The notes beneath the pieces were generated by a model, which saw only the letters and a list, made by a program, of their open reading frames with translations, had not been told where the DNA came from and ran no database searches. From the NCBI GenBank assembly GCA_963803975.1, contig CAWDOY010000047.1, positions 96,001 to 160,000 on the forward strand: a stretch of 64,000 nt of DNA. Reading direction: 5' to 3'. Both the position numbers and the translations under genes were made by a program. Positions 1 to 64,000 of this stretch are shown one piece after another; position 1 is the first letter of the stretch; the number at the start of each line of letters is the position of its first letter. The stretch comes from an uncultured delta proteobacterium. GTDB taxonomy: Bacteria > Desulfobacterota > WTBG01 > CAIYCZ01.

Positions 1-789
1 TTTCCCGGTCTGTCCGACCTGCTCAGCCACCGGCTTCCAGCCGGCATCAACAGCAGCACGTGATGCACCTACGGTTGCACCGATAATCTCCGCCATATCT
101 TCAAGCAGCTTGAAGCCTGCAGCTTCCTTCATGCCGCGGCCACCGGAAACAATGACTTCCGCCTCGGTGAGATCCACTTTCGCGGCAGCAGTTTTAATCG
201 TTTCGACAATGGTCACACGGATGTCACCGGCTGCAAGTTCTGCGGCTACCTTTTCAACTGGCGCCTTCTTGGATGCATCAGGCGGCGTTGGAATAAGTAC
301 GTTAGGCCGAATAGAAGCCATTATTACCGGCGCATTGGGGAATCCCACATCCGCATATACTTTACCTGCATACATAGGTCTCCGCACGCAGAAATTTCCG
401 CTGTCATCGACTTTTAGTTCAGTACAGTCAGTAGCAAGGCCGGCGTTTACTTTGGCAGCAACTTTTGCAGACAGGTCTTTGCCGACCACGGTTGCGCCAA
501 ACAGTACCATAGAGGGCTGCTGCTTGGTGATGATATCTGCCAGTGCTTTTGCATAACCGTCTGAGGTATAATTGGCAAGCAGCTCATGCTCCACGAAATA
601 GACCTTATCTGCTCCATAAGAAGCGCACTGGTCAGCAACGCTCTCCGGTATATTCTTACCAAGAACAACAGCACATACCTCTTCGCCCTTTTTGGCGGCA
701 ATTGATTTAACCGCGCTTAGTATCTCAAAGGTAACCTTTCTGACTGAAGTTTCAGTCAGCTCTGCGTATACCCAAATTCCTTTTCCCAT
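1..789 (-). CDS. etfA: Electron transfer flavoprotein alpha subunit (3' end beyond window)
   Basis: Manual translation from ATG 789: MGKGIWVYAELTETSVRKVTFEILS...DLTEAEVIVSGGRGM...TVGASRAAVDAGW...QVGQTGK. These are EtfA FAD-binding motifs; the gene lies directly downstream of etfB. Confidence 0.95.
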   Translation of the reverse strand, partial: MGKGIWVYAELTETSVRKVTFEILSAVKSIAAKKGEEVCAVVLGKNIPESVADQCASYGADKVYFVEHELLANYTSDGYAKALADIITKQQPSMVLFGATVVGKDLSAKVAAKVNAGLATDCTELKVDDSGNFCVRRPMYAGKVYADVGFPNAPVIMASIRPNVLIPTPPDASKKAPVEKVAAELAAGDIRVTIVETIKTAAAKVDLTEAEVIVSGGRGMKEAAGFKLLEDMAEIIGATVGASRAAVDAGWKPVAEQVGQTGK

Positions 790-854
790 GGTTAGATCTC
801 CTTTATCGTTATACTTATACAAAAACGTATTGCGTTTAATTACCGGCCGTCCCG

Positions 855-1652
855 TTAAATTGCCTTCGCTTCTTCGCGTAACAGTTTTACCAGTTTTAAA
901 GCTTTTGCTTCCGGCGTCTCTCCATCAATAATTTGCGCAGCTTTCCGTTGCGGCGGGGCATAGCACTTCAGCACTTTTGATTTTGCGCCTGCAGCACCGA
1001 TTTGTGCAGCATCAAGCTTCAGATCAGCGGCTTTGACTGCCTTGATTTCTTTCTTTTTTGCTTTCATAATGCCGGGAAGCGAGGCATAACGCGGCTCATT
1101 GAGACCCTTCTGACAGGTAATAACTGCTGGAAGCGGTAATTCTAAAACTTCTTCTCCACCCACGATCTGGCGGTTCACTTTCACCTTCTTTTTATCCGAA
1201 GCGACTTCAACCTTTACCACCAAATTGGCATGCGGAATATTGAGGTATTCGGCAAGTGCCACAGCCACCTGGGCTGCATCATCATCAATCGCCTGTTTGC
1301 CGCAGAAGATAATATCATATTCCATACCTTTGATCTGCTCGGCCAGGGCACGGGCCGTCGTAAAGGCATCACCGCCATCCAGGGCCGGATCATCAAGGTG
1401 CACGGCTTTATCTGCACCCATTGCCAGTGCCGTCCTGATCGATTCAACACCCCGGTCCGGACCGAGGCAGGCAATAGTTACTGTTCCCTGACCAAATTTC
1501 TCTTTCAGTTTGAGTGCTTCTTCAACCCCATACTCATCATACGGATTAATAATAAACTTAACATCCTGTAAAAGAACATCAGAACCATCCGGCTTTACTC
1601 TGATCTGTGCTTCTGTATCAGGAACCTGTTTTAAACATACAATGCTATTCAC
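855..1652 (-). CDS. etfB: Electron transfer flavoprotein beta subunit
   Basis: VCLKQVPD, INPYDEYGVEEALKLKE, CGKQAIDDD and LNEPRYASLPGIMKAKKK motifs. Confidence 0.96.
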   Translation of the reverse strand: MNSIVCLKQVPDTEAQIRVKPDGSDVLLQDVKFIINPYDEYGVEEALKLKEKFGQGTVTIACLGPDRGVESIRTALAMGADKAVHLDDPALDGGDAFTTARALAEQIKGMEYDIIFCGKQAIDDDAAQVAVALAEYLNIPHANLVVKVEVASDKKKVKVNRQIVGGEEVLELPLPAVITCQKGLNEPRYASLPGIMKAKKKEIKAVKAADLKLDAAQIGAAGAKSKVLKCYAPPQRKAAQIIDGETPEAKALKLVKLLREEAKAI

Positions 1653-1730
1653 GTCTACCTCCCTGTTTACATTAATTTATGATCTTTAAGCTGTTATACA
1701 AGCATCATCAGACTTTTGTTCAGTATGCAG

Positions 1731-1759
1731 TATTTACTCATACGCGGCTGATGTGTCAA
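1731..1759 (-). promoter_or_regulatory. Possible sigma70 promoter of etfBA
   Basis: Minus strand TTGACA-N17-TAAATA; the -10 match is imperfect. Confidence 0.35.
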
Positions 1760-1879
1760 GAATTTTTTCAAGCTATCTAAGCTATCTATTCAAGAATCTC
1801 TCCCCTGCTTGAACGGTGCGTAAACTCTATGGTTCATAGACGCTCTTTGAGCATGGTGCCTGGGTTTTTATCTATGTTT

Positions 1880-2167
1880 AAAAAAGGGGGGATTGGCAGT
1901 CAATCCCATCAATCAATCTACAGCAACTAAGGGTAATTTAGAGGGGATATTTGGGGTTATTTTTTTATTGGGGTGATAGGGGATTGACTGCCAATTTTCG
2001 AACATTTTGTTCTTCTATTTCGTTTCGTATTTGTCCATTAACCCGCTCCTTTTCAGGAGGGGGGCTGGCAATCAACCCATATCAGCAAGCGTTATCAGGT
2101 TGAAAATTCTTCTCCGAGGGGATTACAGGGTCCACAATCATCAGGTTGATTGCCAGCGAATTTTTCA
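1880..2167 (-). ncRNA. Candidate sigma54-dependent small RNA with two homologous stem-loop domains
   Basis: Begins about 12 nt after a -24/-12 promoter. Contains two related inverted-repeat pairs (2064-2077/2144-2157 and 1892-1907/1980-1995) sharing internal ATCCCCTC and TTGCTG motifs, and ends in CCCCCCTTTTTT. Confidence 0.5.
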
Positions 2168-2177
2168 TTGAATAGAG

Positions 2178-2194
2178 AGCAAAATAAATGCCAA
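2178..2194 (-). promoter_or_regulatory. Sigma54 (-24/-12) promoter
   Basis: Minus strand TTGGCATTTATTTTGCT, with GG-N10-GC spacing. Confidence 0.7.
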
Positions 2195-2301
2195 GGCGAT
2201 AAATATTGCCATGGCATTTATAATTTATTGATTATGCTTTATTATTTATATTTTCAGCGGCTTATAAGCATTCCATTTTAGCAATAAACTGGCTCCCTGA
2301 A

Positions 2302-2408
2302 TTGCCATTTTGACAAAGCCATTATAACTACAGCATTATGTGATAAACATTCTAATATGAAAATGAACACTAATATAATGCAAAAACAGCTACTTGACAT
2401 ATTGACAA
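2302..2408. promoter_or_regulatory. Pair of putative enhancer (UAS) sites TTGCCATTTTGACAA (2302-2316) and TTGACATATTGACAA (2394-2408)
   Basis: Imperfect palindromes 110-215 bp upstream of the sigma54 promoter. The same motif recurs upstream of acs. Confidence 0.55.
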
Positions 2409-2412
2409 CCGT

Positions 2413-3831
2413 TTATTCGTTCTCTTCTTTTTCGTCTTTGCTTTTATCAAATCTGCGATAAATTGTTCTTGTTGAAATTCCTAATATTTTTGAAGCAATA
2501 TTCTTATCATCTTTGAACTGCTTAAGCGTTGCTTCCATTACCATCCTTTCAATTTCCTTGAGAGGTGTTCCTATGGGGATGCTCAGCATACGTTCTGCAA
2601 CTGATAAAACTGGGTTCTCCTGGGCAGATTTGATTATTTCCTCCGGGATATCTTCTAGTGTTATTTGATCCCCACGTGTTAATACCACAGCCCGCTCAAC
2701 AGTATTTTCCAGCTCCCGCACATTCCCGGGCCAACTATATTTAGATAAAATTTCCAACGAATCCCTGGAAATTTCAATTAATTTTTTATCATTCTTTTGA
2801 CAATACATCTGCAAAAAATGATGGGCTAACAATGGAATGTCATCTATTCTTTCTCGCAAAGGTGGTATTTTAATATTAATGACATTTAGTCTATAGTATA
2901 AATCTTCACGGAATCGTTTGTTTTCTACTGCCTCTTTCAGGAGAATATTTGTTGCAGCAATAAGCCGAACATCTGCCTTGAAAGTTTTACCCCCCCCCAG
3001 CCGTTCAAACTCACCATTCTGGAGAACCCGGAGAAGTTTAACCTGAACTGAAGGAGTTATTTCACCCACTTCATCTAAAAACAGGGTGCCGCCATGGGCA
3101 AGTTCAAATCGTCCCTCCCTCCGGGCAATGGCCCCGGTAAACGCACCGCGCTCATAACCAAACAACTCAGCCTCAAGCAGTGTTTCAGGAAGTGCTGCAC
3201 AGCTTACTTTTATAAACGGTTTATCATTTCTTGTACTCTGGTCGAGAATTGCCTGGGCAATTACTTCTTTACCAACGCCACTTTCTCCCGTTATGAGAAC
3301 CGTAGCAGAACTGGACGCTACCTGTGAGACCAGTGCCAATACTTTTCTCATAGCCTGGCTTGTCCCAATAACATTTACTCCCCGTTGAGAAGTCTTTAAC
3401 CTTTTGTTTTCGCGACGCAGAGCAGGCTTTTCTAAAGCTTCTCCAACGATATCTACAACTATTTTCCTGTTCACCGGTTTTTGCAGCAGGTAAAACAGCC
3501 CGGAAGAATGCATAAGTTCGGCAGTATCTTCGACTGTTCCATGCCCGGTTATCATTATTACCTCAATCTCCGGTGATATTGCTTTTGCTGTTCTTAAAAG
3601 CGTTACGCCATCGACTTTAGGCATCTTGAGGTCAGTTAAAACGAGGGAAATCTCATGCCTCCGGAGAATAGTAATGCCTTCCTCTCCGTCACCAGCGGTC
3701 ATAACCGTATAACCTTGTTTTTGAAGAATCTTGGTGATACTGTCTCGAATCCCCGGCTCATCATCAACCACAAGGATTGGTTTTTCGCGGGTTAAGTTTA
3801 TTTGCTCTTCAAGATTATATATTTTTTGCAA
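2413..3831 (-). CDS. Sigma54-dependent response regulator (REC-AAA+-HTH, NtrC/AtoC family)
   Basis: LVVDDE...LTDLKMP receiver domain; GESGVGKE Walker A; GAFTGA; LFLDEVGE; WPGNVRELEN; C-terminal Fis-type HTH. Confidence 0.95.
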   Translation of the reverse strand: MQKIYNLEEQINLTREKPILVVDDEPGIRDSITKILQKQGYTVMTAGDGEEGITILRRHEISLVLTDLKMPKVDGVTLLRTAKAISPEIEVIMITGHGTVEDTAELMHSSGLFYLLQKPVNRKIVVDIVGEALEKPALRRENKRLKTSQRGVNVIGTSQAMRKVLALVSQVASSSATVLITGESGVGKEVIAQAILDQSTRNDKPFIKVSCAALPETLLEAELFGYERGAFTGAIARREGRFELAHGGTLFLDEVGEITPSVQVKLLRVLQNGEFERLGGGKTFKADVRLIAATNILLKEAVENKRFREDLYYRLNVINIKIPPLRERIDDIPLLAHHFLQMYCQKNDKKLIEISRDSLEILSKYSWPGNVRELENTVERAVVLTRGDQITLEDIPEEIIKSAQENPVLSVAERMLSIPIGTPLKEIERMVMEATLKQFKDDKNIASKILGISTRTIYRRFDKSKDEKEENE

Positions 3832-3876
3832 TGTTCGATCCTTTAGTAAATAAAATGCAAGCCGCCATCACGGTGG

Positions 3877-5955
3877 TTACGCGTCCCCCTTGAGAAGTTT
3901 TATCGTAAACCGTGTACCCTCTTCCCGCCTGCTTTCACAAAATATTTCACCATTATGCTCGGTAATGATATGTTTGGTAATAGAGAGACCAAGACCGGTG
4001 CCGCCGACTTTAGTGCTGAAAAAAGGGGTAAATATCTGATCGAGGTTTTCATCTGCAATGCCTTCACCGCTATCCATAAAAACAACTTCAATCCATTTAT
4101 CTGCTGAACGGGTTGCAACATCAAGAGTTCCGCCGCCCTTCATGGCCTGAATTGCATTCCGGGTAATATTGATAAACGCCCGGCGAAGCTGTTCGTAATC
4201 AATCTGAGCAGGCGGCAAATTGGGCTCAAATGATTTTTTTAAGATAACTTTATTTACACGAAATTCTTCATTTAAAAAAGAAAAAATTTCCTGGAGAAGC
4301 TGATTAATATCGCCATTGAGCAGTGTTATGGTAGGGAGCCTCGTAAACTGCAGGTATTCATCTATTACTTTGTGCAGACTGTGCAATTCAAATTTAATTA
4401 TTGAAACAAGTTCTTTTGCTTCTTTTGTGTCTACCGTACTATATGCTTCGATTTCATCTTCCAGCAGCTCTGTATTTAATGTCAGTGCGCTCAATGGATT
4501 GCGGATTTCATGCGCTACCTGGGCCGACATCTTGCCAATGATCGCCAGTCGTTCATTCTGGATATTTTCAGCCTGCAGCAGTCTTTCTTTTGTTACATCT
4601 TTTACGTACTCGACAACCCTGACTGTTTTGCCGTTTCTATCTTTAAGCGGGAATGTGTAGAGGTGAAAATAATATTTCCTGCCTCCCAGCGTTATACTGA
4701 CCCGTTCCCTGAAAGCTGGCTGACCTGTTTCAAAGGTCTCTTTCGCCGGACAACCGAGGCAGAGTTCATCCCGCTGCAAAAATACTTCATGACATGGTTT
4801 GCCGAGTAAAAAATCAAGGGGCTTATCCTGCCAGCGGCATATTGCTTCATTCGCCGTGAGCACCCGGTAATATTGATCAATAATCGTAATGCCATCAGTA
4901 ATACCGTTAAAGACTTCCTGGCTCCATTGCAGGTTCTGATTTACCTGCTGATTTTTCTTTTCCTGCCACAGCAGCCACAGTGCACCAATTAAAATAGTGC
5001 CGATGAAACTCCCCAGAAACAGGGCCAGGCGTTTAGTGCTCTCGCTCAGCTGGTCTAACACCTCATTATACGGGGTAGACACACCGATTGACCACCCTAT
5101 TTCGCGCAGCGTGATCGGAGCATAGGCAATCAATTTTTTTGTCAGCCCTTTTGCTTCCGCATGCCAGCCGCTCACATATTCGCCCGTGCCTTCCTGACCT
5201 CTGACCATCTGCTGATTAACAATTTCTTCCAGCCTGCGGGAAGAAAACTCTGGCAAACCCCGTTTAGAAGCCTCTATTGCTTCTATTCCTTCCATGCTTT
5301 TATTAGGATGGGCAATAAGGATACCCCGGTTATCCACCATCCAGGCATAACCAGTCTTCCCTGACCGTATGGGATAAATAAATTTGTTCTTTATGCTGTT
5401 GAAATCAGCGATACAGCAGATCCATGCGGCAGGCTGCTGGTCGCTATCTGCCATAGGGACGCCAATAACAAAAGAGAAAATCGCACGCGGGCTGTCGCCG
5501 ATGGTGGTTATATTCGAAATAAAGGGAACACGGTTGGCCGCTCCGTTGGCAAGCACGCCAGTAAGCCCGATCGTATCCGCTGAAAAGGAAAAAGACTGCG
5601 GGGGATAGCTATAGATAATAGTCCCGTCCGGGTTTGCGAGAAACATGCAGAGTATCTGCCCCTGGTTATTCGCCAGCACAGAGCTGAATATTTTTTCCGC
5701 TGACCGGTTATGTTCCTCAGCCGAGGACAGGATATCTGCTGCAATTCTCAGGGTTCCTTCAATATTACTGATCAGTTCCCTGATACCCCGCGCAGCTTCC
5801 CGAACCAGAAAAAGCTGCTGTTCATTGAACGCATTGGCAGCGTTCAATTCCATAATACGATAGCTGTTAAAACCAATAGCGAGTATGCCCGCAATAATAA
5901 TAATGGTGGCAATCCATATTTTAAACATGGGAAGGAACAGTTTACCCATTCTCAT
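3877..5955 (-). CDS. Membrane sensor histidine kinase (periplasmic Cache-like domain, PAS, HisKA, HATPase)
   Basis: Two TM segments; GYAWMVDNRGILIAHPN Cache motif; AHEIRNPL H-box; N, G1, F and G2 boxes (NAIQAM, DSGEGI, FTPFFSTK, GTGLGL). Confidence 0.93.
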   Translation of the reverse strand: MRMGKLFLPMFKIWIATIIIIAGILAIGFNSYRIMELNAANAFNEQQLFLVREAARGIRELISNIEGTLRIAADILSSAEEHNRSAEKIFSSVLANNQGQILCMFLANPDGTIIYSYPPQSFSFSADTIGLTGVLANGAANRVPFISNITTIGDSPRAIFSFVIGVPMADSDQQPAAWICCIADFNSIKNKFIYPIRSGKTGYAWMVDNRGILIAHPNKSMEGIEAIEASKRGLPEFSSRRLEEIVNQQMVRGQEGTGEYVSGWHAEAKGLTKKLIAYAPITLREIGWSIGVSTPYNEVLDQLSESTKRLALFLGSFIGTILIGALWLLWQEKKNQQVNQNLQWSQEVFNGITDGITIIDQYYRVLTANEAICRWQDKPLDFLLGKPCHEVFLQRDELCLGCPAKETFETGQPAFRERVSITLGGRKYYFHLYTFPLKDRNGKTVRVVEYVKDVTKERLLQAENIQNERLAIIGKMSAQVAHEIRNPLSALTLNTELLEDEIEAYSTVDTKEAKELVSIIKFELHSLHKVIDEYLQFTRLPTITLLNGDINQLLQEIFSFLNEEFRVNKVILKKSFEPNLPPAQIDYEQLRRAFINITRNAIQAMKGGGTLDVATRSADKWIEVVFMDSGEGIADENLDQIFTPFFSTKVGGTGLGLSITKHIITEHNGEIFCESRREEGTRFTIKLLKGDA

Positions 5956-6267
5956 ATCCTCTTAATGTATCCAAATCGTGTTCAGTATGATTCACCAGAT
6001 ACGTACTGCTGCCATGCGCACTATTCTATGAGATGCGTGATGATCTGAAAAGAGTTGAAATAATAGGCAGGGAGTATCGGCAGTAAAATAGATGGCAATT
6101 AAACTCCCGTTCAATAAGGCTTCATAGTCTCTTCTTTTATTTAAAAGTATAACTGCCTTATGTATTAAAATCAATCAAAATTCATGCAACAGCTATGACA
6201 GGAGTTATATCGCAGGGTCACGCGCAAGGGAGAGGTTGAAAAGATAACAGGGGAGAACAGTTTTTGG

Positions 6268-6314
6268 CATAGGGCATTTGGCCGAGGCTTTAAGCCTCGG
6301 CCAAATGCCCTATG
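6268..6314. terminator. Perfect 23-bp-arm inverted repeat immediately downstream of acs
   Basis: catagggcatttggccgaggctt-t-aagcctcggccaaatgccctatg, 10 bp past the acs stop. Confidence 0.55.
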
Positions 6315-6324
6315 GTAACAATTG

Positions 6325-8308
6325 TTATTGTCTTCCTTGAACTAAAACATCTACTACGGCAGGATCAGCAAGGGTCGTGGTGTCACCCAGATCAGAAATT
6401 TGTCCTGCAGCAATCTTTTTCAGAATTCTTCGCATAATCTTTCCGCTTCGGGTCTTGGGAAGACCGTCTGCCCACTGAATCTTATCAGGGGTTGCAATGG
6501 GCCCGATTTCCTTGCGGACATGTGCGACAAGCTCCTTTTTGAGATCATCAGACTTTTCGACACCAACGTTCAGGGTAACGTAGGCATAGATACCTTCGCC
6601 TTTAATCTCATGGGGGAACCCGACAACCGCAGCTTCCGCGACCTTGGGATGGGCAACCAGCGCGCTCTCAACCTCGGCAGTTCCCATGCGGTGACCTGAA
6701 ACATTAATAACGTCATCCAGGCGGCCCATCAGGAAGAAGTCGCCGTCCTGGTCTTTGCGGGCGCCGTCACCGGTGTAGTATCTGTTAGGGAACTGGGTAA
6801 AGTAGGTGTCTTTAAACCGCTGATGATCTCCATAAACGGTTCTCATCATGCCGGGCCATGGTTTGGTAATAGTCAGGTATCCGCCTTCATTGACATCAGC
6901 AGGGGTTCCATTTTCACGGACAATCTCCGCAGCCACGCCAAAGAACGGCCGGTTTGCAGAGCCCGGCTTAATCTTCATGGCACCGGGAATCGGGGTGATA
7001 ATAAAACCGCCGGTCTCGGTCTGCCAGTAGGTGTCAACAATCGGACATCTCCCGCCGCCGATCTTGTTGTAGTACCACATCCATGCCTCAGGATTAATCG
7101 GCTCACCGACGGTGCCCAGGATCCGCAGGCTGCTCAGGTCAATTCCCTCAACCCATTTGTCGCCCTGTGCGGCGATGGCCCGGATTGCGGTCGGTGCGGT
7201 GTAGAACTGATTGACTTTGTATTTCTCAACAATCTTCCAGAACCGTGAATAATCAGGCCAGCTTGGCACACCTTCAAACATGACGCTTGCAGCGCCGTTT
7301 GACAGCGGGCCATAGACAATATAGCTGTGTCCGGTAACCCAGCCGATGTCTGCGGTGCACCAGAAGGTATCCTCATCCTTGAGATCAAAGACATATTTCA
7401 GCGTGGTAGTCACGTACAAGAGATAGCCAGCTGTCGTATGCAGCGCACCCTTGGGCTTTCCCGTTGAACCGCTGGTATACAGGATGAACAGTGGATCTTC
7501 AGCATCCATCTCTTCAGGCTTACAGTATGACCTTGATGTCTTTTGCATTCATCTCCTCATTCCACCAGGAATCGCGACCCTCTTTCATGGCGCACTTTGA
7601 GTTGGTCCGGTTGACAACCAGACAGGAGGTAACGCTGGGACATGTTTCAAGTGCCTGGTCAGCATTAGCCTTCAGGGGGACCGACTTTCCGTTCCGGTAG
7701 GAAGCATCGCTGGTGATGAGGACTTTTGCTTCACAGTCCTGAATTCTGTCTTTCAGGGCGTCTGCACTAAAGCCGCCGAATATGATACTGTGAATTGCGC
7801 CAATGCGTGCGCAGGCAAGCATGGCAATGGGAAGCTCGGGGATCATGGGCAGATAAATGGAAACCCGGTCGCCCTTCTTGACGCCTTTCTTCTTGAGAAC
7901 ATTGGCAAATTTATTCACCTCTGTATACAGCTCCATGTACGTGTAGGTGCGGGCTTCATCGACCGGCTCACCCTGCCACATGAGGGCTGCTTTGTTCTTT
8001 CTCCAGGTTTTTATATGGCGGTCAAGGCAGTTGTAGGAGATATTTAACTTTGATCCCTTAAACCACTCAACCTTTGCTTCCTTGAAATCATAGTTGAGCA
8101 CCTTATCCCACTTCTTGAAAAATTCTATGTTTTCATTTGCCATGTCGCCCCAGAATCCATCTGGATCCTCAATTGAGCGCTTGTACATCTTGTCATACTG
8201 CTCCATGCTGTTGATGTAAGCTGTCTTCTGCAGCTCCTTAGGGACGTCAAAGACCTTCCCCAGACTTGCTAATGTTGTCATTGTTTTTTTCTCTTCTGCC
8301 ATTTCCAT
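6325..8308 (-). CDS. acs: Acetyl-CoA synthetase (AMP-forming); 1-nt frameshift near 7530
   Basis: ORFs 7520-8308 and 6325-7548 join. Motifs [22 protein letters not shown] and [12 protein letters not shown]. Confidence 0.93.
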
Positions 8309-8452
8309 CCTCCGTGTTAGTTTAACGATTTATGGTGTTCAACCCCTAAACGCCATGCTGAGTCAGTATAAAACCCCGTCTGTAATAAAGTTTTAAAGTC
8401 TGTGAAAACCGGCGAGGGGAAAATAATAAAGGCAAGTAATAAGTGAAAATAA

Positions 8453-8469
8453 TTCAAGTAGTATGCCAA
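8453..8469 (-). promoter_or_regulatory. Putative sigma54 promoter of acs
   Basis: Minus strand TTGGCATACTACTTGAA (GG-N10-GA variant). It shares the CGCCTTGGCAT flank with the 2178-2194 promoter. Confidence 0.55.
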
Positions 8470-8539
8470 GGCGTAAAATAATTTTTGCATGTTAATTCAG
8501 ATAGTTTTCCATGTCAATCTATTTTTTATTTCTCTTTAA

Positions 8540-8618
8540 TTGCCATATTGACAAGATGTGATTAAATTGATTACATAAAATTTATACGATATTAGCCGTT
8601 CGCCTGTCAAGTTGGCAA
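8540..8618. promoter_or_regulatory. Pair of putative UAS sites TTGCCATATTGACAA (8540-8554) and TGTCAAGTTGGCAA (8605-8618)
   Basis: Same motif as 2302-2316 and 2394-2408, placed 70-150 bp upstream of the acs sigma54 promoter. Confidence 0.55.
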
Positions 8619-8913
8619 ATGATAATCTAAAAGTTATGTAAATGCCGTCTTTTTAATTTATTTTTTTCATGCTGCTCTCTCAGTACGGACTCTGCCCTGG
8701 AAGAAACAATAGCGGTTAAAGTAACCAGTTCGTTATGAAGAATACATGGTAAAATAAGAAGTTTGAAGATTGCGCTCAGAATCCATCTGCTGTGCAGCGG
8801 GGTCCTTTACTTTCTTTGTGGCTCATTATTTGCACTCAATCTAAATAAAAACATTTTTCAATATCATTATTTGAAATGGAAGCTCATTAATAATCAGAGC
8901 ATAATTACAAAAT

Positions 8914-10407
8914 ATGCAGCCCATCGATAACAAACCCGCCCCTGGTGAAAGTGGCCACAATGGCCTTCATCCGTTAGAGGAGACGGTGCTCTCTCTCTCA
9001 ACGGGAAAACTGTATCAGCTTGAGCAGCAGGAAAAGCCCCATCTCTTTGTCATTCCCAAGATAGATGAGGTTGATGAAAAAAAGGCTGCACCTGTTGAAA
9101 CGGTCTCTCGTGATCAATTTGCCTCACTACATACTGCGATTAACGAGGCCATTGAGTTTATCAGCAACCAGATCCTTGGCAGAGAGCAGATTATCCGGCA
9201 GGCCTTTTTTGCCCTGATGACCGGTGAGCACCAGCTTCTCATAAGCCGCACGGGGATGGCCAAATCAATGCTTGCCCGTCAGATTTTTGCCTGCTTTGAT
9301 GGTGCCGTGTTATTTGAAAAACAGCTCACCAAGGATACCATGCCTGACAACCTGTTTGGAGCCTATGATATAGAGGCTATGAAGCGCGGCAAAATGATAC
9401 ACAATGTGGAAGGATCACTGGTTCTGGCCCATTTTGCCTTTCTCGATGAAATCTTTGATGCCAATGACATGCTGCTCAGATCTCTGCTGTCATTGCTCAA
9501 CGAGAAACAGCTGGTTAATGGCGAGCAAATCATCCATTCTTCTCTCCAGAGCGTCATCGCTGCAGCAAACTACATCAGGGTGACAGAAATTCTTGAAGCA
9601 GTACTCGACCGCTTTTTATATAAAAGCTATATCCCGGAAAACAAAAACCTCTACTTCCAGCACTCCATTGACACGGTGTACCAGAATAATTTCGGCACCA
9701 TCCGCATGCCCGACAAGAGACTCAGACTTAAAGACTTTACGGTGGTAAAAGAGTTAATCAAGAGCAGAGCTATCGAGATACCAAACTATATTTTGCTTCT
9801 CAAGAATCATATTCTGCGACAGTACATTGAAGAGACCAGGGAGCAGGTGCCCGACAAACGAAACTTTACCATCAGTGATAGAACAACTGCCAAGTCACAG
9901 GACCTCCTGCGGGCCTCTGCAATCCTTGACGGCCGTTCTCTGGCACAAGAGGCTGACCTTGATAATCTGCATTATATGATGTGCACGCTCGGGAGGGATG
10001 ATGAGAAGGTGCGTTTTACCAAAATCAGTTCAGCGGCACGACGTTATTTTCACCAGGACAAAGAGTTGCTGGAGAACATCTTTGACGGCTTTGGCATTTT
10101 TAACTATCTCAGGGCTTGTAAAGATCCCGAGCTGTTAAAAAGCGATGCAACCTTTAACCCCATAAAAGCACGTCTCGAGAAACTGGTTAAAAAAGAAAGC
10201 TCGGTATTAAGAGACTATCTGGATAAAATTAAAAATAAATTTATCTCCATTCCCCGGAACACCATCATTCCTGAAACCTTTGCGGTCCTGGAAGAAATCT
10301 GCGACCTGTCGCTCAAAGGTGCACGGACAAAAGAGGCACGGGAGATCATTGATGGTTTCAGGCAGGATATTTTTAACGAAAAAAAATTAATTGCTCCGGG
10401 AACGTAA
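8914..10407 (+). CDS. MoxR/RavA-like AAA+ ATPase
   Basis: GEHQLLISRTGMAKS (Walker A variant), FAFLDEIF (Walker B), AVLDRF and ISDR motifs typical of RavA; followed by a VWA gene. Confidence 0.8.
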   Translation: MQPIDNKPAPGESGHNGLHPLEETVLSLSTGKLYQLEQQEKPHLFVIPKIDEVDEKKAAPVETVSRDQFASLHTAINEAIEFISNQILGREQIIRQAFFALMTGEHQLLISRTGMAKSMLARQIFACFDGAVLFEKQLTKDTMPDNLFGAYDIEAMKRGKMIHNVEGSLVLAHFAFLDEIFDANDMLLRSLLSLLNEKQLVNGEQIIHSSLQSVIAAANYIRVTEILEAVLDRFLYKSYIPENKNLYFQHSIDTVYQNNFGTIRMPDKRLRLKDFTVVKELIKSRAIEIPNYILLLKNHILRQYIEETREQVPDKRNFTISDRTTAKSQDLLRASAILDGRSLAQEADLDNLHYMMCTLGRDDEKVRFTKISSAARRYFHQDKELLENIFDGFGIFNYLRACKDPELLKSDATFNPIKARLEKLVKKESSVLRDYLDKIKNKFISIPRNTIIPETFAVLEEICDLSLKGARTKEAREIIDGFRQDIFNEKKLIAPGT

Positions 10408-10429
10408 CCCACAGGCCTCATGTGTTTCC

Positions 10430-12025
10430 ATGCAGCACGATCCGCTTCTATCACAGCTCAGCTTTTATATCCCGTCATGGGGAACACGCAACAGCTCTAA
10501 CCTCAACTTCCCGCCTGAACTCGTCAAGATATTCTATATCGCCCGGGTCATCTTTAGCGACCATAGTACGCTCAAGATAAAAAACCAGGTTTCTCCGCTC
10601 TTCAGCAGAAGCCGGATATTTTCTTCCAGCACGCACCCATCTCTGCAGCAGCAGGCGCGACAGCAGATCACGCCCATGGACAATTCCCTGCAAATTGGCA
10701 AGATGACCCTCATGAGCGATATTTCCCGTCTTATCCCTCGTGAGCATACCATCTACACGGAAAACATTTTTTATAAAAAGCTCCTCAACCGTGAGCTCAT
10801 CAAGATCATCTACCAGGGAGCCCGCGAGGAGGCGGTATCCGTTGATACGTTTGTCGGCCGCGAGGAGGCTGAGCTCAACAGGAGTCAAAAAGTATATATT
10901 CTCTTCGACAATTCCACTTCAATGAATGGTGAGAGTTTTAACAAGATTTTTGCCGCCAAGGCTATTGCCATAGAATATCTGCGAAAAGTATCGGGGGAAT
11001 CCCCGCAGATCTATTTTCGCTCGTTTCACAGTGACGTGGGAGATGCTGTGAAGGCCCGTACCAGCGGCGAAATATACCGGCTCATCGACCATATCACACG
11101 CCTGCAGACTGGCGGCGGGCACATAACAAATATCGGCTCTGCTGTTGAGCAGGCACTGGAAGATATTCAAAAGGATCCTGAGCTGAGAGAGGCCGAAATA
11201 CTGGTGCTGACTGATGGTTTCGGCCCGGTGTCAAATGATCTGAAGGCGCGGCTGGGCAGCATCAAGCTCCATGTTATTCTTATCCCCGACCTTGATATTG
11301 CAAAAATTCTTGAGCTCTATCCGGATCGTAAAACCTGGGAAGACGGCGGCCCGCAGGGAACGCGACCCATGCCCGAGTTCTGGCAGTATTACAGCAAAGA
11401 ACCTCCCCCGCTGCGCCTTGAGGGAGATCTGTACGAGAATACTGTTCGTTCCTACGAGACAGCCGGGAAATCCGTCAAGGAGCTTAAAAGGCAGGAAATC
11501 CTCCAGGGCCTTAACCAGATTTATACCATACGGGAGCACTGTGAAAATTTTATCTTTGTGGTCATAACCGCTTTGTTTGGTGAAACCTTCAAGTGCTACG
11601 AAGAGGATATCAACAGCATGGCGGCAGCCATAGAGGAGCTTAAGCAGCTCTCAATTGAGCAGCTGACGCATAATGAAAAACTTTCCCTGCTGCAGACCCT
11701 GAATTTTATGTCAGAGCTGCTCCTGCTGGCCATGGAGCGTGCAGCAAAAAAGACCATGAAAGCACGCATCCGCGGACTGCTGCAAGTGGTGGGCATACTG
11801 AAGGCACGTCTTCTTGCCGACCCGTGGCTGTTATCCACAATCAAGGTTGCCGATGATCATGTTGATATAAAATTTACAACCACCATGTCCTCTTTTTTCA
11901 AAGATTTGCCGCTTGGTAAAGCCCTGGCCATGCTGATCAAGTTTCTCTGGCAGACATTCCGCGAATCAGCGCAGAGGTTTTTTGCCCCGTTAAGGAAATT
12001 TCACATCAGACAGGAAAAAGTCTAA
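10430..12025 (+). CDS. VWA-domain protein (ViaA-like partner of the AAA+ ATPase); start uncertain (10391 TTG possible)
   Basis: MIDAS elements ILFDNSTSM, GGGHITNI and ILVLTDG. Confidence 0.78.
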   Translation: MQHDPLLSQLSFYIPSWGTRNSSNLNFPPELVKIFYIARVIFSDHSTLKIKNQVSPLFSRSRIFSSSTHPSLQQQARQQITPMDNSLQIGKMTLMSDISRLIPREHTIYTENIFYKKLLNRELIKIIYQGAREEAVSVDTFVGREEAELNRSQKVYILFDNSTSMNGESFNKIFAAKAIAIEYLRKVSGESPQIYFRSFHSDVGDAVKARTSGEIYRLIDHITRLQTGGGHITNIGSAVEQALEDIQKDPELREAEILVLTDGFGPVSNDLKARLGSIKLHVILIPDLDIAKILELYPDRKTWEDGGPQGTRPMPEFWQYYSKEPPPLRLEGDLYENTVRSYETAGKSVKELKRQEILQGLNQIYTIREHCENFIFVVITALFGETFKCYEEDINSMAAAIEELKQLSIEQLTHNEKLSLLQTLNFMSELLLLAMERAAKKTMKARIRGLLQVVGILKARLLADPWLLSTIKVADDHVDIKFTTTMSSFFKDLPLGKALAMLIKFLWQTFRESAQRFFAPLRKFHIRQEKV

Positions 12026-12104
12026 ATTGTTATTCTCGCCCGGATATGATATTTTGTGAAGAGTTATTTACGCACTATACTTGCAGGAGAAAGGATACGC
12101 TGAC

Positions 12105-13556
12105 ATGGAAATTACCCCCAGCCCCAGTTACAGCATCACTATCAGGATCGAGCTTGAGCATAAGCCGGGCATGTTTGCGCGGGTTGCGGAAGCCATTGGC
12201 AAGGCGGGAGGCTCTCTTGGCTCCATTGATATAGTCGCCCGCTCCAGAGAAAAAACAGTTCGCGACGTTACCGTGGAGGCCCGGGACCATCTGCATGAAA
12301 AACAGATCGTCAGTTCGCTGAACATGGTTGCCGGCAGCCGTGTTATTGATGTCTCGGATGTAACGTTCTTATCACACCTTGGCGGAAAAATTGAAGTGGT
12401 GAATAAACTGCAGCTTAACAAGCGGGAAAACCTCGCCATTGCCTATACGCCCGGTGTTGCCCGCATCTGTACTGCCATCCATAAAGACCCTGAAAAAGCG
12501 TACAGCCTGACCATCAAGAAAAACACGGTTGCCGTGGTTTCAGACGGAACCGCCGTGCTGGGGCTGGGAGATATCGGCCCGGAGGCAGCAATGCCGGTCA
12601 TGGAGGGCAAGGCAATGCTGTTTAAAGAGTTCGGCGGCGTTGATGCGTTTCCCATCTGTCTCAGCACCAAGGACCCTGATGAGATAATTAAAACAGTGAA
12701 ATATATCTCTCCCGGCTTCGGAGGAATAAACCTTGAAGACATTTCCTCACCCCGCTGCTTTGAGATTGAAACCAGGCTGCAGGCAGAGCTGGACATTCCC
12801 GTGTTTCACGATGACCAGCACGGAACAGCCGTCGTAGTGCTTGCTGCTTTGTACAATGCCTTGAAGATCGTCGGCAAGAAAATGGAGAATTTAAAAGTGG
12901 TGGTAAGCGGCGTGGGTGCAGCAGGGGTTGCCTGCACCAAAATTATCATGCTCGCCGGTGTGCACAACATCATTGGGGCAGATCGGGCCGGAGCGATTTA
13001 CAAGGGTAGAACCGAAAACATGAATCAGGTAAAGGAATGGTTTGCCGATCACACGAATGCGGATCGCGTCACCGGCAGTCTTGCTGAATGTATGAAGGGA
13101 GCCGATGTCTTTATTGGTGTTTCTTCACCAGGACTTTTAACAGCGGCTGACCTTAAGAAAATGGCAAAAGATTCGATAGTCTTTGCCATGGCCAATCCTG
13201 TTCCCGAAATCATGCCGGAGGAAGCACTGCCCTACGTGCGCATTATGGCAACGGGAAGATCCGACTATCCAAACCAGATCAACAATGTGCTCTGCTTTCC
13301 GGGGATTTTCAAGGGGGCGCTGCGCTGTTGCGCACGGCAGATTAATGAGGATATGAAACTTGCTGCAGCCCGTGCCATAGCCTCATGCATCCCCGAGGAT
13401 GAACTAAATGAAGATGAGATTATACCGTCGGTGTATAACCGGATGGTTGCAGATAAGGTGGCGGATGAAGTGGAAAGAGTAGCTGTTGCTGCAGGCCTTG
13501 CCAGAAAACATCCCAGCGACCACTCGCTCTTCGAGGTGTCAAATATTCAGAGCTGA
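12105..13556 (+). CDS. NAD(P)-dependent malic enzyme with N-terminal ACT domain
   Basis: AYTPGVA, VSDGTAVLGLGDIG, MEGKAMLFK, INLEDI, FHDDQHGT and ATGRSDYPNQINN motifs; ACT-like HKPGMFARV N-terminus. Confidence 0.92.
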   Translation: MEITPSPSYSITIRIELEHKPGMFARVAEAIGKAGGSLGSIDIVARSREKTVRDVTVEARDHLHEKQIVSSLNMVAGSRVIDVSDVTFLSHLGGKIEVVNKLQLNKRENLAIAYTPGVARICTAIHKDPEKAYSLTIKKNTVAVVSDGTAVLGLGDIGPEAAMPVMEGKAMLFKEFGGVDAFPICLSTKDPDEIIKTVKYISPGFGGINLEDISSPRCFEIETRLQAELDIPVFHDDQHGTAVVVLAALYNALKIVGKKMENLKVVVSGVGAAGVACTKIIMLAGVHNIIGADRAGAIYKGRTENMNQVKEWFADHTNADRVTGSLAECMKGADVFIGVSSPGLLTAADLKKMAKDSIVFAMANPVPEIMPEEALPYVRIMATGRSDYPNQINNVLCFPGIFKGALRCCARQINEDMKLAAARAIASCIPEDELNEDEIIPSVYNRMVADKVADEVERVAVAAGLARKHPSDHSLFEVSNIQS

Positions 13557-13598
13557 TAGTCCCGAATAAAGCGCCGTTTATGTTTGCCGGCACACCGC

Positions 13599-14753
13599 CT
13601 ATTCTTTCTCCCAGTAGGGAAGAATGCGGTTTATAATGTACATGGTCACAAACGGCATGGCAAAAAGAATCAGCGCCACCAGCAGCCCTTCCCTGCCTAA
13701 AAAACTCGGCATATAACTGGTGAACCCCCGCAGGCTTTTTGAAAAAAGCTGCCCGCCGACAACCACATTCCAGCGCATGGCAAGCACCTGTATAAGCAGC
13801 AGCACCGATGAAATAATGCCCAGCGTATTGCGCGTTGATTCTTTGAGCTTCCAGAGAGAAACTATGCCCAGCATCACCATCGGGATGGTAGAGCAGACGA
13901 TCAACTGCAGAACGACATAGCTGAACTGCAGCCTGCCGCCGATGAGTTGGGAAATAGCCGACCAGGACTCCTCCCCTTCATAGCCCATGCTGAGAAGTTC
14001 CAGAAGTTCAAGGGTCACGTCGACAATAAAGAATCCCCACAGATAGCCGCAGAGTGACTGCATGCAGGCCGAGTCAACCGTCTTTCCCCTCAGCTTCATA
14101 ATAATGGCATATGATACGATAAGCACCGCGATGCCTGAAACGATTGCTGACATGAGAAAGATGACCGGCATCAGCGGCGTTGACCACCACGGATTTGATT
14201 TAAGCGAGCCGAACAGAAAACCCACATATCCATGCAGCACACACGCTGAGGGAATGCCAACGGCGGCAAGAAATGTTGTTATCTTATGATCCAGGTGCAG
14301 CGCCTTCTCCGACACGTCAAACACGCCCAGAGACAGCACAGAGTAGAATAATTTCTTCAGCCCAATGCTCTCCTGAGCCAGTCTCACCATATCCGGCCGG
14401 AATACAAACCAGATTTCAAGAGCCACAATAATCAGATAAAAAGTGTAGATGTAACCAAACCCTGACATGGCAGATGTGAACTTGGGTGTGAACATGATGT
14501 TGAACGCCCGCTCCGGATGGCCGAGATGAAAGAGAAGCGGTGTGCAGGCAAAAAGCAGGAACGAAAAGGCGGCAACAAGCGCAAACCTGGCAACAGGTTT
14601 AAGCTCTTCCCTGCCGAATACATGGTAGAGAGAAGAAACAATGAATGCCCCAGCGACAAGCCCGGTAATATACGGATACAGAACAATCAGCAGACTCCAG
14701 AGCACTTCCACTTCATTGGGATATAAAAACCCCTGGGTTACGGCCTCAAGCAT
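13599..14753 (-). CDS. NrfD/PsrC-family polytopic quinone-interacting membrane subunit
   Basis: YPYITGLVAGAF, HLGHPER, LHGYVGFLF and RWNVVVGGQ motifs; about 9-10 TM helices. Confidence 0.88.
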   Translation of the reverse strand: MLEAVTQGFLYPNEVEVLWSLLIVLYPYITGLVAGAFIVSSLYHVFGREELKPVARFALVAAFSFLLFACTPLLFHLGHPERAFNIMFTPKFTSAMSGFGYIYTFYLIIVALEIWFVFRPDMVRLAQESIGLKKLFYSVLSLGVFDVSEKALHLDHKITTFLAAVGIPSACVLHGYVGFLFGSLKSNPWWSTPLMPVIFLMSAIVSGIAVLIVSYAIIMKLRGKTVDSACMQSLCGYLWGFFIVDVTLELLELLSMGYEGEESWSAISQLIGGRLQFSYVVLQLIVCSTIPMVMLGIVSLWKLKESTRNTLGIISSVLLLIQVLAMRWNVVVGGQLFSKSLRGFTSYMPSFLGREGLLVALILFAMPFVTMYIINRILPYWEKE

Positions 14754-15499
14754 TATCGTACCTCCTTATCCAGGCCCACGTAAAATGTCTTCGGGCTGTT
14801 GCCGGTTTCCGGTTTGAGCACGCCGATCCGTTCTTCACGTAAAATCCGGGCAACCCGGCTTTCCGGGTCTTTCAGGCTGCCAAACAGCCGCGCTTCAACG
14901 GGACACACCACAACGCAGGCCGGCATAAGGCCCTTCTTTACCCGGTGATAACACCAGGTGCATTTATCAGCCGTTCGACGCTCGGGGTGAATGTAGCGCG
15001 CACCATACGGGCATGCCTGCACACAGTAGCCGCATCCCACACAGTGTTTCTCATCGACCAGCACCACACCCTCTTTGGTGGTATAGGTTGCACCCACCGG
15101 ACATACCTGAACGCAGTTAGCCTCGGTACAGTGGTTGCACAGCTTGGGAACAAAAAATGACTTTTCAATTTTTTCTTTTACTTCGGTATCTTTAAAACCA
15201 TGCACAGCGCCGTGGGGCGAGTCCACATAAACCGTATCGTCAGCAGTGATGATATATCTCTCAACCCAGGTCCGGAAGAACTCTTCAGGCACGTGGTTTT
15301 CAGTTTTGCATGCCTGTACACATTTGCCGCACCCGATACACCGGTGAGTATCCACTATAAACCCGTAGAGTTCATGCGATGAACCTTTCTGCATGGCCCT
15401 TCCCGCAGCAGGGAAAAAAGAGCCCACAGAAACCAGAATACCGCTCCCTAATAGAGTCCATCCTGTCTGTTTAATAAATTTTCTGCGATCTGCATTCAT
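14753..15499 (-). CDS. Tat-exported 4x[4Fe-4S] ferredoxin (NrfC/DmsB family)
   Basis: DRRKFIK Tat motif; CIGCGKCVQAC, CNHCTEANCVQVCP, CVGCGYCVQACP and CTWC...CVVVCP. Confidence 0.92.
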   Translation of the reverse strand: MNADRRKFIKQTGWTLLGSGILVSVGSFFPAAGRAMQKGSSHELYGFIVDTHRCIGCGKCVQACKTENHVPEEFFRTWVERYIITADDTVYVDSPHGAVHGFKDTEVKEKIEKSFFVPKLCNHCTEANCVQVCPVGATYTTKEGVVLVDEKHCVGCGYCVQACPYGARYIHPERRTADKCTWCYHRVKKGLMPACVVVCPVEARLFGSLKDPESRVARILREERIGVLKPETGNSPKTFYVGLDKEVR

Positions 15500-15547
15500 A
15501 TCGTTATCCCTTGTAAACACTCTTGTCCTGATATAATGCCACGTCTT

Positions 15548-16030
15548 TTACAGAGGCACATGCGGGTTATGGCAGTCAATGCATTTTAAGTCGGGCTCAA
15601 ATGCTTCTTCCTGGTCTTTCATGTGCTGGGCGAAGGAGTTTATTTGCGGAAGAAAATCAGGCCGGCCAATAACCTTTTCATGGCAGCTCATGCACGATTC
15701 CACCGTGGTGTCTCGGGGCACTGTATCTTTGGTATTCTTGTTGTGCGCCTGCCAGAATCCATGGCATGCTTCACAGGCAACCGCAGCATGACCCCCTGCC
15801 CGGGAGTCCTTGATTAATTTTTCATGGCACTTGGCACATTTTTCTGTGCCCTGATAGAGAGCGTACATGTTTTCCTGCTCTGCATCAGAATCGCCCCGGT
15901 GATAGCCGTACTGGTAACTTCCGTAGGTCCCGAAAGACTCGGGAACGAAAAAACCACGGACTATAAAAAAACCAATCACGACGGCTATCAGCACAACACA
16001 TAACCTGATGATATGATTAAAATGCCCCAT
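15548..16030 (-). CDS. Membrane-anchored tetraheme c-type cytochrome
   Basis: N-terminal TM helix; CAKCH, CEACH, CMSCH and CIDCH. Confidence 0.9.
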   Translation of the reverse strand: MGHFNHIIRLCVVLIAVVIGFFIVRGFFVPESFGTYGSYQYGYHRGDSDAEQENMYALYQGTEKCAKCHEKLIKDSRAGGHAAVACEACHGFWQAHNKNTKDTVPRDTTVESCMSCHEKVIGRPDFLPQINSFAQHMKDQEEAFEPDLKCIDCHNPHVPL

Positions 16031-16184
16031 GAATGCCTCTCAATATGTTGCAACTAATCTTCTTAAATGCCAATTTGGCAAAAGATCATTGAAATTGCGT
16101 TCGCTATTGCAGGATACCTGATATCCAACTAATTTTAATTCCTATACTTTTAAACCAGAAGGAGAAATAATTTAGTATATAATT

Positions 16185-16200
16185 AGCATGTACTGTGCCA
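16185..16200 (-). promoter_or_regulatory. Sigma54 promoter of the cytochrome c-nrfC-nrfD operon
   Basis: Minus strand TGGCACAGTACATGCT (GG-N10-GC), about 155 bp upstream of the start codon. Confidence 0.55.
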
Positions 16201-16387
16201 TAAAATACTATCCCTATGGTTTAGAAAATCCCTCAATTCCTCCTTACAAAGAGTCCGCCTTTTTTTAATGCTGGGTGTTTAGCAGGGATACCGGATAGTA
16301 TGTTGAGAGCAGAGTACAAACAAAAGATTATTTTTTCAAGTTAAATAGTAGCTGCTATTCTGCGACTGGCTCCAGGAACAAAGTTTC

Positions 16388-16417
16388 TTGACACTCGCGG
16401 TAAAACATGTTTAAATT
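16388..16417 (+). promoter_or_regulatory. Sigma70 promoter of tRNA-Pro
   Basis: TTGACA at 16388-16393, followed 17-18 nt later by TTAAAT/TAAATT. Confidence 0.5.
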
Positions 16418-16433
16418 CAATAAGTCCAACAAG

Positions 16434-16511
<78 letters not shown>

Positions 16512-16519
16512 GTAAAATC

Positions 16520-16552
16520 AAGCACTTAGCAGCACATGCTGAGTGCTTTTTT
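16520..16552 (+). terminator. Intrinsic terminator after the tRNA
   Basis: aagcacttagca-gcaca-tgctgagtgctt followed by a T-run. Confidence 0.7.
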
Positions 16553-16683
16553 AGTGTCCACTGTATAGTAATTGTATAGTAGACATGAGATGACAGTTAA
16601 TTTCTCACGCAAAAAAGCGGAGCCAATTAATTACTGACTCCGCTTTTGTTGTGTAAATTCAGTTTTTGCTATCCACGAACTCC

Positions 16684-18036
16684 CTAATCCCAAAACCCTA
16701 ATATAAGCCTCGGCGTTGCACTCACTGGCCCATGCATAGTTGAGTTGCCATTCAGGTCTATGTCTTCCAGTTTGTAGTAATAGGTCTTTCTGTTCTTCAC
16801 ATCCGTTATCAATAAACTCATAATGATGCACCTTGGATGGATGAACCTTGGGCGGGGATTAATGATGCATTTATTTTGGTGTATTTACCATCTTCTGATT
16901 CAGAGCGGTAGAGGTTGAAACCAGCGTTGTCGATTTCGGATTCTGTTGTCCATTGAATAATTTTTGCTTCTTTAGGTGTAGCAGTAAAAGAAGACAAATT
17001 AATGAGTGTTGCTGGTGCAGTTGTTGTGGTCGTAGATTGCTGTATAGTTGTAGTGGTTGATGTTGTTTCAGTCACATATTCATACACCCCCATATCATAA
17101 CCAGCACCTTGGGGTCTTTGAGTACCTTCTATATCAATAGATGGAGCGCCACTGCTCGTTCCACTATCAATACAGAGGGAAACAGGCTGCAGGTGGAAAT
17201 CTCCGGGCACCCAATAATCATCCCCTATAGATGCAGTACCATTAACATTCCAGAACCCGGCATAACAAATTGAGGGTTACTGCTAATTTCCCCGTGCCAG
17301 TCCATCCACCGTAATGTCTGAGTAGGAAACGGTAACGAAAATGCTCGAAATTGTATCGGGAAGTCCGTTTGCTGTATTTCCCCAGATTATTGTGTTAATG
17401 ACCAGAGCAGGGCCGCAGAATCTTCCGGCGCCTCTTGCATCGGAAAGTTCCGCCATTATCCGCTCTGTTTTGAGATATAGTACAATTCACAATGGTTGGT
17501 GAACCCTCGCTATATATTCCTCCTCCTCCATAAGCGCATAAATTACCACTAATAATACAATTTATAATAAGCGGAGCCCCGTCATAACAATAAATCCCTG
17601 CTCCATAGACTGAGCGTCCACCATATATAAAACAATTTGAAATAGTTGGTGAGGCGTTATAGCAACTTATATTACCTCCTTCGAAATTCAATCCATGAAC
17701 GATGGTAAAGCCATCAAGCACTGTGTCACGTCCCAGTCCTGAACCAAATGCTACAGCACTGGTGAAACCACTACTACTACTCTGTGCGGCATCAATAATA
17801 GTTCTGCCCGAACCATTCACTGATTTAACAATCAGCTTTTTGCTTACAATTATTGTCTCATGGTAGGTGCCATCATAGACTAAAATTGTATCTCCGGTGG
17901 TAGCAGCAGTTATTGCAGACTGTATAATGGTGAATGGCTTGCCACTTCCTACCTCAAGGGTTGCCGCATTTATGCTTGAAGAAACTGATATTACTATTAC
18001 CGCGACTGCTAAAAGAATGTTCTTTCGTGTTTTCAT
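16684..18036 (-). CDS. Exported right-handed beta-helix (pectin-lyase-like) protein with choice-of-anchor-Q-like segment, Thr-rich linker and shared C-terminal domain; several frameshifts
   Basis: Signal peptide; PFTIIQSAITAATTGDTILVYDGTYHETI; GGGIY/PTIVNCTIS repeats; GDFHLQPVSLCIDSG...DIEGTQRPQGAGYDMGVYEY; TLINLSSFTATP...YKLEDIDLNGNSTMHGPVSATPRLILGFWD* assembled across frames. Confidence 0.75.
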
Positions 18037-18051
18037 CTTTTGTTCCCTCCT

Positions 18052-18853
18052 CTAATTCACACTAATAGTTTTGTTAAATTTCTGGAATAGTCCCCAAACC
18101 CACTTGGTGTAGCACTCACCGGACCACGCATGGTTGACTTACCGTTCAGGTCTATGTCTTCCAGCTTGTAGTAGTAGGTTTTTCTGTTCTTCACTTCAGT
18201 ATCAATAAATTCATATGACGCACCCTGGGTGGATGAGCCTTGAGCAGGAATTAGTGAGTCATTGATCTTGATATAATCACCATCCTCTGTTTCAGAACGG
18301 TAGAGGTCGAAGCCAGCATTGCCAATTTCTGCCTCTGTTGACGTATTGAATAATGACTGTGCTGAATTGTAGGTGTAGCAGTAAAAGAAGACAAATTAAT
18401 GAGTGTTGGTGGTGTAGTTGTGGTGGTCGTAGATTGCTGTATGGTTGTTGTGGCGGCGGTATCACATATTACATCCCAATTTCCATATCCGCTTCCGTAA
18501 CACCGTTCAGGATGAGCGCCACACGTAGATGCTCCACCACCATGTATATTCCAGCAAAAAGTCCAGATGCCACTGATACTGACAAAGTTTGAACACTCAA
18601 GTCCCAAACCTTCGATATAGTCTGATTAACAACCGCTGGACCAAGCAGGTTGCTGGACCTTGCAAATACTGGATACTGGAATAATTGCTGAGTATGCTTC
18701 ATACGCAGCCTGCTGAGTTTTTGAGGTTTCGTTAGTTTGTCTGGACCCACTTCTGTCACCTGTCCACACAATGCTACATCCTGCTGATGCCTGCGTAATG
18801 TGAAAACCAAAGAGTATGAAAACAATCAGAAATAAAAAAATTATCTTTTTCAT
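18052..18853 (-). CDS. Exported Cys-rich protein with Thr linker and shared C-terminal domain; frameshifted
   Basis: RBS GAGGAGG and signal peptide ...QASA|GCSIVWTGD. Continues in ORF 18251-18607 (WDVICD-TTT-TLINLSSFTATP) and on to YKLEDIDLNGKSTMRGPVSATP. Confidence 0.72.
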
Positions 18854-18869
18854 AATTGTCCTCCTCTTG

Positions 18870-19640
18870 TTAATTTCTCAATACGAAAATCAATCGCGGT
18901 GTAACACTCACCGGCCCGTGTATGGTTGACTCTCCGTTCAGGTCTATATCTTCAAGTTTGTAGTAGGAGGTTTTTCTGTTCTCAACATCTCTATCAACAT
19001 ACTCATAAGATGCCCCTTGGGTGGATGAGCCCTGAGCAGGGATAAGCGAAGCGTTTATCTTGATGAAATCTCCATCCTTTGTTTCAGAACGGTAGAGATT
19101 AAAGCCAGCATTATCGGTTTCTGCTTCGGTGTTCCATTGCACAATAACTTTTCCAGATTTAGGTGTAGCAGTAAAAGAAGACAAATTAATGAGTGTTGCT
19201 GGTGTAGTTGTTGTGGTGGTGGTCTGCTGAATGGTGGTGGTGATGTTGTTACCACATATTACATCCCAGGTGCCAAGTCTTGTCGAGCACCTATCAGGAT
19301 TGAAGACATCAGGACAAACTTTATAATCCCAAGAGCCGTCTATACAAACGCTATAACCTGAACCACTCCGGTGACAACCAATACTGGAGATTTGACATTG
19401 GTCAGAAGTATTCCAATAAAAATTACAATTACAAAGGTCTAACTCACACTGCCATTGCAGGTCATTAAACAAAACCATAGATAATTCTTGTGCTGCTTGC
19501 GGGGTTCTTGATGTTTCATTTGTTGGCACTGAACCACTCAAATCACCTGTCCATACAATATTACATCCTGCTGATGCCTGCGCAATGTTAAAAACAAAGA
19601 GTCCGAAAACAATTAAAAATATAACAATAATCTTTTTCAT
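18870..19640 (-). CDS. Exported Cys-rich protein with Thr linker and shared C-terminal domain (intact copy)
   Basis: MKKIIVIFLIVFGLFVFNIAQASA|GCNIVWTGD...WDVICG-TTT-TLINLSSFTATPKSGKVIVQWNTEAETDNAGFNLYRS...YYKLEDIDLNGESTIHGPVSVTPRLIFVLRN*. Confidence 0.85.
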   Translation of the reverse strand: MKKIIVIFLIVFGLFVFNIAQASAGCNIVWTGDLSGSVPTNETSRTPQAAQELSMVLFNDLQWQCELDLCNCNFYWNTSDQCQISSIGCHRSGSGYSVCIDGSWDYKVCPDVFNPDRCSTRLGTWDVICGNNITTTIQQTTTTTTTPATLINLSSFTATPKSGKVIVQWNTEAETDNAGFNLYRSETKDGDFIKINASLIPAQGSSTQGASYEYVDRDVENRKTSYYKLEDIDLNGESTIHGPVSVTPRLIFVLRN

Positions 19641-19654
19641 AACTGCCCTCTTTC

Positions 19655-20379
19655 TTAATTTCTCAATCCAAATATCAACCCGGGGTTGCACTCACAGGGC
19701 CATGCATAGTTGACACTCCGTTCAGGTCTATGTCTTCAAGTTTATAGTAATAAGTCTTTCTGTTCTGGAATTCGATATCAGTAAACTCATAGATTAGCGC
19801 CTTGGGTGGGGGAGCCTTGTGCAGGGATCAGTGAGTGTTTATCTTGGTGTAGTTACCATCCTCTGATTCAGCGCGATAGATGTTAAAGCCGGCGTTGTCG
19901 GTTTCGGATTCGGTGGACCAAGCGAGAATAACGCTTTTTGACTTTGCATAAGCTTTAAAATCCCGCAGCGTAATCAGCGTGCTTGATTCGCAGGTGCTGT
20001 TGATACATTCATAGTTCCCCGCAGTGCACTGATACCCTTCACAAGTTTGAAGATAGCCCATGTCAATAACGCCAGATGTGCAGGTATTGTCTTTACTGCA
20101 GCAGCCCTGCTGAACTTCCGGCACATAGGTTTTAATAGGTTGCATAACCCCCCTGCAGATGTCGCTACAACACTTTTCCCCCGGATAAAAAGTACCTCCT
20201 GCATAATTTTCACAAAAGGAGGCTTCATTGAGTGGCGGGGTATCTCCACAACGATAACAGCCCATCATTGGCATATAATAATCGCACGCCCCGGTGTCCT
20301 GGGCATTTGATTTGCCGGATGTAACCAATAGAACAGGAAATATGATTGCAAGTAGAGCTATTATTCTGAGTTTTGCCAT
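19655..20379 (-). CDS. Exported Cys-rich protein (unrelated N-domain) with shared C-terminal domain; frameshifts in the C-domain
   Basis: RBS AAGGAGGAGG; signal peptide; 13 Cys; TLITLRDFKA...WSTESETDNAGFNIYRAE...; the tail YKLEDIDLNGVSTMHGPVSATP(R)LIFGLRN* lies in shifted frames. Confidence 0.78.
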
Positions 20380-20456
20380 GTTCCCTCCTCCTTTATAAAG
20401 GCGCTATTCTATCAATAATTCTCACCCTGTTTACCGTCTGACAGAGTTTTAATAAT

Positions 20457-20507
20457 CTATTTCCCTATTCCATAAATAAGCCGAGGCGTTGCTGATACCG
20501 GTCCATG
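20457..20507 (-). pseudogene. Orphan last 16 codons of the shared C-terminal domain
   Basis: Translates HGPVSATPRLIYGIGK*, with no upstream gene body. Confidence 0.75.
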
Positions 20508-20526
20508 CCTCTTAGGGGCTCTTGAT

Positions 20527-20568
20527 CAGTGGCCCGTGACCAGTGACTCGTGGCCAGTGACCCGTGGT
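20527..20568. repeat. Six tandem degenerate heptamers (CAGTGAC/CCGTGAC)
   Basis: cagtggc ccgtgac cagtgac tcgtggc cagtgac ccgtggt; the reverse-complement family occurs at 39424-39455. Confidence 0.7.
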
Positions 20569-20576
20569 TTGTGTTT

Positions 20577-20725
20577 TATTTAAGCCCCTGAGATCAGTCT
20601 TGGTGTTGCTGAGACCGGCCCGTGGAATGTGCCTGCTCCATTGTTATCAATATCTTCCAGCTTGTAGTAATAGGTCTTTCTGTTCTGGACCTTTGTGTCC
20701 GTGAACTCGTATGCCGCACCTGAGT
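20577..20725 (-). pseudogene. Orphan C-terminal half of the shared domain
   Basis: Translates GAAYEFTDTKVQNRKTYYYKLEDIDNNGAGTFHGPVSATPRLISG..., truncated at its 5' end. Confidence 0.8.
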
Positions 20726-20916
20726 GGAGTAACCTTTAGATGATTATCACATCTCAATTTTATACATTCGCACGGGATGGAGATTCAAGTACCGTTGTTC
20801 GACCATAGGGACTTTCCGGCCGCTCTTACTGACTTTTTTCATTTAATGGGCGCAAAATTTTCGCCCCATTATATAATTCCCAATAAAATACGCCAATCAA
20901 TGAGTGTCCCCAGTCT

Positions 20917-21111
20917 ATTGATAGAAACTTGCTTTCGGATAGAGAAAATATAGGCCGGTGGTGGTTGTGTGTCAACAATTTGTTAAAAGATATGGGCAGG
21001 GGTTAACCGAACAAAAATCAACATCTTGTGGTATGCCTTAAAGGCAGGAAAGTGCAGCTTATGTATCAGCAGCGATGAGAAGTTTAGCAGCCTAAATTCA
21101 TTGATGACTTC
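20917..21111 (-). repeat. Promoter-containing direct repeat, copy 1 (TTGACA-N17-TATATT at 20947-20975)
   Basis: Aligns with 22321-22518. Shared blocks are gaagtttagcagc-taaattcattgatgacttc, acatcttgtgg and tgtgtgtcaa. Confidence 0.8.
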
Positions 21112-21232
21112 TTTTGCAAAGCGCCAGTGACAGTTCAAAAAAATCATAGCAGTAGTAGCAACTCGGGCTCCATGATGCAGGGGGGTTCGTTATCAAAACC
21201 GGAAGATAACTCTCATAATTGCCTCAAAATAT

Positions 21233-22248
21233 TTAATCTAATTTTCTTCCGTCAGCCTGTAAGGCTGCAACTGCTTTTTTAATGTCTTCTTCTGCACCAC
21301 CCCTGATTTTAGGTTTTGCATAGCATCGAAGGGAGATATGAACATTTCCCGGATCTTCAATTAAATCTGCTGTAACAATATGCATGGACAGTGCTTTTCC
21401 ATTATATTTTTTTGTCCCAATAAAATATGTATTATAATAGGTTTTTTTATCTTCTTTACATTCAATGTCATTCTGTTTTGCCCAGTCATTTAATAATGAG
21501 GCTGCCTTGTCAAGATTTGCCTTAACACGCAAACGGGTAAAATAGCATCTTTTATCGCTTTGTGTATTTGTCCATGGCCTTATTGATAATTTGTTCTTAT
21601 TTTTATCAGTAAGATTTCCGGGCTGTAATGACTCCCAGAAGCTTCTATATTTTTTTACCTCTTTTTCTTGTAGCGGCGTAAGGGAGAGGATCTTTGTACG
21701 TATGTCATTTGCGAATGCCTCTACCCTTTCAGGAATAAGTGATTCCCACATGTCAAGCCCTGTCCATCCCACTTTATCTGCAGGCATGGTTTTTCCAAGG
21801 ATCCATATCAGCCTTGCATCATTTGAATTGAGATAACGGTTTACCTGGCGCCCGCCAAATGCCCCGAGTGTTATTGGTTTTAATTTGGGGAATTTTTCAA
21901 GTGTATCAAAGAAATAACTTCTCCCGCTCGAAAGATGAGGCGGTTTCCCGGGCATGTATATGATTATGGTTTCATCAATTTCACCGCAGGTAAGAAAGTA
22001 TGCAATTTCCTTTTTTGTAAGTTCATCATGGAACCTTTCAATAAATTTATATGTTGATTTATGCGGTTTTTCCCATCTTGTGTATCCGCCGATTATTACA
22101 TAGTCATAGGGCTCTACAGTTAAAACTTGATTATACATTTTTACATCCACATGATTTTCAAAGCCGATCAGAGCTTTTAACCAGTATGCAACATCAGCTG
22201 CTGAGCCGTATTGGGTTTCATAAGCTATTAGTCCTTTTTTTCTACCAT
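21233..22248 (-). CDS. Flavodoxin-domain (HemG/Flavodoxin_5-like) protein with C-terminal extension; 1-nt A-run frameshift near the start
   Basis: RBS AGGAGG and ATG 22248. Adding one A to the A7 run gives MVEKKGLIAYETQYGSAADVAYWLKALI...YDYVIIGGYTRWEK...IAYFLTC, which matches flavodoxin beta1/FMN-loop patterns. Confidence 0.7.
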
Positions 22249-22320
22249 GTTACTCCTCCTTGTTTTATATCTATGTTGTGGTTATCTAAGGAGTTGCAAG
22301 CAATATAAATGCAGCAAAGA

Positions 22321-22518
22321 ATTGACAGAAATTCGCTTTTGGATGAGGGAAATATAGGCTGGGGAGGATTGTGTGTCAATAAAAAATATGCCGCAAAATA
22401 TGTAAAGGATTATTGCGACAAAAATCTACATCTTGTGGTGGGCATTGAACATTGAAAAGTGTAGACTAGTGTATCAACAGCGATAGAAGTTTAGCAGCTT
22501 AAATTCATTGATGACTTC
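22321..22518 (-). repeat. Promoter-containing direct repeat, copy 2 (TTGACA-N17-TATATT at 22351-22379)
   Basis: Aligns with 20917-21111. Confidence 0.8.
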
Positions 22519-22587
22519 ATCTGGTAATATGCAATTGTCTGCTACGATCAAAATCGTGATTTTTTGTTTATCGTTAAAGCTCCCGAT

Positions 22588-23016
22588 TTATGTCGTCGTC
22601 TCGGCACTGGTAAAGCCGGTAAAAACCACCGGGATGATTTGAGAGTATTCAAAGAGAATTACACCCGTTCCGGCAATAAATGCTGTTGGTTCAAAGGAGG
22701 AACCAACCAGAAGCATAATGATGTCGCCTGTTTTGGTTCCGATTTTAGCATTAAGCGAGATATAGGCGCCTGTAAACAGGCTCAAGACGGTAACGTAAAA
22801 TCCATCACCCTTAAAACTTGAAATAGTAAGACCGCCGGTATCGCTGAATAAAACCGGTGAGCTGAAAACATCCAGTGAGCAGACGAAATAGCAGACGTAC
22901 TCATTGCCGGTAACAACATTCGGGCCAATACTGTTTTCAGCACGGGCGGTGCTTATGAGTAAACCACCTGCGAGAAGCATACAGCACAATGTAATTTTTA
23001 TTATTTTTCTGTTCAC
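22588..23016 (-). CDS. Hypothetical exported beta-rich protein
   Basis: RBS GGAGG and GTG 23016; signal peptide ending TARA|E. Confidence 0.65.
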   Translation of the reverse strand: MNRKIIKITLCCMLLAGGLLISTARAENSIGPNVVTGNEYVCYFVCSLDVFSSPVLFSDTGGLTISSFKGDGFYVTVLSLFTGAYISLNAKIGTKTGDIIMLLVGSSFEPTAFIAGTGVILFEYSQIIPVVFTGFTSAETTT

Positions 23017-23098
23017 ACGTACCTCCTTATTTATTTTGTCTGGTATGTCATTATTTAATATGGTTAAAATCCCTGTTTTAGAAACTGACAGGGTTCCT

Positions 23099-23920
23099 CT
23101 ATTTGACTTCCGGGGGCTGAAGCGGGACTTGGAATGGCTCGGCCAGCGTGAAATCAAGGTTGGTTTGAGACGGAATGCGAACTTCCGGACCTTTGGTCAA
23201 TGCCTGATATGCTAGAGTTCCACCTGCTCCAACGCTCGCACCAATGGCTGCACCCTTGCCTCCGCCGAAAATTCCTCCAATTATTGCACCCGCCCCACCT
23301 CCAAGCACTGTCCTTTTGGCAGTCTGCTCACCGCGAGATGCGCTCTTATGTCGCACACTGCTGCTGTTTAACAGAATGGACTGCCCCTGTACAACCAAAT
23401 GATCCAAAACGACTTCAAGCTCACTTGAACCCTTAATGCTTCCTGAGGATTTAGCATTTACCAGTTTGATATACACATCAGTTCCCTTGGGTATAACGAC
23501 CTGATTACCAACTGTAATAGGAACATAGAGGGAGGAATGAAACAGGGAGCCAACCTGGCTCGACCTGGAATTAATTGAATCGATCATCTTGACCTGTATC
23601 TCTGTCCCTGCAGGGATCGTGATTACAGTTATTACCTTAATTGCGTCATTGACCTTCTTGATCCCGGGAGTGACACCAGCCAGCTCAACAGCCTTCTTGT
23701 GAATAGCATCATTTGATACCTCGCCTGACAAAGTAGCCTCCCCCTTTGACATGGTAACTTGAATCGATGCGGTCTTCAATTGGGGCTCTGAATAAAACTT
23801 TGCCTGGAGGGCCTGCGTCATTTCCTCATCACTCGGGGTCCTGGAACAGGCTGCGCAACCTAATGCCAAAACGACCAGTAGCAACCAATACGCTGAAAGA
23901 TTTTTTAATGTGGTAAGCAT
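23099..23920 (-). CDS. BON-domain lipoprotein with C-terminal beta domain and glycine-zipper segment
   Basis: Lipobox-like LGCAAC; BON pattern GEATLSGEV...GVTPGIKKVNDAI; IPAGTEI...; GGGAGAIIGGIFGGGKGAAIGASVGAG. Confidence 0.8.
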   Translation of the reverse strand: MLTTLKNLSAYWLLLVVLALGCAACSRTPSDEEMTQALQAKFYSEPQLKTASIQVTMSKGEATLSGEVSNDAIHKKAVELAGVTPGIKKVNDAIKVITVITIPAGTEIQVKMIDSINSRSSQVGSLFHSSLYVPITVGNQVVIPKGTDVYIKLVNAKSSGSIKGSSELEVVLDHLVVQGQSILLNSSSVRHKSASRGEQTAKRTVLGGGAGAIIGGIFGGGKGAAIGASVGAGGTLAYQALTKGPEVRIPSQTNLDFTLAEPFQVPLQPPEVK

Positions 23921-24015
23921 TTTTTAATTCCTTTTTTCGTCTTTGCTTCAACCCAGCAAGTTAAAGGACAACAGCGCACTTTAATGACCCTATCTGGCAA
24001 TAAATAAAATGCAGG

Positions 24016-24444
24016 TTACAGATTATACAGTTCCTCATCGTTCAATAATACAAATCCGGCTTTGGAAAGCAATGTCACTGCTTCAGGCATTTCCTCCACA
24101 TCAAAAATCATTACCGCCTGATTTTTATCTTTAATGACAAACCCGTAGGCATCTTCGATATTGATTTCCTTCCGGGCAAATACTTCTGCGATCTTCTGCA
24201 GGCCGCCGGGCTGATCATCCATGAGGACGGCAATGACCTCCCGCAGATACGCAGTGAGCCCTTTTGCCCGCAACGTTTCAGTGGTTTTTACCGGATCGTT
24301 GACGATCAGTTTAATAATGCCAAAACCCTGAGAAGTGGCGATGGTTATGGCCCGCATATTAATATGTGCGTCTTTAAGAATTTTTGTAAGCCGCTCGAGC
24401 CGTCCCGGTTTGTTCTCTGCGAAAATACACACCTGCTGCGCCAT
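24016..24444 (-). CDS. Tandem ACT-domain protein
   Basis: IFAENKPGRL and MDDQPGGL; paralog of 39467-39898 and adjacent to paaK. Confidence 0.88.
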   Translation of the reverse strand: MAQQVCIFAENKPGRLERLTKILKDAHINMRAITIATSQGFGIIKLIVNDPVKTTETLRAKGLTAYLREVIAVLMDDQPGGLQKIAEVFARKEINIEDAYGFVIKDKNQAVMIFDVEEMPEAVTLLSKAGFVLLNDEELYNL

Positions 24445-24526
24445 GGCAAACCTCCCTGTTCCCCGTTAGGCGTTCTTGATCAATTGCCTTCAGTGTACTA
24501 TATTCCCCTGTGAAAAATTATCAAAA

Positions 24527-24614
24527 AGGGTCCAGGGATTCGAGGGTTCATGGGTTCTAGTCTTTTTTAAAACTTTCACTTGGCCACTTGAATCCCAGAC
24601 CACTTGACTCCTTT
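24527..24614. repeat. Palindromic tandem octamer element (AGGGTTCA)n...(CACTTGAA)n
   Basis: Four degenerate octamers, a spacer, then four inverted octamers. Confidence 0.65.
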
Positions 24615-24615
24615 A

Positions 24616-25920
24616 TCATCCCCACTGTTTCCGGTTGTCAAGAACCCGGACCGCCTTACCTTCGCTCTTGGGCAAGGTATCCGGCTCCACCAGCTCCACG
24701 CGGGGCGTCACCAGAAGCTCAGACCTGAGATCGTCAATAATCCGCTTGCGCACGCTCTCAAGATGCTTTAAATCCCCGGTAAACATCTCTGCCCGTATCT
24801 CCGCTTTAACGGTCATAAAATCATTGTCGTCAATGGTGTCAAGAATAATCTGGAAATTGGACCCGACTTCCGGGATGGCCATGAGCGCCTTCTCAATCTG
24901 AATGGGGAACATATTCACGCCTTTCACAATGAGCATGTCATCGGTTCTTCCTTTGATGCGGCTTATGCGGCGATGGGTTCTGCCGCAGGGACAGGGCTCC
25001 GGATAGACAAAAGCCAGATCACGGGTGCGGTAGCGCAATAGCGGCATGCCTTCACGCCGCAGGCTGGTGAATACCAGCTCCCCTTCAACACCATCCGGCA
25101 CCGGCTCAAGCGTGGCAGGATCAATCACCTCCAGGATGTAGCTGTCTTCCCAGGTATGCAGGCCGTTCTGGCACGGGCACTCAAAAGCAACCCCGGGGCC
25201 ATTCATCTCGGAAAGGCCGTAGGAGTTGTATGCCTTGACGCCGTATGCCTGTTCTATCCGCTGCCGTGTCTCTTCGGTATGGGGCTCAGCGCCGATGAAG
25301 GCAATCTTAAGCTTCAGGTCTTTTTGCGGATCTATGCCCATAGTGCGGAACGTCTCAACGAGATGCAGGCCATAGCTGGGGATGATGTGGATAACCGTGG
25401 TATCAAACTCCTGCATGAGCATGATCTGGCGCTTGCTGTTGCCGGCACCGGCAGGAATCACCATGGCGCCAAGCTTTTCCGCTCCGTAGTGAAAGCCCAG
25501 ACCCCCGGTAAACAGGCCGTAGCCCATCATATTCTGGAAAACATCGCCCGGCCGCACCCCGGTCATGTACATGCAGCGGGCAACGAGTCCCGCCCATTCA
25601 TCAATATCACGGGCAGTGTGGAAAATGACGGTCGCCCGCCCGGTTGTTCCCGATGAGGAGTGCATCCTGACTATCTGTTCCCGGGGGACGGCAAGAAACC
25701 CGTAGGGGTAGTGCTCCCTGAGGGTATCCTTGGTGATGAAAGGGATGCGCCGGATATCATCCAGGCCTTTTATTGTATCGGGTGCTATCCCCTCCTGTTG
25801 AAAGAGTGATTGATAGTATGGTGAGTTTCCTGCCTGCTCCACGGTTTTCCGCAGCAGCAAGAGCTGCATCGTTTCAAGCCCGTCTCTGTCGAGCGTTTCA
25901 ATATCCTTATTCCAGTACAT
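24616..25920 (-). CDS. paaK: Phenylacetate-CoA ligase family protein
   Basis: [43 protein letters not shown] and SEGKAVR motifs. Confidence 0.9.
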   Translation of the reverse strand: MYWNKDIETLDRDGLETMQLLLLRKTVEQAGNSPYYQSLFQQEGIAPDTIKGLDDIRRIPFITKDTLREHYPYGFLAVPREQIVRMHSSSGTTGRATVIFHTARDIDEWAGLVARCMYMTGVRPGDVFQNMMGYGLFTGGLGFHYGAEKLGAMVIPAGAGNSKRQIMLMQEFDTTVIHIIPSYGLHLVETFRTMGIDPQKDLKLKIAFIGAEPHTEETRQRIEQAYGVKAYNSYGLSEMNGPGVAFECPCQNGLHTWEDSYILEVIDPATLEPVPDGVEGELVFTSLRREGMPLLRYRTRDLAFVYPEPCPCGRTHRRISRIKGRTDDMLIVKGVNMFPIQIEKALMAIPEVGSNFQIILDTIDDNDFMTVKAEIRAEMFTGDLKHLESVRKRIIDDLRSELLVTPRVELVEPDTLPKSEGKAVRVLDNRKQWG

Positions 25921-26027
25921 TACGCGAGACCTCTCTGTTTTCTGTTCCGCTATAAAACTCCCGGTCATTTCCGGTATTGTTAGACCATTACCGGTTTGTC
26001 GCATGCCCCCGCTGCTTGACCATACGG

Positions 26028-26600
26028 TTACAATTTATTGCGATAGAGAGCGGGGTCAACGGCCCGCACCATTGCCTGAATATCTAAACCACCGTCAAGA
26101 AAGGTGTTTATTTTTTCTGCCAGGAGCTGCGGCGCAGTCACAATATCAGAGTAGTTTACCGGAAGCATTGCAAAGCTCCGGTGGTTATGAATCCAGTGGT
26201 TGAATTTATTGAGCTGGCCTTTAAAAAGCTCGGCCAGCTTGTCATCACTCAGGTTTGCGCCTGTTTTCCCTGATCTCTGCAGCATTCTTTTTTGTGACGC
26301 AAGAACTTCGTAGATGTTTCGCTCCATGAAAATGACCCGGTATTCATATTCCAGCGGCAGGTCATATAACAGGCTGTAAATCACTTTTACCACCTTGCCC
26401 CGAGCTGTCGGCACCCATGAGGGATCGTCCCGGGTTTTTTTGACCGGCTCAAATTCGTAATATCCTTTCGGGTTATCCTCGTCCCGGGTGCGCTGGTGAT
26501 CGGTGAGCACGGGGATGCCGCCCGCTTCAATCATCTGCATCATCATTGATGTGCCGGAGCGGGGAAGGCCTGATACAATCGTAACAAACGATAGATTCAT
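26028..26600 (-). CDS. PAPS-dependent sulfotransferase-family protein
   Basis: VSGLPRSGTSMMM 5'-PSB loop; NPKGYYE; VIFMERN...SQ. Confidence 0.85.
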   Translation of the reverse strand: MNLSFVTIVSGLPRSGTSMMMQMIEAGGIPVLTDHQRTRDEDNPKGYYEFEPVKKTRDDPSWVPTARGKVVKVIYSLLYDLPLEYEYRVIFMERNIYEVLASQKRMLQRSGKTGANLSDDKLAELFKGQLNKFNHWIHNHRSFAMLPVNYSDIVTAPQLLAEKINTFLDGGLDIQAMVRAVDPALYRNKL

Positions 26601-26687
26601 CGAAGGTTATCCTTTACTGGTTGTTTGTTTTCCTGTAGCTCCCGCGAGACTGCCAGGGGGCGTTAAACGAAAGAATTGCTGCCGCCC

Positions 26688-27536
26688 TCAGGCAGAGAGC
26701 CTGCCTTTTATAAAAGGGCTGGTAAGCAGCGCGGAGATCATTGATATGATACAGAACCATACCAGCCACCAGTCTGTTCCACAGATAAATGAATGCCGCG
26801 CCGGATAGGCAATGCTGATTGAAGCAACCGGACCCGCAGCGCTCAGCGGCTGCTCAAGGGGATGCATAATAACATCTGCCGCGTCTGTGCCCGGGCGTTT
26901 GGCGCTGACGCGCATGAAACCTGTGCCTATTGCCAGCTGCTTTACAATCTGCTGATCGCCCACCTGAAATTTGAGCAGATGGGTTCCGTCCTGTACCGGC
27001 TGAATCGTCCAGCAGATCTCTTTCCGGCTTGCAATGCGCATGGGGCCGGCAACTATTCGCGCGCCGGGACGGGCATCAAGGGTTACGGCCGGCCAGTGTT
27101 CAGAAGCATTGTTCAGTTTCAGATTCACGACTACCGGCGCATCTCCCAACTGCAGGGGACGGGCCTGATACCACAGGCCCATCTGGGCAAGAATGAGGCT
27201 CAAGGGTATACTCATAATCAGCACCGGTATGAGTGAATATACGAACAGTTTAACGGAGCACAGCATCAGCCGTGCCTCGGACTTCATGGTAACCGCTATA
27301 TTGTCCCGATAGAGGCGAACCGCCAGCAGACTGGCTTTGATATCATCAATGGTGCGGGTTAAAGCGCGCTGGTTTGAAGTGTACTTAAATATAATAAATA
27401 ACGGGATCCCGAGAACTGCCGAAATAATCGTGATTGAAAGCCAGCCCGGAACCATGGCAATCGGGGCCAATACCAGGCCGCAGACAGTGTTTGCTGCCGA
27501 GTTCACTATGAAAAGAAAATAAATCAATCCGCTCAT
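26688..27536 (-). CDS. Hypothetical membrane protein
   Basis: 3-4 hydrophobic segments and a soluble beta region; stop/start overlap with the upstream gene. Confidence 0.75.
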   Translation of the reverse strand: MSGLIYFLFIVNSAANTVCGLVLAPIAMVPGWLSITIISAVLGIPLFIIFKYTSNQRALTRTIDDIKASLLAVRLYRDNIAVTMKSEARLMLCSVKLFVYSLIPVLIMSIPLSLILAQMGLWYQARPLQLGDAPVVVNLKLNNASEHWPAVTLDARPGARIVAGPMRIASRKEICWTIQPVQDGTHLLKFQVGDQQIVKQLAIGTGFMRVSAKRPGTDAADVIMHPLEQPLSAAGPVASISIAYPARHSFICGTDWWLVWFCIISMISALLTSPFIKGRLSA

Positions 27537-27724
27537 TACTCAATATAGCCCAAACCGCGCAGCTGTTCTGATACTGCCTTATCATCATCAGGTGACGCCT
27601 CAAGCAGGGCCAGCTCTTTTTCAATAACAGAGGATACAAACTCTTCAAAACTGCTGTACCCCGCAGCTTCCGCAGCCTTTTTTGCCCGCTCATACAGCTT
27701 GCTGTCAATTTTTACTTTGGTCAT
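27536..27724 (-). CDS. Small ribbon-helix-helix-like protein
   Basis: KVKIDSKLYERAKKAAEAAGYSSFEEFV pattern; C-terminal EQLRGLGYIE; RBS GGGAG. Confidence 0.7.
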   Translation of the reverse strand: MTKVKIDSKLYERAKKAAEAAGYSSFEEFVSSVIEKELALLEASPDDDKAVSEQLRGLGYIE

Positions 27725-27741
27725 GGCTCGCTCCCTGGCAA

Positions 27742-29772
27742 TTATACTTTAAATATATTTCGTCCGGTCATGGTCGCCGGCACCTTTACGCCGAATGCCG
27801 TCAATATTGACGGCGCAAGGTCAGTAAGGGCCGACGCAGGGCTTATGATGTCCTGATTGCTGAACAGTATGCCCGGCAGTTCAGAGGAATCCATGCAGTG
27901 GTCAGCTGCCCAGGCTGAATCATTATCTGAAAGTATCTCTTTGGGCATATCTCCCAGGCATGATTTCCACGAGCAGCGGAAATCGCGGCTGTAGCCGATA
28001 ATTAGATCCGGCGCATACTTCTGCTGCGGCCCTGAATATATCTTGTCTGCTCTGCGCGCTTTGCAGATAACGGCCCTGCCGTCGCTATCCCGCACTGCCT
28101 CAAGCTTCTGCACAAGCTCTTCCAGAAGGGTTTCCCGCTCTGCAGCGGGGTCCACAATCCCGTACTGCTCCCGTCCTCTCTGGTTAAGATAGAGGCTGTT
28201 GATGCCAAGGCCGTAGGCCCTGGTTTTTGACCAGTCAACGTCAGAAAACAGTGACGTGCACTCAGGCGGACCCAGGTACCCGTTATCCCGCAGCCAGGTG
28301 TTCAAGTTGAACTGGCGCCTGAAGTTTGCAAATCCGTGATCACTCATGATAATGATATGCGCCGTATCACCGTACCGCTTCATGAGCGCTCCGACCAGCG
28401 CGTCCATCCTGCCGTAGAGATCCTGCACATGGGTGAAATATTTTTGCGCTTCAGCTGCCGTGCGGTAGGGATGTTTTGCCGCGGTGTCCCACCACAGCAT
28501 GTGGGACTGCATGTCGGTACTGGAAAAATAAAAAAAGAGCAGCCCGTCATCATAATTGCGCAGCGCGTAGTCAAGCAGCTGCATGCGCTCCTGCAGCACA
28601 TACTCTGCCTGCCGGACAAATTCATCATCACTGAAAACCTTGTTTGAGAGGGCCTTATGGTCTTCCTGAAAACCCGTATTGTAAAAAAGCCCCAGCTGCT
28701 GAGACAGCTCCGGAAGAAATGCGGGCGGCTCGGTAATTTTTATGGCCGGGTCGTTAGGATCAGTATTTATGGGGGTAACATACAGCCTGAAGTTGGGGGC
28801 CGCTTCCTGCAGATAAAACCGGCAGATGCCGCTTATTTTTTTGTCAGGCACCAGCGCGGGGGTTGAAAGGCTGTACTCGATTCGCACCCAGGGGCTCCAT
28901 TCACCCTGCTTCATAAGTATCGTCTGCTGCTGAATTTCGACGACAGCAGCCCTGTCGTTGCGGTTGCGATGCACGATAAATTCTATGGTTGCGTCCTGCG
29001 GTTTTTTAAGAAAGGTATTTTTTGGGCCAATTAAAATAAGCGGCCGGGAGGTTTCGCCGTCAAAATATATTTTTGACCGCCTCCCTCCCCCTTCGCTGAC
29101 GGGTTTCTCCGGGCCGTCTTCGGCAAAGTGCTGGTAGGTTCCATAAGAGCCCAGCAGGTCAGGGGTCCCCATTCCTGCAAGGCAGCGGTGATTCCCATGC
29201 GTTGAGGAACTGGGCGGGTAGTTTGACGGCAGATCGTAAAACGTTGAGGGAATACCCGCTGCATCAAGATACTCCCAGAACGGCACGCCTTCGCGCTTCA
29301 GCACGGTCCGGGGAGGGGTGTGATTGAAGGGCCAGAAATCAAGCTGCATTTTATGCTCGCCCAGTTCCAGGTAACCGACACCGGGCATTGTTTCAGCAGC
29401 TGCAAAAAAAGGTAACGCCTGTTTTTCCGGATTGCGGTGGATAAAATCAAATATACCGTGGGAGCCGGGGCCCGCGCCGTTGATAAAATTTGCCCAGGCA
29501 ACCGGGCTTTGCGGAGGGTTGCTGGTAGCAAGCGGCCGGAATCCATTATTCTTTCTCAGCCGGTCAAGATTGGGCAGCCGGCCCTGCTCCATCAAACGGA
29601 TGCAGAGCAGCGGGTCCATGCCGTCAAAACCTATGACAATAACTTTTTTGCCCGCAACCCTGCGCGGCTTTTGTTCCTGCGCGCTTGCTGCGCGGGAGCT
29701 TATTCCAGCTGCCAGCGCTGCTGCAGCCGCGGTCGACTGTTTTATAAAATCCCGTCTGGTAAGATGTTTCAT
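27742..29772 (-). CDS. Tat-exported alkaline phosphatase superfamily (type I phosphodiesterase/NPP-like) protein
   Basis: TRRDFIK Tat motif; IGFDGMD, PPQSPVAW, HGIFDF, MSDHGF and ADH. Confidence 0.85.
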   Translation of the reverse strand: MKHLTRRDFIKQSTAAAAALAAGISSRAASAQEQKPRRVAGKKVIVIGFDGMDPLLCIRLMEQGRLPNLDRLRKNNGFRPLATSNPPQSPVAWANFINGAGPGSHGIFDFIHRNPEKQALPFFAAAETMPGVGYLELGEHKMQLDFWPFNHTPPRTVLKREGVPFWEYLDAAGIPSTFYDLPSNYPPSSSTHGNHRCLAGMGTPDLLGSYGTYQHFAEDGPEKPVSEGGGRRSKIYFDGETSRPLILIGPKNTFLKKPQDATIEFIVHRNRNDRAAVVEIQQQTILMKQGEWSPWVRIEYSLSTPALVPDKKISGICRFYLQEAAPNFRLYVTPINTDPNDPAIKITEPPAFLPELSQQLGLFYNTGFQEDHKALSNKVFSDDEFVRQAEYVLQERMQLLDYALRNYDDGLLFFYFSSTDMQSHMLWWDTAAKHPYRTAAEAQKYFTHVQDLYGRMDALVGALMKRYGDTAHIIIMSDHGFANFRRQFNLNTWLRDNGYLGPPECTSLFSDVDWSKTRAYGLGINSLYLNQRGREQYGIVDPAAERETLLEELVQKLEAVRDSDGRAVICKARRADKIYSGPQQKYAPDLIIGYSRDFRCSWKSCLGDMPKEILSDNDSAWAADHCMDSSELPGILFSNQDIISPASALTDLAPSILTAFGVKVPATMTGRNIFKV

Positions 29773-29784
29773 AACAGTTACGTC

Positions 29785-31893
29785 CTATGAGATCGTTTTC
29801 TGCCCGGGGCCGTCCACCTGCAGGGATTTCCCGTCCATGTGGGAAGGAACCGGAACCCCGAACATTTCAAGTATGGTCGGCCCGATGTCCATGAGCCGCG
29901 GGTGCTCGTCATGAATCATGCGATTGCTGAACAGAATGCCCGGAACCAGTGATTGATCAATGCAGTGATCGCCGCTCCAGGCTTTTACATTATCGTGAAC
30001 GACCCGGCCGGTTACTTCTCCAATGGCAGTTTCCCATGCCGCCCGGTAACCCGCATTATATCCGACGAGAAGGTCCGGAGCATCCTGTTTGTAGGGGCCC
30101 TGATAAATCTTCATGGCATTATAGACCCTCTTTATTACCGGCTGTCCGTGCAGGGGATCAATAAAACCTTGAAGCTTTTCGGCAAGTTCCTCCCGGAGCT
30201 GCACTGCTTCTGCCCCGGAATCTACCATCCCCTGCGCTTCTCTGCCCTTAAGGTTTAGATAGATGCCGGAAAGGCCGATGGCAAAGGCTCTGGTCTTTGA
30301 CCAGTCAACACCTGCCAGATTTTTCCTGCCGCGCCCATTCTCAGTGAGCGACAGATAGCCGTTTTCCTCAAGCCACCGGTTTAAGTCTATGCCGTAGCGA
30401 AAGGAGTTAAACCCGTGATCGGAAATCACCATCAGCAGCGTGTTGCGGTCACGGCATTTTTTCATCGTCTCTCCGAGTATTCTGTCAGCATTCCGGTAAA
30501 TCTTTTCAATTTCCGGTTCTGCTGCCGGCTGATAGCTGCCCCGGTGCGCGGGATGTTCGGGGTCAAGCTGGCGCCAGAAAGAGTGCTGTACGCGGTCAGT
30601 GCCGTCAAACACACACACGCACAGTCCCCGGCCGATATTGTCAAGGGCATCAAAGAACATGCTCACCCGCTCCCGGTCGGTCTGCAGGCACTGCTCAATA
30701 AACTGCTCATCACTGATGCGCTGTTCATTCAGCGCCCAGCTGTCCTCAGCCAGGCCCAGGGTTGCATACCGGCCCTGACGCTTGGCCAGGTACGTTGCAT
30801 AGACCTGCGGATGGCTGATGGGCATTACCGGTTTATCCGGGTCAATGTTTATCGGCGTCACATAGAGCTTGAAATCCGGCTCAGCTGCTATCAGCAGAAA
30901 CCTGCAGATGCCCCGCACCTTCATCCCCAGAGAGGCCTTGAAGGTAACCGGTATCCAGTCAGAGTATTGTCCTGCGATGAGGGCACAGGTTGCGCCATTG
31001 AGATGCAGCACCGCGCTCGTAGCATCCTGAATGGTTATTTCAAAAGGGCATTTCAGGACAACGCGTGCTTTAAGCATGGGATCGTGCGGCCCTGACAGCT
31101 CTGCTTTGATACGGTTGCCGGTTCTCTCTACCTGATGTACTTCCCCGCCGGTATTCTCGCCCGCGCCGGCAGCGCTGGTCGTGTAAAAGGAAAATATTCC
31201 CTGGGATCCGCGCAGATCCGGGGTGCACATTGCCGCAAGCTGCAGGCCGTAAAATTGTTCCGGCGGAAAGGTAATGGGAACGCGGATTATGTTGCTGAAG
31301 ATGCCATGCTCGCCGAGCGTCTTCCAGAAGGGAACACCTTTTCTCAGCAGACGGATATCACCGCGCCCGAGAGGAATCTGATAGCGTCCCACTGACAGGG
31401 TGCGCAGCGGCCCCTTAATATCGGTAGAGCTCAGCTTGGGGGCATACGTTTTACGATCGCGCGTGAGAAAGTCAAAGATATTATGTTTGCCCGGATTTAC
31501 CCCGGTCTGAAATGAAGACCAGGCAACCGGTGAAATGGGGGGAATAGTGGACAGCAGCGGTTTAAAGCAGCCCTGTTCCTGCAGCTTTGCAAAATTGGGC
31601 AATTTACCCTCATCCAGCAGTTGCGTGGTCAGCGTATAGTCCATGCCGTCAAATCCAATAACAATTGCTTTTTTGATGCGGCTGCGGGCATACACTCTGC
31701 GGAACCGGATACTGCGCACGATCGTCCGGATCGGCCAGGTCACCAGTATTATAAGCGCAGAGACCAGTGCGGTAAATAAAACTAAAAATGAGCCGCCAAC
31801 CGCAAAACCGGCACCCGGACCAATATAGGCGCTTGCAGAACCGGGAAGCAGTGCACTTAATAGTACTGCAAGAGCGACCAGCAAATATTTCAT
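29785..31893 (-). CDS. Membrane-anchored alkaline phosphatase superfamily (NPP-like) protein
   Basis: Signal-like segment, AYIGPGAG and a TM helix; IGFDGMD, PPISPVAW, ISDHGF and SGDH. Confidence 0.85.
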   Translation of the reverse strand: MKYLLVALAVLLSALLPGSASAYIGPGAGFAVGGSFLVLFTALVSALIILVTWPIRTIVRSIRFRRVYARSRIKKAIVIGFDGMDYTLTTQLLDEGKLPNFAKLQEQGCFKPLLSTIPPISPVAWSSFQTGVNPGKHNIFDFLTRDRKTYAPKLSSTDIKGPLRTLSVGRYQIPLGRGDIRLLRKGVPFWKTLGEHGIFSNIIRVPITFPPEQFYGLQLAAMCTPDLRGSQGIFSFYTTSAAGAGENTGGEVHQVERTGNRIKAELSGPHDPMLKARVVLKCPFEITIQDATSAVLHLNGATCALIAGQYSDWIPVTFKASLGMKVRGICRFLLIAAEPDFKLYVTPINIDPDKPVMPISHPQVYATYLAKRQGRYATLGLAEDSWALNEQRISDEQFIEQCLQTDRERVSMFFDALDNIGRGLCVCVFDGTDRVQHSFWRQLDPEHPAHRGSYQPAAEPEIEKIYRNADRILGETMKKCRDRNTLLMVISDHGFNSFRYGIDLNRWLEENGYLSLTENGRGRKNLAGVDWSKTRAFAIGLSGIYLNLKGREAQGMVDSGAEAVQLREELAEKLQGFIDPLHGQPVIKRVYNAMKIYQGPYKQDAPDLLVGYNAGYRAAWETAIGEVTGRVVHDNVKAWSGDHCIDQSLVPGILFSNRMIHDEHPRLMDIGPTILEMFGVPVPSHMDGKSLQVDGPGQKTIS

Positions 31894-31919
31894 GCGTAAG
31901 CCAACATAATTATAACTGT

Positions 31920-33221
31920 TTACAAAACTCTCTTATCAATAATCTTTCCGGATTGCTGCAGGTTCTCTTCGAGTGTTTTCCGCTCCACCAGCTTTACCTC
32001 CACTCTGAGGCCGAGGCGGCGCATAAGGGTGCTGCGTGTCTGCTCCAGCAGCGAGCGCTGCCGCTTCATCTCATCAAAGAAGATGTTCTCTGAAACTGCC
32101 ACATGGACCTCCAGGGTGTCGCGATAGTCGTCCCTGGTCACCACAATCTGATAGTGCGGCTCGCATCCTTCTATTTCCCTGAGCACCTTTTCAATCTGCC
32201 CGGGGACAACATGGATCCCTTTTACCACGATGATGTCATCCACCCGCTCCATGACCCGCTCCATTCTCACCAGCGTCCGGCCGCAGGTACACGGGCTGAA
32301 ATCAAGGCTGGTTATATCCCCGGTGCGATAGCGCAGCAGGGGAAATGCTTCGCGGGTGAGGGTCGTCAGCACCAGCTCGCCGGTCTGGCCGGGCGGCAGC
32401 GGGGTGCCGGTCTGCGGGTCAATGATTTCCGGCAGAAAATGGTCTTCAGCGAGATGCAGTCCGCTTTTCGCGTCACATTCGCCGGCGATGCCGGGGCCTG
32501 ACAGCTCGCTCACGCCGTAATTATCATAGACAGCGATAAAGAGCCGCTCTTCTACTTCCCGGCGCGTCTTTTCCGACCATGGCTCAGCCCCGAACAGGCC
32601 TTTCCTGAGGCTTAAGGTTTTCGGGTCGATGCCCAGTTTCCGCAGCCGGTCTGCAAAAATCAGAGCAAAGGACGGCGTTGCCACCAGCACCGTGGTCCGG
32701 TAGTCCTGCATGATCCTGATCTGGCGATCGATATTTTCGCTGGATGCGGGAATAACCGACGCGCCGATGCACTCGGCGCCATGGTGCAGGCCGAAAGCGC
32801 CGGTATAAAGACCGTAGTGAAAGGAGATCTGCATGACATCGTCGTGGGTCACCCCGCCCGCGGTCAGAAACCGGGCGACCTGCGTGCCCCAGTTCTTCAG
32901 GTCATTGCGGGTGTAGCCGATGACGGTCGGCGTATCGATGGTCTCGGTGGTGGTATGAATACGCACCACCTCGCGCAGCGGAACCGCAAACAGGCCGTAG
33001 GGATAATTGCTCTGCAGGTCCTGTTTGGTAGTGAGCGGCAGGCGCTTGAATTCTTCCAGGGTTGAGATGTCTTCAGGGACGATTTTTTTCTCGTCAAAAA
33101 TTTTCCGGTAGAATGATACGTTCTTATAGGCGCGGTTAAGGCTTGACTGCAGCCGCTCTAACTGGAGCTGCTGCAGCTCCTCGCGGGGACAACACTCAAT
33201 CTTTTCTTCCCAGATAGCCAT
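31920..33221 (-). CDS. Phenylacetate-CoA ligase-like protein with degenerate P-loop
   Basis: Collinear with the other paaK copies (YGLYTGAFG, GAEPWS, YGVSELSGPG, RYRTGD) but has HTTTETIDT in place of HxSSGTTG. Confidence 0.82.
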   Translation of the reverse strand: MAIWEEKIECCPREELQQLQLERLQSSLNRAYKNVSFYRKIFDEKKIVPEDISTLEEFKRLPLTTKQDLQSNYPYGLFAVPLREVVRIHTTTETIDTPTVIGYTRNDLKNWGTQVARFLTAGGVTHDDVMQISFHYGLYTGAFGLHHGAECIGASVIPASSENIDRQIRIMQDYRTTVLVATPSFALIFADRLRKLGIDPKTLSLRKGLFGAEPWSEKTRREVEERLFIAVYDNYGVSELSGPGIAGECDAKSGLHLAEDHFLPEIIDPQTGTPLPPGQTGELVLTTLTREAFPLLRYRTGDITSLDFSPCTCGRTLVRMERVMERVDDIIVVKGIHVVPGQIEKVLREIEGCEPHYQIVVTRDDYRDTLEVHVAVSENIFFDEMKRQRSLLEQTRSTLMRRLGLRVEVKLVERKTLEENLQQSGKIIDKRVL

Positions 33222-33230
33222 GTGCTTCTC

Positions 33231-33968
33231 CTATTCCCAGATCGGTTTTTTCTCTTTGCCCAGATAGGCACGCTGCACTTCCCTGTTTTCCAGCAGATCC
33301 CGCGCATTGCCCTCAAACATTATTTTCCCGGTCTCCATGACATAGCCGCGGTCTGACAGTTTGAGGGCGGCCCGGGCATTCTGCTCCACCAGAAAAATGG
33401 TCGTCTTGCTCATCTCCCTGAGCCGGGCAACCGTTTTGAAGATTTCCGTGACCACCAGCGGGGCCAGCCCCATGGAAGGCTCATCAAGGAGCAGTATCCG
33501 GGGCCGGCTCATGAGCGCCCGCCCGATAGCAAGCATCTGCTGCTCACCGCCGGAGAGGGTGCCGGCAAGCTGATTCTGCCGCTCCTGCAGAATGGGGAAC
33601 AGGGTAAACATTTCTTCTATATCGCGCTGGATTTTTCTGCTTCCGTCGCGGCGGTATCTGATATAGGAGCCAAGCTTCAGGTTATCAAGCACCGTCAGCG
33701 GATTGAATATCTGCCGTCCCTCGGGCACCTGGGAGATGCCCATCTTAACCACACGGTCCGGACTTTTGCGCGCTATGTCTTTATTATTATACATTATTTG
33801 CCCGGTCCGCGCATTAATAATCCCGGAGATGGTATTGAGCAGCGTGGTTTTGCCTGCGCCGTTGGCCCCGATTAACGAGACAATTTCTCCTTCCGCGATG
33901 TGCAGGGAAATATTCTTCAGAACGTGAATCTCGCCGTAGAAGGTATTGATGTTGAGCAGCCGGAGCAT
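33231..33968 (-). CDS. livF: Branched-chain amino acid-type ABC transporter ATPase
   Basis: GANGAGKTT, QVPEGRQIF, LSGGEQQML and LLLDEPSMGLAP. Confidence 0.9.
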   Translation of the reverse strand: MLRLLNINTFYGEIHVLKNISLHIAEGEIVSLIGANGAGKTTLLNTISGIINARTGQIMYNNKDIARKSPDRVVKMGISQVPEGRQIFNPLTVLDNLKLGSYIRYRRDGSRKIQRDIEEMFTLFPILQERQNQLAGTLSGGEQQMLAIGRALMSRPRILLLDEPSMGLAPLVVTEIFKTVARLREMSKTTIFLVEQNARAALKLSDRGYVMETGKIMFEGNARDLLENREVQRAYLGKEKKPIWE

Positions 33969-33973
33969 CGTTT

Positions 33974-34741
33974 CTATTCCTCCTTGCCCAGATACACGTC
34001 AATTACTTCCTGGTTGGTCTGGATTTCCACCGGCTTTCCTTCTGCAATGCGTTTTCCGTAATTGAGCACGATGATTTCATCTGAAATATCCATGACCAGC
34101 TCCATATCATGCTCCACGATGACCACTGTTATGCCCATCTCTTTTATGGTGCGGATAAGTGTGCCCAGCTGCCGTGTCTCCTGGGTATTGAGCCCTGCTG
34201 CCGGCTCATCAAGCAGCAGAATCTCCGGCTCGGTCGCCAGCGCCCGGGCTATCTCCAGCAGCCGCTGGCTGCCGATGGGAATGCTGGCGGCAGGCTTGTC
34301 TGCAATGTCCTGAAGGCCGACCATTTCCAGATAGAAGCAAGCCCGCTCGCCGGTGACCGGCTCCTCCCGGCGCATCCGCGGCAGCCGCAGCGCCGAGCTG
34401 ATAATGCCTGCCTGCGTCCGGACATGGCGGCCGACCATCACATTCTCAAGCACGGTCATGTTGCCGAAAATCTGGGCGGTCTGAAATGTCCGGGCAAGCC
34501 CGCAACGCGTTATCTCATGCGGCTTCAGCCCGGAAATAGTTTTCTGGTTGAGAAAAATAGTTCCCCGGTCAGGCGCGTGCATGCCGCTCACCACATTCAA
34601 AAGCGTGGTTTTCCCCGCCCCGTTGGGGCCGATAATCGCTGTTATGGTATTGCGCGCAATGAGAAAGGTGAGGTTGTCCAGCGCCACGACCCCGCCAAAC
34701 CCCTTGCGTATATTTAATGACTCTAAGATAATGTCGCTCAC
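33974..34741 (-). CDS. livG: Branched-chain amino acid-type ABC transporter ATPase
   Basis: GPNGAGKTT, ARTFQ, LLLDEPAAGLN and VEHDM. Confidence 0.9.
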   Translation of the reverse strand: MSDIILESLNIRKGFGGVVALDNLTFLIARNTITAIIGPNGAGKTTLLNVVSGMHAPDRGTIFLNQKTISGLKPHEITRCGLARTFQTAQIFGNMTVLENVMVGRHVRTQAGIISSALRLPRMRREEPVTGERACFYLEMVGLQDIADKPAASIPIGSQRLLEIARALATEPEILLLDEPAAGLNTQETRQLGTLIRTIKEMGITVVIVEHDMELVMDISDEIIVLNYGKRIAEGKPVEIQTNQEVIDVYLGKEE

Positions 34742-34747
34742 GGTTCC

Positions 34748-35701
34748 TTAAGCCTTGCTTCGTCCGCGCCGTATAGTGCTGTATGCCATGGCAAACCCCT
34801 GGCTGAGCCCTCCCGGCAAAAACATGATAATAAACAGGAGAATGAATCCATAGACAATTACATCGTAATCCTCAAACACGCGCAGATATTCCGGCAGTAT
34901 GGTGAGCAGCGCTGCTCCCAGGATGCAGCCCCAGATATTGGCCATGCCTCCCACCACCACCATCATAACCAGCAGGATGGAAAACATGATATTGCACGTG
35001 GTCGGGCTGATAAAGGTTACGAAATGCACATACAGGCTTCCTGAAACCGAGGCAACCAGCGCGCTCAGGATAAACACCTGAACCTTTAACTGCGCAGCGT
35101 TGACGCCCATGGCAGTGGCGGCAAGCTCACTGCCGTGAATAGACCGTAATGCCCTGCCGACGCGTGAGTTAATCAGATTGTTAATCAGTATAAAAATGAT
35201 GATAAAAACAATCCACACAAAATAATAATATTTCATGTCTGAATCAAGGACAAGCGAGCCGATCTGAATCCGGGGAATCTCGCCGAACCCTGACGGCCCG
35301 CCGGTCAGGTCCACCGCCGCATTGAGGAAAATATTGACAATCTCGCCGAACGCGAGCGTCGCCATGGCCAGATAGTGCCCCTTTAACCGCAATGACGGGA
35401 CGCCGATCAGGTACGCCACCAGTGCGGTCAGGACGAGCGCCGCGATAAAAGCAACAATGATGGGAACGTGGTAGTAAACCGTGAGTATGCCGGAGGTGTA
35501 CGCGCCGATGCCGAAAAACGCCGCGTGCCCGAGAGATATCTGGCCGGTGTAGCCCATGAGCAGGTTAAGCCCCATGGTGGTAATGCTGTATATCCCGATA
35601 AAGACCAGAATGCTCAGATAGTAGGGGTTCTTAATAAAAAGGGGCAGCAGAAAAATGACCACTGCAAAAATCAAAGTTGCGCTGTGTCTGTTGAGCTTCA
35701 T
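34748..35701 (-). CDS. livM: ABC permease (LivM type)
   Basis: GYTGQISLGHAAFFGIGAY, LRLKGHYLAMATLAFGEI and SRVGRALRSI; start approximate. Confidence 0.88.
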   Translation of the reverse strand: MKLNRHSATLIFAVVIFLLPLFIKNPYYLSILVFIGIYSITTMGLNLLMGYTGQISLGHAAFFGIGAYTSGILTVYYHVPIIVAFIAALVLTALVAYLIGVPSLRLKGHYLAMATLAFGEIVNIFLNAAVDLTGGPSGFGEIPRIQIGSLVLDSDMKYYYFVWIVFIIIFILINNLINSRVGRALRSIHGSELAATAMGVNAAQLKVQVFILSALVASVSGSLYVHFVTFISPTTCNIMFSILLVMMVVVGGMANIWGCILGAALLTILPEYLRVFEDYDVIVYGFILLFIIMFLPGGLSQGFAMAYSTIRRGRSKA

Positions 35702-35713
35702 AATATCAAAAAC

Positions 35714-35803
35714 AGGGTTCAAGGGCTCAAGTGATCAAGGATTCAAGTGCAATGCGTTTACAAAAATCGCTTGAACCCTCGAACCCTGGAATCCTTGAAC
35801 CCT
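35714..35803. repeat. Palindromic tandem octamer element (AGGGTTCA)4...(TGAACCCT)4
   Basis: agggttca agggctca agtgatca aggattca ... ttgaaccc tcgaaccc tggaatcc ttgaaccc. Confidence 0.75.
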
Positions 35804-35807
35804 CTTG

Positions 35808-36701
35808 TTAAAATTCTTTCAGCTTGCTTGCCTCGCTCACGCCGAAAATGCCGCTCGGCTTTACAAACAGAACCAGCAGCAGCACTAAAAGCGCTATGGC
35901 GTCTTTGTAGCCAGAGGAAATGAGCCCTGCCCCCAGTGATTCAAGAATTCCAATGAGCAGCCCCGCGACTACCGCCCCGACGCCGTTTCCCAGTCCCCCG
36001 AGCACGGCTGCCGCAAATCCTTTCAATGCCAGGATGGCTCCCCGGTCATATTCCATAAGGGCAACCGGCGTTATGATAATCCCGGCAGTGGCTCCCAGCG
36101 CCGCGCTCAGGGCAAAGGATAAGAGCACCATTTTTTTAACACTGATGCCCACCAGGCTTGCCGCGGTGGGGTTTACGGCGCAGGCGCGCATCGCTTTCCC
36201 CAGCATGGTAAAGTTGAAAAATCCCGCCAGAATGATGACCACCACAAACATGATCCCCAGAATCCAGAGGGTTTGCGGCAGGATGGTTGCGCCGAACAGA
36301 TAAAACGGCTCTTCCCCTGAAAAGTGCGGCAGGGTATAGGTTTCCTTTCCCCAGAACAGCATGGCCGAGCCTTTCATAATGATTGAGCCGGCAAGCGTTA
36401 TCATGATCAGGATCAGCACCGACGGCCGCTTGAGCGGATAGATGGCAAGACGCTCAAACAGTGCGCCGATGAGTGTTACCATGATGACAGAAAGCGCAAA
36501 CGCCGCGATCATGGGAATTTTCAGCACCGTGGTAAACCAGACCATGAACATGCCGCCAAGCATGACAAATTCACCCTGGGCAAAATTTATAATGCCGGTG
36601 GCATTGTAAATAATATTAAACCCCAGCGCTACCATTCCGTAGATGGTGCCTATGGTTATACCGGTCAATAGAAACTGCAGTATCTGACTGAAAAGCGACA
36701 T
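35808..36701 (-). CDS. livH: ABC permease (LivH type)
   Basis: YGMVALGFNIIY...INFAQGEF, GKAMRAC and LKGFAAAVLGGLG. Confidence 0.9.
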   Translation of the reverse strand: MSLFSQILQFLLTGITIGTIYGMVALGFNIIYNATGIINFAQGEFVMLGGMFMVWFTTVLKIPMIAAFALSVIMVTLIGALFERLAIYPLKRPSVLILIMITLAGSIIMKGSAMLFWGKETYTLPHFSGEEPFYLFGATILPQTLWILGIMFVVVIILAGFFNFTMLGKAMRACAVNPTAASLVGISVKKMVLLSFALSAALGATAGIIITPVALMEYDRGAILALKGFAAAVLGGLGNGVGAVVAGLLIGILESLGAGLISSGYKDAIALLVLLLVLFVKPSGIFGVSEASKLKEF

Positions 36702-36837
36702 GCACAACTACTCCACCCTGAGAAACAGATACCAGTCACCGGGGCTCCCCGCGTCCCTGCGGACAGGTGCCCCGCCAGTCGGAAGACGTCTAAAAATCTG
36801 CACGATAGTAACTCATTATGACGTCTGTGTAAATTAC

Positions 36838-36881
36838 AAAAAAAGAGGCTAAACCCTAAATATAAAACCGGTGTAGCCTCT
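36838..36881 (-). terminator. Intrinsic terminator after the substrate-binding genes
   Basis: AGAGGCTA...TAGCCTCT stem followed by a T-run on the minus strand. Confidence 0.55.
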
Positions 36882-36952
36882 CATATGCTGCAGTCTAATG
36901 TTCACGGTTCAGGTATCGTGAAGCTTTAAACCTTAAACGTGAAACCTGCACA

Positions 36953-38094
36953 TTACTGTGCCGGCAAAAACTTTCCGCCCTTTATGGTGATCATTTCAAA
37001 CGCATCTTTGGTGAGACCGGTATGATCTTCGGGTGAGTAAGTTGAAAACACCGCCGGTGCCGACAAAGTTTTTAGTGTTTTCAATATAGTCCCGGATCTT
37101 TGCCCGGTCCGGCCCGACTGCGCGCAGGGCGGCGATCACCAGGGTAAGCGCATCATAGGCATGCCCGCCAAAGGTGCTCACATCGTTTTAAACTTTTCCT
37201 CATAGTCCTTCTTGTATTTCTCCAGCAAAGCGCTCTCTGCGGGTGGTCAGCCGGCAGCGAGTCCACCACCAGCAGCCTCCCGGCCGGGAACAGCACCCCG
37301 TCTGCTGCATCGCCGGCAGCTCGCGCATATTTGATATTGCCAAACCCGTGGCTCTGAAACAGCGGTATGGTCATCCCGAGCTGTTTCCTGTTTTTGATAA
37401 TGGTTGCCTGACCGGGCACAATGGACCAGTTGACAATTGCCTGAGCATCGGTGCCCTTGATCTTGGTCAGCTGGGCCGTCATATCGGTATCTTTCGGCCC
37501 ATAGGTTTCATCCGCGACAATGGTAATGCCGTACTTTGGAGCAAGCAGGGTGAGCTGCTTTCTTCCTTCCATGCCGAACCCCTCGGTGGCGGTAATGATA
37601 GCAACCTTGGAGATATTCATTTCTTTCATCTTCTCATAAATCCTGATTGCTGCATCGCTGTCTTTCTGCGGGGTTTTGAAGACCCACTTTCGCACCGGGT
37701 TAACGATCGCCTCCGCAGCCGCGCATGATACGAGCGGCACCTGCGCCTTTTCTACGATGGGTATGACCGCCATGGTTGTCCCGCTCCTGGTGGGGCCGAC
37801 AATGGCCAGCACGTTGTCTCTGTTGATGAGCTTCTGGACCGCCATGACAGCCTTTGCTTCTTCTCCCACCGTGTCTTCAATGATGATCTCCAGCGGGTGC
37901 CCGTTGATGCCGCCCTGGGCATTGACCTGCTCCTGGATCATCTTAACGGTGTTGCGCTCAGGTTCCCCAAGCCATGCCGCAGGACCGGTTATGGCGAATA
38001 CCGCCCCGACCTTGTACGGCTCCGCTGCCATAACAGAACCGGCAGCGCCGAGTATCCATACCCCTAAGACAATAACCCCAAAAACTTTTTTCAT
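36953..38094 (-). CDS. LivJ-family ABC substrate-binding protein (frameshifts near 37230, 37185 and 37040)
   Basis: Signal peptide; near-identical paralog of 38207-39346; C-terminus ...FEMITIKGGKFLPAQ*. Confidence 0.85.
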
Positions 38095-38206
38095 TGTACC
38101 CTCCTCCTCGCGTGTTGTTGTTTAAGTATCCCCTCATGTATGTAAAACCGGCCGTCAGTCTTCAGCACAAACCCTGCTTCAAAGCCGGCTGCTAAGCACT
38201 GCAGGC

Positions 38207-39346
38207 TTATTTAACCAGCGCAAATGCGCCGCCTTTTACCGTGTACATCTCCAGCGCATCCTTATCAAGTCCCACATGATTGTCGGCAGAATAATTAAAA
38301 ACGCCGCCGGTGCCGACAAAATTTTTCGTGTTTTCGATATAGTCTCTGATCTTTGCCCGGTCCGGCCCCACAGCGCGAAGCGCTGCAATAACCAGGTGTA
38401 TTGCATCATAGGCATGGCCGCCAAAGGTGCTCACGTCCGACTTAAAGCGGCTTTCATAATCTTTCTTGTATGTGGCAAGAAGCGCCTTCTGCGGATGGTC
38501 TGCCGGCAGCGCTTCAACCATGAGCAGCCTCAGGGCCGGGAACATGAGCCCGTCTGCTGAATCGCCTGCGGCCCGGGCATATTTTATGTTGCCGAATCCC
38601 GGGCTCTGGAACAGCGGTATGCTCATCCCGAGCTGCCGCCGGTTTTTAATCACCGTGGTCTGGCCGGGAACAATTGACCAGTTCACCAGCGCCTGAGCAT
38701 CGGTGCCCTTGATTTTGGTGAGCTGTGCCGTCATGTCGGTATCCTTGGGCCCGTAGGTCTCATCTGCCGCAATCGTAATGCCGTACTCCGGAGCAAATCG
38801 CTTGAGCTGCTTGCGGCCTTCCATGCCATAGCCGTCAGTGCTGGAAATAACCGCCACGCTGGTGATGTTCATCTCTTTCAGCTTATCGTAGATCTTGAGC
38901 ACGCCGTGGCTGTCATTCTGGGCGGTCTTGAATACCCATTTCCTGACCGGCCGTACTATTTCCTCTGCTGAAGCACACGAAATCAGCGGCACCTGCGCTT
39001 TCTCCACAATCGGGATGACCGCCATGGTGGTGCCGCTGCGTGTCGGCCCGACAATGGCGAGCACGTTGTCCTTATTAATGAGCTTATTTACCGCAAGTAC
39101 GGTCCGGGTTTCCTCGCCCACCGTATCTTCCACAATGATCTGCAAGGGGTGACCGTTAATGCCGCCCCGGGCATTGATCTCTTCTTCAACCATTCTAACC
39201 GTATTGCGCTCGGGCTCCCCGAGCCATGAAGCCGGCCCGGTTATGGCGAATACGGCGCCGACGACGTAGGGCTCTGCTGCAAAAGAAACTGGTGATAGAG
39301 CGGTGAGCACCGCCAGTGCTGCAAACAATAAAAATAGCTTTTTCAT
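38207..39346 (-). CDS. LivJ-family ABC substrate-binding protein
   Basis: Signal peptide MKKLFLLF...SFA; GAVFAITGPASWLG and GGINGHPL. Confidence 0.9.
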   Translation of the reverse strand: MKKLFLLFAALAVLTALSPVSFAAEPYVVGAVFAITGPASWLGEPERNTVRMVEEEINARGGINGHPLQIIVEDTVGEETRTVLAVNKLINKDNVLAIVGPTRSGTTMAVIPIVEKAQVPLISCASAEEIVRPVRKWVFKTAQNDSHGVLKIYDKLKEMNITSVAVISSTDGYGMEGRKQLKRFAPEYGITIAADETYGPKDTDMTAQLTKIKGTDAQALVNWSIVPGQTTVIKNRRQLGMSIPLFQSPGFGNIKYARAAGDSADGLMFPALRLLMVEALPADHPQKALLATYKKDYESRFKSDVSTFGGHAYDAIHLVIAALRAVGPDRAKIRDYIENTKNFVGTGGVFNYSADNHVGLDKDALEMYTVKGGAFALVK

Positions 39347-39423
39347 AGTACCCCCTGTTCTTGAATGAGTCGTGATTGCAGCGGCCCCACAAAACCCCCG
39401 GCCCCTGGGGATACACCATAAAC

Positions 39424-39455
39424 AACGGGTCACGGGCCACGGGTCACGAGGCACG
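39424..39455. repeat. Tandem heptamers (CACGGGT/C)
   Basis: aacgggt cacgggc cacgggt cacgagg cacg. Confidence 0.6.
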
Positions 39456-39466
39456 TCGTTCACTCC

Positions 39467-39898
39467 CTACAGGCAGTATACTTTTTTTCCCTCCAGCACG
39501 GTAATACCTTTGCTGGTGAGCGTTTTAATGGCTTTATCGATTTCGTCAAAGCGGAAAATGATGACCGCATTGTCAGAGCTGCGCTCGACAAATGCATACA
39601 TATATTCCACGTTGGTGCCTTCCTTCTGCAGAAGGTCAAGGATGTGCGCCAGTCCGCCCGGCCGGTCATTCACCTCTACTGCCACAACCTGGGTCATGCT
39701 GACGGTAAACTGGTTGGACTTGAGCACGCCAATTGCCTTAGCGCTGTCATTTACAATCAGGCGCAGGATGCCAAAGTCTGACGTATCGGCAAGGGAGAGC
39801 GCCCTGATATTTATTCCTGCTGCGCCCAGAACCCTGGTGACTTCAGCAAGACGGCCTGATTTGTTCTCTAAGAAGATGGATATTTGATCTACTTTCAT
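39467..39898 (-). CDS. Tandem ACT-domain protein
   Basis: [21 protein letters not shown] and NVEYMYAF. Confidence 0.9.
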
Positions 39899-39915
39899 AA
39901 GTAATTCCTCCCGTT

Positions 39916-39993
39916 ATGGAGTTACGGAGTGCAGGAGTTGCGGAGTTAAAAATATAAACTCCAAAACTCTCCAACTCCACAACTCATCAACTC
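39916..39993. repeat. Palindromic tandem octamer element (xxGGAGTT)4...(AACTCxxx)5
   Basis: atggagtt acggagtg caggagtt gcggagtt ... aaactcca aaactctc caactcca caactcat caactc. Confidence 0.75.
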
Positions 39994-39994
39994 G

Positions 39995-41298
39995 TTATAT
40001 TTTCCTCTTGTCAATCACCCGTTTGGCTTTGCCCTCGCTGCGCTGGATGGTCTTCGGCTCTACCAGCTTACACTTACAGGTAACGCCAAACATCTCTTTT
40101 ATATCCTTTTCAATCCGCTTTTCCAGCCGCTCCAGCTGCTTGATCTCATCTGAGAATACTTTTTCATTCACTTCCACCTGCACCTCGAGCGTATCAAGAT
40201 TGCCTTCCCGGTCCACGATGAGCAGGTAGTGCGGCTCCACCCCTTCAATCTGCATGAGAACGCTCTCAATCTGCGAAGGAAATACATTAACGCCCCTGAT
40301 GATCAGCATGTCATCGGTTCTGCCGGTGATCCGCTGCATGCGCACAAAAGTTCTGCCGCATTTACATATTTCCGGGTAGAGAACTGATATGTCCCGGGTG
40401 CGGTAGCGTATCACCGGGAAGGCCTCTTTGGTGATCGAGGTAAATACCAGTTCGCCCTTCTCGCCGTAGGGCAGCGCCTTACCGGTAGCAGGATCTATAA
40501 TTTCAGGAATGAAGTGGTCTTCAAAAACGTGCAGCCCCTTCTTGGCTTCCAAACATTCGCTGGAGACGCCCGGGCCGATCACTTCGGTCAGCCCGAAAAT
40601 ATCGATGGCGTCAATGTTAAATTTCTTTTCTATCTGCTCGCGCATGTTCTCTGACCAGGGCTCTGCGCCAAAACAGCCCACCCGCAGCTTGAAATCCTTT
40701 GCCGGGTTTAATCCCATTTCTTCCGCCACCTCACCAAGATGCAGTGCATAGGAGGGGGTGCAGGTGATAGCGGTCGGCCCGAAATCCTGCATGATGATAA
40801 TCTGCCGCTTGGTATTGCCCCCGGATATCGGTATAACCGACGCGCCCACCTTTTCCGCACCGTAGTGCAGCCCGAGCCCGCCGGTGAACAGGCCGTAGCC
40901 GTAGGCATTATGCACGATGTCGCCCCGGTGCACACCGGCACAGAACAGGGTCCGCGCTATGAGCTCAGCCCAGGTATCAATATCGCGCTTGGTATAGCCG
41001 ACCACGATCGGTTTTCCCGTGGTTCCCGAAGAAGCGTGAACCCGCACCACCTGTTCCATGGGAACGCTGAACAGGCCAAAGGGATAATTGTCCCGCAGGT
41101 CATTCTTGATGGTGAAGGGCAGAAGCTGCAGATCCTTCAGGTTTTTACGTGTGACGGCTTGACGCCCAGCTCATCAAACTTCTTCTTGTAAAAAGGTACT
41201 GTCTCGTACACCCGCTCAACGGTTGCTTTAAGCCGTTTGAGCTGCAAAGCCTCAAGTGCTTCGCGCGGCAGGGTTTCAAATTCTTCATTCCAGATCAT
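39995..41298 (-). CDS. paaK: Phenylacetate-CoA ligase (frameshift near 41150)
   Basis: RBS GGGAGG and ATG 41298 ([10 protein letters not shown]...); [25 protein letters not shown] and RSEGKAKR. Confidence 0.9.
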
Positions 41299-41394
41299 AA
41301 TAGACCTCCCGTTAAAAGTTTAAAGTCTAAACCCGACGTTACTAAACGCTAAATAAAAACTTTAGAATTGAAACATATTACGAATTTCAGGATT

Positions 41395-41982
41395 TCACCT
41401 TGTGTTTCTGCCCAGCATAAATGCCTTGATATTAACATCAACCAGTTTCGGTGGAAGCATTGAGGAAATGACTTCCTTCCACAGGTTCTCATCCACACCA
41501 AAATGTTTGGACAGCGCCCCCAGAAAAGCCACATTCAACGCCCGGGCGTTTCCCGCCTGTTTGGCAATATCCAGGGCATCAACAATCTCAACCCGTGAGA
41601 AGCGCTCGCGCAGCAGCTCCGGCAACTGCTCCGGATAGGTATCGACACCCAGGGTAACGGAGGGCGGCAGCACCTTCTGCTTGTTGACAATGAGCAGCGC
41701 ATCGCTGCGCAGAAAATCAAGGTAGCGCACGGACTCGAGCAGCTCGAAGGAGAAGAGCACGTCTGCATCACCTTTTTTAATAAGGGGCGAATAGACTTTC
41801 GGCCCGAACCGGACATGGCTGCTGACGCTTCCCCCGCGCTGCGCCATGCCGTGCACTTCGCTCTTCTTGACATCATGTCCCGCGCGCATCATCACTTCCG
41901 ATATGATTTCGCTGGCAAGGATAACACCCTGTCCCCCCACGCCCACCATGAGAATATTCTGTACCCGGTCAGTTGTTTCCAT
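41395..41982 (-). CDS. iorB: Indolepyruvate:ferredoxin oxidoreductase beta subunit
   Basis: GVGGQGVILAS and KKSEVHGMAQRGGSV. Confidence 0.93.
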   Translation of the reverse strand: METTDRVQNILMVGVGGQGVILASEIISEVMMRAGHDVKKSEVHGMAQRGGSVSSHVRFGPKVYSPLIKKGDADVLFSFELLESVRYLDFLRSDALLIVNKQKVLPPSVTLGVDTYPEQLPELLRERFSRVEIVDALDIAKQAGNARALNVAFLGALSKHFGVDENLWKEVISSMLPPKLVDVNIKAFMLGRNTR

Positions 41983-43767
41983 CTTTTTTCCTTATCGCAC
42001 CTTTCCTGCAAAGCTGTGAACAGAGTTCGCATCCGATACACAGACTCGGGTTGACGAATGCCTCACCCTTCTTTTTCTTCAGTTCTGCCTGGTCCTGCGG
42101 CAACAGCGTGACCCATTCAAGAGCCGGACAGCCGAGCTGCAGGCAGGCTTTGCAGCCGATGCATTCACTGCTCTCCACATATAACAGGGGCCGCTGCGCC
42201 CCCTTTTCGACCCGCCGGTACAGCACACAGGGAGAGTCGGTAATGATGACCGAGGGCTCAGGCCGGTTGAGCTCCTTTTTGAGGACTGTATTAAGTTTTT
42301 TCAGGTCAAAGGGATCAACCTTTTTGACGTTCTTTATGCCCAGCGCTTTAACAAGTTTTACATAATCAACTTTGGTTGTTTTTTCTTCCCTGATGGTCAT
42401 GCCGGTACCGGGGTGGTCCTGCCTGCCGGTCATGGCCGTGGTCCAGTTATCAAGTATTATAATCGTGCAGGCGCCGCGGTTATACGCCACATCAAGCAGC
42501 CCGGTAATACCGGAGTGGAGAAACGTTGAATCCCCGATCACTGCCACCACGCGGCCAAGCGCCGCGCTCCCCAGCGCCTTGTCCAGGCCCATGGCGTGCC
42601 CTATGCTCGCCCCCATGCAGATACAGGTATCAACTGCTTTGAGCGGCGGCAGGCAGGCAAGCGTGTAGCAGCCGATATCACCGGCGACAAACACTTTCAG
42701 TTTATTCAGAGCATAAAACAGCCCCCGGTGCGGGCAGCCCGGACACATGGTGGGCGGCCGCGGCGGAAGATAGGGCAGCGCAGCTCCTTTTTTTTCTGCC
42801 CCGGCGGCCCCGCCGATGCCCTGCTCCGCAGTGCCCGGATCAAATTCCCCGCAGGAGGGAAATACCTCTTTGCCGATTATCTCGATGCCGAGCGCCTTCA
42901 CCTGCTCTTCAAAAAACGGGTCAAGCTCCTCAAAGGCGTAGAGCTTTTTCACCTGGCGGGCAAATTCTTTAATCTTCTTTTTGGGAAGGGGATACACCAT
43001 GCCCAGCTTCAGAAATGAATAGCCGGGGAAGGCCTCCCGTGCGTACTGGTAACAGGTGCCGCTGGCGATAATGCCCACGGACGGGTCCTGCAGTTCCACG
43101 CGGTTTTCCGGCAAAATCTTCAGCAAAGGCTTCCAGATCCTTTATGCGCTGCTCCACCAGGGGGTGGCGCTGCCGCGCGTGGGCAGGGACCATAACATAT
43201 TTGCTCGGCTGTTTTTCCAGGGCGGGCGCGGCAGGGCGCTGCTGCGGCTCAGAGAGCTCTACAATCGATTTGGAATGGGAAACGCGCGTGGTGGTGCGCA
43301 CGAATACCGGCGTGTCAAAGCGCTCGCTCAGCTCGAAGGCCAGTTTTAATATAGTCCTTGGCCTCCTGGCTGTCAGCGGGCTCCAGCATGGGGACTTTTG
43401 CAAACTTTGCGTAATTCCGGTTGTCCTGCTCATTCTGTGAGCTGTGCATCTCCGGGTCATCCGCGGTCACAATGACCAGCCCGCCCTTGATGCCGGTGTA
43501 GGAGACCGTAAACAGCGGGTCTGCCGCTACATTCACCCCCACATGCTTCATGGCGGCAAGGGCCCTGCGGCCGCCGATGGCTGCGCCGGTGGCTACCTCC
43601 AGCGCGACCTTTTCATTGGGCGACCACTCGGCATAAACGCCTTCGTAGGTGGCCATGTTTTCCAGTATCTCGGTGCTCGGCGTTCCCGGATAGGCGGTTG
43701 CCACTGCCACGCCAGCCTCATACGCACCCCGCGCAATTGCTTCATTTCCCGTGAGAATAACTTTCAT
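41969..43767 (-). CDS. iorA: Indolepyruvate:ferredoxin oxidoreductase alpha subunit (frameshifts near 43345 and 43120)
   Basis: GNEAIARG, YPGTPSTEI, NEKVALE, MKHVGVN, MCPGCPH, GDIGC, GDSTFLHSG and C-terminal 2x[4Fe-4S] motifs. Confidence 0.92.
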
Positions 43768-43867
43768 GGCTTTGCTGTCACCTTTCCCGTAGTATGGATA
43801 TTGCGGCTGTGCTGTGCAGCCGAGATTGACAGTCTAATTTTTTTGAACGATTTTTGCAACAGGAATT

Positions 43868-43900
43868 AAAAAAAGGGTGAGTGTTTTATCACTCACCCTT
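43868..43900 (-). terminator. Intrinsic terminator of the porin gene
   Basis: AAGGGTGAGTG-ataaaa-CACTCACCCTTTTTTT on the minus strand. Confidence 0.8.
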
Positions 43901-43923
43901 CAGATACTGCAGCAGAGCTATGG

Positions 43924-45308
43924 TTAGTAGAAAAGAATCAGTTCTACAAATCCATAGTTGTTATCCGTATTTCCCTTATAACCCTTGGGATCATCCAAAT
44001 ACAGGAAGTAGTATTCAAAGAACAGCTTAACCTGCGGATGAATGGTATAGACTATTAACGGCGAGAAACAAGACCGGTCCCAGGCGCGCTTGCGTTTATG
44101 TCCGGATAGCGCTGCTGATCGTACTGGGCCTTTTCGTATTTAACGTAGAAGTCGGTATTAAACTGTTTCAGCTTGTAGCCGGCCATGGCATACCACCAGT
44201 TGGCCTTCACGTCGGAAACCTGGCCCCAGAAGTACTGGCTCTGGAAGTGGAACGGGCCGCGCTTGTACTCGAGGTCAAACCCGGTTCTCCACTCGCGGTT
44301 ATTGGTAGCGGGGTTGCCCAATGGATTACCCGCTGTTCCCGGGTTTCTTCCCATCATGGAATTAAAGGCTGCCATATCAGCGTTGCTGAGGCGCTGATGG
44401 TAGCCGGTGACGCCTGCTTCAAGTCCTTCAATAGGCGCATAGGCAAGACGCATGCTGAGCGCCTTGTTGCTGTTGTCGTCAATGTTCATCTGGTTCTGTC
44501 TCAGATACCTGATGCCGGCCGGGCGGGCGCCGAAGCGCTGGGCTGATGACAGTGACCAGCCGTTGAACACGGCAAAGTTGGCCTTAAACCGGTTCCACTT
44601 GGTCAGATACTGGATACCGGTGATGCGGGACTGGCTGTTGCTCTCGTGGAAGAGACCATAGTCGCTGTATACACGGTCCGGACCGGTGGGGGAGATGCCG
44701 TACGCAAAGTTTCTGAATTTTCCTACCTGCAGCATGCCTTTTACCGGACCACCGAAATCGTTCAGCAGGCAGAACTCATGCCGGAATTCCGCGAACGCGC
44801 TTTCAATAAAGGTGGTCGGTCCTGCCCAGTTTTTATAATCACTGAACCCGACACCATCAGGAGCATTGCCGCTCGGATGCCACCATACATGGAACTCGCC
44901 GGATATATTTTTGGTAATGTCATAGCGCAGGTTGAACGCAATCTCGGTGACGTCAAACGTGGAGGCTTCCTGCTGTCCATCCTGCAGCCTGCTCCTTACA
45001 TAGCCGCCCAGTTTCAAGCGGCCGAATTTCTTTGCCAGGTCATCAATCACCTTGTAGCGGCTTGAAACCTCGGCCATCTTGGTTTCCACCTGCTGCTGGG
45101 TGTTTGCTGACTGCTGCTGGGCAACAGCTGCGTCCTCTTTGGTCTTTTTGAGCTGGGACTCCATATCGTCGAGCTTCTGCTGCAGCTCATCCATCTGCTT
45201 TTTCAGCACTGATATCTGGCTCTCGACACTTGCCGCAGATGCATAATACGGAATGCACAAAGGCAAAATAAAGAGCATTGCTGAAATGAGTACTATTAAT
45301 TTTTTCAA
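43924..45308 (-). CDS. Outer-membrane beta-barrel porin with N-terminal coiled coil (frameshift near 44088)
   Basis: Signal peptide, coiled coil, LKLGGYVRSR and amphipathic strands. Restored C-terminus ...NYGFVELILFY* ends in an aromatic residue. Confidence 0.75.
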
Positions 45309-45370
45309 GGTTAACCCTCCTCTAAATAGTTACAATATAAATTGTATATCTTTTTTCCCCACGAACGAAC

Positions 45371-45900
45371 TTATTCTTCGGCAGCCGGTGGCGGAGTAGC
45401 TGACAACTCAATCTTTATCGTGAAAGCTGAAAGGAGGTATTATATCAGTAGGATCCAGGTTGCTGACGCTGGTCACGATCAGCCCAAGGGCTGCGAAACC
45501 GAAATTTGACTTGATGGGGATTTTAGTCACTATGGGCAGCGGGTAGGTATTGCTTGCCAGGATATAGTTCGGTGTCCCGTCAATAGCGTAGTAGAAGCCG
45601 AACAGCATATAGCTGTCTTTATAGGTAAAGCTTTTTGATTTATCCTGCGGCGTAATGGTAACGGTAAAGGTGTCGGAAGCATCGCCCAGCGCGACGAGCA
45701 GTGTCGTGGCTATGGGCGCCAGCTCCTGGGTGTTGAAAAGGTCATTGACGTAGAAATTGTCCTGCTTGACGCTGGGTGGGCTCATGATAAAAAGCTTGTC
45801 CAGATCCGTCTGGGCGCTGGCAATCGAAGCACATACCGGCAGATTGCCATGAGAACGGTTAGTACAGATAGACAAATGCTCTTTTTTTCAAGTACTTCAT
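45371..45900 (-). CDS. Hypothetical exported protein (frameshifts near both ends)
   Basis: RBS GGGAGG and ATG 45900; signal-like ...ASIASA|QTDL; body in ORF 45408-45875. Confidence 0.55.
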
Positions 45901-46245
45901 GTCTGTCCCTCCCATTAAATTAAATTGTATTTTGGTTTGTAACCCCTGTCAGAGCTTTTTCAGGCGGGCATAGAACCACCAGCGGTTCTATGGTAATTGT
46001 TGCCCTGTATAGTATAGGTATATTGATATGTCAAATAAAAAATTATGTTTTTTTAAATAATTTTTAGTCGTAAAAATGCTATGAGATGGTGAACGGTCTC
46101 TATGCTTTTCTGTTTCTTCACTTTTTTACTATCAAAAACTACTCAGTTGTGTTATCCGTAAAACCCCGTGAGCAGCGCCGCAAAAGCACTGCTTGTAGCC
46201 CTGCGGTATGCGCGCCATGATAACTTTTTATAAAAGGAGCAGCCG

Positions 46246-47910
46246 GTGAGTAAAAAATTATTTGTAACAGCTCTACTGCTAAATGCTTTTGTTTTTATGT
46301 GTTGTCATGCGGCATTCGCCAGCGAGTTGCGTATTGCTATCTTCCCGTTTTCCGTCCACACCCAGGATGACATTTCCTATATCCGGGACGGCATAACATC
46401 GCTGCTGCCCTCACGGATTGCAGTAAGCGGCAGGCTTTCAGTTATTGACAGCTTTCTGATCCGCAGTGAGCTGGGCAAACTTCCGGCAGAGCATCCGCTC
46501 ACGGCAGATGTGGCGCTCGGGAAAAAACTGAACGCGGATTATATCCTCATCGGCAGCATCACCAAGATCGGCGCCAATGTGAGCCTGGATACGCGCCTGG
46601 TCAATACTGCCTCTCCTGATGATGTCACACCGTTTTTCATCCAGAGCATCGGCTTAAATGACATGCTTCCCCAGCTCACTTCCTTTGGCGCCCGGGTTCG
46701 GCAGAAAATCCTCGGCGGCGGCCCTGAAACAGATGCCGCTGCGGCGCAGCAAGCGCCGGCGCGGCAAAAACTGCGGGCTCCGGCGATGAACCAGGCCCCT
46801 GACGAAACGCTTGAAGCACCCCTTGAACCTGAATACCAGACCGTGGTGCAGCCGCGGGCGGAAAAAAGGCCCCCGCTGTTTGACGCCGCGCCCTTTTATA
46901 CGCTGGATATTGATGGTGAATCACTGAGCTGTATGACCGCGGCAGATGTTGACGGCGACGGCGCGAAGGAACTGCTGCTGTCCGCTGCGCACAGAATTAT
47001 TGTTTATAAATGGGCTGAAGGCGCCCTTAAGCAGAGCGGGGAAATAAAAACCGATATCGGAGAGCACATTGTCCACATAGATACGGCGGATACCAACAAA
47101 AACGGGCGGGATGAAATTTTCGTCACAAGCTTTGAGAAGAGCGCTCCCAATTCGTTTGTGCTTGAAGCGGCAGAGGCAGGAGCATACTCCCGGCTCGCAA
47201 AGTCCCAGCGCTGGTTTTTCAGGATATACCAGCCTCCGGGAAAACGGCTCATGATAATGGGACAACATGCCGGCGAGACCAGTCCCTTTGGCAATGTGAT
47301 CTACACTTTTTCCTGGAAAAACGGGGTACTGGAAGCGCGCAATGAATTCCTGATTCCGGAGTCCCTGCAGCTTTACAGCTTTCTGCAGGCAGACCTCGAA
47401 GGCGACGGCAGTCTTGAATATATTGCGTTTGACAAGGGGGTGTTCAGCTATCAGTATCAGCTGACCATTTTTTCCGGCCTGGGCAGGATGCGCTGGCGCG
47501 ACCAGCACCTTAAACTGGGCGGCGAAGTTAATTATTTTACCAAACGCGTCTACGCGAACGATATTGAACAGAAAGAGTTCCTGCCCATGCGCATCCTGTG
47601 TGATGATTACAACCAGGACGGCAGGCTCGACTTCATCGCCGGCCGCAACTCCAAAAAAGGCAATCTTCTCAGTAAGAGGATGAGCGGCTACAACCAGGGA
47701 GAAGTATGCTGCCTCAACTGGGACGGATATGATCTTGCCCAAAACTGGTCAAGCGGACTGCTGGGCGGTTACGTAACTGATTACGGGGTGTTCGATTTTG
47801 ACGGGGATGGGCAGAAAGAGATTTTTGTTTTATCTGTTTCAGAATCAGGAATTTTGAGCAAGGTAAAAAACCGGCTGTCCGTCTTCAAGCAGGCAGCAGC
47901 AGCGCATTAA
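46246..47910 (+). CDS. Exported FG-GAP/VCBS beta-propeller protein with N-terminal TolB-N/CsgG-like domain
   Basis: Signal peptide; RIAIFPF...ADYILIGSITKIG; repeats DVDGDGAKE, DTNKNGRDE, DLEGDGSLE, DYNQDGRLD and DFDGDGQKE. Confidence 0.82.
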   Translation: MSKKLFVTALLLNAFVFMCCHAAFASELRIAIFPFSVHTQDDISYIRDGITSLLPSRIAVSGRLSVIDSFLIRSELGKLPAEHPLTADVALGKKLNADYILIGSITKIGANVSLDTRLVNTASPDDVTPFFIQSIGLNDMLPQLTSFGARVRQKILGGGPETDAAAAQQAPARQKLRAPAMNQAPDETLEAPLEPEYQTVVQPRAEKRPPLFDAAPFYTLDIDGESLSCMTAADVDGDGAKELLLSAAHRIIVYKWAEGALKQSGEIKTDIGEHIVHIDTADTNKNGRDEIFVTSFEKSAPNSFVLEAAEAGAYSRLAKSQRWFFRIYQPPGKRLMIMGQHAGETSPFGNVIYTFSWKNGVLEARNEFLIPESLQLYSFLQADLEGDGSLEYIAFDKGVFSYQYQLTIFSGLGRMRWRDQHLKLGGEVNYFTKRVYANDIEQKEFLPMRILCDDYNQDGRLDFIAGRNSKKGNLLSKRMSGYNQGEVCCLNWDGYDLAQNWSSGLLGGYVTDYGVFDFDGDGQKEIFVLSVSESGILSKVKNRLSVFKQAAAAH

Positions 47911-47991
47911 AAATAATGATAATGCGACTGGATACTACATTGGTAATGCATGAAAGCCCGTGATCTATAATCTTTACTGGAACCTTATCTA

Positions 47992-48150
47992 CTATCAGGT
48001 TATTGAAAAAGTAGTTTCTCCCAGGCTGGTCAAAAACATCCAGATGCAAGGCGCGCGAAATCAAGAGGAATGAGGCGTACTTTACAGTACGTCGCAATGA
48101 CGAAGGATGAGCGCAACGAAGCAGATGGGCGTTTTTCAACAGCCTGTTAG
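47992..48150. mobile_element. MITE-like non-autonomous element, copy 1
   Basis: Ends ctatcaggttattgaaaaa...tttttcaacagcctgttag; highly similar to 54235-54430. Confidence 0.75.
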
Positions 48151-48696
48151 GTGCTGGTCAGTACCTGATTCAGTATTCCCTCGGGGAAGCTTAAAAACCG
48201 CGCTTTTTCCACCTCAATTTTAATAATATCCATGGGAGTTCGGATTGCCTTGAGGTTCATCTGCTTCAGGTCCTGCCGCTCCTCCAGATTCATGATTCTC
48301 CTGGCCTCTTCGTATAACGGACCATCCTGCGGCTTTATAATGACCGCTTTCCCCCATACCTGCAGGCCGGTCACAGACTGAAACCCGGTGTATTCACCCA
48401 CGATGCTCAGTGATACGTTCGGGTTGTCCCTGATATTTTTTACCTTGCCGCCTCCCTCGGTAAGAATATACAGGGTAAGCCCCCGGCTCCGGTAGCGCAC
48501 CGGCGTTGAGCGGGGTATATTCTGCGCGCAGGTGGCCAGGGTGCAGATTTTCTGCTCCTGCAGAAAGCTTATTATCCGTTCCTTTAATTCCTCCTGCGGT
48601 AAGCCGTTTGATTTTTCCCTTCAGTAAGGTTACAAAATCATTTTCAAGCTTTTCATTGTAATCGCTTTCCATGTTTTCCAGGCGTTCATCACTCAT
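48147..48696 (-). CDS. Pyridoxamine 5'-phosphate oxidase-like (split barrel) protein; frameshift near 48580
   Basis: ...ICTLATCAQNIPRSTPVRY...LYILTEGGGKVKNIRDNPNVSL...GLQVWGKA. Confidence 0.75.
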
Positions 48697-48839
48697 GGCT
48701 ACAATCCATCCTAACCCGGACAAGCCGGAACCAAGGTTAACCGCAAAGATAAAAAAGAACAAAGAAGATTGAATTGGAACTCAGGAACTCACAAAGGTAA
48801 AAACAAATCCTGATTTCTTGAGTTCCAGATGCGGCTCAG

Positions 48840-49848
48840 TTATTCCTGGTACTCCTCAAACTCTGCGTCAGGTTCTGCAAGCCCGTCACCGGAACCAAAT
48901 TCCATGGCCTGCACCATTTCCGGGTATGAGGATTTAATGCCTGCAGGAAAACATTCATCGGTGTCAGTTACCGGCTGATCATCAGCTTCCGGATCCTGCA
49001 TAACCGTGTCGATATAATTTTCTGCCCGCTGCAGCATTTCGTGCGAAAGAGCTGCCGTGGCACCGTCAGCATCTTTTCCTTTTGCCACTTGCATGCAATA
49101 CTTCTTCCGCCAGGCGCTCATAGTCACAGTGCCCGTTTGACCGCTTGTCATACATGCCCACCGGCAGGCCGTAATCAACCGTTTCCCGAAGCCTGATGTT
49201 GTAGCGGACTATGGTATTAAACACATTCTCGCCGAATTCCTCGGTAACCTTTTCCAGAACCCGGCGCGAGTATTTAGTCCTGCTGTCAAACATGGTGACG
49301 AGCGCGCGGGACACAATATCATGACCCAGCTTATCCTTAAGCAGCATTATTATTTCTATCAGCTTGGCCACCCCGCGCAGCGAAAAGAGGCTCATATCAA
49401 TGGGGATAATGACCTCCTGGCTTACCCGGAGCGCATTAAAGCAGAGCAGCCCGATGCTGGGCGGGCAATCAATAATCAGGAAATCATAGGGGGTTTTAAG
49501 AGCGGCAATCGCCTCCAGCAGCCGGTCTTCCCTGCCGTCCCTGCCGGCCAGCTCCTGCTCAACGGCACTCAGTATGACACTGGACGGTGCCAGGCTGAAG
49601 CGTTCATTTATCGCAACCGCAATGGTATCGATCCCGGCGTTTTCGTCTTTATGCGGGCTCAACACGTCATACATCGTGCCCTCAAGTTCTGACGACTTTC
49701 TCTTCAGACCCATGGTAGCGTGTGCCTGCGGGTCGCAATCAATCAGCAGCACCCGCTGGTTTCTGAGAGACAGGGAATAAGCGAGGTTGATGGCCGTTGT
49801 GGTCTTGCCGCACCCGCCTTTTTGATTTGCTACAGCAATTATGCGCAT
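48840..49848 (-). CDS. ParA/Soj-family ATPase with acidic C-terminal extension (frameshift near 49090)
   Basis: NQKGGCGKTTT, LLIDCDPQAHAT and IIDCPPS. Confidence 0.85.
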
Positions 49849-50109
49849 GAAAGCTCTCCTTGGTTTTGTTTTAAAATTATCACCACAGAGGTCACAAAAA
49901 AAATCATTATTACGTATTTAAAAAAGAACACAGAAATCCTCTCTGCATTTTCTGCAATCTCGGCTGTCCTTATTTATTTATATCAAAAGTAAAATTTTCG
50001 TCAAGGGAAAAATACTATATATAGTGGCCAAAACAAAAAATAACCACTATTTATGGGGCACATCAAGGATAAGGCCAGGAAAGGTGGTTGTAGCAGCAAC
50101 GGGAAAAAA

Positions 50110-50877
50110 CTATGAGGAATGGTTTTTATTCTTCAGCACCACTAACATTATAAGAGAGACAACGATAAAAGCTAAAGCCAGCACCTGGGAAACGGCAAAG
50201 GTCTCCAGTATGAGATAGCCGCGGGGGTCTCCGCGAAAATATTCTATAATGAGCCGGGAGAATGAGTAGAAAAAAATCCACAGCAGGGCCAGCTGGCCGT
50301 CAAAGGTTTTTCTGCTGCTCCAGGCCCACAGCAGCAGAAACGTGGCAAGCGAAGCAAACGATGAATAAAGCTGCGTCGGGTGCAGGGCAACGCCGATCCG
50401 GGCCAGGCTCTGCGGGTCGGTAAAAGTGACTGCCCAGGGATAGCTGCACTCCCGCCCGTAGCAGCAGCCCGCAAAAAAACAGCCGATGCGGCCGAAAAAA
50501 TCACCCAGGGCAAGGGCAGGCGCAAACAGGTCAAAGGTCTTCCAGACCGCCATTTGATGGCGCTTCATATATACAACGCCGGCAATAAAGGAGAGAATAA
50601 ACCCGCCAAAGAAGGTCAGCCCGCCCTGCCAGACTTTTAAAATATCCAGCGGATTATGCCGGTAGGAATCAAGGTTCGTCAGCACATAAAAAAGCCGCGC
50701 GCCGATGATTGCGGCAAGTATTATGTAAAACGCAAGGTCAAGGATGGGCTGAGGGTCAAGCCCCTGCTGCCGCGCTTCCCTCAGAGCAAAGCCCAGTCCG
50801 GCAAGAAAGCCCATGGCTACAAACAGGCCGTAGGCCTTTATGGAAAAGTAGGGGGTCTCAAAAATGATCGGGTGCAT
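50110..50877 (-). CDS. lgt: Prolipoprotein diacylglyceryl transferase
   Basis: GARLFYV, WQGGLTFFGG, GRIGCFFAGCCYG, HPTQLY and EYFRGD. Confidence 0.93.
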   Translation of the reverse strand: MHPIIFETPYFSIKAYGLFVAMGFLAGLGFALREARQQGLDPQPILDLAFYIILAAIIGARLFYVLTNLDSYRHNPLDILKVWQGGLTFFGGFILSFIAGVVYMKRHQMAVWKTFDLFAPALALGDFFGRIGCFFAGCCYGRECSYPWAVTFTDPQSLARIGVALHPTQLYSSFASLATFLLLWAWSSRKTFDGQLALLWIFFYSFSRLIIEYFRGDPRGYLILETFAVSQVLALAFIVVSLIMLVVLKNKNHSS

Positions 50878-50887
50878 TGCTTGAGTT

Positions 50888-51391
50888 TTATCCTGCAGCG
50901 TGACGCTGTTTTTTGTTTTTCGTGTCAAGCAGCATATCAAGGGCAAGCAGGCAGATGCCAATCGTTATGGCAGAGTCTGCAACATTAAAGGCAGGCCAGT
51001 GAAATGAAGAATACCAGTGGAGATCTATGAAGTCAACAACCGCCCCAAAGCGAAACCGGTCAATCAGGTTTCCGGCAGCACCTCCCAGCAGCAGGGAAAA
51101 GCAGAGCAGTTGCAGGCGCGAGCCGTCTTTTATCTGCGAGAGAAAATAGATAATGATAAAGACCGCCACGCCGGAAATCAGAAGCAGCATGGGGACCCGG
51201 TAGCGGCTTCCAGCCTCGGTTAAAAGGCCGAACGCGATGCCCGGATTCCTGATATGAACGATGTGAAAAAAATTGCGGCTGACTTCTATCTGATGATGGA
51301 GCGGCAGGGTCCGGCAGATCGCAAGCTTGGTCAGCTGGTCCAGTGCCACGACTGCCACTATGATACTTATGATAAACAGATACTTTTTCAT
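50888..51391 (-). CDS. lspA: Lipoprotein signal peptidase II
   Basis: DQLTK, NPGIAFG, GNLIDR, VVDFI and FNVADSAI. Confidence 0.95.
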   Translation of the reverse strand: MKKYLFIISIIVAVVALDQLTKLAICRTLPLHHQIEVSRNFFHIVHIRNPGIAFGLLTEAGSRYRVPMLLLISGVAVFIIIYFLSQIKDGSRLQLLCFSLLLGGAAGNLIDRFRFGAVVDFIDLHWYSSFHWPAFNVADSAITIGICLLALDMLLDTKNKKQRHAAG

Positions 51392-54195
51392 CTGCCGGTC
51401 CCGTCAAGTGATGCGAGAACCGCTGCGCACCGCTCGCAGGCTGCAGGGTGTGCTGCGTGCGCGCCAACGCGGGGAGAATATTTCCAGCAGCGACCGCACT
51501 TTTCCCCGGCAGCAGCAGTAATCTCTACCTCGCCATCAGCAACCAGGTTTTCAAAGGAAGCATCGCCGCCGCCTTCTTTTTGTTTGAGGGTGACCTGGGA
51601 AACGATAAAAAGATCGGGGAGTTCCTGCTCGTATTCCTGCAGCCGGAGGTACAGCTTTTCCTGAACACGCAGCGCCACGCATGCCTCAAGGGCATTGCCG
51701 ATCTTTTTTGCGGCGCGCGCCTCCTCCAGACTTTTGAGCACCCGGTCCCGCACCTGCAGCAGAATACTCCAGCGCTCTGCTATCCCACGGTTATTATAGT
51801 GCTCCGGCAGCACGGAAAAAGACGCAAGATGCACGCTCTCTGCCCTGCCGGCCTGATGCGGAAGATACTTCCAGGCCTCATCAGCAGTAAAGGAGAGTAT
51901 CGGCGAGCAGAGCCGCAGCAGGCTTTCAAGCACCATATGGAGCACGGTCTGGGCAGCACGCCGCGACGGGTCAGCGGGGGCTGAGCAGTAGAGGCGGTCC
52001 TTTAAAATATCGAGATACACCGCGCTCATATCATTAATGCAGAAGTTGCTGATGCTGTGGTACACGGTATGAAACTCATATGCCCGGTACGCTTTAAGCA
52101 CCCGGGCGGCAAGCGCCTGCAGCTGATGCAGTGCCCACTGGTCAAGCTCCGCAAGGTTTTCATACCGGACGCTGTGCACCGCCGGGTCAAAGTCACAGAG
52201 ATTGCCGAGCAGGAACCGGCAGGTGTTTCTGATTTTTCGATACCCTTCAGAAAGCCGCTTCAGAATGTCGGGCGATATGCGCATGTCCTCACGGTAGTTT
52301 TCCGAGGCTACCCACAGGCGCAGCACTTCTGCGCCATACTGCTTGATGACCTCCTCCGGGGAGATCACGTTTCCTTTGGACTTGGCCATCTTTTCGCCTT
52401 TGCCATCAACCACAAACCCGTGGGTGAGCACCGCGCGATAGGGCGCGCGGCCCCTGGTGCCGACACTTACCAGAAGTGAGCTGTGGAACCAGCCCCGGTG
52501 CTGGTCGCTTCCTTCCAGGTACAGGTCAGCGGGGCTGCCAAGCTGGGGCCTCTTTTCAAGAACCGCTGCATGGCTCACGCCTGAGTCAAACCACACGTCA
52601 AGGATATCAGTCTCTTTTCTGAACGCACCTGCCCCGCACTGGCCGCACTTCACGCCCGGCGGGAGCAGCTCGGATGCTTCACGGGAAAACCAGACGTCAC
52701 TGCCGTGCTCATCAAAGAGATCTGCCACATGGTTGATGACCGGGACTTCAAGCAGCACCGCGTTGCAGTCGCTGCAGTAAAAGGCCACAATCGGCACACC
52801 CCAAACCCGCTGCCGTGATATACACCAGTCAGGACGGTTCTCGATCATGCCGTACATGCGCTCCCGCCCCCACGGCGGAATCCAGTCCACCTGCTGAACG
52901 CAGTCAAGCGCCTTTTTCCGCAGGTCATTTTTTTCCATGGATATGAACCACTGCTCGGTGGCGCGAAACACCACCGGGTTTTTGCAGCGCCAGCAGTGGG
53001 GATAGGAGTGGACAATCTCCTCCTCTTTCAGCAGCGCGCCCGCTTCCAGCAGTTTTTTATTAACCGCGGCGTTGGCGTCAAACACAAACTGGCCGCCGAA
53101 AAACTCAACCTCGGGGACAAAGCGGCCGGCATCATCCACCGGCGCGTAAATATCCAGATTATATTTCAGCCCGCTCTCATAGTCTTCCTGTCCGTGTCCC
53201 GGAGCTGTGTGGACACAGCCGGTGCCCGCATCCAGGGTGACATGGGAGCCGAGGATCAGCAGCGACTCCCGCCCGTAGAGCGGATGGCGGCACTTCATTC
53301 CCTCAAGGACGGCTGCGGAAAAAGTTTCTTTAACTGCAAAGTTTTCGATGCCCAGCGTGAGCATGGTCCGCTGCAGCAGGCCCTCGGCAACGATAAAAAC
53401 TTCGTCCCCGGCCTGTACGGCAACATAATCAAAGTCCGGGTGCAGGCAAATGGCCAGGTTTGCCGGTATGGTCCATGGCGTTGTCGTCCAGATAACGACC
53501 GAGACCTTCTCCCCTTTCAGTAACGGCAGCTTGCTGCTGATATCTGAAATGAGCGGAAACTTTACATAGATCGACGGTGAGCGGTGTTCCTGGTATTCAA
53601 CTTCAGCCTCAGCCAGCGCCGTCTGGCAGGACGCGCACCACTGAATGGGCTTCTTCCGTTTATAGACAGAGCCGGCCTGCACAAATTTGCCGAACTCCCT
53701 GACAATAGTGGCCGAGTAATCCGCGCTCATGGTGAGATACGGGTCAGCCCATTCCCCGAGCACGCCGAGGCGCTTAAATTCCTCGCGCTGTATGCTCACG
53801 AACCGGGCGGCATATTCTCTGCACAGCTTCCGCACTTCCACCTTGGGGATAGAGCCCTTCTTTTTTCCGAGCTCCTTTTCCACCTGCAGCTCGATGGGCA
53901 GGCCGTGACAGTCCCATCCCGGCACATACCTGGTCTGGTACCCGTCCATGGTCTTTGATTTTATGACAATATCTTTCAGGATTTTATTCAGAGCAGTGCC
54001 GATATGAATATGCCCGTTTGCATAGGGCGGACCGTCATGAAGGATAAATTTTCTGCTGCTGTTATTGAGCGCAATAATTTTTTCATAGAGCCCCGTTGCT
54101 TCCCACTTTTTCAGCATCTCCGGCTCCTTGACTGCAAGGCTTGCCTTCATCGGGAAATCAGTTTTGGGCAGATTTATGGTATCCTTATAATCCAT
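51388..54195 (-). CDS. ileS: Isoleucyl-tRNA synthetase
   Basis: HDGPPYANGHIHIGT, GWDCHGLP, WCISRQR, EGSDQHRGWF, KMAKS and a C-terminal Zn finger. Confidence 0.97.
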   Translation of the reverse strand: MDYKDTINLPKTDFPMKASLAVKEPEMLKKWEATGLYEKIIALNNSSRKFILHDGPPYANGHIHIGTALNKILKDIVIKSKTMDGYQTRYVPGWDCHGLPIELQVEKELGKKKGSIPKVEVRKLCREYAARFVSIQREEFKRLGVLGEWADPYLTMSADYSATIVREFGKFVQAGSVYKRKKPIQWCASCQTALAEAEVEYQEHRSPSIYVKFPLISDISSKLPLLKGEKVSVVIWTTTPWTIPANLAICLHPDFDYVAVQAGDEVFIVAEGLLQRTMLTLGIENFAVKETFSAAVLEGMKCRHPLYGRESLLILGSHVTLDAGTGCVHTAPGHGQEDYESGLKYNLDIYAPVDDAGRFVPEVEFFGGQFVFDANAAVNKKLLEAGALLKEEEIVHSYPHCWRCKNPVVFRATEQWFISMEKNDLRKKALDCVQQVDWIPPWGRERMYGMIENRPDWCISRQRVWGVPIVAFYCSDCNAVLLEVPVINHVADLFDEHGSDVWFSREASELLPPGVKCGQCGAGAFRKETDILDVWFDSGVSHAAVLEKRPQLGSPADLYLEGSDQHRGWFHSSLLVSVGTRGRAPYRAVLTHGFVVDGKGEKMAKSKGNVISPEEVIKQYGAEVLRLWVASENYREDMRISPDILKRLSEGYRKIRNTCRFLLGNLCDFDPAVHSVRYENLAELDQWALHQLQALAARVLKAYRAYEFHTVYHSISNFCINDMSAVYLDILKDRLYCSAPADPSRRAAQTVLHMVLESLLRLCSPILSFTADEAWKYLPHQAGRAESVHLASFSVLPEHYNNRGIAERWSILLQVRDRVLKSLEEARAAKKIGNALEACVALRVQEKLYLRLQEYEQELPDLFIVSQVTLKQKEGGGDASFENLVADGEVEITAAAGEKCGRCWKYSPRVGAHAAHPAACERCAAVLASLDGTGR

Positions 54196-54234
54196 TCAAT
54201 TCTTCCTCCGTAGCAGGATATATCCATGACAGTA

Positions 54235-54430
54235 CTATCAGGTAGTTGAAAAAGTGGTTTTATCCCAGGCTGGTCAAAAACATTCAGATGCAAGGCGCGC
54301 GAAATCTCGAGGAATGAGGCGTACTTCACGGTACGTCGCAATGACACCCCTCTTCATCCCCCCTTGCCAAGGGGGGACACGGGGGGTAGAAGATAACGCA
54401 GCAGATGGGTGTTTTTCAACAGCCTGATAG
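54235..54430. mobile_element. MITE-like element, copy 2, carrying an internal GC-rich hairpin insertion (54346-54387)
   Basis: ctatcagg...cctgatag ends and the same body as 47992-48150. Confidence 0.75.
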
Positions 54431-54582
54431 CAGGCCGTAAAAATTACCATATACGGGCACAAAGTCAAGGGAATAGCGTGCAGAAATGGTTCTGCCAATA
54501 ATCCTGGACATCTCATTTAAATTATATTATTAGTTTTTCTGATAACAAATAGTAATATAAATACAGCTATATATTTGAAGCA

Positions 54583-54647
54583 ATGCGCCGTCTAATCTGT
54601 CATTCTACTTTTATTTTTACTTTAGGTACTCTGCCAGTGGTCCGTGA
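54583..54647 (+). CDS. Phe/Tyr-rich leader peptide of aroF (one base apparently missing)
   Basis: TTC TAC TTT TAT TTT TAC TTT AGG TAC...TGA encodes FYFYFYFRY. ATG-to-TGA spans 65 nt, so a +1 correction gives MRRLNLSFYFYFYFRYSASGP*. Confidence 0.65.
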
Positions 54648-54669
54648 GTAGCGGAGAAGATACTACCAG

Positions 54670-54753
54670 GCCATGGGCAGAGTTTACCCGCTGCCCATGG
54701 CTTTTTTTATAATTGAAAAAGCCATGGAACCAGATCGTTCATGGCTTTTTTTT
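54670..54753 (+). terminator. Attenuator terminators upstream of aroF (54670-54708 and 54716-54753)
   Basis: GCCATGGGCAG-N10-CTGCCCATGGC-T7 and AAAAAGCCATG...CATGGCTTTTTTTT. Confidence 0.8.
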
Positions 54754-54871
54754 ATTTACGTAACGGTTTCAAACCCAAGCACTCAGAGAAAAACTCTATA
54801 TACAATAATTTCTCAGAGTCCTGTGGTTATAGTTTGACAATACTTTGTTTGAGCAGAAGGAGGATACACAG

Positions 54872-55902
54872 ATGATCATAGTTATGAAGGCCAAAGCATC
54901 CGAGAAAGAACTGCAGGAAGTGCTCAACACCATTAAGGAGTTCGGCTACCAGCCGCACCCGATCTATGGAACAGAACGAACCGTAATCGGTGCGGTGGGA
55001 AGCGAGCGGGGCAAGGAAAAACTGCAGGCGCTGGAAATGCTTCCCGGGGTGGAAAAGGTGGTTCCCATCCTCCAGCCCTACAAGCTTGCGAGCCGTGAGG
55101 TAAAACCCGAGAAGTCGGTCATCGCCATCAGCGATACCGTGCAGATCGGCGGCGATGAGGTGGTGGTGATTGCCGGCCCGTGTTCCATAGAAAACGAGCA
55201 GCAGATCATTGAAACTGCACGTGGCGGTAAAGGATGCCGGGGCAACCATGCTGCGCGGCGGAGCATTCAAACCCCGCACCTCACCCTTACAGCTTCCAGG
55301 GCCTTGAGGGAGAAGGGCTTGTGCTGCTGGATAAGGCGCGGCAGCTTACCGGGCTTCCCGTGGTCACGGAAATAATGAATCTCGAAGACATAGAGCTGAT
55401 TTCAAATCACGCGGATATCCTGCAGGTGGGAGCGCGCAATGTTCAGAACTTTGCCCTGCTCAAAGCCCTCGGAAAATGCAGCAAGCCGATCCTGTTGAAG
55501 CGCGGCATGATGACCACTATTGAAGAGTTCCTGATGTCAGCGGAGTATATCCTGTCGGAAGGCAACCAACAGGTCATTCTGTGCGAGCGCGGGATACGGA
55601 CATTTGAGACCGCCACCCGCAACACCCTTGACCTGAGCAGCATCCCGGTGCTGCGGGAGCGCACCCATCTCCCGGTCATTGTCGACCCCAGCCATGGGAC
55701 CGGCCACTGGAAGCTCGTTGCCCCCATGTCGTTTGCGGCAATTGCCGCAGGTGCTGATGGCCTGATGATAGAAGTGCATCCCCATCCTGATCATGCCATG
55801 AGTGACGGTGTCCAGTCGCTCAAGCCCGGTAAATTTGCAGAGATGATGCAGCGGCTGGTTCCGTTTGTAAAGGCAGCGGGAAGAACGATACGGGAAGGGT
55901 GA
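54872..55902 (+). CDS. aroF: DAHP synthase (type I-beta) with N-terminal regulatory domain; frameshifts near 55220-55285
   Basis: MIIVMK...[11 protein letters not shown]...PYKLASRE...[34 protein letters not shown] and IVDPSHG. Confidence 0.92.
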
Positions 55903-55964
55903 ATCAAGGGGTAGGTGAACCCGCTGCGCCAGAGCGGCAGCGCGGCGAGCCGTCGCGTCGGTGC

Positions 55965-56089
55965 AAGAGGTTAAAAGGTCAATAGGTTACGAGGTGAAAA
56001 GGTAAAAAGATGAAAAGACAAAGAGGTGCAACAGGTTCACTGTAATCCTACACCTTTTAGCCTTTTAACCTCTGTAGCTGTTAACCTGT
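55965..56089. repeat. Palindromic tandem octamer element (AAAAGGTx)n...(ACCTTTTA)n between convergent genes
   Basis: About nine degenerate octamers followed by about five inverted ones. Confidence 0.7.
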
Positions 56090-57127
56090 TTAGTAGATTG
56101 TCTTTACTTTATATCCGGCAACGAGCTGCATGGTTACCGGCATGCCGTTTATTTCCGCCAGCAGTTTTGCCTGCTGCTCGCTGCCGAAGGTCTTTTTAGC
56201 GATAATGGTAAACGTGTCACCCTCTTGCGCAGTATATATTTTTATGTGGCGTAAATTCTCTTTCGGGCCGTAGGCAAGCCCCTCAAGGTAGTCCTTGTAC
56301 CGGTCAGATAATATCTGGCCCTTTGCAGCACGGCCCGGCACTCCTGCCTGGGGTCCGTTATTGATCTGCTGCATGGCATTATTCATGGCCAGCATAACTT
56401 TTGACTGCGCTGTTGACCGCTCGATACGGTTCATCATATCCGGGTGCGTTGAGTTATACACCTGATCGCCGATGGGACCCTGCGTTATCCGGGAGAGATT
56501 TTTCTGGAACGACGCCATCTGTTCCGGGTCATAGCCTGCCTTGCTCATGTAGGCAACACCCTGCTCATCTGCAATATATTCCTTCTCCCGGCCGAATCCC
56601 ATCATGACAGAGTTGAGCAGCATACCGGTTGCTTGCGCAACATCAGCTCCTCCCGGTGCTGCAACGCCTGCAAGCACTGCAAACTGGGCAAGCATCGATT
56701 GCGATATCTGGTTTGCGCTGTCTCTGCCGACGACATGCCCGATTTCATGGCCGAGCACTCCGGCCAGCTCCGCCTCGCTGTTCAGGTATGCAAGCAGCCC
56801 GCGGGTGATGTAGATGTATCCGCCGGGAACGGCAAATGCATTTTCCATCGGGGTATCGAGCACGGCAAAGTGATAGGTAATATCCTTTCGCTTGCAAACA
56901 GCCACCAGCTTCTGTCCTACTTCGTTTACATAGCGCTGCAGATCTTCATTCTCATAATAACCGAACTGCTTTATGATTTCCGGGTGTGCCTGCCTGCCAA
57001 TATTGTGTTCGCGTTCCTCGCTCACGATGTTAAATTCGCTCTGCAGGGTTACGGGATTGACCATGCACCCCGTCAGCACCACCATAAAAGCCCCTAATAC
57101 TATGAGCGACAGCTTAGATGCCTGCAT
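56090..57127 (-). CDS. M48-family zinc metalloprotease lipoprotein with C-terminal LysM-like domain
   Basis: Lipobox LTGC; NAFAVPGG, HEIGH and STHP; C-terminal YTAQEGDTFTIIAKK. Confidence 0.88.
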   Translation of the reverse strand: MQASKLSLIVLGAFMVVLTGCMVNPVTLQSEFNIVSEEREHNIGRQAHPEIIKQFGYYENEDLQRYVNEVGQKLVAVCKRKDITYHFAVLDTPMENAFAVPGGYIYITRGLLAYLNSEAELAGVLGHEIGHVVGRDSANQISQSMLAQFAVLAGVAAPGGADVAQATGMLLNSVMMGFGREKEYIADEQGVAYMSKAGYDPEQMASFQKNLSRITQGPIGDQVYNSTHPDMMNRIERSTAQSKVMLAMNNAMQQINNGPQAGVPGRAAKGQILSDRYKDYLEGLAYGPKENLRHIKIYTAQEGDTFTIIAKKTFGSEQQAKLLAEINGMPVTMQLVAGYKVKTIY

Positions 57128-57240
57128 AATGATAGCGTAGATTACCTCCTTAGTGCCTGCTGTAATTTTAATAATCATTATAATTATATTATAGCACGTT
57201 TTTTACCAGCTTCAAATAAGCGTTTCTCCCGTGAAACACT

Positions 57241-57972
57241 TCAATCGCGCCTGCCCTTGTGCATATTGTTTCCGATCTCTTCCATCAGCTCAAGCTGTAT
57301 CTCCTGGATCTCAAGCAGCCGCTGCCATTGCCGCGTGACCAGATGATCCATTTTTTCATGCAGCTGCCTGATTTCCAGCTCTGCCTTCAGATTAACCTGA
57401 TAATCATGCCGGGAGCGAAGCCGGTCTTTAGCTTCCTGGCGATTCTGGCTCATCATAATGATGGGGGCTTGAATGGCGGCGATGCATGAAAGGACCAGAT
57501 TCAGAAATATGAACGGATACGGATCAAGCGGCTGTCTGAAAAAAATATAGCTGTTGCCGCCGATCCATAAGAGTATGAAGAAAAAAAAGATACCAATAAA
57601 TTCCCAGCTTCCGCCAAACGCTGCTAATTTATCTGACCAGCGCTCGCTCAGCGTAAGCTTTTCTTCATATTCAAGATCTATGTCCCGGGAAAGAAGCTCC
57701 TGTTCTTTTATGCTCTGCACCACCTCCATTTCCAATGTTGAGAGTTCACCCTTTTCCGCTTTTACTTCCTGCTCAACATACTGGTTTCTGAAGCGGTTCA
57801 GATCAGCAAGGCAGATGAAGCTGTCGGCTGACCAGTCAGGACATTGATGCTTTATCAGTTCCATGATTGATTCACGAACTGCTTCAGCAGGCAACACGTC
57901 GCTCAGTTTTTTCTCTTGCCTGCAGCACTGGCATTGAACTGTTCGCTGCTTTTGCCTTGGCATTGCGTTCAC
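57241..57972 (-). CDS. DUF1003 membrane protein
   Basis: FGGSW, DPYPFIFLNLVLS, QAPIIMMSQNRQ and NLKAELEI. Confidence 0.88.
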   Translation of the reverse strand: MNAMPRQKQRTVQCQCCRQEKKLSDVLPAEAVRESIMELIKHQCPDWSADSFICLADLNRFRNQYVEQEVKAEKGELSTLEMEVVQSIKEQELLSRDIDLEYEEKLTLSERWSDKLAAFGGSWEFIGIFFFFILLWIGGNSYIFFRQPLDPYPFIFLNLVLSCIAAIQAPIIMMSQNRQEAKDRLRSRHDYQVNLKAELEIRQLHEKMDHLVTRQWQRLLEIQEIQLELMEEIGNNMHKGRRD

Positions 57973-57993
57973 CGGATTACGAAACTGATGGGT

Positions 57994-58029
57994 AAAGCCC
58001 CCCGCATTACTTACAATACGGGGGGCTTT
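57994..58029. terminator. GC-rich hairpin downstream of the small basic protein gene
   Basis: aaagccccccgcattacttacaatacggggggcttt. Confidence 0.65.
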
Positions 58030-58038
58030 GATTACTTT

Positions 58039-58131
58039 TTACTTTTTACAGCCACATCCTTTTTTTGCTGTTTTAGCTGGTTTCTTTGCTGCTTTGACAG
58101 GTTTCTTTGCGGTGCTTTTTGTTGCGGCCAT
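58039..58131 (-). CDS. 30-aa Lys/Ala-rich (histone H1-like) small protein
   Basis: RBS AGGAGGG and ATG; MAATKSTAKKPVKAAKKPAKTAKKGCGCKK*; has its own promoter and terminator. Confidence 0.7.
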   Translation of the reverse strand: MAATKSTAKKPVKAAKKPAKTAKKGCGCKK

Positions 58132-58205
58132 GGGTTCCCTCCTGTAAATCGTTATGTTGTTTAGCTGATTGTTTTGTGCTTCAGTGCACAGGCTTGTTAT
58201 GAAAA

Positions 58206-58234
58206 ACTTTATCAAACCAATGATGCTATGTCAA
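58206..58234 (-). promoter_or_regulatory. Sigma70 promoter of the small basic protein
   Basis: TTGACA-N17-TAAAGT. Confidence 0.55.
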
Positions 58235-58334
58235 TAAAGCTCATGGTTTTGCCCGTTGATTTTTTTCTTCTTTCCTGATAGGTACAGAGAGGCCTGACAT
58301 ACTTATGCTGCAACAAAAAAATAGAAGACTTGCA

Positions 58335-59372
58335 ATGCACATCAGAGAGCAGTTGGAAGCGATTGAAAAAAAGACCCTGGCACCCCAGGCAGCGCTGAGC
58401 TGCAACAGCAGGGGCAGGCTCATGGCGGAAGACGAATGCGACCTGCGCCCCGCGTTTCAGCATGATCGTGACCGCATCATTCATTCCAAGGCGTTCCGCC
58501 GTCTGAAGCACAAAACCCAGGTATTTCTCGCCCCCAGCGGTGATCACTACCGGACTCGCCTCACCCATACGCTTGAGGTTTCACAAATTGCCCGGACTAT
58601 CGCCCGGTCACTCTTCCTTAATGAGGATTTGACTGAGGCTATCAGCCTCGGCCATGACCTTGGGCACACGCCGTTCGGCCATGCGGGTGAAGCGGTGCTG
58701 GACAAAATCATGCCCGGGGGATTTCGTCATCCTGAGCAGAGCCTGCGGGTGGTGGATGAGCTGGAAAAGCTCAATCTCACCCATGAAGTGCGGGAAGGCA
58801 TACTGAAGCACTCAAAACGGGAGGGAGAAATTCTGCCCGATGACCCGGAACTGATTCCCGGCACGCTTGAAGGTCAGATCGTGCGTATCGCCGACACCAT
58901 TGCCTATATAACACATGATCTGGATGATGCGCTGCGGGCAGGGCTGGTGACTCATGAAGACATCATGGACGGCGCGCGCGACATTATCGGAATTCTCGGG
59001 ACCACCAGTTCGCAAAGAATTGACACCATGGTGCGGGATATTATTACCACTACGCAGAAGAACAACCTGGAGAAAATTTCGGTAAGCCGGGAAGCGATTG
59101 AAGCGGCACGCAAGCTGCGCCGGTTTCTAAACGACCGGGTCTATTATCTTCCGGGGCTGCTGCAGGATTTTACGCGGGCGTCAAAGATCATTACCGAGCT
59201 CTTCGATTACTATCTGCAGCACAGTGACCGCTTCTTCCAGGAGGCGGGGAAAAGCCCTGACACTGAAGATCTGCATATCCAGGTCTGCGATTTTATCGCC
59301 GGCATGACCGACCGTTACGCCTTCAGCACCTATGAAAAAATTTTTCTTCCGCAGCCCTGGCTTATCCTGTAA
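58335..59372 (+). CDS. dgt: dGTP triphosphohydrolase-like protein
   Basis: DRDRIIHSKAFRRLKHKTQVF, RTRLTHTLEV, HDLGHTPFGHAGE and DFIAGMTD. Confidence 0.92.
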   Translation: MHIREQLEAIEKKTLAPQAALSCNSRGRLMAEDECDLRPAFQHDRDRIIHSKAFRRLKHKTQVFLAPSGDHYRTRLTHTLEVSQIARTIARSLFLNEDLTEAISLGHDLGHTPFGHAGEAVLDKIMPGGFRHPEQSLRVVDELEKLNLTHEVREGILKHSKREGEILPDDPELIPGTLEGQIVRIADTIAYITHDLDDALRAGLVTHEDIMDGARDIIGILGTTSSQRIDTMVRDIITTTQKNNLEKISVSREAIEAARKLRRFLNDRVYYLPGLLQDFTRASKIITELFDYYLQHSDRFFQEAGKSPDTEDLHIQVCDFIAGMTDRYAFSTYEKIFLPQPWLIL

Positions 59373-59388
59373 CCTTGTCTGCTGCAGC

Positions 59389-61683
59389 TCACGGGGGAGG
59401 GGTGTTTACTTTGTCTTTGAGCAGGTCATTTAAAACCGCCGGCAGCACCTTTTCAATAAATATATCCATCACATCTTTTTTCAATGCTACCCGGTAATCA
59501 TAAAAACTGCCCCTGATCTCAACCGGGAGCACGGTCCACCCGTCTTCCTGGGGGAGGTATTGTCTGATTTTATCGCTCACCATGCGCCCTGCCAGATTGG
59601 GAGAAATTTTCATAATGGTGTCAACATTCAGAGAACCGTCAAGGCCAATCTGACCATCAGGATACAGACCAAGGTCCTGGTTGGTGAACGACCCATCAAC
59701 ATCAACCGCACCATCATGCAGTTTGTACTGCACCTGCGCCTGGTCAAAGCGGAAGCCGTCGCCTCCGTCCATTCTTATAAACGAGGCAATGGCGCCCATG
59801 CTGGGCAATCCCTTGATCAGAGCATCACGCAGGGTAAAGAGTCCCTCGCCCTTCAGATTCTTCATGAAACGCACCGGCGTCACCCCATTCCCGCTCAAGG
59901 TGCAGGTGCCGGAAATCGTTCCATCTACAAAATTTTGATAGGAGGGCGATAGTGCCTGGGCCAGGTTTTTCAGTGATGCCTGATCCAGTCGCAGGTTAAG
60001 AGCGTAATCAAGTCCTTTGACCCCCAGGTCGACCAGGCCGGTAAGCTTGAACGCTCCCTCACCTATGGAGCCCATGAGTTCCTTGAGATGCAGTTGATTT
60101 CCCTCCAGGGTATAGGTGCCGTTCAGGTTATTGATCGCCATCCCGGCAAAAGAGATGCTGCCCATATCAATAGGCCCCCCGAGGGTAAGTCCCCTGAGAT
60201 CAAAGGGCCCCACTTCCTCTTTTTCAGCCTCTTCCGGTGTGGTTTTATCGCTCAAGAGAAAATCAGCTGCATTAATGTTTGACGAGACGATATTGATATT
60301 GGCCTGCGGGGCCCCGCCCAGATAGTTGCGAATTTCTCCTGCAAGGGTGATGGTTGATTTCTTGATCCCGATTTTCAGATCGCTCAGAGCTATTTTAGTA
60401 GTATCAACCAACCCAATCCCTTCTATGTCCGGCTGATAACCGCCCAGGGGCTTATAGGTAATGCGATTTCCCTTGAACATAATCCTGAATTTGGTGAAAA
60501 CCGAATCCGGCAATTTACCCTCCACATTCATGGTAAGGTCAGCCTTGCCTGAAATGCTTGCCTGATCCAGCATAAACGGAAGATTGCGCGGCAGGTGGCG
60601 GAAAATATTTTCCAGGGGGAAGTCGTCTGCCTTGAGCACAAGCTTTATATACGGGTCCGTGCCAATTCCTTTGATAAAGCCCTCTCCATGATATGCTCCG
60701 GAAAAAACTGTTCCCTCTATCTTCTGAAAGGTCAGCAGTTGTTTGGGAATATCCCACATTGTGGCAAAATTAAGCTTTGCCTCAGCACCCTCTAAATAAA
60801 TCTGCTGCTGTGCCTCCTTATCAATAAATGAAGCGATGCCTACCGACATCCCTTGTAAATGCACATTTCCCGTCAATTTAACGGACTCGAACTTATCTAT
60901 TTCCAGTTTTGAATCAATGGTTGCGATCCCTCCCTGCACCGGAATCTTATAGAGATTCAGATAGTCCCTGAGGATTGAAAGATCGGCGTTCGTCAGGGAA
61001 ATATCTGCCGTAAGGGATCTTTTGGGGACAGATATTTTCCCGTTCAAAGTAAACACGGAGGCATCATTTTGGTTAATGCGCGCAGTAATACTAAAGGGAA
61101 ATGAAAATAACAGGGACACATCGCTGATCAGCATCTGCACATGGTCGAGCGCAACAATAACCGGCTGAGGAAACTCCCGGGCGGTGCTTTTCACGGTAAC
61201 CGTGCCGCTGCGAACCTCGACATGACCGGGAAGCAAGATGACGCTGAACAGGGAAGTGCTCTTGGATGAGGGTGCGACGTTGCGTTTACTCAGCTGTCCC
61301 GAAAGGCTGATATACTGGCCCAGGTCGCGCTGATAAAAACGAACCTGCGGGCTATACAGGACAATCCCCTTGATGAACAGCCTGTTTAACAGCAGCGGCA
61401 GCAAACGTATTTTTACCGTTACATCAGGACACATCAGCACATCATCTTCTTCCCAGGGAAATGATTTGTGCAGCACCACATCCTTCAGCCGGATGCCGTC
61501 AAAGAGGCTGATCTGGACACTGCCAAAGGAAATCTCCCGCTGCAAATACTGGGCAATCTCGGCAACAAAGGTCTGTCGCACTTTCAGCGGCGTGAGGGTT
61601 ATTTGTGCATACAATACCACTATGACCGCCAAAAGCAGTGCCGCGGCTATTAGTATCAGGACTATGGTGCGCAGTGTTTTCAT
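59389..61683 (-). CDS. AsmA-family protein
   Basis: N-terminal TM anchor, beta-taco pattern (VKIRLLPLL, NLKGEG, DGQIGLDGSLN) and 764 aa length. Confidence 0.78.
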   Translation of the reverse strand: MKTLRTIVLILIAAALLLAVIVVLYAQITLTPLKVRQTFVAEIAQYLQREISFGSVQISLFDGIRLKDVVLHKSFPWEEDDVLMCPDVTVKIRLLPLLLNRLFIKGIVLYSPQVRFYQRDLGQYISLSGQLSKRNVAPSSKSTSLFSVILLPGHVEVRSGTVTVKSTAREFPQPVIVALDHVQMLISDVSLLFSFPFSITARINQNDASVFTLNGKISVPKRSLTADISLTNADLSILRDYLNLYKIPVQGGIATIDSKLEIDKFESVKLTGNVHLQGMSVGIASFIDKEAQQQIYLEGAEAKLNFATMWDIPKQLLTFQKIEGTVFSGAYHGEGFIKGIGTDPYIKLVLKADDFPLENIFRHLPRNLPFMLDQASISGKADLTMNVEGKLPDSVFTKFRIMFKGNRITYKPLGGYQPDIEGIGLVDTTKIALSDLKIGIKKSTITLAGEIRNYLGGAPQANINIVSSNINAADFLLSDKTTPEEAEKEEVGPFDLRGLTLGGPIDMGSISFAGMAINNLNGTYTLEGNQLHLKELMGSIGEGAFKLTGLVDLGVKGLDYALNLRLDQASLKNLAQALSPSYQNFVDGTISGTCTLSGNGVTPVRFMKNLKGEGLFTLRDALIKGLPSMGAIASFIRMDGGDGFRFDQAQVQYKLHDGAVDVDGSFTNQDLGLYPDGQIGLDGSLNVDTIMKISPNLAGRMVSDKIRQYLPQEDGWTVLPVEIRGSFYDYRVALKKDVMDIFIEKVLPAVLNDLLKDKVNTPPP

Positions 61684-61878
61684 AATCAGATGAGTCGTTT
61701 TGTCATGTGCCTACTTCTATATAATATTATTCTGACACATTGCAAACTAATCTTTAACCATAAGTAAAGTTGTCCGGGGAATACTGTCTATGGCAGGATT
61801 GCGTGTGACCGGCAAGGGTAACCGGTGCTGCGCAGGTGAAGTGCGGCGGGACAGACGGGCGGATACTCTCAGGCGCGG

Positions 61879-62721
61879 TCAGTAGTGCGAAAGTTTCCGG
61901 ATAACGCTCATATTGTTAAAATCCTCCCTGTCTGTCTTTCGGGGAGTTTCCATAATCCCTGGTAAGGGCTGCAGCACCGGATGGTTGACGATGCGGCGGA
62001 AACCGGGGCGGCCGATGAAACCTTCTCCAATATGCCAGTGCCGGTCAGCATGTGACCCCAGCGGCGCCTTTGAGTCATTGAGATGCAGAAGCTGCAGTTT
62101 TTCAAGACCCAGGTGGTATTGAAATTCATCCAGCATTGTTTCAAGCCCCGGTTTAGTGGAGAGATCATATCCTGCCGCAAAGGCATGGGCGGTATCAAGA
62201 CATATTCCAATACGACTCCCGTCACTCACGCCGCGCACAATATGGCGCAGCTGACGTATGGTATAGCCAATTTCAGTCCCCTGCCCTGCGGTATTTTCCA
62301 GGAGCACCGTAATGCTATTGGGGGCCATGGCAAAAGCCCTATTAAGAGCACTGCTTACGCGTTCACCTGCTTCATCTTCAGACCGGATACCCCGGTGACC
62401 TACGTGGGCGATAACAGCGGAAGCCTGCAATGCCTCTGCTCTCCTGAGTTCTTCACTCAGGGCATTGACAGAGCTCGTAAACAGTTTTTCATCTGATGAA
62501 GCAAGGTTTGGAAGATAGGGCAAATGGATAAATACCGGCGCAATGCCGGTCACAGCGAGGGATTCTCTGAAAGCTCGGACCTGAGCGGCATCAAGCTCTT
62601 TATAAGCCCAGCCGCGGGGGTTGCGGGAAAAAAACTGGATAGTCTGGCACTGTTTTGTCAGTGCCCGGTCTATGATTTTTGCAAATCCGCCGCTGATTGA
62701 AATATGAAATCCAAACCGCAT
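61879..62721 (-). CDS. nfo: Endonuclease IV
   Basis: GFHISISGG, QFFSRNPRGW, HLPYLPNLAS, LLENTAGQG, CLDTAH, HLNDSK, DRHWHIG and METP. Confidence 0.93.
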   Translation of the reverse strand: MRFGFHISISGGFAKIIDRALTKQCQTIQFFSRNPRGWAYKELDAAQVRAFRESLAVTGIAPVFIHLPYLPNLASSDEKLFTSSVNALSEELRRAEALQASAVIAHVGHRGIRSEDEAGERVSSALNRAFAMAPNSITVLLENTAGQGTEIGYTIRQLRHIVRGVSDGSRIGICLDTAHAFAAGYDLSTKPGLETMLDEFQYHLGLEKLQLLHLNDSKAPLGSHADRHWHIGEGFIGRPGFRRIVNHPVLQPLPGIMETPRKTDREDFNNMSVIRKLSHY

Positions 62722-62818
62722 AGAGGAATCAGAAAGAGAAAAGTTATTCGCAGCATGAAGAAGCCAAGCCGCAGAAGGCGTGCAGGCAAGGGCAGGAGCG
62801 CTGGAAGCCGGGCGCTGT

Positions 62819-64000
62819 TCAGGCAAGTATGTTAATGAGTGCCGCGACAACCGTCGGGTCGTAGATTCCTGATTCAGTTTCCCTGACTATCTCATCCAGC
62901 GCAACAGACCGCTCCCAGGGATCCCGGTAGGGCCTCCATGATATGAGCGCATCATATGCATCAGCTACAGCAATAATTCTTGAGCCCAGGGGAATTGCAT
63001 CCCCTCTGAGTCCATCAGGATAGCCGGTACCGTTGAAATTTTCATGGCTGTGACGGACAATCTTGAGCATATACTCATTTTCATAGCCCATTTTCCGCTG
63101 GGAGTTGGCCCCCTCAACCGGATGCTCCTTAACAAGTTCCATCTCGCGGGGCGTTAGAGTTCCATTCCGGTTTAAAAGGTGATGGGGAACAATCTCTTTG
63201 CCAATGTCTGCTATGTAACCGGAGTGCATGATATCAGTTTTTTCCTTGTCAGACAACCCTAAATAGCCGGCTATGGCATAAGAGAACAGGGCAACCATTT
63301 TGCCATGGCCAATGCTGCCGTCGAGAGCTTCAACCGGCAGCAGGACATCCTCAGGTATCTGGATAAGGTCCGCAACCGGGCGGTACTGTTCTGCAAAACG
63401 CTGGGAAACCTTACTGCGGTCCTCAAGGGGATCCTTAATGCCCGTAACCTCGTAGGCCTCTATCCGCTGCCGTCTCCCCTTGATATTGATTGAATCCTGC
63501 TCACGGATTTTTATGCTCGCTTCAGCATACGAGAGTTTGGCGTTTGCATTACTCGGATCAAGCTGCATAGCACGTTCAAAATATTGCAGGGCTTCAACCG
63601 GCTCATTAATTTCCAGATGAATTTTGCCAATACGATAATAGTGCTCGGGGTTATCCGGCTCTGCTGCAGCCTTTGCATGCAACTCCTCAAGGTGCAGCTC
63701 TTTCTCTATATTGACAACATCCCGGGTAGACACATCACGCTTTTTACGGGCATTAATAAACCTGCTTACTGTTTCGTAGGTGTAGCGATCCATTAAAACC
63801 TGCCCCGGTGCGCAGGCTTTCTGCAACCGGGCGCTTATGTTGACCACATCGCCAATTGCGGTATATGACTGACGCTTGTTTCCAACCAGGCCTATAATAG
63901 TCGTTCCCGAGGCTAAGCCGATGCGCATCTGCCAGGGATACTCCATCCTGGCCATTTTCTCCTGCATTTTAATCGCAGCCAGCACCGCCATCAGACGATA
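62819..64000 (-). CDS. Class III nucleotidyl cyclase-TPR-HD-GYP fusion (5' end beyond window)
   Basis: RIGLASG...YTAIGDVVNISARLQ; TPR (YYRIGKIHLEINEPVEALQYFERAMQLDP); ADIGK, HPVEG, SHENFNGTGYP, VADAYDAL and RPYR. Confidence 0.88.
   Translation of the reverse strand, partial: YRLMAVLAAIKMQEKMARMEYPWQMRIGLASGTTIIGLVGNKRQSYTAIGDVVNISARLQKACAPGQVLMDRYTYETVSRFINARKKRDVSTRDVVNIEKELHLEELHAKAAAEPDNPEHYYRIGKIHLEINEPVEALQYFERAMQLDPSNANAKLSYAEASIKIREQDSINIKGRRQRIEAYEVTGIKDPLEDRSKVSQRFAEQYRPVADLIQIPEDVLLPVEALDGSIGHGKMVALFSYAIAGYLGLSDKEKTDIMHSGYIADIGKEIVPHHLLNRNGTLTPREMELVKEHPVEGANSQRKMGYENEYMLKIVRHSHENFNGTGYPDGLRGDAIPLGSRIIAVADAYDALISWRPYRDPWERSVALDEIVRETESGIYDPTVVAALINILA

Follow-up and report, generated by a model that had tools for sequence, protein, structure and literature searches.

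A shared tail domain as a likely signal for cutting and attaching exported proteins, probably independent of type IX secretion

A variable array of genes with one common tail

The stretch of DNA analysed here (the window; 64,000 nucleotides of contig CAWDOY010000047.1) belongs to an uncultured delta proteobacterium whose genome assembly, G000, is 98% complete. Between positions 16684 and 20379, its minus strand carries four consecutive genes that all end in the same domain of approximately 106 amino acids, as the original prediction had described. The genes are separated by 14, 16 and 15 bp (stops being taken in shifted frames), and their DNA is approximately 77–84% identical over the aligned parts, far beyond chance. 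The Sec signal peptides expected on the four products correspond to hydrophobic, signal-peptide-like N-termini (basic-hydrophobic-AxA-like), as judged by eye. The passengers are also those anticipated, namely a beta-helix, two paralogous Cys-rich domains and an unrelated Cys-rich domain, usually followed by a Thr-rich linker. Gene 1 (19655..20379) joins the unrelated Cys-rich passenger, with no Thr linker, to the putative sorting domain (about 19655–19980). Gene 2 (18870..19640, 256 amino acids) and gene 3 (18052..18853) combine paralogous, hypervariable Cys-rich passengers (19248–19568 in gene 2) with a Thr linker and the tail (18876–19196 and about 18090–18405, respectively), and gene 4 (16684..18036) comprises a parallel beta-helix, a choice-of-anchor Q match (NF041518, 42.4 bits for a cut-off of 25), a Thr linker and the tail (about 16690–17009). 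The structure predicted for the gene 2 passenger (pLDDT 90) found no clear match (best Z 5.3; no Foldseek hit at E ≤0.001), which does not imply a new fold.

Six copies of the domain had been claimed within 4 kb, two of them orphans; we find four copies and two minus-strand remnants with no gene in front, one made of the last 16 codons and a stop (20457..20507), the other of the C-terminal 46 codons and a stop (20580..20720). Both were likely left by recombination between repeated tails. Further upstream, a repeat on the same strand (20901..21130), with matches at 43 genome sites, bears a candidate promoter (11/12 of the sigma-70 consensus at 20975–20947).

As assembled, only gene 2 is an intact open reading frame, genes 1, 3 and 4 being split by frameshifts that are probably sequencing or assembly errors. 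Indeed, for gene 4, the gene on which contigs were compared (sequencing runs each covering ≤0.16 of the stretch), near-identical contigs carry bases absent from the window at 17253, 17443 and 17445 (3/3 DNA runs), 17312 (2/3) and 17287 (1/3), and one window base, at 16805, is absent from the contigs of two of the three runs. Moreover, each of the four genes has at least one full-length relative (P0088 for gene 1, 64% identical; P0118 for gene 2; P0004, P0064 and P0070 for gene 3, whose passenger is approx. 71% identical to theirs; P0072 and P0073 for gene 4), and 12 of the 64 non-domain reading frames compared with relatives are also split in this assembly, including one that we take to be a DnaB-like gene.

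The tRNA-Pro(GGG) gene reported beside the array does lie there (16435..16511, plus strand), convergent with it. A specific link, by contrast, was rejected, as tRNAs of several kinds occur near 5 of 21 G000 regions (the window and 20 loci). GC content at 16001–23000 is 0.39–0.45, against about 0.50 genome-wide, and the tRNA probably marks the border of a variable island of low GC, without being part of the system; the array itself would be a variable island of cargo genes.

The tail domain, its fold and its distribution

A profile built from the domain retrieved 40 loci on 20 contigs of G000, one of which is a generic FN3 lipoprotein, so that 39 are counted here. At these loci the domain nearly always closes the protein at its C-terminus. 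Their exported passengers are unrelated to one another and include SdrD-B, RHS, FG-GAP, Lcl, PQQ-like, metallophosphoesterase and ferrochelatase-like domains. The idea of a constant C-terminal module on interchangeable passengers is therefore borne out well beyond a single tandem duplication. All of the 21 relatives possess the domain (1–47 copies), which is also present in Chloroflexota (30/201 genomes), Planctomycetota, Acidobacteriota, Gammaproteobacteria, Zixibacteria and others; hence the tag cannot be called lineage-specific, as had been proposed. In the whole library, the profile reached 29,888 proteins at E ≤1e-10 and 1,875 at 1e-30, counts that are not family sizes because the top ranks are multi-FN3 repeat proteins.

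The mainly C-terminal position expected of the domain holds for close homologues (117/119) and for copies of the source genome's own order (63/68), but not for distant copies, only 12 of 63 of which end within 10 residues after it. Outside the order, the domain is often internal or followed by further tags, and many distant copies have a membrane anchor or a type IX C-terminal domain (CTD) behind it. Within the order, the domain ends with a conserved amphipathic segment, and no element capable of retaining the protein in a membrane lies behind it. In giant fusions, the domain is found between passenger and C25 peptidase. It also directly follows the signal peptide at four loci (L010, L118:8866-9783, L077 and L164), forms the C-terminus of a C25 at another (L149) and exists in tandem copies; these three placements fit badly with a domain that is cut off and discarded.

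Modelled alone, the domain forms a self-contained sandwich (pLDDT 92) that superposes on the Ihog FNIII domain (2ic2) with Z 11.2 and rmsd 2.7 Å over 105 residues, and an FN3 fold is thus predicted. The best 50 structural matches listed are FN3-type with no CTD among them, a result still compatible with a fold shared with the CTD. In agreement with the view that this is no well-characterized family, no Pfam or NCBIfam model exceeded its cut-off over the domain, whether in the array proteins or in 55 aligned domains; PF00041 matched 2 of these 55 (best E 0.005), and a PDB sequence search gave a best E of 0.042. Full-text literature (subscription papers and bioRxiv supplements lying outside its scope) yielded no paper on the domain or on PorU-like sorting outside type IX secretion (T9SS).

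Behind an unconserved linker, the domain opens with a start motif, a Pro or small residue and then Thr-[Ala/Leu/Val]-[Ile/Val]-x-Leu-x-x-Phe-x-Ala. The boundary of conservation is sharp: the first position is Thr in 80–96% of the copies from the own lineage and at 84% of distant loci, and the residue before it is Pro in only 33–52%. Among representatives, Thr falls to 48%, many related copies having Leu, Ile, Pro or Val instead. The body of the domain is well conserved, with invariant polar residues (Thr, Glu, Arg and Asp). In 7 of 29 short tails (five from Chloroflexota loci, two from unnamed proteins), the start motif alone is repeated before a hydrophobic stretch and basic residues, which is the layout of classic sorting signals.

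Co-occurrence with a PorU-like C25 peptidase

G000 encodes two C25 peptidases (PF01364, 325 bits). The best solved match is PorU (6za2, E 7e-16), with whose His/Cys dyad that of the C25 aligns, and both residues are invariant in all 41 C25 cores. The match to NF033707 covers positions 8–740 of 1095, including the PorU-type domains before the catalytic domain; its 285 bits remain under the curated cut-off (420 bits), and the enzyme has no CTD of its own. By sequence, it is PorU-like, not PorU. The C25 gene lies beside a cassette of kinase, PqqD, radical SAM, S26-like and nucleotidyltransferase genes. The main C25 itself ends in a second uncatalogued domain, and the gene adjoining the second C25 starts with the tail domain and ends with CFI-box-CTERM; C25 might serve these other two C-terminal signals instead. 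The C18 copy does not end the second C25: in G003, where the locus is intact, it is the N-terminal domain of the next gene.

Phylogenetic profiling had been suggested as a way to a translocon or peptidase partner, and it delivered the latter. When the same genome samples were searched for both, C25 was found in 30/30 domain-positive versus 3/171 domain-negative Chloroflexota, in 14/16 versus 12/235 Desulfobacterota (8/8 versus 12/234 outside the own order) and in 14/14 versus 94/187, that is half, of Planctomycetota, counts that overstate the number of events since kin are not independent; Fisher tests were not relied on for the same reason. Among distant genomes chosen by the domain alone, 26 of 27 have C25. 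Domain and peptidase are fused or at most 6 kb apart in 7/8 (Desulfobacterota outside the own order), 16/30 (Chloroflexota) and 13/14 (Planctomycetota) cases. Co-occurrence is thus accompanied by gene linkage with one peptidase family.

Joint loss is also observed. In four relatives (G004, G005, G013 and G019), with 1–7 domain matches each, the epmA block is assembled but lacks the C25 cassette. In addition, the first Thr is absent from all 12 copies of C25-negative G005, G013, G014, G017 and G020 (G014, G017 and G020 being only 76–85% complete), versus 21/28 with Thr in G000, the one unbiased comparison; the 19/20 of a C25-positive set describe top-scoring copies. One relative, G008, combines 31 domain matches with no C25 by Pfam or our own profile, likely an assembly gap as its epmA block is missing too, and G269 has one domain copy and no C25. 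As C25-negative relatives keep motif-less copies, the domain body has some C25-independent role.

No type IX translocon emerged from the profiling: SprA and PorV were not found in G000 or six phylum relatives by searches that found both in G280 and G283. PorV was detected in 2/34 genomes and SprA in 2/35, in both cases the two genomes where the domain precedes a T9SS CTD (TIGR04183 over cut-off directly behind it at L085 and L088). Atlas neighbours in Cloacimonadota, Ignavibacteriota and Bacteroidota clusters likewise carry the module with PF18962. That a similar module precedes the CTD in FCB-type bacteria, as had been stated, is thereby confirmed. As had been noted of the array proteins, neither TIGR04183 nor PF18962 matched them or the 55 aligned domains, and they have no PEP-CTERM-type tail. 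In G000, no TIGR04183 or PF18962 match was found (controls being silent in that search) and no exosortase PF09721 (control detected).

The sorting reading, its rivals and known systems

These results point to the tail as a likely sorting signal, one that would have exported proteins cut and attached with no need for the type IX machinery. The proteins would be exported by Sec, given their signal-peptide-like N-termini, each unrelated passenger bearing the one domain of predicted fold. According to two reports (PMC4560394, PMC11969387), PorU cleaves within the linker that precedes a folded CTD, in most cases ahead of a small residue, and passes the cargo on to an amine. By analogy, the cut would fall at the conserved start motif, and the PorU-like C25, encoded elsewhere in the genome, may recognize the domain. 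The freed end of the passenger would then be joined to an envelope anchor, PorU suggesting amine transfer rather than plain hydrolysis, and the cassette might, speculatively, make the acceptor. As no type IX translocon was found, the cargo would be held in the periplasm or leave by another route, possibly one of the three secretins of G000. That the tail is a sorting domain, which C25 cuts just upstream of and swaps for an envelope anchor, is in our estimation reasonably probable.

An uncleaved module that binds the envelope non-covalently, as SLH or dockerin domains do, with C25 building or processing its ligand or acting on other tags and the two travelling together as parts of one envelope system, could account for several observations: the N-terminal, tandem and C25-terminal placements, the conserved body with its invariant polar residues, the motif-less copies persisting without C25, the other candidate signals in G000 and the lack, in the own order, of any membrane-holding element behind the domain. 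We nevertheless regard it as unlikely, because the first Thr is missing where C25 was not found, some tails repeat the start motif by itself ahead of a membrane helix, giant fusions set the domain between passenger and C25, and many distant copies already possess an anchor or CTD. Self-cleavage at the first Thr by the N-to-O acyl shift known from GAIN or SEA domains, with a separate job for C25, would suit the frequency of this residue and the sharp boundary before it. Many related copies, however, carry Leu, Ile, Pro or Val in its place, and adjacency and fusion to an intact C25 would go unexplained, which makes this reading very improbable.

FN3 domains often stack in chains, and a strictly terminal position with a conserved amphipathic end in the own order, alongside three secretins, could suggest a polymerization module of a surface lattice or fibre, or an export signal for another outer-membrane route such as type II secretion. 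Such a role seems improbable to us, and no result speaks for polymerization: the predicted structure is a sandwich complete in itself, a true export CTD follows the domain where T9SS exists, the C25 linkage is left unexplained, and the domain occurs in 30 of 201 Chloroflexota, a phylum that one preprint regards as without outer-membrane biogenesis genes (10.1101/2025.08.19.671072). Finally, three frameshifted genes out of four and two remnants might suggest nothing more than decaying genes duplicated locally in tandem and no system at all, an idea with almost nothing left to recommend it given 39 loci genome-wide, 21/21 relatives, several phyla, full-length relatives and contigs carrying the missing bases. 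For the domain itself it is already refuted, the state of this array being a separate matter.

Beyond the sorting reading, it is quite possible, though somewhat less likely than not, that the domain is a true substrate signal of PorU-family transpeptidases, apart from the type IX export signal. C25, domain and the kinase, PqqD, S26-like and nucleotidyltransferase cassette would then make up an independent system for covalent attachment to the surface in Desulfobacterota, cable bacteria, anammox bacteria, giant sulfur bacteria and Chloroflexota, and only FCB-type bacteria would combine it with the type IX CTD. If true, other phyla, Chloroflexota among them, would possess an additional and general means of fixing proteins to the envelope, based on a PorU-like enzyme and an uncatalogued signal of its own. 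The sorting reading makes a testable prediction, a cut site readable from sequence, and names candidate surface proteins in the much-studied Electrothrix, Brocadia and Thiomargarita. In one estuarine study, C25 accounts for 41–45% of signal-peptide-bearing peptidase genes, read as degradative endopeptidases (PMC6752024); some may instead be anchoring enzymes and, if the transpeptidase reading holds, part of the sediment ‘gingipain’ genes counted as food-degrading peptidases would be sortases.

Among known systems, T9SS cargo offers the closest layout, with signal peptide, passenger, linker and a folded C-terminal beta-sandwich (here predicted) on dozens of proteins, and the C25 has PorU-type N-terminal domains and the His/Cys pair. 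However, no similarity in sequence could be detected between the domain and the CTD (hhalign probability 0.6%), and structurally FN3 domains match it best; neither SprA nor PorV was found, domain and CTD stand in tandem where T9SS exists, and this C25 scores below the PorU threshold and is without the C-terminal part of PorU. The pairing of many tailed proteins with one peptidase recalls LPXTG/sortase, PEP-CTERM/exosortase, GlyGly-CTERM/rhombosortase and MYXO-CTERM, and some copies, mostly in Chloroflexota, add the motif, hydrophobic stretch and basic residues of short sorting signals; here, by contrast, the signal would be a folded 106-residue domain, with no membrane helix in the own order. 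A bioRxiv paper on Cys-containing signals contains no occurrence of PorU, C25, T9SS or CFI. CFI-box-CTERM (NF041770) is another expanded C-terminal tag in G000 (31 matches, 13 over cut-off), but it is unrelated in sequence and absent from the array. Lastly, the predicted fold is that of fibronectin type III (PF00041; Ihog FNIII, 2ic2; C. thermocellum Fn3-like, 3mpc), whereas identity is 12–18% and the domain described here mostly occurs once, at the terminus, and begins with a conserved motif of its own.

The tandem array and its passengers

Four genes on the minus strand of the window (16684–20379) each encode a signal-peptide-like N-terminus, a passenger and the same type of tail of about 106 aa, referred to below as the domain. 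The genes are spaced by 14, 16 and 15 bp (stops being taken in shifted frames) and converge with a tRNA-Pro (16435–16511). On their upstream side lie two domain remnants of 46 and 16 codons and, within a repeat, a strong promoter-like site. Gene 2 (18870–19640, minus strand, 256 aa) is an intact open reading frame (ORF); in the assembly, frameshifts break up genes 1, 3 and 4. These frameshifts are probably assembly errors: bases missing from gene 4, the gene that the contig evidence concerns, are present in near-identical contigs of three DNA runs, and full-length relatives were found for all four genes. In addition, when 64 ORFs without the domain were taken from genomes of the same genus and the same family, a set containing some shadow ORFs, 12 of them hit more than one frame in the host assembly.

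The passengers of genes 2 and 3 are members of one family, in which the ends are fixed and the Cys-rich middle is hypervariable (19248–19568 in gene 2, minus strand; P0004–P0118 among the homologues). Its end motif is present in 36 proteins, all within the 120 close hits. The gene 2 passenger has a confident predicted fold (pLDDT 90), for which the comparison with solved structures gave no clear match. The combination of variable heads with a constant tail suggests surface proteins that are undergoing diversification.

The array is one among several cargo clusters in low-GC islands. Its promoter repeat, of approximately 230 bp (20901–21130 and 22321–22523, minus strand), combines a strong sigma-70-like promoter with a near-palindrome and occurs at 43 sites in the host genome, upstream of many unrelated genes whose products are often exported; possible explanations are a mobile promoter cassette and a leader shared by a regulon. 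Also upstream of the array, one copy precedes a gene for a flavodoxin-domain protein (21233–22150, minus strand; PF12724, 28.3 bits). Beyond the tRNA, minus-strand genes at 13599–16030 encode, as we assume from their translations, cytochrome c-like, 4Fe–4S and NrfD-like membrane proteins.

Distribution and boundary of the domain

The host belongs to an uncultured Desulfobacterota lineage. A profile search of its genome (98% complete) returned 40 loci spread over 20 contigs. Once a generic FN3 lipoprotein is set aside, 39 domain loci are left, 14 of them split or partial. Their passengers are unrelated (SdrD-B, RHS, FG-GAP, Lcl, PQQ-like, metallophosphoesterase and ferrochelatase-like among 28 proteins scanned, many being without a family). 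The domain forms the C-terminus of 117 of 119 close homologues; of 68 copies from the host's order, 63 are C-terminal. All 21 relatives searched contain it (1–47 matches each). It is not covered by any model of Pfam or NCBIfam. Its AlphaFold2 model is a confident beta-sandwich (pLDDT 92), with FN3 domains as best structural matches (Z 11.2, rmsd 2.7, 105 aligned residues). Conservation sets in abruptly after unconstrained linker positions, at a start motif reading Pro (33–52%), Thr (80–96% in the host's lineage), [Ala/Leu/Val], [Ile/Val], x, Leu, x, x, Phe, x, Ala.

Domain records span many phyla, with examples from Anaerolineae, Caldilineaceae, Brocadia, Electrothrix, Thiomargarita, Holophagaceae, Nitrospirae, Schekmanbacteria and Zixibacteria. 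In 63 distant copies, the domain is followed by at most 10 residues in 12, 11–60 in 31, 61–150 in 11 and more than 150 in nine; the added sequence is a short tag, a second domain, a membrane helix, a tail resembling the CFI box, a type IX secretion (T9SS) CTD or a whole C25 peptidase. Among 29 short tails, seven show a lone repeat of the start motif, then a hydrophobic stretch and basic residues. Atlas neighbours comprise unnamed clusters (Acidobacteriota, Chloroflexota, Pseudomonadota) and CTD-bearing ones (Cloacimonadota, Ignavibacteriota, Bacteroidota); the latter bear out the original statement that a similar module precedes the T9SS CTD in many Bacteroidota-group proteins. Passenger, domain and C25 are fused in giant proteins at loci L083, L090, L092, L095 and L135 and in the Planctomycetota genomes G501, G506, G542, G555, G626 and G674. 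Short extreme C-terminal tags are common to cargo and C25 itself in Chloroflexota (L073, L074, L079, L149, L159–L164) and Electrothrix (L070/L147).

The C25 peptidase as partner

The host encodes two C25 peptidases. For the main one (contig C3, in locus L131 at 187616–194078), PorU is the best match among solved structures (E 7e-16), and the PorU model NF033707 aligns over positions 8–740 with 285 bits, below its cut-off of 420. The catalytic dyad is intact, His and Cys being invariant in 41 aligned cores. The gene sits in a cassette conserved across phyla, with radical SAM/SPASM, PqqD, HprK-like kinase and S26-like genes, adjoined by what we take to be efp and epmA. Across 46 C25 loci, chosen partly for a nearby domain gene, we counted the domain at 24, an S26-like gene at 21, an HprK-like kinase at 19, and PqqD and a radical SAM enzyme at 15 each, plus a presumed nucleotidyltransferase-like gene at nine. 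Further instances of the cassette are found in Electrothrix, Brocadia, Chloroflexota and Holophagaceae; speculatively, it may make the acceptor for the passenger.

The second C25 gene (contig C18, in locus L007 at 5074–9314) is followed by one encoding a signal peptide, the domain, a Thr linker and a CFI-box-CTERM tag, so that the domain is N-terminal and possibly anchored; this arrangement is intact in relative G003 (L118, 5760–9783). Another C-terminal domain of about 100–130 aa ends C25s of the C3 type (L119, L125, L126, L128, L129) and follows the candidate sorting domain in L063, L064, L068 and L089. NCBIfam models did not match it in any protein scanned; it is possibly another sorting module.

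We ran the domain profile (E ≤ 1e-15) and PF01364 (E ≤ 1e-10) against identical samples of genomes. C25 was found in 14 of 16 domain-positive versus 12 of 235 domain-negative genomes of the host's phylum (251 genomes; 8/8 versus 12/234 outside its order), in 30/30 versus 3/171 in Chloroflexota (201 genomes) and in 14/14 versus 94/187 in Planctomycetota (201 genomes). Because of this last distribution, the domain implies C25, but C25 does not imply the domain. C25 was also present in 26 of 27 distant genomes chosen by the domain alone. Linkage is close: a domain gene is fused to C25 or lies less than 6 kb away in at least seven of eight genomes of the phylum outside the order and at least 16 of 30 Chloroflexota, among the matches listed, and in 13 of 14 Planctomycetota, as read from the matches. 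The pattern recurs in three phyla, though the counts are inflated by kin.

Within the host's order, Pfam detects C25 in 12 of 21 genomes; in G002 it was found later, cut by contig ends. G008 has 31 domain matches, the first Thr being kept in 14 of 20 copies, and no C25 was found there; this genome also lacks an orthologue of the epmA-labelled gene, which flanks the C25 block across the order, and an assembly gap is therefore likely. In G004, G005, G013 and G019, the epmA block is assembled without the C25 cassette, and just 1–7 domain matches occur. Motif and peptidase are lost together: in G005, G013, G014, G017 and G020, where no C25 was found (three of these five being less than 86% complete), none of the 12 copies read has the first Thr, against 21 of 28 host copies. 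Motif-less copies also occur on large exported proteins, in the host (contigs C39 and C41, L013 and L014) and at L176, L178 and L179; one of these proteins has a weak ferrochelatase match, and relatives in which no C25 was found still retain proteins of this kind.

Proposed processing and relation to known systems

In Porphyromonas gingivalis, the proposed role of PorU is to cleave in front of the CTD, mostly next to a small residue that follows the cut, and to transfer the cargo to an amine (PMC4560394); for Prevotella intermedia, determined and predicted cut sites are placed in the linker ahead of the folded CTD (PMC11969387). By analogy, we favour with reasonable confidence a scheme in which passenger–domain proteins would be exported, and C25 would recognise and bind the domain, cleave the protein at the Thr boundary and transfer the passenger to an acceptor presumed to lie in the envelope. 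The main rival, that the domain is an uncleaved binding module, seems rather improbable; it would accommodate domain copies that are N-terminal, in tandem or at the end of a C25, and is also favoured by other candidate signals in the host genome.

Cleavage and transfer by C25 would not depend on T9SS. PorV matches in two of 34 genomes and SprA in two of 35, in both cases G280 and G283, the two genomes with TIGR04183 behind the domain. The CTD therefore tracks SprA/PorV, and the domain tracks C25. Our search of the host genome returned no SprA, PorV, CTD or exosortase; it revealed three secretins and 31 CFI-box-CTERM matches (13 over the cut-off), a second expanded tag.

A full-text literature search retrieved no description of the domain. 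The logic of pairing a tail with a peptidase is already known, as is PorU itself; the domain, along with how widely it occurs and its independence of T9SS, appears to be undescribed.
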